From Podarcis erhardii (taxonomy: Eukaryota): a DNA stretch of 64,000 nucleotides. The stretch lies in assembly GCA_964252035.1 (NCBI GenBank), contig OZ176216.1; one strand, 5' to 3'. Under the pieces are notes generated by a model. The model was given only the letters and a program-made list of their open reading frames with translations. It had not been told where the DNA came from and did no database searches. The stretch's first letter is position 1. Each line of letters opens with the position of its first letter. Below are positions 1 to 64,000 of this stretch, one piece after another. Both the position numbers and the translations under genes were made by a program.

Positions 1-1421
1 CACCAGTCTATTGTCCCACCCTGCCTGAAGTCGTCAACTATTGTTCCTCTGCCTAAAAAATCCACAATCAGTAGTCTGAACGACTACAGACCAGTTGCAC
101 TGACTCCAATCATCATGAAGTGTTTTGAGAAACTGGTGCGCCGTCACATTATTTCCTGTCTTCCATCAACTTTTGACAACTACCAGTTTGCATACAGGGC
201 AAATAGATCCACGGAAGACGCTATCACTACCACTCTCCATGCTGCTCTGTCCCATCTGGAGCAGCCGGGGAGTTATGTGAGGCTGCTGTTTGTGGATTTT
301 AGCTCTGCTTTTAACACTATCCTCCCCCATAGACTGGTGTCCAAGCTAGAGGCGATTGGATTCTCCAACTCCACCTGTCTCTGGGTTTTGGACTTTTTGT
401 CAGAACGTTCTCAGAGGGTTAGAGTAGGGTCACATATGTCCACAGCCCTTAGCCTTAACACCGGCTCACCACAGGGTTGTGTGTTGAGTCCCCTGCTCTA
501 TACTCTCTATACGTATGATTGTACAGCCATTTATTCCAGCAACAAAATCATCAAGTTTGCTGATGACACTACGGTGGTGGGGCTCATTTCAGGAGGGGAT
601 GAGTCCGCCTATCGGGACGAGGTGGAGCGGCTTTGTGCTTGGTGTGGAGAGAACAATCTGGCTCTTAATACGGCTAAGACCAAGGAATTGGTGGTGGATT
701 ACAGGAAAAAAAAGGCGGACATTCAGCCCTTGTATATCAACGGGGAACGGGTGGAGAGGGTGGCGGAATTCAGGTTTTTGGGAGTGACTATCGATCAGGG
801 CATGACTTGGAGCGCAAATACCACTGCTCTGGTGAAGAAGGCCCAGCAGAGAATTTATTTCCTCAGACTTTTAAAGAAGAACAATCTGAGTGAGAGACTG
901 CTGGTGTCCTTCTACCGAGGTTCCATAGAGAGCGTTCTTACATACTGTATTTGTGCCTGGTTCTCCAGTTGTACAGCTAGGAAGAGGAAGGTGCTCCAGA
1001 AGGTCATAACCACAGCCCAAAGGATTATTGGTCATCCCCTCCCATCTTTGGAAGAACTGTACGGCTCCCGTTGTCTTAGGAAAGCAAACAATATCCTGCA
1101 GGATGTATCTCACCCGGGATACAGTCTGTTTGTACTACTGCCTTCTGGCAGGAGATACAGAAACATCAAGTCAAGGACAAACAGACTGAAAAATAGTTTC
1201 TACCCAAGAGCTGTGGCCTTCTTAAACGCTGTAACTCGATAGTGTGATCTGGGAGTTTGATGGGTGTGGGTGTGGGTGTGGCTGGAATGTGGTTTGTTTG
1301 GTTGTTGTTGTTGTTTTGCTTTTGTTGTTTTTAAGGGATGGCATCCAATTTCGTTGCACTTGTGCAATGTTGCACTTGTGTAATGACAATAAAGAATCTA
1401 TCTATCTATCTATCTATCTAT
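1..1421 (+). mobile_element. Rex1/Babar-clade non-LTR retrotransposon, 3' part (RT ORF open 1-1242, 3'UTR, AATAAA, (TCTA)n tail)
   Basis: Frame 1 is open from base 1 to the stop at 1242 (413 codons). RT motifs: [56 protein letters not shown]. The C-terminus [22 protein letters not shown] resembles Rex1. The end is AATGACAATAAAG followed by about 6 TCTA copies (1397-1420). Confidence 0.9.
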
Positions 1422-3539
1422 TTTCATTTAAAGAGGATGTAAATGGCTGTGCCACTGATTAGCCATTCTACATCCTGACTTGCTGTCTTTTCTATATCCA
1501 ATGACAGGTGTGCATTCATTAATTCAGTTATATCTTAATTTCTGTTTCCATATGGTAAGGGTTTGACATTACCAGTGACTACTTTGCTCAGCCTAAGCAA
1601 ACATTTAAGATTTTAGCCTTTTTCACACCTGAGCAAGTTATACCATTTTAACCTTGACTCACCAGAAATCAGCTTCAAAAATTTAAGAAAAGGAAAACAC
1701 TGAAAAGCCTTCATCTTGTCTTCTTTTCCAGGCTTGTGTGGAAGATCTCTCCTTGCTCTGAACCCAGGACAAAATAGCACATCAGTCCCCCTATTGCTGT
1801 CATTCCCAGTAATGAAGAACCCCCCCTTCTCATGCTATGCTCGGGACATGTTAACCGCAGCAACACAGTTCTTTCCTGCATTATTGCAACCCCTGACATA
1901 AAAGTCTCCACTGCGGGGAGAGCATGATATGCAAACTTTCGGCGTGATGTGCTAGTTGTCTCCATGCAGGGATCTGTGTACATGTCTGTGAGCATTCAGA
2001 ATGACACCCCACCTACAGTTTCAGTCTTCTGCCCAGATGGCAACCATCCAACAGGTAGAGCTAGGAACTCAACAAGATGCTGTAATGCAAATTGATTCAC
2101 CGGAATCTGGAACTGCCTTCTGTATATTACAAAATGAGTCTGTAGTATTTCTTGGCTACATCACTCCTACCCAGGCTGTGACCACTTCATCTTGTAATGA
2201 GTAAGGACATGCTAACACACTGAAGCAATTTAAAGCCCCCTGCCCTGCCCTTGGTGCGTCTGTCTACCTGTACCTCCCTCCAAATCAAGAAGCATCAGAT
2301 GTAGCCAAAGCCTCCAAAAGAAAGAACACAACCTGTTCCCTAGCTTTGTTTATCGAAAGCATTTTATAATCTGCCTTACAAAGCAGTGTATAACTGGGGG
2401 AAATCCATCTGAGAGAGATGTGTGTACAGTTGAAAACTGAAGACTCCAGAATAGTAAGGAAGCATCAAGTCTCAGGAATCTTTGACAGAAATAACATTGT
2501 TTAAGAAAGGCAAATTAGAATATATGAAGGGACTTTCCAGGTTCTGTATGAAAGGGAATTCCATAACCATGGAGCCACCACTGAGAAGGCCCTATCACTT
2601 GTGGTTTCCAACCCAAGTATCCATTCTCATGGGTGCAGGAGGCGGGCCTCTGAAAGCTGATTTGAACAAACAGCCAGGTTTTTCTTCTTCATGGCTTCCA
2701 TCTCCCTTTATAGGTTGTGGCAGCCTAGCAGTCCACCAGTCACCCTCTGAATCCTTAAGGCTGCAACTCCCTCCAACTCCAGACCACTTTCTCCTCTTTC
2801 AGACTCCAATGCAGGTCTGGGGAACCCTTTTCAGCCTTCTGGACAACCTTTTGAATATATGCTTTATCTTTGCTTCTAATGCACACTCACTCCTGCCTCC
2901 CTATCAAGGCAAGGCAAGCAGGAGGCATCATCACCAGAGGTCAAGGATGCCTTCCAGCCAGCCAGAAATATTCCAGGAGTGGCAGCCCAGGTACCAGTGA
3001 GAGGTGAGGCCTGGGGAGGGCTTCTGGTATGGGGAGAGTCCTGAGGGTCAGATAGAGAAGTTTGGAGGGCTGCATTTGCCCTCAAGTCTCTACCCCAGCC
3101 TACTCTGTCCAGAAGGGAAGCCTATCAAGTCTATGCATATTCCACATGGTCATTTCTCCTACAATACCTCTTTTGAACCCCACTAAAAGCACATGCAGTG
3201 GAAGGCCAATCTCCAGGCCTATCATAATTTACATTATGCATTACACTTCAGATTGTTTTTTGCAGTCGAATACACGCTACCAACTGTCAGTTGCTTCTGG
3301 CATGCTCAGATATTTCCTGACCTTTAATGTCAAGAATTTAGCACCCTACTATAATTCTTATGAATATTTTCCAGATATGTTTTACAATCTATGCTTTGAT
3401 ACTCTCTGGAGTAAAAGGCAGTATAGAAGTATTTTTTAAAAATAAAATAAAAAGTTTAGTGCAACATTTTTACCTCTTAAAGTATTTTGGTGGAAGAGGG
3501 GGCTGAGAAATCATCAGACAAATTTACCTTTGTAAGGGA

Positions 3540-3690
3540 CGGGCTGGAGCTCAGGAGTGGAACATGTGCTTTGCATGCAGACAATTCCAGGTTCAATCCT
3601 GGATGTTTCTAGGTAGGACCGCAAATGTATTCTGTCTGAAAACTACTGCTAAATAATCTAGACGCTGTTGAGCCAGATGGGCTGGAGACT
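3540..3690 (+). mobile_element. Degenerate tRNA-derived squamate SINE
   Basis: tRNA-like head with A-box-like and B-box-like segments (GCTCAGGAGTGG...GGTTCAATCC), followed by a SINE-like body. Confidence 0.5.
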
Positions 3691-3727
3691 GGCAAATGTT
3701 GTCCTGATCTTCTATATTAAAAAGTGG

Positions 3728-3969
3728 CAGTTACAGATAGGTAGCCGTGTTGGTCTGCCATAGTCAAAACAAAATAAAAAAATTCCTTCCAGTAGCACCT
3801 TAAAGACCAACTAAGTTAGTTCTTGGTATGAGCTTTTGTGTGCATGCACACTTCTTCAGATACTTCTGTTTCAGTGTATCTGAAGAAGTGTGCATGCACA
3901 CGAAAGCTCATACCAAGAACTAACTTAGTTGGTCTTTAAGGTGCTACTGGAAGGAATTTTTTTATTTTG
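3728..3969. mobile_element. Penelope-like element fragment as an inverted (fold-back) pLTR pair, 13-bp TSD
   Basis: Arms 3769-3863 and 3876-3970 are 95-bp reverse complements with 1 mismatch and a 12-nt spacer. TATTAAAAAGTGG is repeated at 3715-3727 and 3970-3982. The sequence is nearly identical to the copy at 57.8 kb. Confidence 0.75.
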
Positions 3970-4254
3970 TATTAAAAAGTGGGTTTAGGTAAGAAAGTTT
4001 GAGAAAACCACAGAATCAGTCTGACTGGGAAAGGTACTAGAATTGATATGGAGTGCACAAGTTGCTTATTTCCTCCACCCTCACAATCAATTTTCCTTTT
4101 GTGTCATTTTAGATTGTGTCCTTTTAGATTGTAAGTCTGAGGGCAGGAACTCTATTATGTCTGTTGGTCTGCAAACTATTCTGGGAGTCTTTTGGGGACT
4201 GAAGATCAAGGTAATTTTTTCAAGTACTGTAAATATCTATGCAGTGATTAGTCA

Positions 4255-5345
4255 GGGCCAGCGTGGACTGTCAAAAACAAACCCTGCCAAACTAACTTTA
4301 TAGATTTTTTTAAAAATTGGGTTACTAGGGTAGTCAATAATGGGAATGCTGTGGACATACTTTATTTGGATTTCAGCAAAGCATGGGGTAAAGTCCCCCC
4401 TGATATTTTGATCAGCAGCATACTTAAACAACAGGCAAAGTTTTATCAATGACTTAGATTAAAGGATAGAGGGAACACTTATCACTTTGGAAATGACACA
4501 AAACCAGGAGGTATTGCTAACATCTCAGGAGACGGGAATAAAAATTAATAAAATGATATTCAGCAGAATGAAAATGCAAAGTTATCTATTTAGGCACATG
4601 AACCAGATGTATAAGATGGGGGAGATCTGATATGGCAGTAACACATGTGAAAATGAGCTTGGGACTGTAGTCAGCCACAAGCTGGACATGAGGTTAGAAG
4701 TGTAAAGTGGCTAGAGAGAATGCGAATGAGAAGGCCTACTTCCACATCATTCAGCACTATTCTGAATACATCCAGTGGACTGTGCCCAGTTTCTGGACTT
4801 GCATTTTGAGGATGTAGATGGATTAGAGCAGGTTCAGAGGAAGGCCATGAAGATGGCCATTGGTACAGAAAATAAATCCTGAGGAAAGGTTGATGGAGAA
4901 GAGATGACTGAGGGGAGACATCAGAGCACTACTCCAGAATCTGAAGGGCTGCTATATAGAGGCAGGCAAAGGCTTTTCCCCTAGAATCATAGAGTTGGAA
5001 AAAACCCCAAGGGTCCTATCGCCCTGCAGTGCAGGAACCTCAACCCATTCAAGGTCCCTATCCAATCTGAAACCATACCAGACACGGCTTAGCTTTGCAA
5101 ATTGCTAGCAGTTTTATTGCTGCCTCAGGATGGGAAGGACTAAACCAAATGGGATTAAGTTATACGATGATAGACTATTTTAGCAAAACATTAGGTGAAA
5201 CCTTTAGACAGTAAGAGCAGTTTGATAATGGAATCCGTTACCCAGGGATGTGGAAGACTCCCTCAGTGGAGGTCAAGCCACCAACACTTGGGTGGCTTTA
5301 AAAGAGAATTAGACAAATTCATGAAGGATAAGACTATGGATGGCT
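4255..5345 (+). mobile_element. Old, decayed CR1 LINE RT and 3' region
   Basis: Broken-frame remnants of CR1 RT (CQTNL, NAVDILYLDFSKA) near 4270-4400. CR1-like 3' segments continue to about 5345. A short antisense CR1-type tail is inserted near 4982-5050. Confidence 0.6.
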
Positions 5346-5989
5346 TACTAGCCTTATGTCTTTGTTCCGCCTCGGAATGCCAGTTGCTGGGAAACACCCA
5401 CCGGGAGAAGGCGAAGACTGTGGTGCGCAGGTCCTGCTTTGAGGCTTGCCATTAGGCACTAGCTTGGCCACAAGATGCTGGACGAGTTGTGTCTTTGGCC
5501 TGATCCCCAGACTCTAACATTACTTAGTAGGAGCTGGCCAACCACCTGTTGGGTCTGCTCTAGGTTTGGATGTTCTGCCCTCAGCCGGAGGTTTGGCTGT
5601 ATGGTTTCCATGGCCACCCACCCAACAAGTATGCCTCAAGTTACAGACATGGCTGTATGTACATAGCAATTCTTTATTATATTAGCCTTCTTTCTAAGTT
5701 CTGAATCTCATCTATGTCATTTAAATTTCTCTGCCCAGTTTCCAGAGTCCTGAAATCACAAGTCTGCTCATTCTTGTCCAAACAAGACTTGAAGAGAGGT
5801 GACAGATTATGCTTCTTTGTTTTTAAGTCGGCATTCTGTAGAATTGAGGGGAAGCCCAGTCTAGCCATTCCAATGAATATGGGAATCAAGACCCACAAAT
5901 CGGGCCTGCTTGTTGGAGCAGAAGTGTCCCTGCCACCGCTGGGCCTCTTCCCCCAGCGCCAAGAGCGGGTCTCCGCCTTCCCTAGGGGA

Positions 5990-6660
5990 AGAGTTTTGCG
6001 CGCGCGCCGGGGCACCTGGAGGCCTCACAGGGGGACCCCGTTCCCCAAGGCAGCGCCCGGCCTCCTGGGCTGGAGGGAACTGGAGCGCCGCCGCCCGACC
6101 CGTCCAGGCGGGAAACTGCAACTCCCAGCATGCCCGGCGCCTGGCGCAGCGCGGGCAGCCAATGAGGCGCCGCTTTCTTCCGGCGCTGCCTCTGAGGGAG
6201 CTTTGTGCTGCGCGAGAAGAAAGGCGGCGGCGGCGGCGGCGAAGGCGAAGGCGAAGGCGGCGGGCAGGGCCGAGGCCGGGGCCTGAGAGCGAGCGAGCGA
6301 GCGAGCGAGAGCGGAGCGCCAGCGCCCCCTCTCTTCCCCGGACTCCTCGCCCGCAGCCCCCGAGGAGGCTCCTGCGCCGCCCGCGACGGAGGAGAAGGAG
6401 GCAGAGGCAGAGGCAGAGGAGGCGGCGGCGGCGGCGGCGGGAGCGCCGCGTCAATTGAGGCCGGGGATCGAGCGCGGCCTACGGCGGGGCCTGGCCCGCC
6501 CCCTTTGCCCAGCCCGGCCCGGCGAGGCCCTTTCCGCCGCGCCTCCTCCGTTACGCGTCCCGGCGGCGATCGGTCCGATACGGCGGGGAAGTTAGAATGG
6601 AACAGACTGACGGTGAGGCGCCACGGGGGGGGGGGCAGGGGGCGGAGACGTCGCCTTGCG
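5990..6660 (+). promoter_or_regulatory. NSD3: CpG-island promoter of NSD3
   Basis: Very GC- and CpG-rich in an AT-rich background. E2F-like GGCGGGAAA at 6107-6115, ZNF143/SBS-like ACTGCAACTCCCAGCATGCCC at 6115-6135, CCAAT at 6159-6163, ETS-like CTTCCGG at about 6177-6183. No TATA box seen. Confidence 0.85.
6200..6612 (+). other. NSD3: NSD3 exon 1 (5'UTR; start approximate)
   Basis: Lies in the CpG island and ends at the donor GACG|GTGAGG (6613), followed by G-runs. Joins to the exon-2 acceptor at 18144. The TSS cannot be fixed from sequence. Confidence 0.7.
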
Positions 6661-6799
6661 AACGAGCCTCCCCAAGTTGCTGGTCCTCAGCATTCCTCCG
6701 TGTCCAATATTTACCTTTTGGAGAGCCCTAGGGCCCTCCATTTTTCCTTTCGTTTTTCATCTACAGGACCCTTGATGAAAACGAGGCTTCTCATGGTAG

Positions 6800-6930
6800 A
6801 ACGGTAGAGTGGGAAGGGGCGCGAGGGTCATCTAGTCCAACCCGCCTCAATGCAGGAATCTTTTACCCGATGCGGGGCTCAAACCCACGACCCCGAGAGC
6901 CGGAGTCATCCCCACCTGGTCTTCCTCCTT
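6800..6930 (-). mobile_element. tRNA-derived SINE with CR1-like tail (Squam3-like)
   Basis: Approximate reverse complement of the SINE at 35155-35290, with a CR1-type tail (GGGTCATCTAGTCCAACCC...TGCAGGAATC). Confidence 0.55.
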
Positions 6931-7166
6931 TGCTCCTGCATGGGTGACCTCCCTCCCTTTGGTATTGGCTTGGACAGACATATTTATGTAGCAGTTTGGG
7001 GACCTAAGGAGAGATGAGGTGGGAACCCAGCGCAGGAAGCAAAAGCTTTCCCTTCCCAGTTTCCAAGAAGCAAACCTTACTTGGCACAGACAAGCACAAG
7101 TGGGCATTTTCAAGGTCCCCCCCCCCAGTGCTTTAGGGTATATCTGTAATCCAAAGTAGCCCTCAG

Positions 7167-7383
7167 TACAGTGGTACTTCAGGTTACAGACACTTGAGGT
7201 TACAGACTCCACTCACCCAGAAGTCATACTTCAGGTTAAGACCTTTGCTTCAGGATGAGAACAGAAATCACGCGCATCAGCGGCGGCAGCGGGAGGCCCC
7301 ATTAGCTAAAGTGGTGCTTCAGGTTAAGAACAGTTTCAGGACCTCCAGAACAAATTAAGTTCTTAACCTGAGGTACCACTGTA
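7167..7383. mobile_element. Tc1/mariner-type MITE, family A (orientation B)
   Basis: TA-flanked TIRs CAGTGGTACTTCAGGTTA...TAACCTGAGGTACCACTG. Reverse orientation relative to the 8468 copy. Confidence 0.85.
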
Positions 7384-7975
7384 ATCTGAACTTGGTGTGC
7401 ATTAGGATCAGTGGTTTCAAATCATCATTCAGCTGTTAAACTCACTTTGTGACCTTAGGCCATTCAATATTTTTCAGCCTAACACTATGTGTGCTGCCCT
7501 GAATTCTTTGGAGAAAGGGCAGTATAAAATCATGACAAATAACCTGTAGCTATTATTATATCAGAATTTGATCTGAGAGACAGTGGGTTGCTGAAGACCA
7601 CATAATGAGTTCATGGCAAAGTGAGATTTAAAGTACTGTATGTAAGTTTCCAAATTTGGACCTAATAGTCCCTTAGCTCTTGGAGTGAGCCCCATTGAGC
7701 TTAGTGGGCCTTTTGAGGAGATACGTATACAGTAGTAGTGAATTGGTTAATATACCACCAGTTGAGGGAGAGCTCTAAAGAGTCAGGGGGTCATTAGATG
7801 TGGAAGTAAGGACTTTTCATAGTGGATTTGGCTCTGAGTATTTGTGTGTTTGGTAGACATTTAGCAGTAGCAGCACCAAGAACTTGAAGCGAAAGTACAC
7901 CAACAAAGTATCAAAACATCAAACACTTTATTAAAATACATAAAAACTATTCCACAGCAGCTTAATCCCTGACAG

Positions 7976-8187
7976 TACAGTGGTACCTCGGTTTACCAAC
8001 TTAATCCGTTCCAGAAGGCTGTTCTTAAACCGAAACTGTTCTTAAACTGAGGTGCACTTTCCCTAATGAGGTTCCGTTCTTAGACTGAGGTAAAGTTCGC
8101 AAACCAGGACACTACTTTCAATTTTGCGGAGTTCGTAGACTGAATTGTTTGTAAACAGGGCTGTTCTTAAACCGAGGTGCCACTGTA
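7976..8187. mobile_element. Tc1/mariner-type MITE, related family
   Basis: TA-flanked TIRs CAGTGGTACCTCGGTTTA...TAAACCGAGGTGCCACTG. Confidence 0.85.
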
Positions 8188-8467
8188 TGTGGTAGATAGT
8201 GCAGAGGGGAGGTATGGGCAGCATATATATTCTTGGGGGAATGGGGGTTTGGGGAGACCTAGGAATGTGAGGATGTATGGGTGCTATAGGACTCTGAAAC
8301 AGATGGAGTGGAAGTGGGATGATCTCACATAGAGCAATGGGATTGTGAGGATGCCAGAATTGGGACGAAGGCTGGAGGCGGGTTGAGGCATTATGATTAT
8401 ACACCTTTAGGTTCCAGACAAAAATGTTCCTCTTCAATCAGTCCTTTGACTGATTAACATCTTACAG

Positions 8468-8686
8468 TACATTGGTACCTCAGGTTAAGTACTTAATTCG
8501 TTCCGGAGGTCCGTACTTAACCTGAAACTGTTATTAACCTGAAGCACCATGTTAGCTAATGGGGCCTCCTGCTGCTGCCACGCGATTTCTGTTCTCATCC
8601 TGAAGCAAAATTCTTAACCCAAGGTAATATTTCTGGGTTAGCCAAGTCTGTAACCTGAAGCGTATGTAACCCGAGGTACCACTGTA
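8468..8686. mobile_element. Tc1/mariner-type MITE, family A (orientation A)
   Basis: TA-flanked TIRs with the internal GCTAATGGGGCCTCC and GTTCTCATCCTGAAGCAAA shared with the other copies. Confidence 0.85.
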
Positions 8687-11600
8687 TATGCCTTTTAAAT
8701 TTGTTTGTGGGAGGTGGGGTTATGGTTGTTTTTATCATGTATTTTGTACTTCATCTGAGATCTGCAGATGAAGGGAGATGTACAAATTTAATAAATAAAA
8801 TAAAATGGGATTGATGATTTGGTGATAAATAATAGTCAGCTGGTATGCAAGGAGGTTATAGTCCTATAACCTCAACTATAGTCCTATAGTTGTGGTTGAT
8901 GTTGTGAACATGACAATGGAAACACAGTTGCTGAGGCATTTTAGGTGGTTTGGAGTGTTAGACTCTTCAAGACTGTTGGCTTAAAGGATATGAGAAACAA
9001 TATAGGAAAATACATTATGAAATAATTTATACACAAAGTGTTGCTATGGGTTGTGTGTTGTGACCAGTACAATAATAGAATAACTGTGCTGGAGTCTGGC
9101 GAGATGGCCTTAATGTAGTGTCATATATAAGTGTGAGAATATGGACTGTGGATGTGGAATTGGTTATGTCGCTTGCCATGGGGTTGCTGTTTTGCATGAC
9201 ATTCTAACTAGAAAGCCATAAATAGTCATGGGGTAGTGTTGGAATTGGCCTTGGAGTTGGAGAAGTCTAATCTGGGACTGTTAATAACACAACCTTTTGT
9301 GTATGTATATACAGTGCCTGCCTACACGTATAAATTTGCATGAATGCCCTATTAAGGCTTGAACCTAGAGTTCTAGAAAGTGATCTCTTGTTGCTAAAGG
9401 GAGAGGCACCCTCTTTGTTTTTCAAAGAAGGGTTGAGGAATAATTGAGGATAGATCAGATAATAGTTTAATGTGATGGAGTAGGGCCATTTGGATTTAAA
9501 GGGGCAGAGGCAGCCATGTTTGCTTCCATATACTGCAGTGTAAATCTCTTTAGACCCCCTACTCCCCAAAAGAAACAAGACTTGCTTTGGGTTATCAAAT
9601 GATCTTTAAGATCCTTCTCCTTGTTCCTTATTCTCTATCTTAAAATCATACCATTCTGAAATTTATCATAAGCAGGCTGAGAAAGGAACATCTTTCCTCC
9701 TTCTCATTCCTTTCTGCAGCCAGTACTGCTAGGGGACTGTGGTGCAGAAATTAACCCTTTTCAATACAAATCTGCAGCGGGATTACACAGACATTTTTCT
9801 CTCCATTTTCATGAAGAATTAAATAGGTAGAGGGGCTGTCTCTGTTGTAAATGGCAGAAGGCTGAACCATCTTCAGCAATTTCTTTAAGTAAACAAGGAA
9901 ATGACATTGCCAAGGCTGTCGACAAAAGGCACACTTGTTTGTGAACAGCAAAATGAAACTTACTTACTGATTGTGTTTTAAATATTATACACAAAGGGAT
10001 TTCCTCCTACATTTTTCTTAATGCTTTTTCTTGACTCTATTCCTGTACAGATAGCTAAGTGTTCCTTTATTTTAACTGCCATTCAACTGTGCAGATGCTG
10101 TTGTTTGTATTTCATGTACAGCAGACAACAGAGATGTGAGACAAATTGCTGTTCAGGTATCTGATTAGTGGGAAGCAGGTATATTTGTGTGATGCTTTGA
10201 TAATTTTTTTTGAATTGATAGCATCCGAGGGTTTTTTCTGCAGTGGAGAGAGGCTCCATATTCTGATTGTATCTCTAATGTTTGTAGTTTGTTCATTTTG
10301 TTTTTCTTTGTTGATTGGACGGAAGTATAAATGTGAATGTCTTGTCAATCAGCCACAATCTTTGCATGTTTGGATAAATCCTGTGTCGGTTTGTTTTAAA
10401 ATCAAAGTATCATATTTTGATATGCTTGCTTCATTTTTACACATCTGCTTCTCAGTGTTCCTGTTTTTGCCCTTAAAAACCCTAATACTCTGGGGGCAAG
10501 ATATAATTTATTACTATGATTGGCTGCAATGCTGCAGCAGTTATATGCAGAATAACAATATTTCATTAACATTTTCATAACTGCACCGTGTTCTGTGTAA
10601 CACTAGGCAATGTCTGCCACTCTAGTGCTGTTCTTTCTTGTTACTATTTTCTCTAAGCAAGTCTTAGTAAAAGATGATCAGTGGATGACACCAGGTGCTA
10701 TTGAATCGGTTAAAGTAGTAATGTTTGGCTCCAGTAGAGAGGACAAGTACGTTGGCAAAGGGGAAGTTTGTAACAAAATGCTTTCTAGGAATAATTATTT
10801 TTCACTTTAAATTGATTACTTTTTTACTTCAGTGCTATGTGTATGTAAAGTTGGAAATGACTCATAACATTTTGTATGATGGCTAGGTGGATGAACTGCT
10901 TTGCTCTTCATAAAACTGTTTAGACTATGCTTTCTATAATATAAATATACAAAACAACCAGAGTGTTGGCAATTTATGTGGGAATGAGAAACCCCAGACC
11001 CATGAGATGATGCCTTTGTTGGACCAGCTAGGCTTTAAAATACTCGAACTGAGCTTATTTTGAAAACCTACTTGATCTAGTGAAAATAGCATCCTGTGTT
11101 TCTTGTTACATAAAGAAGGCAAATTTTTTATTTTATTTTGCAAATGGAAGATTTTGTATACTTGAAAGACTATATACATACATATAAAAATGGTAGGCAG
11201 CATGAAGGCCTTGATTTTCTTCTCTGTATGGCTGCTTGTATGCAAGTTTGATAGTGTTAGACAGCTGACACCTTAGCCCAGACACACCTCTTTTGAAAGA
11301 GTGTGTCATTGATTTACTATTGAAGCCTACTAATGGAATCCTAACCATGTCTACTCAGAATTAAGTTCTGTGGAATTCATTGGGGTTAAGATTGCAGATT
11401 ATGTTGTCCAGTCTGCTCCTCTGGTGGTAGTGTTGCTAATTATTGTAGTGTATATATAATTATTTGTATATAATTTAGTAGCTGCTCTCTCTCATACTCT
11501 TAACAAGATGTGGAAAAAAGTCTGTAATATGATACCATAAAAACAGAATGCCACAAAAGCCATAAACAGCAGTGTCATAATCAGAGTAAAATAAATAAGC

Positions 11601-12301
11601 TGACCAGTACCCAGGCAGTGTTTCATCTGCTGATGGAAAGTGTGCAGGGAGGTTGCCGTGTTGAACTCTCTAGTTCAGAGAGTAGGACAAACACAGAAAA
11701 GCTTCACTGTCTCAGATCCAGGGGTCCACTTCAGCCTTATAGTTCTGCCTGTCTGGTCCTTTTCTTTTCAGGCCACACCCCTTCTCAAGCTCACATTTCT
11801 CACTGGCCCTGCTCCACACCTCCCCTTCTAGATGCAGTGTGTCACTGAACTGTAATAATGCCTTTTGCTTGCCTGGATGGAGGCACGCACATGTAGAAAT
11901 AGCTTGACTTCTGAATGACTGGGCTGTAGCTTCCAGTACAAAGCTACATGTCATGTCCCTTGGGCTACCCACCACTGCCATGTGACCCCCAGAAGGTTGC
12001 AGTGCCTCTACTCAGAACAGTGCACATGATCAAATTTAAGCAATTCTAAATTCCCATTTATTTTTATTGTCGGACAGCTAAGCACTTGCTGGGACTTAAA
12101 AGTGCTTAATGGGCTGAATAATGCCATATGATAGATAACCTACAAGTTAAGCCTGGGCTTACTTTTGAGGTTAAACTTAACCTTTTGTGTGTGTGTAGAA
12201 TTGCAATTGAGTAGCATTGTGTTTATCAGATTGGGAAAAATACTACTCTAATAATGAATTACATCATTTGTGTACATTCTAGAAAAATGCAGAATTGTAA
12301 T

Positions 12302-12527
12302 TACAGTCGTACCTTGATTGTTGAATGGAATCCATTCCAGAAATCCGTTTGACTGCTGAAAACCTTTGACAACCAAGGTGCGGTTTCCCATTGGCTGCAG
12401 GAGTTTCCTGCACTCAGTCGGCTTCCAAAGAATGGTTGCAAACTGGAAAATTCACTTCCGGGTTTGCGGCATTCGGGAGCCAAAAAGTTCAAGTTGCAAG
12501 GCATTCGGGATCCAAAGTACAACTGTA
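12302..12527. mobile_element. Tc1/mariner-type MITE (diverged family)
   Basis: TA-flanked imperfect TIRs CAGTCGTACCTTG...CAAAGTACAACTG. Confidence 0.7.
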
Positions 12528-12931
12528 TTGATGAAGGAGGATGTAAAGCTTTGTGCTGACTTTCTGATATTCTGTTTCTCTCAGTCTAACCGTGTCTCAT
12601 TACTAATGAAAGGGTTATGTTCCATCAGTGAAATGCTGGCTATTTGCCTACCATCACAAAATGGGATGCTGGAGTTAATGCAATATAATGGTGTTGCAGG
12701 GGGTCAGACTCTTTGTCCTAGTTTGACCATTTGTTGACTCTGCTTTTTGCAGCCTGTTCCTTGGGTATTGCATCATGTTCTTTTTCAGGAACATTAAATA
12801 TAAAATGTAACATTTTTATGTTTGCTGCCTTGAAAGGAAGAGTGGGATACAAATTAATAAATACCAAAATGTAAAAATGTGCTTAAAGTTTTCATGTTGG
12901 TTATAGTTGTCACGAAGTTTGCTTATTGCTA

Positions 12932-13182
12932 TACAGTCATACCTCGGGTTGAATGTGCTTCGGGATGAGTGCGTTCGAGTTGCGCTCCGCGGCAACCCGG
13001 AAGTAACAGAGCGTGTTACTTCCGGGTTTTGCTGCATGCACAGATGCTCAAAATGACGTCATGCGCAGAAGCGATGAAAACCAATGTGCGCATGCGCAGA
13101 CGTGCCATCACTGGTTACATTTGCTTCTAGATGCAAACGGGGCTCCGGAATGGATCCCGTTCGCATCTAGAGGTACCACTGT
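12932..13182. mobile_element. Tc1/mariner-type MITE (CpG-rich family)
   Basis: TACAGTCATACCTC...GAGGTACCACTGT termini, with an internal hairpin AACCCGGAAGTAAC...GTTACTTCCGGGTT. Confidence 0.7.
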
Positions 13183-14675
13183 CTTTTGTAATAATGTTTA
13201 TTTAATTACTTCAGAGCATTAATATCTTGCTTTTCAGGTGATTTCTGAGTTGCTAATGCAGCTGAAATACTAAAAAAGTAATAGATACAGAAAATGCATC
13301 CTATAACAGTAGCAGAACGATGATCAATAAGCCATATTTAAAAATTTCATAAAACCCAACATCTAAAAGGCCTGGGTGAATAAAAACTCTCCATCCAGCA
13401 CCAAAGGCATTGAGCTCTGTGACAGATGAGCCATCTCTTCTCACCTCTTGGGGACCTGAAGGAGGGCTTCTGGAGAGGATTCTGTGTGTATGATCCACCC
13501 ACTCCTAACATCCCAAATGAACTTTGGTAAAATTACTTGTTCGTGGAATTTTGCTTTTAGCTGAGTGTTTATCAATGCAACTGCACTGCATTGTAATGTA
13601 TTCTGCATAAAGCAAAAATAAAAATAAATGATTAGTTGTCGGAGCAAGGAAGTGTGTTACTCTGGAAGCCAGGCATATCAGGAAATGCTCAGCTACCCTG
13701 ATTGCAATATGTAGTTCTTTTCCTTCCCTTGTAGCAAAACCCATCACATTTCTAAAAAGTAATTTTAATATACACCAGAGATCACTTTAACATTTAGGAC
13801 CAGCACAGTGTGGTGTTAAAGTATTTCACATCTCAACCTGCAGAAAGTATCCTGGAAAGAGAACTCTTTGAATGCTGGAGGATGACTTTTAAGGGTGGAC
13901 AAACAGGCCAGGATGTTGAGTGTCGGCTGTAGATTGTGATAAAAAGTTCCCTCCTCTCTTCCTTTGTTCTACGAACAGGGCTGTCAGGGCGATAGCAGTA
14001 CAACTCCCCCTCTGCTGCTGCTCTGCCAAAACTGCTTTTGCAGAGGAAAACCAAGCTGTCAGCAGCTGTGGCTTCTCCTTTCTAAGCACAGCAGCTCCTT
14101 TCCCTCCTCCAACTTTTCTCTATTGTAGAGCAGTTTTGAAAATGGGGGAGGCATTATTTCTCTCTTTGACTCTTAAATGGTGCCAATTATGTATGCTAGG
14201 ATTCTCAGGGACATGGAATTGAATAACCCAGTTCCTTACATTCCATTCTTAAAGGTTTGCTCTTTACTAGGATTTAAATCAAGAATTGAAGCCATTTCCA
14301 AGACTATAAATGACAGTAAAACCAACAAAAGCATGAACTCCTGTGGCCTGATCTTCAAACCAGGGATCTGTCTTAAGAATCTTGAGCTGCTTCTTCCTTC
14401 CTTTTAGTATTTATGTCACCCTTACAACCAGGTTCCCAGAATGACTTTCATTTTAGTTGTAGATGTAATTTGCCATAGCTGTTGCTCTCTGTTTTGAGCA
14501 ATTTTCCCATTTTTAAAAAGTTGTGTGTGTGTGAGAGAGAGAGTGCATCTGTGTTTTTTCATTCTGTACTTTCCCTGATCCCAACTGTGCTGGATTTATA
14601 TTTTTGAATTTGTGTCATTAGTAAATGGAATACTGTATGTTAAATTGCAAGATGATGGAAGAGAAAGAATGTTCA

Positions 14676-14905
14676 TACTGTGGTACCTCAGGTTAAGTAC
14701 TTAATACGTTCCGGAGGTCCGTACTTAACCTGAAATTGTTCTTAACCTGAAGCACCACTTTAGCTAATGGGGCCTCCTGCTGCTGCCTCGCCGCCGGAGC
14801 ATGATTTCTGTTCTCATCCTGAAGCAAAGTTCTTAACCTGAAGCACTATTTCTGGGTTAGCGGAGTCTGTAACCTGAAGCATATGTAACCTGAGGTACCA
14901 CTGTA
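14676..14905. mobile_element. Tc1/mariner-type MITE, family A (orientation A)
   Basis: TA-flanked TIRs. Near-identical body to the 8468, 26865 and 48373 copies. Confidence 0.85.
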
Positions 14906-15762
14906 CTGTAGACCAGATTTCAAGAAAGTGAAGTCAAGTTTACTAAATTTGCCACTTTAAAAACTTATATCCCATTAGAAATGTTTTGTACTTAGCAAAA
15001 TAGCAAAGTAATTGTTTGTTTATTCAAACATATAAAACAGGCATTGCTGATCAAACATGAAGTTATAAGCTGTGTGCATAGTTGCATTTTGGGGTTCATT
15101 TTCTCAACTGTCATAATAAGTCTGAGTGCAAAACGTTTAGGACTTGGTATATTGTTGAATTCAGAACACCAGTTAGGAAGGAAGCATTGGGATGGTGGAT
15201 ATATTGTGTGTATTAAAAATGTTTTTTGTGGGGAGAGGAGGGAGAGCCATTATGCTTATTCTGTGCTGTATGTCCCATTGGCCTGGGATCAGCAATACAG
15301 TACTGTAAAAGCTTATTCTTGGTTCTGGAGTGTAGAGTGCTAATGCAAGCTGGTTGTTGATACGGAGGGCCAAATTTGCCAGCAAGTAGTTCAGCTGAAC
15401 AGTTTGTTCATAAAACCATCACAATGTGTGTCAAATTTAAAGGAGTGTTCTTCAAAATAACCTAGATTTCTTTTGCTATCTTCATCTGCATGCCGCCTGA
15501 GGAGGTCTTTAAACGTTTTCTGTACGTAGTCGTTCAAAAGATACCACCTTCCTAGCCTGGATTCTTACTAGGGAGAGAGCAAGACTGAGCCTCGGGCTTG
15601 TGCTCCCTATCGAGTGCGCCTGTTTTTCTCACTGCAGGAGACATGGCTGCCTGAACAAAAAGGTCCTGTGGTTATTGCAATGTAGAATCTTCCCTGATTC
15701 CAGGCAGATAAGCACTCTTTAACAGTGCTTGGTCTCCCAGAATAAGGAAGATGTAAAAAGGT

Positions 15763-15982
15763 AAAGGGTAAAGAGACCCCTGACCTTTAGGTCCAGTCGT
15801 GGCCGACTCTGGGGTTGTGGCGCTCATCTCGCTTTATTGGCTGAGGGAGCCGGCGTACAGCTTCCGGGCCATGTGGCCAGCATGACTAAGCTGCTTCTGG
15901 CGAACCAGAGCAGTGCACGGAAACGCCGTTTACCTTCCCGCCGGAGCAGTACCTATTTATCTACTTGCACTTTGACGTACAT
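15763..15982 (-). mobile_element. Sauria SINE, 5'-truncated
   Basis: Starts with the reverse-complement tail GGTAAAGGGTAAAGAGACCCCTGACC and continues with the typical Sauria SINE body. Confidence 0.8.
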
Positions 15983-16126
15983 TCAGATAATTAAGACCTC
16001 CTAAGTTAGATGTTCTGCTCTCTCCCCATTGAGAATAGAAAGGGAGGGAGTGCATGAGCTGTCAGCATGCTTCTGTTCTCTCCCTTGTGTACAGTCCAAA
16101 ATGGGATATAAGTAACGTTTGAATAA

Positions 16127-16485
16127 GGGACGCGGGTGGCGCTGTGGTCTAAACCACTGAGCCTAGGGCTTGCCGATCGGAAGGTCAGCGGTTCGAATTT
16201 CCATGACGGGGTGAGCTCCTGTTCTCAGTCCCAGCTCCTGTCCTCCTAGCAGTTTGAAAGCATCTCAAAGTCAAGTAGATAAATAGGTACCGCTCCGGCG
16301 GGAAAGTAAACGGCATTTCCGTGCGCTTCTGTGGTTCGCCAGAAGTGGCTTAGTTATACTGGACACATGACCCGGAAAAACTCTGCGGACAAACTCCCTC
16401 GTCGGCTCCCTCGGCCAGAGCACTGCAACCCCAGAGTTGTTTGCAACTGGACTTAACTGTCAGGGGTCCTTTACCGTTTTAACTT
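16127..16485 (+). mobile_element. Sauria SINE, near full length
   Basis: tRNA-related head GGGACGCGGGTGGCGCTGTGGTCTAAACC with a B-box-like GGTTCGAATT, a typical body and a ...GGGGTCCTTTACC tail. Confidence 0.85.
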
Positions 16486-16845
16486 TTGAATAGGCCCTAG
16501 GATGTTTTTGCTGTGAGATGCCTCCACTTAATTTACCTTTATTATATATGCATGAATAGCAAGATTATGTTTTTACTTCCATATCAGTGATATTGTAAAA
16601 TAATTTGCTGCTTCCTTGTCATGGCCACCACACAAATGGAGTTGCTCACATCAGTATGTAAGAAAACTCAGTTTTTGGAAGAACATGTAGCATGTATATA
16701 CTAATGTAGTCGTTCTTGTCTAATAGATACATTTTTTATGCAAGATAATCCCAAAAGATAAAAACTGGGGTATACAGGACAATGTATAGGTAGATAACTT
16801 TTGACTAAAAAATTAGTTCAGCCAGTGCCCTTAGCTCCACAGAGT

Positions 16846-17063
16846 TACAGTGGTACCTCAGGTAACAAACACTTTGGGTTACAAATGCTTCAGGTTACAG
16901 ACTCCGCTAACCCAGAAATAGTACCTCGGGTTAAGAACTTTACTTCAGGATGAGAACAGAAATCATGCGGCGTCAGCCGCAGACCCCATTAGCTAAAGTG
17001 GTACCTTAGGTTAAGAGTGGACCTCTGGAACGAATTAAGTTCTTAACCAGAGGGTCCACTGTA
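16846..17063. mobile_element. Tc1/mariner-type MITE, family A (orientation B)
   Basis: TA-flanked TIRs. Reverse orientation relative to the 14676 and 26865 copies. Confidence 0.85.
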
Positions 17064-17944
17064 GTCATATTGTTCATGGTGCTTTTGGCACCTTTAATGG
17101 CTTAGAGATTTTTAATATATTTTACACAAATAGGGCTGGGTGAGATCTGGTTTTCAACATCTTGATATATTACCAGCTAACCATCACAATATACCAATAT
17201 ATCATGATGTCTGGAATAAGGAGGAAGGAGGAAATAAGGTGGGGAAGAAGAAGCAACCAAGAGTTGATTCCTGGATATGGACTTCAAACTGGTTTTGGAC
17301 GATACATCACCCAGTCCTTGTGTTGTAATCTGGTCTCTGCATATCGGCCATGCAAGAGTCAGGCAGCTACATGGCACGATTCTCCACTTCCGTTGCACAT
17401 AAGGAGGGAGTGGGCAGGAGGAGTGACCAGGAGGAAGGAGGCAGCCCACTTGCTAGGATACAAGCAGGCGGGCGCCGGGCGGGAAATTTCTCGAGCTCCC
17501 TCTGCCAGGAAGTGAGTGGGAATTCATGATATATTTCCAGGTCAAAAATTCTGAAACCATTATTGTGATCTGGACTTCTAATCGGTTTTGGATGATGTTT
17601 CAACATGTCTCCCAGGCCTCCACACATGGGTACAGACGAGGGAAAATAAGCAGTGAGGGGAAAGGCTGTGAAATGCAAGAGATTCTAGACATGCATTTTC
17701 CCCCCTTCTGTGTGTGGTGTGTGTAGAACGCAACCATCATGGCTATGTATTACCTCTGTTATTGGAGGCAGTATGTCTCTGAATGCCAGTGGCTGGGAAT
17801 CACAAGTGGAGAAAGTGCTGTTTGCTTGCAGGCTTCTCACAGGCATCTGACCTGCCACTGTGAGAACATGATGTTGGACTAGAGGAGTCCAGAAGCACTC
17901 TTCTTAGGATCTTATATATACTTTTCTAACTGAAGGTAGCACTT

Positions 17945-18008
17945 CATGCATCAGATGAAGTGCACACTAAAGCTTATGCCATAAAACATCTGTTAGCCTT
18001 TGAAGTGC
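17945..18008 (+). mobile_element. Decayed Penelope-type pLTR fragment
   Basis: CATCAGATGAAGTGCACACTAAAGCTTATGCC...TGTTAGCCTTTGAAGTGCC resembles the pLTR/hammerhead segment of the two younger copies, but the core is mutated. Confidence 0.45.
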
Positions 18009-18187
18009 CCTAAGACTCATTGTGTTAGCATGGAGGGAAATTCTCACCCAGCCCACTTCCAAGCATTTGTCTTGGCTTCTTAAACTTTACTAAAGAACTT
18101 GCACCACCAACTGCTTTATCTTTTCACTTGTTTCTTTTTTTAGGCCCTATGAGAAAAAGGGAAAGCTAAGGATGCTGGAGCAGAACA

Positions 18188-18865
18188 ATGGATTTCTCCT
18201 TCTCTTTCATGCAAGGGATCATGGGAAACACAATTCAGCAACCACCTCAACTCATTGACTCGGCTAACAACCGCCAAGAGGATGCTTTTGATGCCAGCAG
18301 TGACATCACTGAAGATGGTAGTCAGACGCCATATGAAGCTGCTCTTGCCTTGCAGCAAGGTTTTCAGTACCCTACGCCAACAACGGAGGATCTTCCACCC
18401 CTCATTAATGGATTTCCACCAATTGGCATGTATGAACCCCAAGCCAAATATCAGCCATATAGTCAGTATCCTAATGGTTCAGCCAATGGCTTTGGCACTG
18501 TTAGAAACTTTAGTCCACCAGAGTATTACCACATGGAGAACTCTAGCATAAGGCCACATGAAAATCTGGAAAAACCATCTCCTCCACAGCAGCCACCTCC
18601 TTCAGTATCCCAAACGGTGATTCCAAAGAAGACTGGTTCACCAGAAATCAAATTAAAAATAACCAAAACTATCCAGAACGGCAGGGAATTGTTTGAGTCC
18701 TCTCTGTGTGGGGATCTTTTAAATGAAGTACAAGGAAGTGAGTATGCGAAGTCAAAACATGAAGGGAGAAAAGAGAAAAGGAAAAAAAGTAGCAAGCATG
18801 ACTCTTCCCACTCAGAAGAGCGCAAATCACATAAAATTCCAAAACTGGAGCCAGAGGAACAAAAT
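18188..18865 (+). CDS. NSD3: NSD3 exon 2 (first coding exon; exon starts at 18144), 226 codons
   Basis: [27 protein letters not shown]...[31 protein letters not shown]...[11 protein letters not shown] matches the vertebrate NSD3 N-terminus. Acceptor TTTTTTAG (18143), donor GTAAGT (18866), phase 0. Confidence 0.97.
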
Positions 18866-19949
18866 GTAAGTGAAAACTGAATTTTAGCCTTTTCCTCCAA
18901 CACTGCTTTTATTTTCTTTCTTTTTGTTTACATGTTGAAAGATTATCAAAGCATCTACAGTTAGGCAGCACAGTTAAGATTGATTAGTGGTTTTCTTTCC
19001 TGAACAGTTCACCATTATGGATCTCTCATTTTTAAATTATTTTTTATCTTGGTGGATTGCTCTTTATTGCAAAAACAGAATTTGGATTTTCTTTGCGTAA
19101 AGTATGCAAATTCCCATAATGTTCTGTCAGAAGCTTGACATCCTGACAGAGTAAAATTATCCTGATCAATGACATAATTTTTCTTTCAGTGATTTTATTG
19201 TTACTGAGGGAATGACTCTCCTAAAGCTGCATCAAACTTTTTCTTTAAGAAAAGTTTGGTATTTTTAGATTCAGTATAAATCACTTCAAGCTTTCTGTCT
19301 CTTAACAACCATTCCTTGCCTTCTCTTTCTTCTTGTGTTAATTAATTTCTTAACTGTACATACATGGGGTAGCTCTGTATAAAGGAAGCCTCTTTTAATA
19401 TTGTAAATTTATTTCCTTCTGTATAATTAACAAAAGATAACACAGTTAATTTATACTTGTTGCATGTGATAGGAATTGCTGGAAGTAGTAAATATAATCT
19501 TCTGTGCCAAGGGCTTTAGAATAATATTCTGTAAGATTCAGTGGAGCAAAGGAGAAGGCAAGGGGGATTTGGGAGCAATTCAAAGCTTTTTTTTCTATTC
19601 TGTAGTGTGATGCCATGCATGTTTACTCACAACTCCTATTGTATTTATTGTGACATGTTCTCAGGTGAGTATGTATAGAGTTTTGCAGCTAAGCTACTTG
19701 TTTGGTGGGCTTGACTTCAGGGCTCCAGCTTTTCATTTTGATGCACAAATCCATGAATGGCCAACCTGAAGCACCAAAGCCATAAGTCTGGCACCTTTAG
19801 ACTGAAGCAGCTGCACTTCTGGCTTTCCCATAGTCAGGCAGATGCCTGCTCCTTAGCTCAGAAGATGAAAGGAAAAACCGGCCCAAGGCATGGGTGGGGA
19901 GGGGCTGAGCTGTATAGGAGCTGTAGTTTGGACTGGAAAGGCATTCTTA

Positions 19950-20180
19950 TACAGTGGTACCTCGGTTTAAGAACAGTCCGGTTTAAGAACAATTCGGTTT
20001 ACAAATTCCGCTAGGCCGGAAATAGTCTCCTGGTTTGAGAACTTTACCTTGGTCTAAGAACAGAATCTGAATGGTGGGTGGGTGGCATGCCTCATTAGGG
20101 AAAGCACGCTTTGGTTTAAGAATGGTTTTGGTTTAAAAATAGACTTTCGGAATGGTTTAAGTTTGTAAACCAAGTGTGCC
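19950..20180. mobile_element. Tc1/mariner-type MITE (same family as 7976, opposite orientation, right end damaged)
   Basis: Left TIR TACAGTGGTACCTCGGTTTAAG. The body is approximately the reverse complement of 7976-8187. Confidence 0.7.
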
Positions 20181-20471
20181 CCCCCAGGTACTATCCCTTC
20201 CCTAACCCCACCATAAACTCCTTATCAGGGGTTGGCAACTTTTACATTTACTGTAGACAAGTTGGTCCCAGTTATACTGCTCTGCTTCCTTTGGACCACA
20301 TCGGCGAGGCTGAGAGGGGGGTATTGACGTCTGGGAAGCCCAGGACCCCCATACACACAGCCAAGGCCATACACACTGCACCACAGAAGGTCATTTCAGT
20401 GCTGCCAATACAGCAGGTTGACTCCCCCCTCCAAAGGCGCATTCCATTGTCTCTTGAGACAGACAGATGCC

Positions 20472-21270
20472 AATAATAATAATAAATTTTTATTTATATC
20501 CCGCCCTCCCCAGCCAAGGCCGGGCTCAGTGCGGCTAACAACAGTAAAATGATAAAACATTTCATTATAAAATTAATTCATGTTCAAATATATAAAAGGA
20601 TGTCACATAGAGGAGGGAGAAAGGTTGTTTTCTGCTGCTCCAGAGAAGTGGACACGGAGCAATGGATCCAAACTACAAGAAAGAAGATTCCACCTAAACA
20701 TTAGGAAGAACTTCCTGACAGTAAGAGCTGTTCGACAGTGGAATTTGCTGCCAAGGAGTATGGTGGAGTCTCCTTCTTTGGATGTCTTTAAGCAGAGGCT
20801 TGACAACCATATGTCAGGAGTGCTCTGATGGTGTTTCCTGCTTGGCAGGGGGTCGGACTCGATGGCCCTTGTGGTCTCTTCCAACTCTATGATTCTATGA
20901 TTCTAATTCAAATCAAATTGATGGCAACCATTGGACTAGAGTTCTGTGAAGATTTCCAAAGGAGGAAGTCAGGCTGTGCTTTGGTCAAAGGCCTGGTGGA
21001 ACAACTCTGTCTTGCAGGCCCTGCGGAAAGATGTCAAGTCCTGCAGGGCCCTAGTTTCTTGTGACAGAGCATTCCACCAGATTGGGGCCATGGCCAAAAA
21101 AGCCCTGGCTCTGGTCAAGGCCAGCCTAACCTCCCTGTGGCCTGGGACCTCCAAGATGCTTTTGTTTGAAGACCGTAAGGTCCTCCGTGGGACATACCAG
21201 GAGAGGCGGTCCCTTAGGTACAAGGGTCCTAGGCCATATAGGGCTTTAAAGGTTAAAACCAGCACGTTAA
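20472..21270 (-). mobile_element. L2 LINE 3' fragment, interrupted by a CR1
   Basis: Minus-strand FKVLVLTFKALYGLGPLYLRDRLS...ELFHQAF (L2 ORF2 C-terminus), a 3'UTR shared with the 46.6-kb copy, and an (AAT)n tail at about 20472-20485. Confidence 0.85.
20581..20905 (+). mobile_element. CR1 LINE 3' fragment nested in L2
   Basis: [18 protein letters not shown]...[19 protein letters not shown]. Ends in (CTATGATT)n. TAATTCA is repeated at 20574-20580 and 20904-20910. Confidence 0.9.
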
Positions 21271-24200
21271 ACCTGACCTTAAACAACACCTTAAACAACA
21301 GTTACACATATGCATGCTTTCTGCGAGCTTTTCGCATTGAGCACAGCATGATTGTTCCATGTGGCATTGCTAAAGCTCCAGCTGAGGTTGTTTTGATTGT
21401 GGGTGTTGAAAGGGCAACTTGGAAAGTTGATCCAGTGGAACTTGCTTTGAGAGGTACTCCAGGCTCCATTTTGCATTCTTACACACGACTGTTCTTTGCC
21501 ACATTTAGGAGAACACACAACAAACATTTTGTATGGTAACTCATGCTTATAGGAAAACAGCCAGTTCAGCATAGCTTCACAAACAGGTAGCAAAATCTGT
21601 TCTTCGTTACTCTTTAAATAACCCTTTAAATTTTGGAATCACCACAGCTTCATACTTGTATACATTAACTGCCTCAAAGTTTAGGGGAACATTTATCCTG
21701 ACTTGTTTTAATGTGCTGCCTTTTGCACTGTTAAGTGGACAATTGACGGTTAATGAACCATCCTCTTTGTGTGGAGCTGGAGTGATAGAATCTGTTGATC
21801 CTGTTCTTTTGCATTGTAATGTGTTTAGTGAGTATAGAGAGAAGTTGATTCTTTCTCTACTAAGAATTCTTCTGGGAATACCTCATGATTTGGTGTTGTT
21901 CTGCTTAAGGGAAGTTTCTTCCCATATTACTGAGCAGGTTGCCTGATTTTTTCTGACTTCAGTGCAGATAAGGATAAATTTTCTCCTAGCTTCTTGAGAG
22001 GAAAATGTATACTGGTATATAGTACAATTGCATCATGTGTGAGCGGTATGGTCCAGCTGTGTTCCTTTGACTGGACTTAACTGTCCAAGGGACCTTTACC
22101 TGCACCTTTTACCTTATATGCAAAAGCATGTGTACTCGGACCACCCACTTAGAACTCCCCCCCCCCCCGCGTGATCATCAGTACTTTTCCAGAGCTGTCC
22201 GCTAAGTGGGCCTAGTCCCCTCCCTCGCCCCCAAGCAAGGCAGAGCACGTTTAAGCTCTCCACCTTGCTTATCTGGTACACGGGTGCTTTCATGGGGCTG
22301 TTCCTACGAGAACATCCCACAGCCCAGTAAGCAAGCTGGAGAGCTTAAAGTCTTTCTGCACCAGGAAAACTGTGCACAAAAAGCACTTTTAAGCTCTCCT
22401 CCTTCCATTTGGGAAAGCCGTGTTAAGAGTTCTGCCTGTGCCATGATCTTGTTTTGTGACCTTCATCAGTTTGCTCTCAGCCTTGGTTCTCTGTCAATTA
22501 AAGAAAACCGCAGTAGGCTCCAAAGAGCTGCCTATACTGGCCCAGTGTGATCCTTGCTTTTTCCTTTTCAAACCATTGACAAACACAGACACCCCAACAG
22601 TGCCGTGGTACAAAGCAAAACTTGAAATCCCCTGCGTTTTAGAAGTAATTTGACTTGGGTGGTTGCTGTTTGGAGAAAACCACATCTAAAGTCTCCTCAG
22701 CATCACACTTCTTTGGAGCACATTTCTTTGGAGCCCATAGTAGAACAAAATGATAATTAAATTACAGAGGTTTTTTTGCAAATTCAAAGTATACAGAATT
22801 TATAGTATCCCCCCCCCATGGGCTGTGGCAGTCAAGCCAGTTTCAGGACAGTTGAATTAACAGCTTAGTTAGCCCTGCAGTCTGTAGAGAGAAGACATTC
22901 TCATAGCTCCTTTATAAGGTTCACTTCTTCTCCAGCAGGATATCTGAGTCACTTAGTTCCTTCCCTTCAGTCTTAATATGTTCACTGCTAAAGTGTTGCT
23001 TCTTCAGGGAAAGCTGGAAAGTTTTTTGTTTTTAAAGAGGATCAAGACTAAGGCAACTCATGGGGAAGAGAAGCTGGGTTCATGAGTGGGGAACCTTTTT
23101 CAACTCAAAGGCTACTTTTTCTGGGGCCATTTTTCAGTGCTGGGTGGGGCCAAAATTGGTGGAGCAGTGAATGTAAATTTTACCTTTCTACAGCAGACTA
23201 GTTTCTGCTCACACTCTCACATACCCCTCTATCCTCCATCCAGGTAGCCTAGAGACATTATCGGAGCACAAGGACACATTCCAGCCAATCCAAGGCATTC
23301 ATGAAGGGTGCAGAACCAAGCGGGTGAGAGGCATGGCCAGTGAGAGGGGCTATTCCTAGGATGGAAGTGTGGCGGGATAGACTCTGAAAGGCCAGAAAGA
23401 GAAGCTGCCAAGCTTAAGGGTTCCCATTCCTGTTTGAGTTAGAGAAACATCAAGCTTTATTTTTGTTAAGGTGCTCTAAAAATTGTTTACTATGAAATAA
23501 AAGTGAGTATTGGTATAAACTGGGAATTATATGTTCATATCTTAGCTCAGCTTGGCATATAGCTCTTGCCAAGCTACAGTAGAATTCTAAGACGTTGTCA
23601 AGGTAGATCGTAGATTTTAAGCAATTTGTTCCGTGTAAATACAGAACAGTATTATTACTGATGGTGAATAATCTCTTCTGCTGACTTTATTATTATCATT
23701 TGCATGAACCCAAGCTAGTGGTAACTAAGCCTCACCAAGTTTTCTTAATTTAGTAACAAGAACAAAGGTTTATACAGGCACTGTGATTCTTGGGCAAGCA
23801 ATTTGGCCTGCCTGAGATTACACAACCCCATGGAAACAAGGTGACAATACATTTCAACACAGTGTAGAGAGAGAAATTTAGCCAGAAAAATAAATTTTCA
23901 AAAGCTTGCAATTTACCTTTCCATCTCCAGTAACATTAGACTGAGTTGGCCTCAATTGCCTCTTTCCCTATTCATGTTTCTAAATTTATGTCCTGCTCTG
24001 CTGCTACAACTAATCCATGTTTATTGATACTCCATTGTACTCTACAAATACCTTTAAAGGGGTTCTGTGGGGTTTCATAGGACCTCTTCATATCTAATCA
24101 CAATGGCCTTTCAGCCTGGAAACAGGCTATGAGTTTAGATGAAGCTGATATTGCAGTTAGTTGTATGTTGTGTTTTTATTGGGAAGAGAAAGGTAAAGGG

Positions 24201-25113
24201 GGCCTGTTCCTCTGTGGGCCTATTCCTCTGTAGCATCAGGAAGAAAATTGATTGTACATAGAGTGCTTCAAAATACACTTGGGTTGAATGCTGTAATTGT
24301 GTGTGCAATTTGTACAGTGCTGCCAAACGTAGCTGAAAACATAAACGAGAAGCTGTATCACAATCATAGTAAACTTCCCATTGGCAAAATAGTTCTTAAA
24401 ATTTTAGCTGAACTGCCTGTCTGCCAACAAGTTTTTCATTTGCAACAGAAAATGAAATATGGATATGTTGAATTGTAAGGATGCTTTCCTATCTCTTAAG
24501 TTCAAGTAATTGTTTGTTGAACTTGTAAGAAGGTTGTCAAGTCTGCCCACATTAAATTGGATTTTTGGTTCAAGATGTGATAGTTCTAAAGACTGAACGT
24601 ACTTAATTTAAATCCAAATACAGTTAGCAACCTTGTTTAGAAGATAACTGCCTTAGGAAATTTTGAATTTACCTCAGTCCCCCTCCCCTCGTGGTTGGCT
24701 TACATCATGCATGCCGTTCACTTCTCTGTGTGCTTCAATGGACTTCATTGCCACTGACAGTGAAATAACCTCTCTTTGAGGTTAGTATGTATAAAAGTGT
24801 GTTGTCTAAAAGAGAACCTTTTTTGTTTTAATTGTCAACAAACTTGCATATAACAGTTCAAAAATATAAATGGCATATCAGTTGTCCTGCCTCTCTTTTC
24901 CTGTACTTCTCTGACCTGTGTCTTATTAATGTAGATCTCCAGAGCAGTTAGGAGTCTGTGGCTCGAACTGAATTCTAAAATAAACTGGGACATCACTACT
25001 GAGGATGTGACCCAGACTCTTCTGATTTTGTTATCCTGTATTTTTCCCCCTTTCCATCTTCTTCATTGTTGTTCCATTTTGACGCTTATCTTTTTGTTTG
25101 CCTTTGTTCACAG

Positions 25114-25185
25114 AGACCAAATGAAAGGCTGAGCACACTGTCTGAAAGACCAAGGGAAGAAACTAAGCTGACGGATGAAACCCTG
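25114..25185 (+). CDS. NSD3: NSD3 exon 3 (72 nt, RPNERLSTLSERPREETKLTDETL)
   Basis: CAG acceptor after a pyrimidine tract, GTGAGT donor, phase 0/0. Resembles human RPNERVDTVSEKPREE. Confidence 0.92.
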
Positions 25186-25387
25186 GTGAGTAGAGTCAAA
25201 TCCTCTGGAGTTCTGACTGCAGAATTTTCAAGCTGATCCAGTATGATGTAGGGGTTGGAGTAGCCTTTCTCAACCTTAGGTTCCCAGGTGTTGTTGGATT
25301 GCTACTCCCATCACCCCTGACTGCTGCCCCTGCTGGCTGTGGATTATGGGAGTTGTAGTCCAACAATATCTGGAGATTGTGGAAGCC

Positions 25388-25590
25388 TGGGTTAGAGTGT
25401 TGGACTGTGACCTGGGAGACCGCACTCAGCTGTGAAGCTCACTGGGTGACCTTGAGCTAAATACCATTTCTCAGCCTAACCTACCTCACAGGGTTGTTGT
25501 GAGGATAACATGGGTAGCAGAGAAGAACCAAGTACACCATCTTGAGCTTCTTGAAAGAAAAGGTGGTATATAAATTGTAATAAAAAAATA
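25388..25590 (+). mobile_element. CORE/MIR-like SINE
   Basis: CACTGGGTGACCTTGAGC...CTCAGCCTAACCTACCTCACAGGGTTGTTGTGAGGATAA core with an A-rich tail. Related fragments lie near 7430-7540 and 49170-49390. Confidence 0.65.
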
Positions 25591-26160
25591 AATCTGCTTT
25601 CAGATAAAGGGCTTCATTCCCAGATGCATGGGTAGCCTGCGGGACACAGAAGTATTTGGGTAGGGTGTGGAACAGGTAAGCCTGGGTGAAAATGGATGCA
25701 AGGCTGCAAGGCAGGAGAAAGAATGGAAGACCAACATGTGTTCTTATATGGTACATGTATATATCACTTCTGCACCATCTTAGAAGAGGTTGTCTCTCTT
25801 CACTGCACACAGTGGTCAAATAAGTGTGGGTACCTTTTTAGCTTCAGTCCTAATTCAGTAGGACTTCAGTGTAGACATGGTGAGTTTTGCAGTATAAGTT
25901 ACTTTCAGTGGCTTTAGAATGATGAATCTAACTGAAGAACTGTTTAAAGACTGTAGCTCTACTAAAGGAGAATGAGGGCAACTCCACAGAGTTTGATATA
26001 CTCTGCTTTTCTTGCACCTACACCAGTGGGGGCAGGGAGAGAGATTGTCATGTATATTTTTGCTGGGCTGTTCTTGTAAAAGGTCTGTTCATTCACATGT
26101 TTGGTAGTATTTGATATATGTACAGAATATCTGGTACACAACTTTTCCTTTTTTGTGCAG

Positions 26161-26320
26161 GTCCAGCAAATCTCTCCTCCTCTTCCAACACAAGTAGCAA
26201 GCGATATCAAGTTTGAGGTTGGAGATCTGGTCTGGTCCAAAGTGGGAACATATCCTTGGTGGCCTTGCATGGTTTCAAGTGATCCACAACTTGAGGTTCA
26301 TACCAAAATTAACACAAGAG
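26161..26320 (+). CDS. NSD3: NSD3 exon 4 (PWWP1 N-terminal half)
   Basis: [40 protein letters not shown] and GTAAGT junctions, 160 nt, ends in phase 1. Confidence 0.97.
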
Positions 26321-26864
26321 GTAAGTAGCTAAAACATAGTAGGTTTGTTAGAAACTTGTTTGGAATTGCTAATGCACTTGATTACTTCGTTAGGGCTTCT
26401 CTTAAACTCAGATTTAAAAATGTATAGGTTGTTTTCAGTGCTAGTCCTACTCAGAGTAGACATGTTGAAATTTACACACATGGGGCTTCTCTGAGTGGAA
26501 GTTAGTGTTACACAAACCCAGGAGGATTTGAGTAGCATATCTGAATGATTGCCTTATTGTTCTAGTGGTACTGCAATAAAACTGCTAGCCCATGTTCAAA
26601 GCTATGGAGGGTCTTGTATGCTTTCAAATTGGATGGGGGACCTCAGATGGGCTGAGATTCTTGCATTGCAGGGGGCTGGACTAGATGACCCTCAAGGTCC
26701 CTTCCAGCTCTACAATTTGATGATTCTATTGGCTGTATAGGAATGAGATTGGCTGCAGATGATGCAAAGAATATGATAATACATTAGTGATAATTATTAA
26801 TTAGACATGCATGCCTGTAGTATATTGCTGAGATCACTTTATATACATTGTCTTAGTATTTAAG

Positions 26865-27080
26865 TACAGTGGTACCTCGGGTTAAGAACTTAATTCATTC
26901 TGGAGGTCGGTTCTTAACCTGAAACTGTTCTTAACCTGAAGCACCACTTTAGCTAATGGGGCCTCCCACTGCCACGAGATTTGTGTTCTCATCCTGAAGC
27001 AAAGTTCTTAACCCAAGGTACTATTTCTGGGTTAGCAGAGTCTGTAACCTGAAGCGTATGTAACCCGAGGTACCACTGTA
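26865..27080. mobile_element. Tc1/mariner-type MITE, family A (orientation A)
   Basis: TA-flanked TIRs CAGTGGTACCTCGGGTTA...TAACCCGAGGTACCACTG. Confidence 0.88.
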
Positions 27081-28106
27081 TATTTATAGCCTACATTTCT
27101 TCCATTTATGGAACTCAGGGTGGCATATGTGGGGCTTAATCACCATCTGTTTATTTGCTACTTCTCCACAAAATTGTGCTTGTAGCATATCAAATGAACA
27201 ATACAACAATTCAGAAACATATTAGAAACAATTCAGATTTATCATAATAAGTACAAAAAGTCAGTCCCTATAACAATATATAAAAGCAACACAAATAAGC
27301 TAATCCAATTTAAAAGCTTGAACTAAAAAATTGCATAAAACAAACAAAAAAAGCAAGCCTAATTAAATAACTTAAACTTAGCAGAACAATCTTAAACAGA
27401 ACAAAAATCGAATAGTAGCATATAAAGTATCCTGTATTTCAGATGGTGCCTTTGTATCCAGTTGTTTGCTTCCCAGACTCAATTTTCAAACCCCGAAGGT
27501 CTCCATCACATCTCACACCTGGGCTAGTGCTGGCATTCCCAGCCAGGCTCTCATTCAGAAGGGCATTTTGCCCACCCATTATTGTGGGCTCTCACCCCTC
27601 ACAGTTCCCCATAAATTTCCTTCCACAGTCTCCTATGGCTGAGGGTCATAAACAAGGTCTCGTGAAGTGGCACCTTTGCACCTGTGGTTGCCCCCAAGCT
27701 GGTGAATTCAGGAAGTCTCCTATCCAGGCGTCAGCTGCACTCTAAGCTGCTTAGCTTCAGCAAGGTGGCTGCTTCATGAGTTTTCAGACCACGCAGGACT
27801 AGTTTTTGCATGTAGCACAGTAAAGACAACTGCACAAAGTGGGGATGGGCAACTTGTAGCCTCTGAAGCTGTGGCTCCTGAGGTCTTTCCAAATTTTAGA
27901 TGATAGAAGGATTGCACACCATTCCATTAGGAGAGGGGTAGGAGGGTGGAATTGACAAATATCCTGCACTTTATTGTAGCTTTCTTAGATTTCATATGCA
28001 ACTGATACTACTGTGCAATTTTCTTCCTGAGCTACATAACTGTGAAGCTCTTAAAGCCAGGAGGTGCCAACTTTGTTATGGACCCTGGCCTATTTGTGAG
28101 GGGATT

Positions 28107-31100
28107 AAAGACCTGCTCCGACCATAATGCACTGAAAATGGACATGACATTATTACCAACCGGTTCCTTTAGATGGAAGATGAATGACAATTTGTTTAGA
28201 GATCAGGAGATCATTAAGAAGGCCCAAAAAGTTTTGAAGGACTACTTTGAGATAAACATGAACACTACGGTGGAAAAAAGAATCATTTGGGACGCAAGTA
28301 AAGCCGTGATGAGGGGGTTCTTGATACAACAGAATGCTGTAAAGAAAAGAACACAAAATGAGAGGAAAGATAAGATCTTGGAGAAAATTAAAGAGTTAGA
28401 GAAGAAGTTAAGATTAAATCCGAAGTCACAGCCGATTCTGAGAGAAATTAAACTCCATCAGGCACAATATTCTAAACTGATAAATCAGGAAATAGAGTGG
28501 AAGATTAAATTAATGAAACAAAAAACGTTTGAATCGGCAAACAAATGTGGGAAACTGCTGGCTTGGCAGTTGAAGAAGAGACAAAAGTTAAATATAGTCA
28601 CAAACCTGGAAATTGAAGGAAGAAACATTCAGAACCCCGTGGAGATTAGAAAGTGTTTTCAGAAATATTTCAAAAAATTATACACTCAAGGGCCGCAGGA
28701 TGAGGTTGAGATTAAACAATTTTTGGGGAAAAAAAGGACTTAAAAAACTGTCACAAGAAAATAGATCACTCCTGAACAGTAAAATAACACAACAAGAGAT
28801 CGAACAAGCCATTCAGAACATGAAATTGGGCAAATCTCCAGGGCCAGATGGCCTGACCTCCAAGTATTATAAGACATTAAGAGACTATTTGATACAACCA
28901 TTGATGGAGGTCAGTAATGAAATTATGGAGGGAAAGAAGGCGCCGGAATCGTGGAAAGAAGCTTTCATCACATTGATACCAAAATCAGAAACTGAAAAGA
29001 CACAACTCAAGAACTATAGTCCCATCTCCCTTTTAAATGCGGATTACAAAATATTTGCTGACGTTTTGGCAAACAGACTAAATGAAGTAATACATAAAGA
29101 TCAGGCAGGCTTTCTCCCAGGTAGACACATGTTTGCTAACACAAGGAACATTATTAACATTTTAGAACTTTTGCAAACAGACATAAATACAAAAGCAGTG
29201 TTAATTTTTATAGATGTGGAGAAGGCCTTTGATAATATCTCTTGGAAATTTATGAAGGGAAATTTAAAAGAAATGGGAGTGGGACGGGGTTTTGAGAATG
29301 GGATTGATGCAATATATTCAGAACAAAAGGCAAAACTGATAGTTAATAATGTGGTTACAGAAGAGTTTAAAATTGAAAAAGGAACACGACAAGGCTGCCC
29401 GATTTCCCCTCTGTTATTTATTTCGGTTCTGGAGGTGCTCTTGAATATGATCAGAGGGGACCGGTTGGTGCAAGGGATTCAGGTCGGAGCGAAACAATAT
29501 AAACTCAAAGCTTTCGCAGATGACCTAGTTTTGACTCTGCAGGAGCCAGAATCTAGTACGAAAAGAGTATTACAACTGATTCAAGATTTTGGTCGGGTGG
29601 CGGGATTTAAACTAAATAAACAGAAAACTAAGGTGCTGGGAAAAAACTTGACAGACACAGAGTCAGAACGGTTTCAGAGAGAAACAGAATTAACTATGGT
29701 AAAAAAAGTAAAGTACCTAGGGTTAAACATAACAGCAAAAAATCTGAGTCTATTTAAGGATAATTATGAAAAATGTTGGTCTGAAATTAAGAGAGACTTG
29801 GATAGTTGGACAAAATTGAAGCTTTCTTTGTTAGGCCGAATTGCTGCTATTAAGATGAATGTATTGCCAAGGATGTTGTTTTTGTTTCAAACATTGCAAG
29901 TTGTGGACAAGACGGAGTGCTTCCGGAAGTGGCAGAGAGATATTTCTAAATTTGTCTGGCAGGGCAAAAAGCCCAGAATTAAGTTTAAGATATTAACTGA
30001 TGCGAAAGAAAGAGGGGGCTTTGCCCTGCCAGACTTAAAGCTGTACTATGAAGCCGCAGCTTTCTGCTGGCTAAAAGACTGGCTACTTCTCGAAGACACT
30101 GATGTGTTGGATTTGGAAGGTTTTAACAGTGCTTTTGGTTGGCATGCATACTTATGGTATGACAAAGTTAAGATCAATAAGGCCTTTAAGAACCATATTG
30201 TCAGGAAAGCAGTATTTAATGTCTGGACAAAATACAAAGACTTATTGGAAAACAAAACTCCGAGGTGGCTTTCCCCTCTGGAAGCTAAGGCCCGAAAAAG
30301 ACCCAATATGGAGGCCAAATGGCCAAAATATTGGGAAATATTAGAAAAAGATGGAGACAATTGGAAATTGCAGAGTTTGGAGAAAATGAAGGATAAAGTG
30401 CGAGACTGGTTACATTACGCCCAGATTAAAGAAGTTTTTAAAAATGACAAAAAATTAGGGTTCCAGGTGGAGAAATCGAAGTTGGAAACAGAATTGTTAG
30501 AACCAAAGACTAAGGTATTATCAAGAATGTATAACTTGCTGTTAAAATGGAACACACAAGACAAAATGGTTAAATCGGTTATGATAAAGTGGGCACAGGA
30601 CATTGGGCATAACATTATGTTTGAGGACTGGGAAAGGTTGTGGACCATTGGGCTGAACTTCACTGCATGTAATGCTTTGAAGGAAAATGTAATGAAAATG
30701 ATATACAGATGGTACATGACCCCAGTTAAACTTGCCAAAATATACCATTCGTCTGATAATAAATGTTGGAAATGTAAAGGAAATGAAGGAACATTCTTTC
30801 ACCTCTGGTGGACTTGCCCTAAAGTGAAGGCCTTCTGGGAAATGATATATAATGAGTTGAAAAAGGTATTTAAGTATACCTTCACTAAGAAACCAGAGGC
30901 CTTCCTCCTGGGTATTGTCGGCCAGAAGGTGTTAAAGAAGGACCGAACATTTTTTATGTATGCAACAACGGCAGCAAGGATACTCATCGCCAAGAACTGG
31001 AAAACTCAAGATCTACCCACACTGGAAGAGTGGTAGATGCAGCTGATAGACTATATGCAACTGGCGGAGATGACTGGCAGAATCCGAGACCTGGGAGAAG

Positions 31101-31458
31101 AAAGGATTGAAGAAGATTGGAAGAAATTTAAGACTTATTTACAAAAATATTGTAATTTGGTTGAATGTTAAGAAGGATGCTTGATCATAAATAACTGGCC
31201 ACCACTAAATTAGACTGGAATTTGATGATAGATTAAGGAAAACATAAACCTTTTGGAGAATTATTAGATTATATTTAAATGATTGGATATAAGATTGCAA
31301 ATAAGTTGATAATTTGCTTGAAAAACTTTCCAACGATGTAAGTGGGAGCAGAAGACGTGAGGAAGTCCAAAGAAGTTATGAAATTATGTTATGATATAAC
31401 CAATGTTGTTTATTATCTGTGCATTTCTTTTATAAAAAAAAACCTTAATAAATATTTA
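28107..31458 (+). mobile_element. L1-clade LINE, 5'-truncated ORF2 (end of APE endonuclease, RT, CCHC knuckle, 3'UTR) with 16-bp TSD
   Basis: Motifs SDHNAL, GKSPGPDG, YSPISLLNADYKIF, GTRQGCPISP, AFADDL, KYLG and CWKC...HLWWTC. One frameshift at the A7 run (28729-28735), a premature TAG at 31034-31036, and a likely true stop TAA at 31169-31171. TATTTGTGAGGGGATT occurs at 28091-28106 and 31459-31474. Confidence 0.92.
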
Positions 31459-32703
31459 TATTTGTGAGGGGATTGATTTGGTGATATCTGACTTAAAGCA
31501 TATTCCAGTTTTAGGCATGCTATGGCCTGGCTATTGCATTTTAAAAGCCCAAATATACTTACCTTTCTTGCCACAACTCAAAGTTGGATCAGTATTATTT
31601 TTCACAAATTGTAGACTGAAGACCTGTGACTGAAAGTAAGTGGTTTGCTTTTCCTTGGATCCAGGGGAGTTGAAGGATCTCACAGATCATTCCCTGAAGG
31701 CTCACTTTTTGATGGACATGTTGGTTATGTAAATCATACTAGTTTCTGGATACCACGGGAGGGGGAAAGGGCTCTTGTGCTTTAATTCTGCTTGCTGGTT
31801 TCCTACAGGCAAACTGTTCAGCTACTGTGAGAACAGGATGCTGGACTAGATGGGCTATTGGCCTGATCCAGCAAGGTATTCTTACATGTTCTTAACAGTC
31901 GTGGGGAAGCCTAAGAAGCTTCTAAAATTAACCTCTCTGAAGCAGCTATTTGCATTTCAAGGATGGACCCCTTTGGCACTGATGTGATCTTCCTTTGAAG
32001 TAAAAAAGCAGTTTCAACATCCCTTCCCTACCACCAACCTCATGTCCCAAGACGTAAGATTTTTCTGTGGCTGTCCACACAATGAAAATACACGTTGATA
32101 ACATTCACATACCATAATTAATGTTGTGTCAAGTTTGGCCCACAAGAGAAATTCTGTCAAGACACTTTGTCAGGAGTTAAGGAGAGGAAGAGGGGATGGG
32201 GTGTTTGGTAGCTTCTCCCTGCCCACCCCTTGTTGCCCAGCAACTTAACGGCCTTGGCTTTCCTTGGCTGTTGCTGGGTTTTACCTTCTGCAAATCCCAT
32301 GAGAAGTAGGAGGTGGAGAAGGCTGAAAACAGCTGGCCCTTATCAGGCTGATTGGCCCACAGGCTGATAAGCGATGTACTGCCAAGGTCTCTTCTCTGGT
32401 GAAGTGCTGTCTGGACATTTGCCAGGATGCCAGGAAAGCAAGAGCTGAGGGCTTCCACCTGGCCCCTCCCATAGCCCCGCAACACACTGGCCTTGGTTGT
32501 TGCTGGAGTTCACCTGATGCAGTCTCTGAGAGAGTGGGCTGCTCTTGAGTCATGCTGGGGGTATACTTCCAGCTTGGCCTCTCACCAACTATCCATTATT
32601 TTCTGTGCTGCTTAAAAAATGGTGTGGAGGATATTTTTCTAGAAAGTGATGGGAGATTTGTGTTGATGGAATTTCTCAGCAGAATGCTTTCTTTCAATTT
32701 CAG

Positions 32704-32855
32704 GTGCACGGGAATATCATGTCCAGTTCTTTAGCAACCAGCCTGAGAGAGCATGGGTGCATGAGAAGCGGGTGCGAGAGTACAAAGGACGTAAGCAGTA
32801 TGATCAGTTGGTGGCAGAGGCTGCTAAGCAAGCCAACCACTCTGAAAAACAGAAG
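32704..32855 (+). CDS. NSD3: NSD3 exon 5 (PWWP1 C-terminal half)
   Basis: GAREYHVQFFSNQPERAWVHEKRVREYKGRKQYDQLVAEAAKQANHSEKQK. 152 nt, phase 1 to 0. Confidence 0.96.
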
Positions 32856-33775
32856 GTGTGTACAGTCTGAAATGACAACAGTTTATTTTACCAGCGGGGT
32901 GAGAGGATCATTGTTGGGACAGATTCAGATTGATGTTGTTTTCCTGTTTATGCCTTGGCAGCCAGTTTTTTTTACAGGGCTTGCAAATTGCTCCATGGCC
33001 TTGCTGTCTCAGGGAAGAAGAGCCAGGAATAGTGCCAGCAGCCCTTAAGGCAAAGGAAATAGGAAGACATGGATATGGTGATGGTCAGCCCTGGCTCACC
33101 TGGTCTCCAGCCCTACATCAGCTGTGGCTCAACATACATAGTTTGCCATTTGTATTGTATTACATACAAAATACCATTAAAAAATCTACAACATTTGCTG
33201 TTTCCTTTAAAGTTAATTTTACTGGTGCTCATTCCATATGTAGCTTTTTAAAAATTAAAAGCCATACGGATGCACCTTCCATCTGTCTGCTTGAGTAATT
33301 CCATAATAATTTAATGAAGGCAGTTGTGATTTGGGTATGTCAGGGAGGAGATTTAGCAGAATGGTGTGGGGATGGTTTAAAGGTACAGCCTAGATTCAGC
33401 CTTCCCAGACTATTCCTTAAACTTAAGTTTTGAAAACTCATGCTGCCTACTCTATTCAGCAGCAACACTGACTTATAGTTTTATCTAATATATTGATGTG
33501 CATATGTTTCCAATCAGGGATATTATCAAAAGTATAGGGAGTTCTGGGTACTTGGGTCAGTCCACTAGTATGAGAGGGGCACAATGGGTATTTTGAGGTC
33601 TGAATACTTTAGATGCTTGTAGTGCATTTTGAACATTTCCTTCTAATGTTTCCCACTTCGTGCTATACTCTTAGCACTGACGGATTCAGTCGTAACAAAG
33701 AAAACAACAGCAATTAGGCATGCTTTGTAGGTGAAAATGAGTAAATGCAATAACCCTATCTCCTTTATTTTAAAG

Positions 33776-34288
33776 ATTCGGAAACCAAGGCCACAGAGAG
33801 AACGTGCACAATGGGATATTGGCATTGCTCATGCTGAGGAAGCACTGAAAATGACTCGAGAAGAGAGGACTGAGCAATATACCTTCATCTATATAGATAA
33901 AGAGCCAGAAGAGGCTTTGTCGAAAGCCAAGAGGACTGGTGTGCCGAAGACAGAGGTGAAGAAAACCCGTAGGTCTAAACCATCGCCTAATGCACAGCCA
34001 GAACACACCAGTGAGGTGTTGGCCGTGTCCTCTCCATCCAATACTGAAGTCCAGAGGAATAGTCAGAGAAGGCAGTCAAGTGTGGATGAAGAGCCCCCTC
34101 CTGTTAAAATAGCATGGAAAACGGCTGCAGCCAGAAAATCCTTGCCAGCATCCATCACCATGCACCAGGGAACTTTGGACCTTCAGAAATGTAATATGTC
34201 TCCAGTTGTTAAAATTGAACAAGTGTTTGCTCTACAGAATGCTGCTGGGAATGGAAAGTTCATTGATCAGTTTGTTTACTCTACCAAG
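33776..34288 (+). CDS. NSD3: NSD3 exon 6 (513 nt)
   Basis: IRKPRPQRERAQWDIGIAHAE...PPPVKIAWKTAAARKSLPASITMH...GKFIDQFVYSTK. AAG acceptor, GTAACG donor. Confidence 0.96.
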
Positions 34289-35154
34289 GTAACGGCATAA
34301 ATATTTATTGAAAGGGCATAAATGTGCAATGAATTAAAAGGTTTATTCTTGTCTGCTCACTTTTGTCTCAGAATGTGGTCTTTGCAAGCTTGTGTAAAAT
34401 ATTTGGGTGAATTCTTTAGTCTTAAAATGTTGGGAGTTTCATTATCCCATGCTTGCTAAGCCAGATTTCTGGACTGAAATGTAATGTGAAATCAGGTACC
34501 TTTTGTGAGAGTTGTTCAGTTTGAGCTAGCAGGTGATGCCCAGAAAATCAGCAGCTCTTCTTCCACACCCAATTGTAAATGTTAATCAAAATAACATCAT
34601 CATTGTCATCATCTCTTATACATGTGCAGTATTCTACTGCTATCAGTCCCTGTAAAACACTGCCAGCAGCGCACAAAAACAAAAAACCCCAAAGCAGTAT
34701 ATGCTTGTGGTCTTCAGCAAAACAAGAAGTCTGTGACCCAATCCTTCCTAGTTTCAGAAAATCAAGATAATTTAAATTAATTTTCTGTAATGATATTTAA
34801 ATTGCTTGTTTACTGTTATATTACAGTCTTAAATCAAACAAGCATTTAGACTGCTTTGGGTTAGCTTGTGTCTTTGCTTTGTAACTAACAAGTAGGTGTT
34901 CACAAATTATAGATGATCTTGCTAGTTCGGCAAAGATTGTACTTTTCTCTGACTTCCCTCCTCCCAACTTTGAAAGCAGCAGGATTTTATCCCTGAAATT
35001 GTGCTAATTTTGTTTTGTCGGATTAGAAAGTTTATTCACTGCTGTCAAGCTAATAAAGTGAATTTGTTGACTCCTGATGATTAGTTAGAGAGAGATGGCA
35101 TAGCAATAGATTTTCTTAATTTCATTTCATTTGATTTCATTCGATTTGTGTGAA

Positions 35155-35290
35155 GGATAGCTCCATTGGTAAAGCTTGTGACTCTTAGTCTAAGGGTCAT
35201 GGGTTTGAGCCCCATGTTGAGCAAAAAGATTCTTGCATTGCAGGGGGTTGGGCTAGATTACCGTTGTGGTCCCTTCCAGCTCTATGATTC
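35155..35290 (+). mobile_element. tRNA-derived SINE with CR1-like tail (Squam3-like)
   Basis: GGATAGCTCCATTGGTAAAGC...GGGTTTGAGCCCC head, then TTGCATTGCAGGGGGTTGG...CCCTTCCAGCTCTATGATTCT tail. Confidence 0.6.
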
Positions 35291-36475
35291 TGCCATTCTG
35301 GGACTGCAGGTTGTCATTAGGTGTTGGTAAACAATGGCCCACTTCAGACATCATTAATTCAAATCAGCCAAGCCATGGTTTTAGAGACTGATGAACATGC
35401 TAGTATTTTTCTCTTTCACTTGCTTTCCTTCTTTTATCATAGTTTGCCATGGCATCTGAAGTGGCCAAGTATGGTTAGCAACTTGCTTTACATATTATGA
35501 CTTGCACATTCACTTCAAACCATAATTTTAAACAATGGTTTGGAAGCAAGGTGTTAACTATATGTACCAATTTTGACATCACAGGGAGCTTTGGTTAGGG
35601 AAGTGGAGGAGGAACTTGCATGTGAGAGGAAAGGGGAGTGCATGAAGCTATAGTTCATAATTCATCCCTACGTTTGTGACATCTGAACTGGGCCTGTGTG
35701 GCAAAGTGGATGTTCACTACATTGCTTAAAAATGTAACATGTTTGGCTCTTGACTTCCTCTGCACAAAGGCATCCGTTGAATATTGGGTGCTAAGAACCG
35801 AACCCTGTGTGTGTGTGTGTTTTCCAGAGGAATTTGATTGGCATTGAACATATACTGGAAATAATATATTTGGTCTCTTATTGCAAGGCAGTTATTATGG
35901 GCCTAGCTCTCACAAGCAGCAGGTGAGAAAGTAAACTTGTGGGGGTACTCTGCCCAGTCTCCTTTAAAAAAAACAAAACAAAAAGCTCTTCTCACTTCAC
36001 ATCATCACACTTTCTGATGTTTCCTGTTCATACTCCCAGCCTAGCCTCCTAGGATGAATGCTAAAAGTCAGGTCAGGAAAACTGTGAAGTCTGTGAGACG
36101 CTTGGCAGCACCAGTAGCATGCATTACCCCCCCCCCCCACACACACACTTAGTTTGTGTGCAGTGCCAGCTTCTGGGACTGAAACTATTCTGAGGATTAG
36201 AATCTTGCACAAACTGTCTAGCTGTTGGCTGTTTGAGAAAGCAGAGTTGCTGGACATCCCACTTCCCTCACTATTTTTTTGGAAAAGCCTTGGCATTCTC
36301 TACCCTTAGCACAGTTCTGCGGCATATAGGATTATTCTCCCACTTTGGAGGCATTCAGTTTAAATAGAAAGTTTATAACTGAGCAGTTGAAAGTGTTTTT
36401 TTTTTCATAGATGCAGCAGTTAACCCAAAGGACTAATTCAGTAGTTACTAACTCGATCTTTTCTATTCATAACAG

Positions 36476-36602
36476 GGTTTAGGAAACAAACCTGAAATAA
36501 TCATCAAGGGGCAAGACAAACTCACTTCTGTCTCAAACCAGCGAAATGAAAGAGCCTCCTCACAAAGTGCACCGTCTCCCGAAACATCTTCTGGGTTGGC
36601 AA
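36476..36602 (+). CDS. NSD3: NSD3 exon 7 (127 nt)
   Basis: GLGNKPEIIIKGQDKLTSVSNQRNERASSQSAPSPETSSGLA resembles human GIGNKTEISVRGQDRL. Only the donor at 36603 (GTAGGT) keeps frame with exon 8. Confidence 0.88.
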
Positions 36603-36983
36603 GTAGGTAAAGTTTGCAACTCCTGGGTTATATCCAGTAAATCAAACCACCTCCATTGGGGTAGTCTTCAGAATACAGCAGTCAGAAGTATCACTTTACT
36701 ATGTAAAACTGGCTAATGCATTATGCAAAGCTTCATTGAAAAATTATTTTGGGGTGGTGGGCTGTGAGGTCGTTATGCTGCAGCAGTTTAAGCAATGCAG
36801 GAATTCTCATTTTAGTCATAAACTCTTAAACTTACAGAACACAGAAAACTGACAGAAACATTTTGTTACATCTTTGTCTCTTAGAGACTGATAATCTTAC
36901 TCAAGACTTCCCCATTTTTACATACACAACATCCCCGTGAGGTAGCAGGGGAATTCATAGGGGGAAGCCATAGTATTATGTTG

Positions 36984-37271
36984 TACAGTGGTGCCCCGCA
37001 AGACGGGAAACTCGCTAGACGAAAGAGTTTTCCGTTTTGGAGGTGCTTCGCAAAACGAATTTCCTATGGGCTTGCTTTGCAAGACAAAAATGTCTTGCGA
37101 GTTCCTGCGGGTTTTTTCCCTTCCCCCCCTTTTTCTAAGCCGATAAGCCGCTAAACCGCTAATAGCGCTAATCCGCTAAGCCGTCAATGGGCTTGCTTCG
37201 CAAGACGAAAAAACCGCTAGACGAAGAGACTCGTGGAACGGATTCTTTTCGTCTTGCGAGGCACCACTGTA
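36984..37271. mobile_element. Tc1/mariner-type MITE (third family)
   Basis: TA-flanked TIRs CAGTGGTGCCCCGCAAGACG...CGTCTTGCGAGGCACCACTG. Confidence 0.85.
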
Positions 37272-37426
37272 GTTGTTTTGATGTTTTGTTGTGCTTTTAA
37301 TTCTGTTGGGAGCCGCCCAGAGTGGCTGGGGAAACCCAACCAGATGGGCAGGCTATAAATAAGTTTTTGTTGTTGTTACGACAGCAATGTGTCTTGCAGC
37401 ATCTTAAATACAAACTGATTTCTGGG

Positions 37427-37674
37427 TACAGTGGACCCTCCGGATACAAACTTAATTCATCCCAGGAGTCCGTGCACAACCTGAAAAGTCCACAACAAGA
37501 GGCGCCGCTTCTGTGCATGCGCACGGCACGATACAGCGCTTCTGCGCACGGTGCGATAGAGCATTTCTGCGCATGGGCGAAGCACACAGAGCATTTCTGT
37601 ACATGCGTACGTGGCGAAACCTGGAAATATACACTTCCGTGTTTGCCGTATTCGTAACCCAAGGTACCACTGTA
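37427..37674. mobile_element. Tc1/mariner-type MITE
   Basis: TA-flanked imperfect TIRs CAGTGGACCCTCCGGATAC...GTAACCCAAGGTACCACTG. Confidence 0.75.
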
Positions 37675-38203
37675 CTCCAGTCCACAAACACTTATGACAT
37701 AAATCTGTTAGTCTTTTAAACAATGCTGCAAAACTGTTTGTTTTCCCTGTGAGGTTCGTTAAGTTAAAAGATGCTCAGTGACCCAAGGCACACTTTGAGC
37801 TCACACTTCGACTTTATGGGGATTTGAAATTTGGCCTCCCCAGTCCAAATCTAACACACTATCCACCATTCTAGGGGTAGTTAAGGTGATGCTCTTCAGA
37901 CATTGTTGGACTACAACTCCCATCAACCCCAGACAGCAGGGCCAGGTATGATGGGAGTTGTAGTCCAACAAGATGTGGAGACACCAAGTCAGCTACCCCA
38001 GCACTTCATTGCATGATGCTTCTCCTTTTAGGCTCATCTTGCACTCTGGTACTGATTGGTACCATGAATTCCCCACCCCAAACTTCCTAGATGTCATAGC
38101 ACATTCTGGATCCTAAAACTCTTTCACAGGACGGCAGTTGTGCGTTTAAAATCTCATTTCTTATTTAGTACATTATTTGTAGGAGCAGGTGCAGATTCAT
38201 ATA

Positions 38204-38684
38204 TACTGTATTTTTCGTCCCAAAGGACGCTCCGTCCCATAGGACGCACCTAATTTTGGGGGGGGGAAATAAAGGAAAAAAAATTTCCCTTTATTTCCCC
38301 CCCAAAACCAGGTCGGGGAAACCAAAGCAGGTCGGGGAACAGCGGGATGGCGGCGCTGCACCTCCCCGCTGTCCCCCGAGCTTGTGGGGCTAGCCAATGT
38401 CTGCCCGGCGCGCGGGGCGCTCTGCTTCAGGGCGCCCTGTGCGCCGGGCGGCAGGCGGCACGCTGCTATCCGCAGCCTAGGGAGCCCTGCGGGAACTCCC
38501 GCGGGCTCCCCAGGCTTGCTGATAGCTTCCTGAAGCCTGGAGAGCGAGAGGGGTCGGTGTGCACCAACCCCTCTCGCTCTCCAAGCTTCAGCGAAAGCCT
38601 GTATTCACCCCATAGGACGCACAAAGATTTCCCCTTCATTTTTGGAGGGGAAAAAGTGCGTCCTATAGGACGAAAAATATGGTA
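38204..38684. mobile_element. Tc2/pogo-type non-autonomous DNA transposon with CpG-rich interior
   Basis: TA-flanked TIRs CTGTATTTTTCGTCCCAAAGGACGC...GCGTCCTATAGGACGAAAAATATGG. Accounts for the local GC-rich ORFs. Confidence 0.75.
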
Positions 38685-39363
38685 AATCCCTCTTAGCCAT
38701 TAATTCTGTCTAGGTTAGCACAATAGAAAATCTACTGTGTTTAATTTGGTCTTGAATTTTAAGTAGTATTTGTGAATTATCTTTAAAAGGCTAGAGTCAT
38801 ACAGTTAGAGGGGTTTACGGATTTTGGTTTAATGTTCCCATTATTATCTTAACACAGGAAAGGAATTTTAGCCAATATCTTGCATTTTCAAAACACATCT
38901 CAGAGTTTGATGTAGGCTAATACTACTTGGAAGGCTCTGGGAGCAGTTACAAGGAATTGCCTAATACAGAGGCAGACCAGTGACCTGGTTATCTCTGTAA
39001 ACTCCAACCCTGACTAGGTCAGAGTTCTTATCCTGTGCACACTCCGGGCCAAAACTTTTAAATGGAAGTATTGGTGATTGAACTTTAGGCCTCATGCATG
39101 TGAAACATTTTGTTTGCTGCTACTGGTATGTGTTCCTTTATGTGGGAAGAAATGTTTCTCAATGCCTCTGCATATCCAGCCAGAAGAGGAAATAGTGGTG
39201 TACCACATAAACAGATGGACTGATGGGTAAACCAAACATAGGCTGACCTTTTACAAATGGAAAAAAACCTCCAACCTACTCCTACTCAGACTCCAATGTG
39301 ATCATATGTTTAATGTCATGTCTTAAGCATTTGTCAGTGAAGCACATCAGATCTGAATCTGGT

Positions 39364-39500
39364 ATTTTAGATGAGCTTGAATTTTAGATGAGGTTGAATA
39401 AGGCCTTAATCATTTTCAGTATTTTAGATGAGTTTGAATAAGGCCTTAATCATTTTCAGTATTTTAGATGCGTTTGAATAAGGCCTTAATCATTTTCAGT
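39364..39500. repeat. 40-bp minisatellite, 3 full units plus a 17-bp partial unit
   Basis: ATTTTAGATGAGTTTGAATAAGGCCTTAATCATTTTCAGT-like units at 39381, 39421 and 39461, with 1 difference each. Confidence 0.95.
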
Positions 39501-41407
39501 ACACTCAACCCAATGCCCTCTTTGAAATGAATGGGAGTTGTGCAGGAGTGCAGTTGTATTCTCACAATGCTTCTAGTCATTTTTACTTGCATTGTGCAAA
39601 CAAATGATGCTCCCAGTGGATTTTTCTTTAGTTATGTGACACAACTGTGTTTGTTTATTGGGGTGGGGGGAGCCCTTTGGTATATTCGGTGAGGGTCACA
39701 GCACCAACAGAATTCTATAGTATTTGAATATCACTCATTTCCAAGATGCTTTATTTTCCCTATTTGTCACCATTCATTGGTCCAGACCTTGGGGTGATCT
39801 CTGTCCACTAGGAGGCAGGTTCTTTTAGAAGAAAGACTCTGCGGGGTTTGGACTAAGAGGCTCCTCCCCAGAGCCAGTCTTTCTGCTGCCTCTGCGCCCA
39901 ATGGCCATGGACCACTGCCTGGTGAATAAGTATGAGGATAATCCACAGGTAAGCACATTCTAAGTTTTCACGTGTCTTTCAAAATGCTTAGAAATGAGGC
40001 TCTGCCTGTCTCCTCATATTCATACAGCTGATTCACATGCCATGCTAAGCCATAATTTGTTTTAAACCATGGATTAATCCTGCAGCATAGCCTCCTTTAG
40101 ATAGTGTGGCTTCTTGTGTTCTGCAAACCTGAATCATAGTTTTTTAAAAAAGAAACACAAGCGTTAAGCCAGAAATAAGCTAAAATTTTGTTTTTCACTT
40201 GTTTCTGGCTTAACATTCATGGCATGCTTCAAACAAACAAATCAGAGTTGCATTCACATGACACAAGAAGTTATGCCATGCCTTGTTTTTGTTTCTCGCA
40301 GCACCCACAGAAGCAAGCCATGCAGGGCATGCCATGGCAGCCATGCTCACTACTAACCCATGTTTTAAAACAAACTGGCTTATGAAGACACAGAACTTTC
40401 TAGAGTATGTGAAGTAATTGATGCATCTGAGCAGGTTCAGGATGCCATTCTTGTGTATCATTGATTGGGGGCCACATGACTTTCAGGCAATTGGTCTTCT
40501 AGCATAGCTCCTTCTAGAAATTGGGCACTGACAATAAATCTCTTTTGAGTCTGTCTATTTCAGCCCCTTGATGGGTATCAAAAGTTGTTGCCTGTTAAAG
40601 TTTTCCCCAGGATTCTTAAATGTAACTTTTGCTCTCAATGATTTTTAAGCCCTTTTGAGTGAATTGGGGTTTTCATTTGCTGAGCAGCACAGGTTCTTTG
40701 ATGGCTTTGAGTACCCTAATTGCCCTTATTGATATTGAGCTTGGGTTCCATGTCTTGAATGAACAGCCCCATGCTTGGAGAATGCATAAAAGTTCTTTGC
40801 TTCTCATCTTTGACTTACTCTAAAGTGCCCAAAATATTGCACTAGAATATTATATGTTGTACAATGACTAAACCTGGCAGGGCAGGAATTGGGGAAGTTG
40901 TGGGTTCCATGTTTTGCTGAACATCGCATCTCACCAGCCACTTCTGATGGCCAACATTCAGGGAAGAGGGAAGTTGTTGTCCAGCAACATATGGAGGCTT
41001 TAGGGTTCCATCCCCTTCTTAGATTCAGGCAGAGAGAGGAATAAGATGTTCATTTAAAGACATGCAAAATATTGCCTACATAGGCAAATACTTTGAAAAT
41101 AAAATTCAGAACATATTTGTGTCCTTGGTGTGGTTGGTAACCTATGACATTGAAGCAAGTTCCTGGTTGATTTTAAAGGTTCTGAACATGAAAAGTCACC
41201 CCTTCTTAATACTTTGAATTCTAGACTTCCCCTTTATCTTCATATTAAAGCTGGTCTTTTCCCGAACTCAGGACTCTCCCTGAAGCACTGAGATGTATTG
41301 CCTGCAGCCAGAACGCCAGCTGGCAGATTAAAGTCTATGCACTCAAAGAAGAATGTAGAGAAATCAGGACTTTGCTATTGAACGTCATCCCTCATTGAGG
41401 AAAGAGA

Positions 41408-41410
<3 letters not shown>

Positions 41411-41446
<36 letters not shown>
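41411..41446. repeat. (GA)n microsatellite
   Basis: Directly visible, about 30 nt upstream of the exon-8 acceptor. Confidence 0.95.
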
Positions 41447-41448
<2 letters not shown>

Positions 41449-41478
41449 CCTGTAATGGAAACCATTCTGTTCCCTCAG

Positions 41479-41579
41479 GTTCTGTAGAAAAGAAGCAACA
41501 GAGAAGATCAATACGAACTCGCTCAGAGTCTGAGAAATCCACTGAAGTTGTGCCAAAGAAGAAGATCAAAAAGGAGCAG
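41479..41579 (+). CDS. NSD3: NSD3 exon 8 (101 nt)
   Basis: SVEKKQQRRSIRTRSESEKSTEVVPKKKIKKEQ matches the recalled human sequence. CAG acceptor, weak donor GTTGGC. Confidence 0.96.
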
Positions 41580-43006
41580 GTTGGCTTCCTCCATGTAGAG
41601 AGTTAAAATATACTGTATACATACTTTCTGTGGCTTAATATTGATGCCTTTTTATTTCTACCTACCCACCTGCCCCTCTATATCCCCCATTGGGTTTGCT
41701 TTTGGACTTCCCCTCCTGAGATCCTCTCCCTCAGTAAATATTGCTGTTAACTGATATCCCTTTTCAGCATCAATCACACTTTGGATAAATGGGAACACAG
41801 TGACATCTTCATGAGCTGATACGTTTACTTTGGCTGTTTCTGTTACAAGCATAGTGATTTTATGTTTCAGTGTTTTCTCTGGAAATGCTACCAGCTTCTT
41901 TCTTGTCTTACCCTTGGTTTAGCTGCTGGTTTGTACTGAGGTTTTAGTTTGTTTTCAAAGAAAAGCTAGATGGATTTGTTTGGTTACTCTTGAAAATTTA
42001 CTATTAGCATAATCATTATTTAAAGGCTATAGCCTTTTATCTTAGCAGAAGGGGAAGAGCATCATGATGGGTTGATTTCCTTTTGTCCTTTAAGTAGAAC
42101 CAACATGTACAGGGCATTCCTTTTTAAGGATACTGCTTTTGAAACTAGCCAGTTGTAAGTGAAGAGGAATAGGCAAGTTGCATACTACCCATGCGATATA
42201 TGGATTTTGCAGGTTTCAAGAAGGTTATTGTCACTGTTTCAACTGTTTCAGTATGCTCCCATTTTAAATTTAAGGGCAACCCACCTTGAACCATATACAC
42301 TATGTAATAAAGATTCTCTAACACGATTATTGCAAGGGCCAAGTAATGTTGGGGGGGGGACATTTCTTGCAATTACAATTCTAATAAACTTTAAGCGTGT
42401 TGCACATGATTTCTTGGTTAGCTGAAAGTCTTGAAAATACATCATCACCGTTCTATTTAAATATCCACTCTGTTGCTGCCCTGTTCAACATTTCTCTTGT
42501 TGGATTTCCAAAATGGTGGAAGTTAAAGGACTATGACTTCAGTGCAATATTTTTAATTAACCATGGTACAAGAACCACATGCCATTGTTCCCCAAGTAGT
42601 CTTGCTTGCTTTATACTATGTAGCTAATTAAGACAACATAGTATATTGTACTCATGTTTTTCAGGAAGAGCATATGGCCAGCAAAACTTAATGGTCAGAG
42701 ATGCACTGTAATGCATAAGCTTGGATGTGATATATGTTGAGAAAGGCGTCCTGATACCTTAGGATTCTGCAACCATATTTGTTTCCCAGGGTCGAGCTTT
42801 GTTGCAGTGAATTTCCAAATTTTTTCTGCATCCTTTCGGTTTTAAAATTATAACTGGAATTTTAATTACAAATGAGAGATGCAATGTTAATTCTGTTGCA
42901 GTGAGTGGTAGTGAAATACAAGTGATTGTTTAGATTTTATATTTGTATTATCAATTGTATCCTATACAAATCCTTCTATTGTATGTTTTTATCCATTGTA
43001 CAACGA

Positions 43007-43048
43007 AATAAAATATTTTTAAAAAATTATAGAATAATCCTTAATAAA
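43007..43048 (+). terminator. Candidate intronic polyadenylation signals (AATAAA at 43007 and 43043)
   Basis: Several TGTA elements within about 70 nt upstream and GU/U-rich GTGTTTCTT downstream. Lies 1.4 kb after the in-frame read-through stop at 41604-41606. Confidence 0.55.
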
Positions 43049-43098
43049 TATCTATGAGACGTGTTTCTTACATGCACATATAACCAACCTGTGTAGAT

Positions 43099-43134
<36 letters not shown>

Positions 43135-43846
43135 AGTGGCAATTTTAAGCCTAAAAGCAAGATCTTAGCAAAAGCAGCTGCTTGCAACTACCAAATTCAC
43201 AACTTGGGTGTACTCTGGAAGAAAGCTTGCCTTCCAATGTAGGATCCAAGACACTGATCCTTGAGGCCATGAAGTGCTTTCACAAGGTCGCCAGCTTGCC
43301 TGCCCAAGCACTGTGCTGATGTTGCTGTATAGAGGCCTGCAATGCCTCCTGCTCCGCTCTGCCTTTGCAGCACTCTATACAGAGGAGCAGCCCATGGCCT
43401 CAGAAGCTCAAGTGTTTGCTGAGTGGAAGTGCCTTTTTTAAAAAAATGGGGCCGTAAGTTAAGCGTCACATGGAACTAGAGTGTCCTGTTTCTCTTTATT
43501 TTTCTTGGCCATTGTAGGGGTTTTCTGTAGCCCAAGGAGTGGCTGCTAAACCCCCTCTCCTGATTCCTGGACCAAAGATAAAGCCATTCCATCACTAAGT
43601 ACACAAAGTGAATGATTTGAAGTAAACACAGTTCAGGGGAGGCGCCTCATCACCCAGTTCAGAGAAGGCAGCGTCACTTATCTCCATAAGAGGTGGATCA
43701 GAAACGACTTGCTGGGGTGGGGTGGGGGTGGAGATGGCAACATGAGTTTCCCTTTTGCTAATTGCTTGCATTGAAGTTTCATTTCCTCTGTTATACTAGG
43801 GAACAGGAAATTCCTCTATTAATTGCTTGTTTTCCTGTCCAAACAG

Positions 43847-43892
43847 GTGGAAACAGTCCCGCAGACAACACTGAAGACTGGATTACAGAAAG
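43847..43892 (+). CDS. NSD3: NSD3 exon 9 (46 nt, VETVPQTTLKTGLQK)
   Basis: CAG and GTGAGT junctions, phase 0 to 1. Resembles human VETVPQATVKTGLQK. Confidence 0.94.
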
Positions 43893-44593
43893 GTGAGTAG
43901 TGCTGCTTATAACCCAAAACTTGGTATACAGCCTATATCATTTTTACTCATCTATGCCTTCCATGTTGTGTATGTAAGTAATCCATGTAGGCATTGTAGT
44001 CCCACATCTAACAACCACCTGCCTAACCACCTCTTGCATATTTCAATGTGCACATCTGAATGGAGTGTAGGACTGTACTTCATTGCCTCAAGTCGTCCTT
44101 GTCCCCCTTTTCCATGCTACTTTATAGATTATTGGAGCGCTTACTAGGGAAATAGGACTGGGATTCACAGACTTTGCCCTGGTCTGAAGTCATTGCTTGC
44201 CAGAATAAGAGTTTGCTTGACAACTGGCTCATTCACCTACTGCCCAGTGGTAGCCAGATCAAATAAAAAGGGAATGAACCAGGTCCCTGAGCATAGGGAC
44301 AACAGCATGCTTTTAAAGTTCTTTTTAAAAGCTTGCAAAAAGCAGAGACACTCCTTCTTAATCTCTTGCATTAACAGTTAATGCAGTGAACATAAGATCC
44401 CACCTGGATAAGACCAGAAGCCCATCTAAAATTCCCACGGCAACTGATATTCAGAGACATCCTACCTCTGATGTTGGAGGTAATATTTATTTATTATTTA
44501 AAGAATTTTTAACATGCTGTTCAGCCGAAAAAGGCTTCTAGAGTGGCCAAAACATAGGAGTTGCCGATCTTTCAGCAGATCCCATAGAGAGGT

Positions 44594-44596
<3 letters not shown>

Positions 44597-44627
<31 letters not shown>
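44597..44627. repeat. (CT)n microsatellite
   Basis: Directly visible. Confidence 0.95.
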
Positions 44628-44630
<3 letters not shown>

Positions 44631-46277
44631 CCTTATGGGATGGCTGTGGATAGATGACAGTTGAGGGAAGAGCCTGATGGATCTGGTCTCTCAGCAGAGT
44701 AGATGGATAGGCCCTGCGGTCCTGTCTCTCCTTCTGCTAGATCAATCAGGTCTGGTAGCATTGGATCTGTTGCACTGACCTACAAGAGCTAGGGAAAGTT
44801 TGGCAGGCAGGCAGGGATCAAAAGAACTAAATCAAATCAAAAGAGCTTTGTTGCTGGTTCCATGAGCCTCAGAAGCCTTTGGGCTTGTGTTTCTCAAACA
44901 CTCATCTTGCATGTCACATGGAAAGCTGATTTGGTGCGGAGGTCTTGTTTCAGAGGAATGGGGTGGGTGCGAGAGTTTTTAAAAATTCTTTAGGCTTTCT
45001 TAAGTAGTGTGATGGATTTTAGCCTTTGTCACTGGTGGCAAGGCAGGGACAAGACTTATTATTTCCAGCTCCTCTGTCCCCAATAACTGTCATTGAAATA
45101 GTTATGACCTTGGTCTTCTCTATCACACTACGTATGAACAAAAGGATGTCAATTCAATATAAGCTGGAAAATGTGTGTGGTGATAATTGCTTCTGGTGCA
45201 GCCTTTTGTGTATAAGAGCAGACAATTTGCAGAAAGTGTAAAAAGTATCCTTGCCAGGGTGGCTCACTGTGACAGCTATAGGTCTGTTCCAACATTTCCC
45301 TGGCCCCTCTGAGAGAGGTTCGGAGGGTGGTGAGAAGGCAAAATACTTCTTTCTGTTGTCTCCCTCCCCACCATTTAAGGAATGCTCTCTCCTGGCAAGG
45401 GCCTCTGATGCCAACATGAACATCCTTTCAGTGCCAGGTTAAGATGCCTGTCTTCTCCAAGCATTTGAGGGAATGTGATTACCACTCTTACTGCTGTTTC
45501 TGTGCAAATATTATTTGGAGGGGAGGATGGTATTATTTTATTCTTAAATTTGATGATGCACTTAAAAAAAATCATGCAAGTCATTGAGACATTTTGTACT
45601 AGGTGACAAATAATCATTATAATAACAGCAATATGCCATTGATATGTGTAAACTGCCCCAAAGCCTACTGAAGAATAGGGTAAAAAAATCTATAAATAAC
45701 ACTATTCAACCCCCCTTTCTTGCTGCCTTTTTAAGCATGCTTTGAATTTTAGTTTTGTGGGGTTTAGCTTTGTAGGGTTGAGCATCATTGCCTCTTCCCT
45801 GACCTTTACGTACTGTATAGCATTCAACATCAGTTGTTTTTATTACTGTTTTAGTGCTTACACTGTAAGCAGCCTTGAAAATATTTCATATTTAAAGACA
45901 GGTTATGGATGAATGAAATAAACACTATACAAAGCACCCTCACCCCCTGCTACTCCCTTCTTCTCCATGGTGCCTCCCAGATGTTGTGGATTCCCTACTC
46001 TCATCCAGTCCAACCAGCATGACCAGTGGTCAGGAATGAGGGGAGATGTAGTCCTGCAGAGCACCCTGGGGGCTACCTCTGATCTATGGGTTGGAGTGAC
46101 AATCTTTCAAAGAATTGGAGTTATCTTAGTGGACTAGTTGCAATTTTTAAAGCTTTTAAACTAAGTGTCTTGTCAGTTCCATCTCTGCATGTGTCTACCC
46201 AGCCCCTTAGTTTCTCCTTCAGTGTTTAATACATTTAAGAGATCTTTTAAGATTAATTCCAGTATGTTGTATTCAAG

Positions 46278-46408
46278 GTGCCAGTGAGATTTCAGATTCT
46301 TGTAAGCCTCTAAAAAAAAGGAGTCGTGCCTCAACAGATGTAGAACTGACTAGCTCAGCATACAGAGATACATCTGACTCTGATTCGAGAGGTCTTAATG
46401 ATCCACAG
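46278..46408 (+). CDS. NSD3: NSD3 exon 10 (131 nt)
   Basis: GASEISDSCKPLKKRSRASTDVELTSSAYRDTSDSDSRGLNDPQ. AAG acceptor, GTACAT donor. Confidence 0.95.
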
Positions 46409-46587
46409 GTACATGTTTTGTATTTCTTGATGTGCTTTGAAATGGGCAAATAACTGGTGATAGTGAACTGTGCATAATTTCTCCTTGATTAGTCAGAGCA
46501 TTTTACATTGAAAATGGAAAATGTAGGGAGTAGATTGGTGTTATGGACAGAGTTGCATATTTCAAAGATTCAGAATACATCCTAGCT

Positions 46588-47422
46588 ACAACAACAACAA
46601 CAACAACAACAATAATAATAATAATTTTTTTTTATATCCCGCCCTCCCCAGCCGAAGCCGGGCTCAGGGCGGCTAACAATAATCAAATAATCAAACAATC
46701 AAATAATCACACACTCTAAAAATATTTCATTATAAAAATTAATTAAAATCAAATTAATGGCAACCGATTAAGCAAAATTCTGTGCAGGTTGCCAGAGGAG
46801 GGAGTCAGGCTGCGCCCTGACCAAAGGCCTGGTGGAACAACTCTGTCTTGCAGGACCTGCGGAAAGATGTCAGGTCCCGTAGGGCCCTAGTCTCTTGTGA
46901 CAGAGCGTTCCACCAGATTGGAGCCGCAGCCAAGAAGGCCCTGGCTCTAGTTGAGGCCAGCCTAACCTCTCTGAGGCCTGGGAGCTTGAGGATGTTATTA
47001 TTTGCAGACCGTAGGTTTCTCTGTGGGGCATACCAGGAGAGGCGGTCCCGTAGGTACGAGGGTCCTAGGCCGTATAGGGCTTTAAAGGTTAAAACCAGCA
47101 CCTTAAACCTGATCCTGTACTCCACCGGGAGCCAGTGCAGCTGGTATAGTACCGGATGAATGTGATCTCGCAGCGAAGACCCCATAAGGAGTCTCGCCGC
47201 GGCATTCTGCACCCGCTGGAGTTTCTAGGTCAGTCTCAAGGGCAGCCCCACGTAGAGCGAGTTACAATAATCCAGTCTGGAGGTGACCGTCGCATGGATC
47301 ACGGTGGCTAGGTCAGGGCGAGAGAGATAAGGGGCCAACTGCTTAGCTTGGCGGAGATGAAAAAATGCCGCCTTTGTTATAGCTGTAATCTGCGCCTCCA
47401 TAGAGAGGGAGGTATCGAAGAT
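46588..47422 (-). mobile_element. L2 LINE 3' fragment
   Basis: Minus-strand SRLDYCNSLYVGLP, QNAAARLL, LHWLPVEYRIRFKVLVLTFKAL, with one in-frame stop. (CAA)n(TAA)n tail at about 46588-46624. Confidence 0.9.
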
Positions 47423-47850
47423 TAACTTACTCAGAATCTCAGCTACTGCTCCTTTCCTCCCTCTCTCTTAATTCATTTAGCAAGGTCCTATGGTTGTGAA
47501 AATACTCAGTTTTGCTCCTTTTGCTTCCTCCAACTGGCAGACTAAATTATTGAAAATAAGATGCTAAGTTCCATACCACACAATTCAGCTTTTCTTATTT
47601 CAGATTTTGGTGCAGTCCCCCCCCCCCCCAAGGCTGTGAGGTTTTCCTCATTTACACATTGTATTGATACGAATTTGGAAATGGCAGAACATACTATAGA
47701 GTTGATCTAAAATAAGAGAGAAGATTTCATAGAAAATTTCAATGTCTATCATATTATTATGGTTTTCTCTTTCAATCAGTGGCATTTATCTTTTGTAGCA
47801 TTCCTTTTAAAAAGTTGGCAATATAAATGGCTGTGGGCTTTTTCTTTTAG

Positions 47851-47979
47851 GGTAGCTTTGGAAAACAGTCAGACAGCCCTTCAGCTGCAGCAGATGCTGA
47901 TGCTTCTGATGTACAATCCGTGGACTCAAGTTTATCAAGAAGAGGTTCTGGGACAAGTAAGAGAGACACAATATGTCAG
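47851..47979 (+). CDS. NSD3: NSD3 exon 11 (129 nt)
   Basis: GSFGKQSDSPSAAADADASDVQSVDSSLSRRGSGTSKRDTICQ. TAG and GTAAAT junctions. Confidence 0.94.
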
Positions 47980-48136
47980 GTAAATAAAAAGTGTGGCAGG
48001 GTCAAGGCTGCAATCCTATACATGCACTCATAGGAGCAAGAGTAAGTGAGACTTACTTCAGAGTAAAAATGCACAGGATTGAGCTGCACTGCTTTCAGCT
48101 AAAACCTTTTGGACAACACAAGGTCAGCACCATGCT

Positions 48137-48305
48137 AGGTAAAGGTAAAGGGACCCTTGACCATTAGGTCCAGTCGTGACCGACTCTGGGGTTTGCGGCG
48201 CACATCTCGCTTTATTGGCCGAGGGAGCCGGCATACAGCTTCCGGGTCATGTGGCCAGCATGACTAAGCCGCTTCTGCCCAACCAGAGCAGCGCACGGAA
48301 ACGCC
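48137..48305 (-). mobile_element. Sauria SINE, 5'-truncated
   Basis: GGTAAAGGTAAAGGGACCCTTGACCATTAGGTCCAGTCGTGACCGACTCTGGGG, same family as the 15763 copy. Confidence 0.8.
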
Positions 48306-48372
48306 TACATGATGTTTAAATCCCAGCATGGACTTGAAAGCTATTTAGCTGATTCAAGCCTTCGTTAAGAAA

Positions 48373-48618
48373 TACAGTGGTACCTCGGGTTAAGTACTTA
48401 ATTCGTTCCGGAGGTCCGTTCTTAACCTGAAACTGTTCTTAACCTGAAGCACCACTTCAGCTAATGGGGCCTCCCGCTGCCTCTGTGCCACCAGAGCACG
48501 ATTTTTGTTCTCATCCTGAAGCAAAGTTCTTAATCCGAGGTACTATTTCTGGGTTAGCGGAGTCTGCAACCTGAAGCAAATGTAACCTGAAGCGTATGTA
48601 ACCCGAGGTACCACTGTA
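48373..48618. mobile_element. Tc1/mariner-type MITE, family A (orientation A)
   Basis: TA-flanked near-perfect TIRs. Confidence 0.88.
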
Positions 48619-51526
48619 CTTCTCAACCTTGTTACATACCTTTGACTGCATTTCCCATAATATACCTCCAGCTAATTTTCTCTGCATTTGTACCTCTGGC
48701 AAAATTAAGGATTAGCCTTGCTTCTGATACTATGTAACTCTGAGTGCCCAGGATAAGTTCTTTCCTGCTTTTTTCGCTTGCAAATTAAGCAGAAAGTGGC
48801 TACTTTGCATTAGTGCTGGCCAAATTGCAACTGAATCACAGCTGTTCAGTGCATAATGAATTCCCATTTATTTTAGACCTTTATAGATCCAGAAAGCTTG
48901 AGGGCACTGACTCTGAAATTCCACATTATTGATATTATTATCGTAATCATCTTCCACATCCTTTTTAGGGGGGAAACATTTAGTTGTTATAACCATATGC
49001 TGAAACAAAAATTAAGCAACCATAACAATTTTTAACAGAATGGAAACAGGTCAAAATGCTCACCTCATTGAAAAATCCAGGTACTCTGCTAATGATAAAA
49101 AGTAGCTGTTGTTATAACAGTGATAAAAACACCTTAACAATCTAAAGCAATTCCCACTTGCATGTCATCAGATTGTCCTCTGAATCAATGAGAGACTATA
49201 AAATACCCCACCTTTCCTGCAAGGAGCTCAAGGTGACACATGTGGTTCTCCTCTTTCTCTCTTTATTCTCTGTGAGCCTGAGAAGCAGCAACTGGCCAGG
49301 GTCACCCAGTGAGCTCTAGGGTTGAGTGGTGATTCAAATTTGAATCTTCCAGGTCTCCCAAGTCCAACACTGGTTGTCTTGAGGGAGGCTGGCAAATTCC
49401 AAGAGGCAAGCACAATAGGCATCTTTGGGAACAGCAACCGCAGGATACAATATAATGTGAACACAGTAAGATTCTAAGTTTCCTTGATCCTGGTAGTTGT
49501 ATCTTAGACAGAGACAAAACTATCCTTTAAATGCTCTGTCCAAAGGTCACTAGGGGTTGCACCTATTACAACGTATAATACAGATTTGTGATAGTTTTCA
49601 AGCACATGCCTACATGTGCCCTCTCAGAACTAAGTGTCCTACTGAGTTCAATGATGCTTACTCCCAGGTAAGTGAGTATAGGCTTGCAGCCTCAAAGTCA
49701 TGAACTGGGAGAATAACCTCTGATAGGTCATATCTAGAGTAGGGATGTTTGAGAAATTTAGTTTTTGTGAATTTGGATGCAAACTGATACACATTTCCTG
49801 CACTAATAGGTGGATTGGAATAGAATTAGCCTTCAAATTTAGCACTTCTTTGAATTTTGTGATATGTTCTTTGCTCAAAAAAGGTGTTAAAATGTGTTAA
49901 AAATATGTATCTTAGAATAAAATGTTTAGAATGATGTATATTTTAAAATAAATATAAATATGCATTTTCCTGTGGATTCTAAACAGGACTTACAAATGAA
50001 CACATGCAGGATAGACATGGTCTGGACTGTCCCACCCACCCCTCATTTAGAATACAATCAGGTGCTGAGAAGTGGGGGCAGTGAGAAGAGATGAAGAAGA
50101 AATGAAGAAGACTGTAGTGGATTCAGTGCACTGAAAGGAAAATATGGGGAGTGAATGGCAGTAGAAGGGGTAGAAATATTAGGCAAGACTCCAGGACTAA
50201 GCAGGTTATGGCAGGGTGTCAAGGGATTCGCCTATAAACCTAATATATCTCAGATTGGTAATGGTCTTAGCCAGTTACTACTTTTTAGAAGACTTGACAT
50301 TTAGAAAACATGATATTGCAACCTTACCTGAAGGGCCCTGGGCATAATCTGCAAAGCAGCAGACTTGAATCAAACAGAACTGGGTTGAAGACCAGAATCC
50401 TCACATTACATTGACATTGACGGCTACCCTAGTAATCAGTATTTAAAGACCATTTTAATGGTGAACTTCAAGGGATCAAATTACTTTAGTTTAGTAATCC
50501 TTACAATAGTCCTATAAGGCTGGTTAGCATTATTTTAGTTAGTATTGTGGCAGCCCATCAGAGGTTGATGGGCTGCAAAACAGCTCATATGCTGACATTC
50601 CATCTGATAGGAGGCATTTGAAGTTGTGCAAATTTTATAAAGTGGAAAGTGTGGCCTCTAGAAATAGGAGGGAATGTAAGGATTGGAAAAAAGATTCAAA
50701 CTTAACTGAGGTAATGACATCTGCACTGCATATGTAGCAGCATCACAGGGGTTTAACCAGCTAAGTTCTACTCACAGTAGACCCACTGAACCTAAAGTCC
50801 TGTCCTAATTCCAGTGAGTTTACTCTGAGTAAAGCTAGCGTTGGCTACAGCCCTCAGTGTTGGACTCTGCATTGGGTCAGTCTGGAAGAATTCCCAGCCA
50901 CTGACTCTGTACTCAAGTAGAAACCATACTTCACCTTATAAATGTTTGTTAAAAGAGTGAAGAAAATATTGGTTTGATCACATTCACCCAATGATAGGAG
51001 TAGAGCTGAAGCAGAGTAGTGTTACCAGGTTCTTGACATCATTACTGCTCTGGAGTCTGCCATTTGTCCTTGGGCAAAGTACCCAGGGTCACCAACGGTG
51101 TCACAAGGATCTGTGAGGGTTCCCCTCTGCCTTGGTGTGCTCCTCATGTCTTGCAAGCTCCTGACCGTGGGGCTGCCTTATTCCAGCAATGCAGGACTAG
51201 TTTTTTTCAAATGCAGGGCCTTGAAATGGGCTTACTCTGCTCCCTGTTTCTGGTGGCCCCAACAGTTGGTCTTCAAGCCTCCTCCCATCTGGCTAGCCCA
51301 GCCACTTCATCTGAAGAATCTTGGTCACACCAGCCCAGTACTTTTCAACCAGTGCTTCTTGACATACCAAAAAAATATGACCTGTAGAAGAGTCCTGTGC
51401 TAGACAGTGATGGAACCTTGCAGGGTTGTGTGGTGTCCCCCTCTTTTAGCTTTAGCTCTGATTGCTTACATTGAATATTTAAAACCTCTGGTCGTTATGA
51501 TCACATATTCATTATTTTCTCTTAAG

Positions 51527-51653
51527 ATTTGTGAAAGTTCTGGTGAATCTCTGGTGTCCTGTGAAGGAGAATGCTGCAGGGTCTTCCATACAGAATGCCT
51601 AGGATTGAGCTCACAGCCTGATGGGAAGTTCATCTGCCTGGAGTGCAAAAATG
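51527..51653 (+). CDS. NSD3: NSD3 exon 12 (PHD1)
   Basis: ICESSGESLVSCEGECCRVFHTECLGLSSQPDGKFICLECKN, a C4HC3 pattern together with the last Cys of exon 11. 127 nt. Confidence 0.96.
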
Positions 51654-51770
51654 GTAAATGAGGGAATGACTTCCACCTTGTGAATTCTCCTGGTAGGAGT
51701 TCTGGAGGCTCTTGTTCAGCTTGGCTGTTGTGTTCCTGTCCTAGAGGGTTCACTAGCAAATATATTGGCT

Positions 51771-51772
<2 letters not shown>

Positions 51773-51810
<38 letters not shown>
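51773..51810. repeat. (GT)n microsatellite
   Basis: Directly visible. Confidence 0.95.
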
Positions 51811-51818
<8 letters not shown>

Positions 51819-52159
51819 AAGCACATTAAACTATTCAGGTTTCCCAGCCTGGATCTTGCTCTGTGGCACTATCTTGGCTAATTTGCTCCTTGTTTTCTAG
51901 CCACCGTCCATTTACTCAGCTTCCCCCCTTGCCACCCACTTTCTATTCATACTGAGTAACTGGGGGAAATCGCCTTGATGGTCAGCTTTCTCAGCCTCAG
52001 AAAGCTGGCAGGAATATACAGTTGTCTTTCTTTCCCGTCCACTCTGTCTGAAGAAGTCTACAGAGACCTAGGGCAGCTACTACCTGTCATGGCTGCTTTG
52101 TTTTATATTCTCAGAATGTTTTACCCTAGGCTGGTCCTCTTTATTTCTCTTTTCTAAAG

Positions 52160-52357
52160 GACAGCATACGTGCTTTTCCTGCAAGCTGCCTGGCAAAGAC
52201 GTGAAACGCTGCTCTGTCAATGCCTGTGGCAAATTTTATCACGAGGTCTGCATCCGCAAGTTTGCTACGGCTGTTTTTGAGTCCCGAGGATTCCGTTGCC
52301 CCCAACACTGCTGTACTGCCTGCTCCATGGAGAAGGACATTCATAAAGCGAGCAAAG
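52160..52357 (+). CDS. NSD3: NSD3 exon 13 (PHD2 and start of PHD3)
   Basis: GQHTCFSCKLPGKDVKRCSVNACGKFYHEVCIRKF...CPQHCCTACSMEKDIHKASK. 198 nt, phase 1/1. Confidence 0.96.
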
Positions 52358-54692
52358 GTAAGATTTTTACTTGTTGTCTTTGGAGAAGAGCAGGAAACTG
52401 CAGACTCTCTGATGTGTTGCAGCAGCAACCCCAAGGCGCTTAGACTGCTGCAGTTACCACTCAGCCTGTTTAGCTTGACCCTGGAAATAGGAAGAGCAGC
52501 ATCAGGGATATTCTTCATAGCTGCCATTAAGGCAACCTGATAACGCTGGCCCAGGTATCCTGATACAAGGCTTTCCTGTGGTCATTGAATTCCCTTGGAG
52601 AATTTGCTGTTTTATTCTTCCATGGCACAAGGGCAGCCTGGTGTATCATACCTTGACGTTCATGCTAATTATATAAAAATCTTTTATATAATTAAAAAAT
52701 GGTGTTGGTGGCCTTGAATTGAGGCTACCAATTCCTGTAGTTGGCTTGTGATGGAGGAACCCATTGCCAAGATCTGAAAGTGGATCAGCACATATTAGTC
52801 ATACTCATTAACTTCAGTGGGTCTGTTTTGAGTAAAACTTAGTTGAGTACCACACAAAGCCACTTAGCAGCATATTTGTTTCACTGGTGAAATGTTTTCT
52901 TGTTGTGTAACAAGTTTTCACTATCCCAGCTGTTGTGTTGGATTCTTGTGCTACATTCAAACACCCGTCCACCAGTGTAAGACTCCTTGCACTAGTGGAT
53001 GGAGAATGTTTGATGCAGCTTAAAATATCTGTATGTTTTCCTGCTCGTGCACCAGACATCCCGGTATGCTGAGCTAGTCTCATATTGTTATCATATCAGC
53101 AAGAAACTCAGCCAGGCACTTAATACGGGTGGCCATATTTCTGTTCTGGTTCTATCCAAGGAGTGAGAAGTAGTTACTGTATTAACCTGTCTTGATGGCC
53201 TCTGGCTGTTTTTCATTGCTGTTGGCAGTGAACAAGAGAAGCCAAATATTAGGCCTGCCATCAACAAGTATAGCAGAGCTTGTTTCATTTTATTTTCAGT
53301 TACTTAACAGAATTTGCAGAGACCTTTTGGTACAGCAGACATAAAACCTGTACAGTAGGATGTGAAAAGAAGTGACGTTATATTTTGCTTGGTTATTGAT
53401 ATCTTTTTTGTAAAACAATCTGTGTACCCTGTGCGTGCAGAAAAGTGGAGCTGTCACTTAAAGAAGAAGGGATAGCTGGAGGATTGCTCAATTGGGTTGA
53501 GGTACAGAAACACACCTGCCTAACAAACATCCATTAGCGTTCCTAGCAGCCTTTATTGAATTAGGCCTGAGTTAGCTAGAATACATTTGAGATAAGCTAT
53601 AGAGCAGGCCACCAGGCCATCTTGGCCAAGCCATGACCCCAACCCTACACATGTCATCAGGTGTGGGACAGGAGAAGGCACAACTGCACCAAAGGGGGTT
53701 TGCACGCACTGTTAATCAGCAGCACCTGCACAGCCCTTTGCAGGAGATGATCACCTGATTGCCAGGATTTGGTAAGTGCCACACGGCTGTGTAAGTCCCA
53801 GCAGTCAGCTGATTGTCTGTGTGCCCACCTGTCATACTTTACATTGGGGAGGGGGGCATAGAGATAAGGATCCAGCCCATCAGCCAGGTTCTGTTCCTCA
53901 CCCTTGTTGTAGAGCATATGAATTCTCAGCCACAAAAAGGCACATCAGATAGGGACTCTCAAGACTTTGGTGTACTGAGGCTCTTTTAGGTTGAAAGGGG
54001 GGATCTCAGCCTCATCAAGATTAGTCAAAGCAAAGAAAAGGTTGACTCTTCTGCTAATGGCCTTCACTCTTGCAGCGGTGGAGCCATGTGGACAGAAAGG
54101 GTCTTTACCGTGCTTTTGATGTGCAGGTGAAAGAGAGATTCTTTGGGAAATACTGGTAGTATTCACTGCTCCCTGTGTTGACAACCCAGCCATCTAGTTT
54201 TTCTAGATGTGGGAGAGGGGAAGGCCAGATTCAGGGCACGAAAGCCTCACTTTGCAGGGGGGTGTGTGTGTGTGTGTGTGTGTGTGTGTAAGTAAATCTA
54301 CTCTGATTCTGAGTTTGCAGCAGGTGTTTCAAGCTGTCTTCATAGACATGAGCACTAAAAATGTCTTTATTTATTTATGGAAGCTGAGGTTCTTGGGAAC
54401 CTGACCTCTGAGCATGATATGATGTGCTAGATCTTTTCTGCACTCCTATGGAATAATCCCAATATGAATTTGGCTGTGCCCATTTACGACTCATGTTAGG
54501 ATTATCCAAAACAGGTTCTCCCCAGGGTGTGGGTGGAGTTGCACCCCTAGGGATGCAAAATGTCATTGCTTTTTGAAAACTGTTACATCATTATTAGGTA
54601 TATCAAATGAAAATCAAAACTTCGTTGCAGACTTTGAAGTCTGTAGCCATGTTCTAAACATACTGTCCTATGGTCCATTTTATATTAAACAG

Positions 54693-54866
54693 GTCGCATG
54701 GTGAGATGTTTGAGATGCCCCATTGCCTATCACTCGGGAGATGGCTGTATTGCTGCAGGAAGTTTGTTTGTGTCATCCCACATTCTCATCTGTAGTAACC
54801 ATTCCAAAAGGAGCAATCACTCTTCATCAGCTGTAAATGTAGGCTTTTGTTTCGTTTGTGCAAGAG
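54693..54866 (+). CDS. NSD3: NSD3 exon 14 (PHD3 and start of next PHD)
   Basis: GRMVRCLRCPIAYHSGDGCIAAG...ICSNHSKRSNHSSSAVNVGFCFVCAR. 174 nt, CAG and GTGAGC junctions. Confidence 0.96.
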
Positions 54867-55685
54867 GTGAGCTCTGTTTTTTTGTCTTCCTCTGTTTATA
54901 TCTTTGGTGTTCAGTCCTTGATTTTGTTAAAAACTGAACTGTGAACCCCCACTCCCACCCCTTCTGCTCTGGGGGAATTATTTTTGTTCTCAAGTTTCCT
55001 CCTTGGCTATTGGATGTAGCATATTAATTTTCTACAGGCTTTTAGCTGCTAGTGCCCATTCTTAGACACGTTAGGAAGGATACCAAGGTGGTGCCTTCTG
55101 CTTCCAGGTGGGGTGGGGGGAGCCTGTGGCAAAGTCCCTGATGCCAGTGGCTGGAATTCTAATACTGACTTTTTCAGTCACTTTTGGCAGCCATGAATGT
55201 GTTCAGTTCATCATGTAAATCAAAACTGATCCTGCAGGTGGGTGGGTTATTCATAGATTAGAAAAAGGTCCCTTTTCAACCATGAAATACTTTTAAATAT
55301 GAGTTAGAGGAAACACCACTTTTTAAGCTAAATATAAGTAGGAAGAGACTTCTGTTCTCTAATTCTAGTAGTTCTGAATCCTCCTTTACAAATTTTACTA
55401 ATTTAAAGCATGGAGACTAGAATTGCATACACTTTGCTGGGAGTAAACATGGCTAGGACTGTACAGTAAATTCTTTGTCATTTACTTGTTTTAGTCAATG
55501 ATAACCCAGCAAGATTATCTGTATAGATGTAAAATGAGCTTATGTATAGTGCATTGTAGTATACCAGCAATGTGGTAGTAAATTTCACATGAGCAGTTAT
55601 GGAAGTCAGTTCTAGGAAGAGGGAATAACTGAGCTGTGACTCTTAAATTGTATTCAGTGGATACAGGCAGTGATTTAGACTAGAA

Positions 55686-55821
55686 CAGGCTTCCTCAGCC
55701 TCGGCCCTTCAGATGTTTTGAGACTACAATTCCCATCATCCCTGACCACTGGTCCTGCTAGCTAGGGATAATGGAAGTTGTAGGCCAAAAACATCTGGAG
55801 GGCCGAGGTTGAGGAAGCCTG
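55686..55821. mobile_element. hAT-type hairpin MITE with 8-bp TSD
   Basis: TIRs CAGGCTTCCTCA...TGAGGAAGCCTG. GACTAGAA at 55678-55685 and 55822-55829. Looser relatives lie near 25265-25388, 37885-37990 and 45970-46070. Confidence 0.8.
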
Positions 55822-57803
55822 GACTAGAATCTAACAGGTACTGACAGCAACTACCTTTGCCCTGTTGAAATGAGAAGAATATACCTGCATTGCCTGGTAG
55901 AATGCACCCCTTTCTGCTTGATTCCCCAAAGTTTCATCAATAGATGTCAATTAAAATTATTTTTCTGAATGTTGTTTGTAAAGGCAGGTGAAGGGGAGAG
56001 AGAGAGACATACAGAGACAGAGAACATAAACAGATGTTGTGGAAATAACTATTTCATTTCCTCCTTGGGATATATTACATACAGGAGAGGTAATGATGCT
56101 GACACAGGGCATGGAGGTAAACAGGAGACAAAGTTCATGTCCCTTTAAATAAATTAAATTTTTTGCAGAGGAATGGCGCCTGAAGGCTCAGAGGGAAACA
56201 GTAAGTTTTAGAGTGTTGAGCTTGAGCAGGGGTCCTTGGAGCAGGAAGAAAACCAAATAATTTCCAACATCTGGAGTGAATGGATCTAACTCCTTTTCAG
56301 CATGTTGTGACTGTCCTAAGCAGTCTTCATGCCAATGGAGTCACAGTTGTGGGCACAAACTATTTACATACCTCTAGCGTTGTTTGCTTCAGTTTCCTTT
56401 TACCTGTTGGGGTTGGGGGTTACTTCTTAGCTACCTTTCCCTCCAACTTTAAGATTGACTTCACTTTCATATTTACAAGCATGATTTAAAAAAAAATACA
56501 TCTGATAGGCGATCAAATTTAAAATAGCTAGAAATATCTAATATACAAGATCAAAACTTCTTAAATGGGTTGGCTGTTGCTAGCTTTTCCAAAACTTGTA
56601 GTTTTTAGATTCCAGCTCTTTTAGTGTTCAGAAAGGCAGGTGGCCACTTTGGTCATCCTACACTCCAGTCCTAAGTTAATTACATCACACTATGATTTCT
56701 GCCTACCTCTCTGGTCTGGGTTGGGTAAATTCTCCTGAACTTCTACTTTAGGACAGACAGAGGGAGCAGCTCTTTTGTTCTTATATCAAAAGGAGAATTA
56801 GCTGGTAATTTAAATGCTCTTAAGTAGCTAGTCATTTTAATTACTGTTCTGTATTGCTTTCAAAAGATTTTATGCCCTGATATTTTGCAAGGGGGTGGTA
56901 TGTAAATAAATCTATAAATAAAGAAAACAAAACATATGAATTCAAGCAGCCAAAAGGCATAGACAGCCACATTAGAATAGGACTTGGTGCCTCAGCCGCT
57001 GCAGTGCTCAGGTTTCCCTCTTCATATGGGAAGATGCTGCACATGCTGTTGCATCAAGAAGCTTTCACATGGGGGCTCATAATCTTCATGGGTTGCCCCA
57101 GTTCACTGGAGAACCATTTGCCAACCTCCTGATGTGGAGACTGTCTACGTGGTTGAGCCAGTGCCCAAGGCAAGGCACCATGCCAACACTTTTTGAGCAG
57201 TTTCTGTCTTGGAGATGGTGACATAAACATTTTCTTTGAGAAATTACAGTTGGCCTTCAGAATGGTGAAATTTGCTCTGTTGCAGTACTTGTGCAGTGAA
57301 GGAATAGCTTGTAGATTTCTACTTCCTAATTGAAAATTCTTTGCACGTTTTAAGATATATACACACTATTTCTGAAAAGCTTTGTTGGATAGAAGGCTAT
57401 TGACAAGGTTTGCAGGGTGAGTTGTGGTTGCTACAGTAATAGAGTGCTGATGCAAACAACAGTGTATTTATTAGATATGCACAACAGCCATGAATGGGTT
57501 CTGACCTTCAAACACTTTGCTTTGTACCTAGTTGCCTACCTCTGATTACTGTTCTTTCTAGGCCGTTGCCTTCTCAGGTTCATGGTTTCAGTTGTCCTTG
57601 GAAACTTTCATGGGGTGAATGGGGATGCTGGTACATTTTGTTCTCTCTTTCGTAAAAGTTGTTTCCCTTCCCAAATTTACTGGTTTTGATGTTGAGCAGT
57701 ATTCTTCAAAAACACAGCGATGTCTGTTGTGTTTCAAATTGCTCTGTCTGCTAGGACAGTCTAGTCTATAGGTAAAAACATTAGGTGTGCTATTAATAGT
57801 TGA

Positions 57804-58161
57804 AGTTACAGATAGGTAGCCGTGTTGGTCTGCCATAGTCAAAACAAAATAAAAAAAATCCTTCCAGTAGCACCTTAAAGACCAACTAAGTTAGTTCTTG
57901 GTATGAGCTTTCGTGTGCATGCACACTTCTTCAGATACACTGAAACAGAAGTCACCAGACCCTTCTATATAGTGAGAAGGTAATACCCCTATATAGTGAG
58001 AAAGTAATACCCCTCCCCACCTTCTCACTATATAGAAGGGTCTGGTGACTTCTGTTTCAGTGTATCTGAAGAAGTGTGCATGCACACGAAAGCTCATACC
58101 AAGAACTAACTTAGTTGGTCTTTAAGGTGCTACTGGAAGGAATTTTTTTATTTTGTTTTGA
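57804..58161. mobile_element. Penelope-like element fragment as an inverted (fold-back) pLTR pair with TSD
   Basis: Arms 57840-57981 and 58019-58160 (142 bp, 1 mismatch) around a 37-nt spacer. TAATAGTTGAAGT at 57794-57806 and 58162-58174. Confidence 0.78.
58062..58099 (+). ncRNA. Minimal type-I hammerhead ribozyme motif within the Penelope-type repeat (also 3876-3913 on + and 57901-57938 on -)
   Basis: GTAT-CTGAAGA-A-GTGTGCATGCACAC-GAAA-GCTC-ATAC: 4-bp stem I, CUGANGA core, palindromic stem II, GAAA, rudimentary stem III and a CUC cleavage triplet. Confidence 0.65.
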
Positions 58162-60019
58162 TAATAGTTGAAGTGTAAGGCAAATGAAAAAAGGGGAAAG
58201 TGTGGTTTTTGCCAAAAAAATTGTTACAGTTGACATTTTTAGTTTGGGGAAAAGGAAGCATGCAGAGTGGGTTGATTCCTTCTACCACCCAGGAAGGCAG
58301 AGGACATGTGATCAAACTTTTCATCCTAGCCTTGTAGATTCCTCCTCTGCTTGCTTCCTGCTTTTGTGCAGCCAACTGCTGGGGTCCTGTCATGCCTGAG
58401 GCTGTCACTACAAAGTTTCAAGGCCAGCCAACAACAACAACAGAGGAGTCTGAGGAGTACTGACCTGCCCTCCAGCTCAGCTGATGCAAAGGGATAGCAA
58501 AGCAGGAGGAGGGTGCTCTCAGCACCATTATCTCACCCTCTGCATCTTTGTACCAGGTGTCATCTGCAGATGGGGAAAAAACATTTATATGGCAGTCCCT
58601 TCTCAGAGGATGGCAGGGCATCAAGCAGCTAACTCACATAGCTGCCTGCAGCTGACTTTAGCAGAATGCAGTGCCTTTTCAAAAATGCACCACAACTGCT
58701 CAAATGCCACACCCCATGTCTTCTTTGGGGTCTCCCTCCTCCATGGCTACTAAGTCCTTCACCTCCAGCCTTTTTTTTTTTAAACGGAGGAACAATTTAT
58801 TCATAGAATTTATGGGCTGTTATTGATGATTTCACCAATTAAATGTTAAAACAAAACAAAGAAGATAGATAGAAGATAGATTTCAAAAACACTTTAGAAT
58901 GGCATCAGCACATTCAGAGTTTTCTGTCTCCCCCAGTCCCCAGACAGGAGGGATAGCTAGAAGCTAAACATGTTCATGCTGCTTGTTCACTGTTTATCAG
59001 AGGAACCTAATCAGTATTCGCCTGAACTCACATCTGCTGGCTTTCTATCCTCCTGCAGAATGTTGCCTCTCAGGGCTTCCCATGCAGGCACCTCATTCTC
59101 CCCTCTTAATCAAGGGGACTTCCAACAACAGAGTAGCTTGGAGAAGGGAGCTAGAGAAGGGTCACTTGGCAGCAGAACTGATGGGTAATCCACTACCAGA
59201 CTTACTCATAATTATGATATTTTGCCTTTATTAGCAAAAGCCTTATTGTCACTTGGTTTACAACCTTGGCTCCTCAGCCATCTCAAATGAGTTCCAGAGG
59301 GGTACTGGTGTTTTCTGAGTTCTGGTCAGCCTCCAAGGAAGTGCTCTTCCTCCTCCTCTTCAGATGGTAGACTTGGAATGGGCTAGCTCCTTACAGAGCA
59401 AAAAGGCTGCTAAACTAGCTCACAGGTTCTACACTCTTTCTTCCCAACCAATGGAAAAACTAGAAATCCCAGCAGTAGATTCCCTGGGGACAGTCTTGTT
59501 GTCATGTGCTCTCTGACCTATGGATAATGAATGTTGCATTAAGAGCCTATTGAAAAGAAATCCAATGTGGCAGTCAAGAAATCTCATTCGGACTAAGCCC
59601 TGGCTTTAAGAGCCACTTCTACTTTCATTCTTTAATTATCATTTTATTTCTCTGACTTGCAAACCTTCAAAACAAGGATTTGGATGATAGAATCCTCCAT
59701 AGAGCATTGAGAAGGCTGGCCAAGGCCTTGGCATTCATTGTAGATCCCACCCTGAATGCTTTGCCATTTTTCACCAGGCGATCACTGCTACTCTGGTAGA
59801 AGGAGTTCACCACCCACCTCCCTTTTTAATCAGTGCCCTTTAACAGGATTTGTCTCTTTGGTGATGTATACTCAAGCAACCCCTTGTAGAAACAAAGGAC
59901 AAATGCATCCCAACAGGGGAGGGACAGCCTAGATATACTTATTACTCATTTCACCTCAGTAAAAGCTCATTTCACCACAGGGATTATAGAAACTGAAGCC
60001 CACATGGTGACACATATTC

Positions 60020-60515
60020 TAGAATCATAGAATCATAGAGTTGGAAGAGACCACAAGGGCCATCGAGTCCAACCCCCTGCCAAGCAGGAAACACCATCAG
60101 AGCACTCCTGACATATGGTTGTCAAGCCTCTGCTTAAAGACCTCCAAAGAAGGAGACTCCACCACACTCCTTGGCAGCAAATTCCACTGTCGAACAGCTC
60201 TTACTGTCAGGAAGTTCTTCCTAATGTTTAGGTGGAATCTTCTTTCTTGTAGTTTGGAACCATTGCTCCATGTCCGCTTCTCTGGAGCAGCAGAAAACAA
60301 CCTTTCTCCCTCCTCCATGTGACATCCTTTTATATATTTGAACATGGCTATCATATCACCCCTTAACCTCCTCTTCTCCAGGCTAAACATGCCCAGCTCC
60401 CTTAGCCGTTCCTCATAAGGCATCGTTTCCAGGCCTTTGACCATTTTGGTTGCTCTCCTCTGGACACGTTCCAGTTTGTCAGTGTCCTTCTTGAACTGTG
60501 GTGCCCAGAACTGGA
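60020..60515 (-). mobile_element. CR1 LINE 3' fragment (young; nearly identical to the 20581 copy)
   Basis: Minus-strand [28 protein letters not shown]...[10 protein letters not shown], with an (AGAATCAT)n tail at about 60020-60038. Confidence 0.92.
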
Positions 60516-60559
60516 ATCATAGAATTCCAGTTCTATGATTCCAGGTTCTAGGGCAGACC

Positions 60560-61320
60560 TGCTGAGCTGCCAGCCTTCCTCCAGTGGGAAGAAGATTGAA
60601 GTTGTTTCTCCTCACCTAGGAACCCTAATTGGACAACTGGGTGTTAAACCCAGTCACAGAATTTTAGTCCAGACCAAAAGACTGTTTTTGACCATGGCCA
60701 GCCTTCTGGTTGGAGGTGAAACGGGTGATAACATCATCCAGAATCTGTTAGATTTAGGGGTCATTGAGCCAGTTCCCTCAGAGGAATAATTCTCTGCTTT
60801 AGTCAGTCATCTTTGTTGACCCAAAGGAAATAGGGAACTGGATGTCCATATTGGACTTGGAATATGTAAACAGTGTCAGGATTTATTGCAAGTTCAGGAT
60901 GGAGTCCCTCAGGACCACCAGGGAGGCAATTCACAAAGTGGACTCCATAGATTTAACAGGGCCATGCCTTCATATCCCCGTATCCTCTCTGTTTGGGCAA
61001 CTCCTGAGCTTTGTATACCAGCAGACAGGTAGACACTGATATCGGTAGCATCCTTTCACTTCCTGCTCTTTGGGTCTTTATCCAGGAACAGAGCATGACA
61101 GGACTTACAGAAAACTTTGGCTTCATTATAAACAAGCACAAAAGCCATCTCTACCCACCCAGCAAGTTATGGCACATGGGAGCAGTTCTAGACCCAGAAA
61201 AAAGAATTTAATGTGCTTTTCGCAGGAGAGAAACCAGAACTTTCTTGCAAACATCAGACCACTGCTTTTTCTAGCAGTGCTCCTCTCATAGAGATTTGCA
61301 GGGGAGCCATATGGAAATCC
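60560..61320 (+). mobile_element. Decayed DIRS-like (tyrosine-recombinase retrotransposon) RT remnant
   Basis: Broken peptides IQNLLDLGVIEPVPSEE and ILDLEYVN...KFRMESLRTTREAI...SIDLTGPCLHIPV resemble DIRS1 RT motifs. Many stops and frameshifts. Confidence 0.55.
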
Positions 61321-62601
61321 TTCATGTTCACCAAACATTTTTACCTCCACTGAGTTGGCTTTGGGGGAGAGAGTGCTCTAGCGTGTTCTCCCTCTGCTTG
61401 AACTTCAGCCACTGTTCATTTTCTGTTTCCCTCCCTGGTGATCAGGGCAGCTTTTGCACACATCACACTATCGGATGCTCCTTTACTCTAAACTGAGAAA
61501 GGAACTTGGGGCATTTATCTTCTTTTGGGGTGAACAAGGCATCCAAGGCTCACTCTACCACAGCCAACCTCTAGCACTTATTAGACACTCCTGAACAGTT
61601 ACATCTGCTGAGGCCTCGGGATGGCATCAGGTCCCCTACAGCTCCAGTTCTTTACACTTCTCAGCAAACTCTTCCTCAGGCTTGGCCATAGGGCAGAACA
61701 GAGAAGGAGTCTACATGACCAGGCTGAACTGCAAAGGTTTGCTTACAAGTTCTCTAATTTTCTGGGTGATAAGAGTCAGCCCACCTGATTGGGTTTTTCT
61801 TCACTCCAAACCAGAAGGAACCTTCATGGTAAGTGTCCAATGTTCCTTTTGTATTGGGTTTTAGTGAACATAATAATGGGACTCCCATCAGCTCCAACTA
61901 GCACAGCGGGCTAAATGGGCTCTTGTGTGATCCAAAGGCACACAGGATGGCACATTAATACCCTGCCTGCTCCCTGACTAATGACATTCTGTCAGTCCCA
62001 TCAACCTCACAAGCACGTGGGGGGTGCACCAGAGATAGAGCTTCATCTGTGGCTGGTCCCATATTGTGGAATTCCCTCTCAGGAGAGGCTAGACTGGCTC
62101 CCTCTTTGCTATCCTTGCAGACGATGCTGGTCACTGGGCTGATGTAAGGGCACATCGGATTTCAATTGCTACTTCTAAATGTGTTTTGATATATTTAAAC
62201 TATTGGGTTTACTAGTTAATTTTTATTACTGTATATTTTGTGATGCTATTTTTTAATGTTGGAAGCCACCTTGAATCCCAACATGAGAGAAAGGTGGAAT
62301 AGTAATACATTGAATAATAAGAACAAGGACTTTATTGTACATTGACTTGTTGATCTGGTTTTCACAGAGATGTATTTCTTGAGGGTTCTGTAATGAAGGC
62401 TGTAATCCAAGACACAGTTACCTTGAAGTCAAGAGGGCTTACTTCTAAGTAAGCATGTTTAGGATTTTTTTTTTAAAAAAAATGCATTGAAGAGTAGCTT
62501 TCAGTACATTGCAGCTATATCCTGCATTTACTTTTGAGAAGTATTGATCACTGTTAGGAACACGTGTTTCAGAGACAACAACTTTGGAAGTGTAGCAAGG
62601 C

Positions 62602-62603
<2 letters not shown>

Positions 62604-62639
<36 letters not shown>

Positions 62640-64000
62640 TAATTTATTATTTGTACCCCGCCCATCTGGCTGGGTTTCCCCAGCCACTCTGGGCGGCTTC
62701 CAACAGAGATAAAAAATACACTAAAATGTCACATATTAAAAACTTCCCTGAACAGGGCTGCCTTCAGATGTCTTCTGAATGTCAGGTAGTTGTCCATCGC
62801 CTTGACATCCGATGGGAGGGCATTCCACAGGGCGGGCGCCACCACCGAGAAGGCCCTCTGCCTGGTTCCCTGCAACTTGGCCTCTCGCAGTGAGGGAACC
62901 GCCAGAAGGCCCTCGGAGCTGGACCTCAGTGTCCGGGCAGAACGATGGGGGAGGAGACGCTCCTTCAGATATACTGGACCGAGGCCATTTAGGGCTTTAA
63001 AGGTCAGCACCAACACTTTGAATTGTGCTCGGAAACGTACTGGGAGCCAATGTAGGTCTTTCAAGACCGGTGTTATATGGTCTCGGCGGCCGCTCCCAGT
63101 CACCAGTCTAGCTGCCGCATTCTGTATTAGTTGTAGTTTCCGGGTCACCTTCAAAGGTAGCCCCACGTAGAGCGCATTGCAGTAGTCCAAGCGGGAGATA
63201 ACCAGAGCATGTACCACTCTGGCGAGACAGTCCGCAGGCAGATAGGGTCTCAGCCTACGTACCAGATGGAGCTGGTAAACAGCTGCCCTGGATACAGATT
63301 TGACCTGTGCCTCCATGGACAGCTGTGAGTCCAAAATGACTCCCAGGCTGCGCACCTGGTCCTTCAGGGGCACAGTTACCCCATTCAGGACCAGGGAATC
63401 CTCCACACCTGCCCGCCTCCTGTCCCCCAAAAACAGTACTTCTGTCTTGTCAGGATTCAACCTCAATCTGTTAGCCGCCATCCATCCTCCAACCGCTTCC
63501 AGACACTCACACAGGACCTTTACCGCCTTCACTGGTTCTGATTTAAAAGAGAGGTAGAGCTGGGTATCATCTGCATACTGATGAACACCCAGCCCAAACC
63601 TCCTGATGATCCCTCCCAGTGGCTGCATGTAGATGTTGAAAAGCATGGGGGAGAGGACAGAACCCTGAGGGGTGCCACAAGTGAGCGGCCAGGGGTCTGA
63701 ACACTCATCCCCCACCACCACTTTCTGAACACGGCCCAGGAGGAAGGAGCGGAACCACTGTATGACAGTGCCCCCAGCTCCCAGCCCCTCAAGACGGTCC
63801 AGAAGGATGTCATGGTCGATGGTATCAAACGCCGCTGAGAGATCCAGCAGAACTAGGAAACAGCTCTCACCTTTGTCCCTAGCCCGCCGGAGATCATCAA
63901 CCAGTGCGACCAAGGCAGTTTCAGTCCCATGATGAGGCCTGAATCCCGACTGGAAGGGATCCAAATGGTCCGCTTCTTCCAGGCGTGCCTGGAGTTGTTC
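62604..64000 (-). mobile_element. L2 LINE with an open RT ORF running off the window edge
   Basis: Open frame from the window end to the stop at 62729. Motifs FQSGFRPHHGTETAL, LLDLSAAFDTIDH, PQGSVLSP, YADDTQLY, SRLDYCN. Has a 3' stem-loop region and a (TAA)n tail at about 62604-62641. Confidence 0.95.

What the first reader, a model, noticed from the sequence alone, without database searches (positions are those of the whole stretch)
6597..18258. Two-uORF cassette at the NSD3 start: a spliced uORF across exons 1-2 plus an out-of-frame uORF overlapping the CDS
Seen: the only ATG in exon 1 downstream of the CCAAT box is at 6597, in strong Kozak context (AGAATGG). Joining 6612 to 18144 gives ATG GAA CAG ACT GAC G|GC CCT ATG AGA AAA AGG GAA AGC TAA (MEQTDGPMRKRES-stop), which ends 18 nt before the main ATG (18188) and is in the same frame. 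Two nt after that stop, an ATG at 18172 opens an out-of-frame 28-codon ORF ([28 protein letters not shown]) overlapping the CDS to 18258. Established: a short uORF followed by an overlapping inhibitory uORF is the ATF4 delayed-reinitiation layout. Inference: NSD3 dose may be translationally gated. The spacers here are far shorter than in ATF4, so simple repression or stop read-through giving an N-terminally extended protein are alternatives. The spliced uORF is invisible to the unspliced ORF track. I recall the human leader being similar but have not checked.
Basis: partly seen in the sequence, partly recalled or inferred. Interest (0 to 1): 0.7.

Follow-up and report, generated by a model that had tools for sequence, protein, structure and literature searches.

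The report
Ancient upstream-ORF module at NSD3 start

Summary
Every coordinate, frame and Kozak context is as stated. Spliced mRNA contigs of a related squamate carry exactly the predicted exon 1-exon 2 junction, the same 13-codon uORF and only three upstream AUGs in a leader of about 410 nt. RNA reads of a close relative cover 6450-6612 in sense and stop at about 6612.

The cassette is deeply conserved.
- The 44-nt exon-2 leader has no indel in 10 taxa.
- It is identical in squamates, another sauropsid and a bird, although about half of the 4-fold sites of the same exon differ (P down to 1e-15).
- The in-frame stop and the out-of-frame AUG 2 nt after it are present in all taxa, two teleosts included.
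- uAUG1 lies 16 nt before the donor in every taxon where exon 1 was seen.
- Synonymous sites of NSD3 codons 2-18, under the overlapping ORF, are almost frozen (P=2e-7).

The ATF4 reading fails on spacing (2 nt and 16 nt). Read-through is disfavoured by tandem stops in one lineage. The best reading is a constitutive translational attenuator packed into one ribosome footprint. A C/EBP-like choice of start site remains open.

No paper on it was found. The scan has noted conserved uORFs in other genes of this genome, but not this one. This is a new member of a known kind.

The parts
6159..6163 (+). CCAAT box of the NSD3 promoter, inside a CpG island (about 5950-6700)
   Evidence: A homologous CCAAT is seen in L003.
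6195..6612 (+). Exon 1, all 5' leader. The 5' end is only a proxy, taken from where the related squamate mRNA contigs begin.
   Evidence: Alignment A2. RNA reads cover 6450-6612 in NSD3 sense. 6213-6450 was masked by the reads tool.
6597..6612 (+). uAUG1 in strong context (A at -3, G at +4) and the exon-1 part of uORF1: five codons plus the first base of the split Gly codon
   Evidence: The same ATG 16 nt before a gtgag donor is found in L003 and in bird L010. It is also in the mRNAs L017, L018, L013 and L019.
6613..18143 (+). Intron 1 (11.5 kb, gt...ag), with SINE copies
   Evidence: Its 3' end cannot be aligned between taxa.
18144..18169 (+). Exon-2 part of uORF1, with the inner weak-context uAUG2 at 18149 and the stop TAA at 18167-18169
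18172..18258 (+). Overlapping out-of-frame uORF of 28 codons. uAUG3 has A at -3 and C at +4. The ORF covers NSD3 codons 1-23.
   Evidence: The ATG is present 16 nt before the main ATG in all 11 sequences.
18167..18241 (+). Most constrained block, from the uORF1 stop through uAUG3 and the main AUG to NSD3 codon 18. The first 25 nt are identical from a teleost (L015) to amniotes.
18188..18865 (+). NSD3 coding part of exon 2 (226 codons). The main AUG is in strong context. In-frame Met8 is at 18209. Met12 at 18221 is in strong context.
   Evidence: (source names give NSD3).

Best explanation
This lizard's NSD3 mRNA has a GC-rich leader of about 420 nt. Its last 60 nt hold a vertebrate-conserved start-site module.

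Anatomy, as shown here:
- uAUG1 is in strong context 16 nt before the end of exon 1. It opens a 13-codon uORF that crosses the splice junction and stops 18 nt before the NSD3 AUG.
- Two nt after that stop, uAUG3 opens an out-of-frame ORF that runs over NSD3 codons 1-23.
- The stop, uAUG3 and the main AUG lie within 24 nt, which is about one ribosome footprint.

Mechanism, as inferred:
- Most scanning 43S complexes start at uAUG1 and terminate too close to the NSD3 AUG to reinitiate there efficiently.
- Complexes that leak past uAUG1 are partly captured by uAUG3 and carried past the NSD3 AUG.
- NSD3 is therefore made only by the minority that leak past all the uAUGs or reinitiate at short range.
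- The module acts as a constitutive brake on NSD3 dose. It would respond to start-codon stringency rather than to eIF2-alpha phosphorylation.
For: - The module is in the mature mRNA.
- The 44-nt exon-2 leader has no indel in 10 taxa. It shows 0 differences from the other sauropsid (L003) and the bird, where 49-53% of the 4-fold sites of the same exon differ (P 2e-13 to 3e-15). Mammals differ at 3-4 sites and teleosts at 5-13.
- Conservation begins exactly at the splice acceptor, so the constraint acts on the mRNA and not on the DNA.
- The stop is kept in all taxa, including a TAA-to-TGA change. uAUG3 and its context are kept in all taxa.
- uAUG1, its context and its 16-nt distance to the donor are kept in squamates, L003, the bird and L013/L019.
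- Replacements in the uORF1 frame are nearly all conservative, unlike in the other two frames.
- Synonymous sites of codons 2-18 are frozen: 3 of 15 vary, against 29 of 30 further on (P 1.9e-7).
- No stable RNA fold and no Rfam family explains the conservation.
Against: - No ribosome-profiling or reporter data were available, so translation of either uORF and its effect on NSD3 output are inferred.
- Exon 1 was not seen in mammals or teleosts, so uAUG1 is undocumented there.
- uAUG2 is lost in teleosts.
- The N-terminal residues of the overlapping ORF's peptide vary non-conservatively.
- The frozen synonymous sites could reflect an RNA-binding site or other constraints on the initiation region.
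- The purine-rich part of the leader could be a splicing enhancer.
- RNA read depth over exon 1 was only 2-4, and the junction partner was not displayed for this species.
Confidence: 0.6

Rival explanations
1. C/EBP-like choice of start site. Ribosomes that translate uORF1 end too near the main AUG, skip it, and reinitiate at the in-frame Met12 (or Met8), giving NSD3 without its first 11 (or 7) residues. Leaky scanners make the full-length protein.
For: uORF1 is 13 codons and ends 18 nt before the main AUG. That is the same logic as the CEBPA and CEBPB uORFs, which end 7 and 4 nt before the long-isoform start (PMC11109482). Met8 and Met12 are invariant in all 11 sequences, and Met12 has A at -3 and G at +4. 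The frozen synonymous sites span exactly codons 1-18.
Against: uAUG1 is in strong context, whereas the C/EBP uORF starts are suboptimal. Met12 lies only 51 nt after the uORF1 stop. No evidence for N-truncated NSD3 was available. Met8 and Met12 may be conserved simply as protein residues.
Confidence: 0.12
2. An RNA-level element unrelated to uORF translation: a purine-rich exonic splicing enhancer for the exon-2 acceptor, or a protein-binding or initiation-context element. On this reading the AUGs and the stop are passengers.
For: The leader is purine-rich. Conservation is at the nucleotide level and extends 54 nt into the CDS. The N-terminal residues of the overlapping ORF's peptide vary.
Against: - The stop is kept through a TAA-to-TGA change.
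- Length and frame are kept with no indel over 44 nt in 10 taxa.
- uAUG1 in another exon keeps its distance to the junction.
- Replacements are conservative only in the uORF1 frame.
- There is no significant fold (z +0.31) and no Rfam hit.
Confidence: 0.13
3. Peptide-dependent action. The uORF1 peptide stalls the ribosome at termination (arrest-peptide type), or the peptide of the overlapping ORF is a functional dual-coded micropeptide.
For: Changes in the uORF1 frame from teleosts to mammals are synonymous or conservative (BLOSUM62 +1 or +2, with one -1), which is not so in the other frames. The core of the overlapping ORF's peptide is invariant.
Against: There are few substitutions, and the stretch is purine-rich, so transitions alone yield K/R/E exchanges. 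The invariance of the overlapping peptide is largely forced by the invariant NSD3 N-terminus. There is no match to a known arrest peptide. The peptides are too short for the search tools.
Confidence: 0.08
4. ATF4/GCN4-type delayed reinitiation. Under eIF2-alpha phosphorylation, ribosomes that resume scanning after uORF1 skip the overlapping ORF and start at NSD3.
For: The layout resembles ATF4 in order: a short uORF followed by an out-of-frame uORF that overlaps the CDS (PMC11058473).
Against: There are 2 nt between the uORF1 stop and uAUG3, and 16 nt between uAUG3 and the main AUG. No difference in tRNA reloading time can separate the two starts.
Confidence: 0.04
5. Read-through of the uORF1 stop, giving NSD3 with a 20-residue N-terminal extension.
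For: uORF1 is in frame with NSD3 and separated from it by a single stop in most taxa.
Against: L013 and L019 have tandem TGA TGA. The linker codons are not conserved as protein. The UAA-G context is not a known read-through context (own knowledge). The shared frame follows from the conserved lengths.
Confidence: 0.02

Closest known systems
CEBPA / CEBPB regulatory uORF (Calkhoven model; summarised in PMC11109482)
   Same: A short uORF (6 or 12 codons there, 13 here) ends a few nt before the main start, so translating the uORF and starting at the main AUG exclude each other. In-frame AUGs lie downstream.
   Different: uAUG1 here is in strong, not suboptimal, context. The gap is 18 nt, not 4-7. 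A second, overlapping out-of-frame ORF starts in the gap. The uORF spans a splice junction. No truncated NSD3 isoform is documented.
ATF4 (also ATF5, GCN4) delayed-reinitiation leader (PMC11058473)
   Same: The order of elements: a short 5' uORF, then an out-of-frame uORF overlapping the CDS start.
   Different: The spacers are 2 nt and 16 nt. In ATF4 the first spacer is about 90 nt (own knowledge) and the distance to the main AUG is long. The timing mechanism cannot work here.
Generic conserved repressive uORFs and overlapping uORFs of vertebrate dosage-sensitive regulators (Johnstone, Bazzini and Giraldez 2016, from own knowledge)
   Same: uAUGs conserved beyond the neutral rate in the leader of a chromatin regulator. 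An overlapping ORF is the most repressive class.
   Different: The depth of conservation (teleost to amniote with no indel), the packing of the stop and two starts into one footprint, and frozen synonymous sites in the first 18 codons.
Closely spaced AUG pairs (Kozak 1995; Matsuda and Dreher 2006, from own knowledge)
   Same: uAUG3 and the main AUG are 16 nt apart, with the stronger context downstream. That spacing is one at which both starts can share scanning ribosomes.
   Different: Those cases lack an upstream uORF that terminates just before the pair.

Membership tests
ATF4/GCN4-type delayed reinitiation | Short 5' uORF that permits reinitiation | tested here: inconclusive
   uORF1 is short at 13 codons. 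Whether it permits reinitiation cannot be read from sequence.
ATF4/GCN4-type delayed reinitiation | Spacer of tens of nt between the uORF1 stop and the inhibitory uAUG, so that the ternary complex reloads under normal conditions | tested here: not met
   The spacer is 2 nt (18170-18171) in all taxa.
ATF4/GCN4-type delayed reinitiation | Inhibitory uORF overlaps the CDS out of frame | tested here: met
   18172-18258 overlaps the CDS from 18188. The frame offset is 16 nt.
ATF4/GCN4-type delayed reinitiation | Main AUG far enough beyond the inhibitory uAUG for late-reloading ribosomes to choose it | tested here: not met
   The distance is 16 nt.
ATF4/GCN4-type delayed reinitiation | Translation induced by eIF2-alpha phosphorylation | not testable with these tools
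   This needs reporters or polysome data under stress.
C/EBP-type uORF start-site switch | uORF ends too close to the main AUG for reinitiation there | tested here: inconclusive
   The gap is 18 nt here, against 4-7 nt in CEBPB and CEBPA. It is probably too short for efficient reinitiation, but this was not measured.
C/EBP-type uORF start-site switch | uORF start in suboptimal context, allowing leaky scanning | tested here: not met
   uAUG1 has A at -3 and G at +4 in all taxa seen.
C/EBP-type uORF start-site switch | A downstream in-frame AUG yields a truncated isoform | not testable with these tools
   Met8 and Met12 exist and are invariant, and Met12 is in strong context. Their use is unknown.
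Conserved repressive uORF / overlapping uORF | uAUGs lie within the mature mRNA leader | tested here: met
   Spliced contigs L017, L018, L013 and L019. Sense RNA reads over 6450-6612.
Conserved repressive uORF / overlapping uORF | uAUG, frame and stop conserved beyond the neutral rate | tested here: met
   (P 1e-3 to 1e-19 per pair).
Conserved repressive uORF / overlapping uORF | Ribosome initiation at the uAUGs and lower main-ORF output | not testable with these tools
   No Ribo-seq or reporter data were at hand.
Conserved-peptide uORF (arrest peptide) | Amino-acid sequence under purifying selection in the uORF frame | tested here: inconclusive
   Changes are conservative only in the uORF1 frame, but there are few substitutions and the composition is purine-rich.
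Programmed stop read-through extension | A single leaky stop and a conserved in-frame linker | tested here: not met
   Tandem TGA TGA in L013 and L019. The linker is not conserved as protein.

The most novel reading that the evidence does not exclude
The 24-nt stretch that holds the uORF1 stop, uAUG3 and the NSD3 AUG is a decision point the size of one ribosome. It apportions ribosomes between three outcomes: full-length NSD3, an N-terminally truncated NSD3 starting at the invariant strong-context Met12, and the overlapping ORF. On this reading, the frozen synonymous sites of codons 1-18 mark a dual-coded or regulatory segment kept for more than 400 million years.
Probability: 0.12. Interest if true: 0.75.

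Novelty: new member of a known kind. Interest (0 to 1): 0.52.

Why it matters
NSD3 is a dosage-sensitive histone methyltransferase and BRD4 adaptor, and a driver in the 8p11 amplicon (own knowledge). Its control is usually discussed at the level of gene copy number and transcription.

A start-site module kept without a single indel from teleosts to mammals would add a translational layer to that control. It gives precise, cheap targets for testing: three AUGs and one stop. It would also explain why the first 18 codons of NSD3 are frozen even at silent sites.

It is also a clear example that a uORF spanning an intron escapes ORF scans of unspliced DNA.

Tried and rejected
- **Junction reads in this species.** I laid exon 1 (5800-7299). 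The tool masked 6213-6450 as repeat, so it gave no TSS. SINE copies crowded the loose-end table, so the junction partner of the reads ending at 6612 was not shown.
- **Contigs withheld or left aside.** DNA for P0011 and P0037 was withheld. P0011 and P0038 look human to me, so I did not pursue them. No human sequence was compared.
- **Joined exon model.** The joined exon 1 + exon 2 model was sent to no tool. Its pieces were translated apart, and natural spliced contigs were used by reference instead.
- **Exon 1 in mammals and teleosts.** It was not found within the flanks fetched for the whale (10 kb), the rodent-like mammal or the two teleosts.
- **RNA structure.** There is no excess stability (z +0.31) and no Rfam family in the leader.
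- **Literature.** No paper pairs NSD3 or WHSC1L1 with uORF. Supplements of two sORF catalogue papers do not list NSD3, but the stored files may be cut. Three other papers have no supplements held.
- **LETM2 in the window.** A tblastn with the L003 upstream ORF gave nothing.
- **NSD1 and NSD2 leaders.** These could not be fetched.


Full report
**Observation**

- An ATG at 6597 stands in the context aga-ATG-g.
- Sixteen bases later the exon ends (6612) at a good donor, gtgagg.
- At 18143 a long T-run plus ag ends the intron, and exon 2 starts at 18144.

Translated apart, the pieces give MEQTD (6597-6611), a split Gly codon (6612 + 18144-18145), and PMRKRES-stop (18146-18169).
- The stop TAA (18167-18169) is followed by 18 nt and then the main ATG at 18188, in the same frame.
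- The ATG at 18172 opens a 28-codon out-of-frame ORF that ends at 18258.
- An inner in-frame ATG at 18149 is in weak context.
- A CCAAT box sits at 6159-6163 inside a CpG island. No ATG lies between it and 6597.
- From composition, about 2.3 ATGs would be expected in those 402 nt, so their absence is not remarkable in itself.
- Exon 2 ends at 18865.
- Its 226 codons are NSD3 by the names that sources give to homologues: Heterocephalus, Phyllostomus, Anolis, Chelydra and Sphenodon.
- A two-residue insertion shared with Anolis marks the window as squamate. Other notes of the scan call the genome a lizard.

**Is exon 1 real, and is it spliced as claimed?**

- In two stranded RNA runs of a very close relative, reads lie on 6450-6612 with the first mate on the minus strand. 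In most stranded libraries that means RNA in NSD3 sense.
- Depth is 2-4 there, falls to a value that fits 12-13 covered bases in the 6600-6649 bin, and is zero beyond it.
- The tool masked 6213-6450 as repeat, so no TSS could be read.
- SINE copies filled the loose-end table, so the junction partner was not shown.

The gap was closed with natural spliced contigs.
- L017 and L018 are two RNA-derived Logan contigs of a related squamate that encode the 609-residue short NSD3 isoform. They carry 409 and 418 nt of leader.
- Their exon 1-exon 2 junction is letter for letter the one predicted for the window. They have the same 13-codon uORF and exactly three upstream AUGs.
- Their 5' ends align to about window 6195, roughly 35 nt after the CCAAT box.

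Neither is supported.

**Conservation**

Genomic or mRNA contigs were fetched for ten further sequences (nine taxa besides the window, since L013 and L019 come from one lineage):
- two squamates;
- a non-squamate sauropsid (L003, with a weak LETM2_N call upstream on the other strand);
- a bird (L010);
- a whale (L009);
- a rodent-like mammal (L016);
- two mRNAs of a more distant vertebrate (L013 and L019, 66% protein identity);
- two teleosts (L014 and L015).

The exon-2 leader:
- The intron before exon 2 cannot be aligned between groups, yet from the first base of exon 2 the 44-nt leader has no indel in any taxon.
- It is identical in the squamates, L003 and the bird. It differs at 3-4 sites in mammals, 7 in L013/L019, and 5 and 13 in the teleosts.
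- 4-fold sites of codons 25 onward in the same exon differ at 15-75%. Taking that as the neutral rate gives pairwise binomial P values from 1e-3 (the closest squamate) to 1e-19, and 3e-15 for the bird.
- The in-frame stop is present in all taxa. In L013/L019 it has become TGA and is followed by a second TGA.
- uAUG3 sits 16 nt before the main AUG with A at -3 in all eleven sequences.
- From the stop to the main ATG-G, 25 nt are identical between teleost L015 and the amniotes.
- uAUG2 is kept in tetrapods but reads GTA or GTC in the teleosts.

Exon 1:
- uAUG1, its aga-ATG-g context and its 16-nt distance to a gtgag donor are seen in the window, L017/L018, L003, the bird, and the spliced L013/L019.
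- Exon 1 was not within reach in mammals and teleosts.

The uORF1 frame:
- Changes in the uORF1 frame are synonymous or conservative: M/V, R/K, K/E, E/D and S/T, plus one P/S.
- The same substitutions read in the other two frames give mixed or negative scores, and one of those frames holds a stop codon in most taxa.
- This is suggestive of selection on that frame. The substitutions are few and the stretch is purine-rich, so it is not decisive.

**A feature beyond the finding**

The constraint runs on into the CDS.
- Among codons whose amino acid is invariant and degenerate, only 3 of 15 show any synonymous change in codons 2-18. The figure is 29 of 30 in codons 25-226 (Fisher P 1.9e-7).
- This frozen stretch lies under the overlapping ORF.
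- It contains the invariant in-frame Met8 (weak context) and Met12 (atc-ATG-g, strong context).
- No RNA structure explains it: the fold of the natural mRNA segment is no more stable than shuffles (z +0.31). Rfam has nothing in the leader.

**Mechanism**

What is shown:
- The elements are in the mRNA.
- They are under strong purifying selection that starts at the exon boundary.
- The start and stop codons as such are what is kept.

What is inferred from the scanning model:
- uAUG1 in strong context should capture most 43S complexes.
- Termination 18 nt before the NSD3 AUG leaves too little distance for efficient reinitiation there, and none for uAUG3 at 2 nt.
- Leaky scanners meet uAUG3 in adequate context and then the stronger main AUG 16 nt later.
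- The stop, uAUG3 and the main AUG fit within one ribosome footprint, so termination and the two initiations exclude one another in space.
- The simplest outcome is a constitutive brake on NSD3 synthesis that responds to start-codon stringency.

I give the brake reading 0.6 overall. My confidence that the module is real and maintained by selection is about 0.85.

**Comparison with known systems**

- **ATF4.** The ATF4 leader has a 3-4-codon uORF1 and a 60-codon uORF2 overlapping the CDS (PMC11058473). It works because distances allow timed reloading of the ternary complex. Here the two critical distances are 2 and 16 nt, so two defining features are not met.
- **C/EBP.** This is the nearer analogue. 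In CEBPA a six-codon uORF ends seven nt before the long-isoform start. In CEBPB a 36-nt uORF ends four nt before it. Leaky scanners make the long form, and uORF translators reinitiate at an internal AUG (PMC11109482). NSD3 shares the near-start termination and has invariant downstream Mets. However, its uAUG1 is strong rather than weak, and no truncated isoform is known.
- **Read-through.** This is disfavoured by the tandem stops in L013/L019 and by the unconserved linker.

**Novelty**

- No paper in the held library pairs NSD3 or WHSC1L1 with uORF. The one paper that holds both NSD3 and 'upstream open reading' is about eEF1A methylation, with neither term in its title or abstract; I did not open it.
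- Two sORF catalogue supplements do not list NSD3, though the stored files may be cut.
- Large human Ribo-seq catalogues may still contain it.
- The scan itself has noted conserved uORFs in MSX1 and PPP2R2B of this genome, but not this one.
- I class it as a new member of a known kind, made notable by its depth of conservation, its compactness and the frozen silent sites.

**Limits and compliance**

- P0011 and P0038 look human to me, and DNA for P0011 and P0037 was withheld. I searched for no more of them and compared no human sequence.
- The joined exon model was left out of all tools.

Noticed in passing
window 18191-18241: Silent sites of NSD3 codons 2-18 are almost invariant from teleosts to mammals: 3 of 15 vary, against 29 of 30 further on. 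The stretch lies under the overlapping uORF and contains the invariant Met8 and Met12.
   Followed up: yes
window about 6447-6480 (exon 1): A block of about 30 nt in the 5' leader (GAAATCGAGGCCGGGG-like) is kept in the squamate mRNAs, L003 and the bird, about 130 nt before uAUG1. Its function is unknown.
   Followed up: partly
L017 carries about 1.5 kb after the stop. The candidate short isoform therefore looks like the conserved NSD3-short form.
   Followed up: partly
window 6800-6900 and 7150-7299: SINE copies in intron 1 draw very deep, multi-copy RNA read and contig depth in all four runs. They swamped the tables of the reads tool.
   Followed up: no
window 6600-6649: One short contig of run X1 (labelled only as guessed RNA) covers the bin across the exon 1 donor. 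It is unspliced pre-mRNA or DNA in that run.
   Followed up: no
L003:1-662 (minus strand): A gene call with a weak LETM2_N hit lies about 2.5 kb upstream of NSD3 exon 1 on the opposite strand, which suggests a LETM2-NSD3 head-to-head arrangement. A tblastn of that ORF against the window found nothing.
   Followed up: partly
L001:2214-2981: One squamate has lost one Pro codon (3 nt) inside the overlap. This keeps both reading frames and shortens the overlapping ORF to 27 codons.
   Followed up: no
L013, L014, L015, L019 (exon 2): Teleosts and the distant vertebrate carry long His/Pro-rich insertions in exon 2 that amniotes lack.
   Followed up: no
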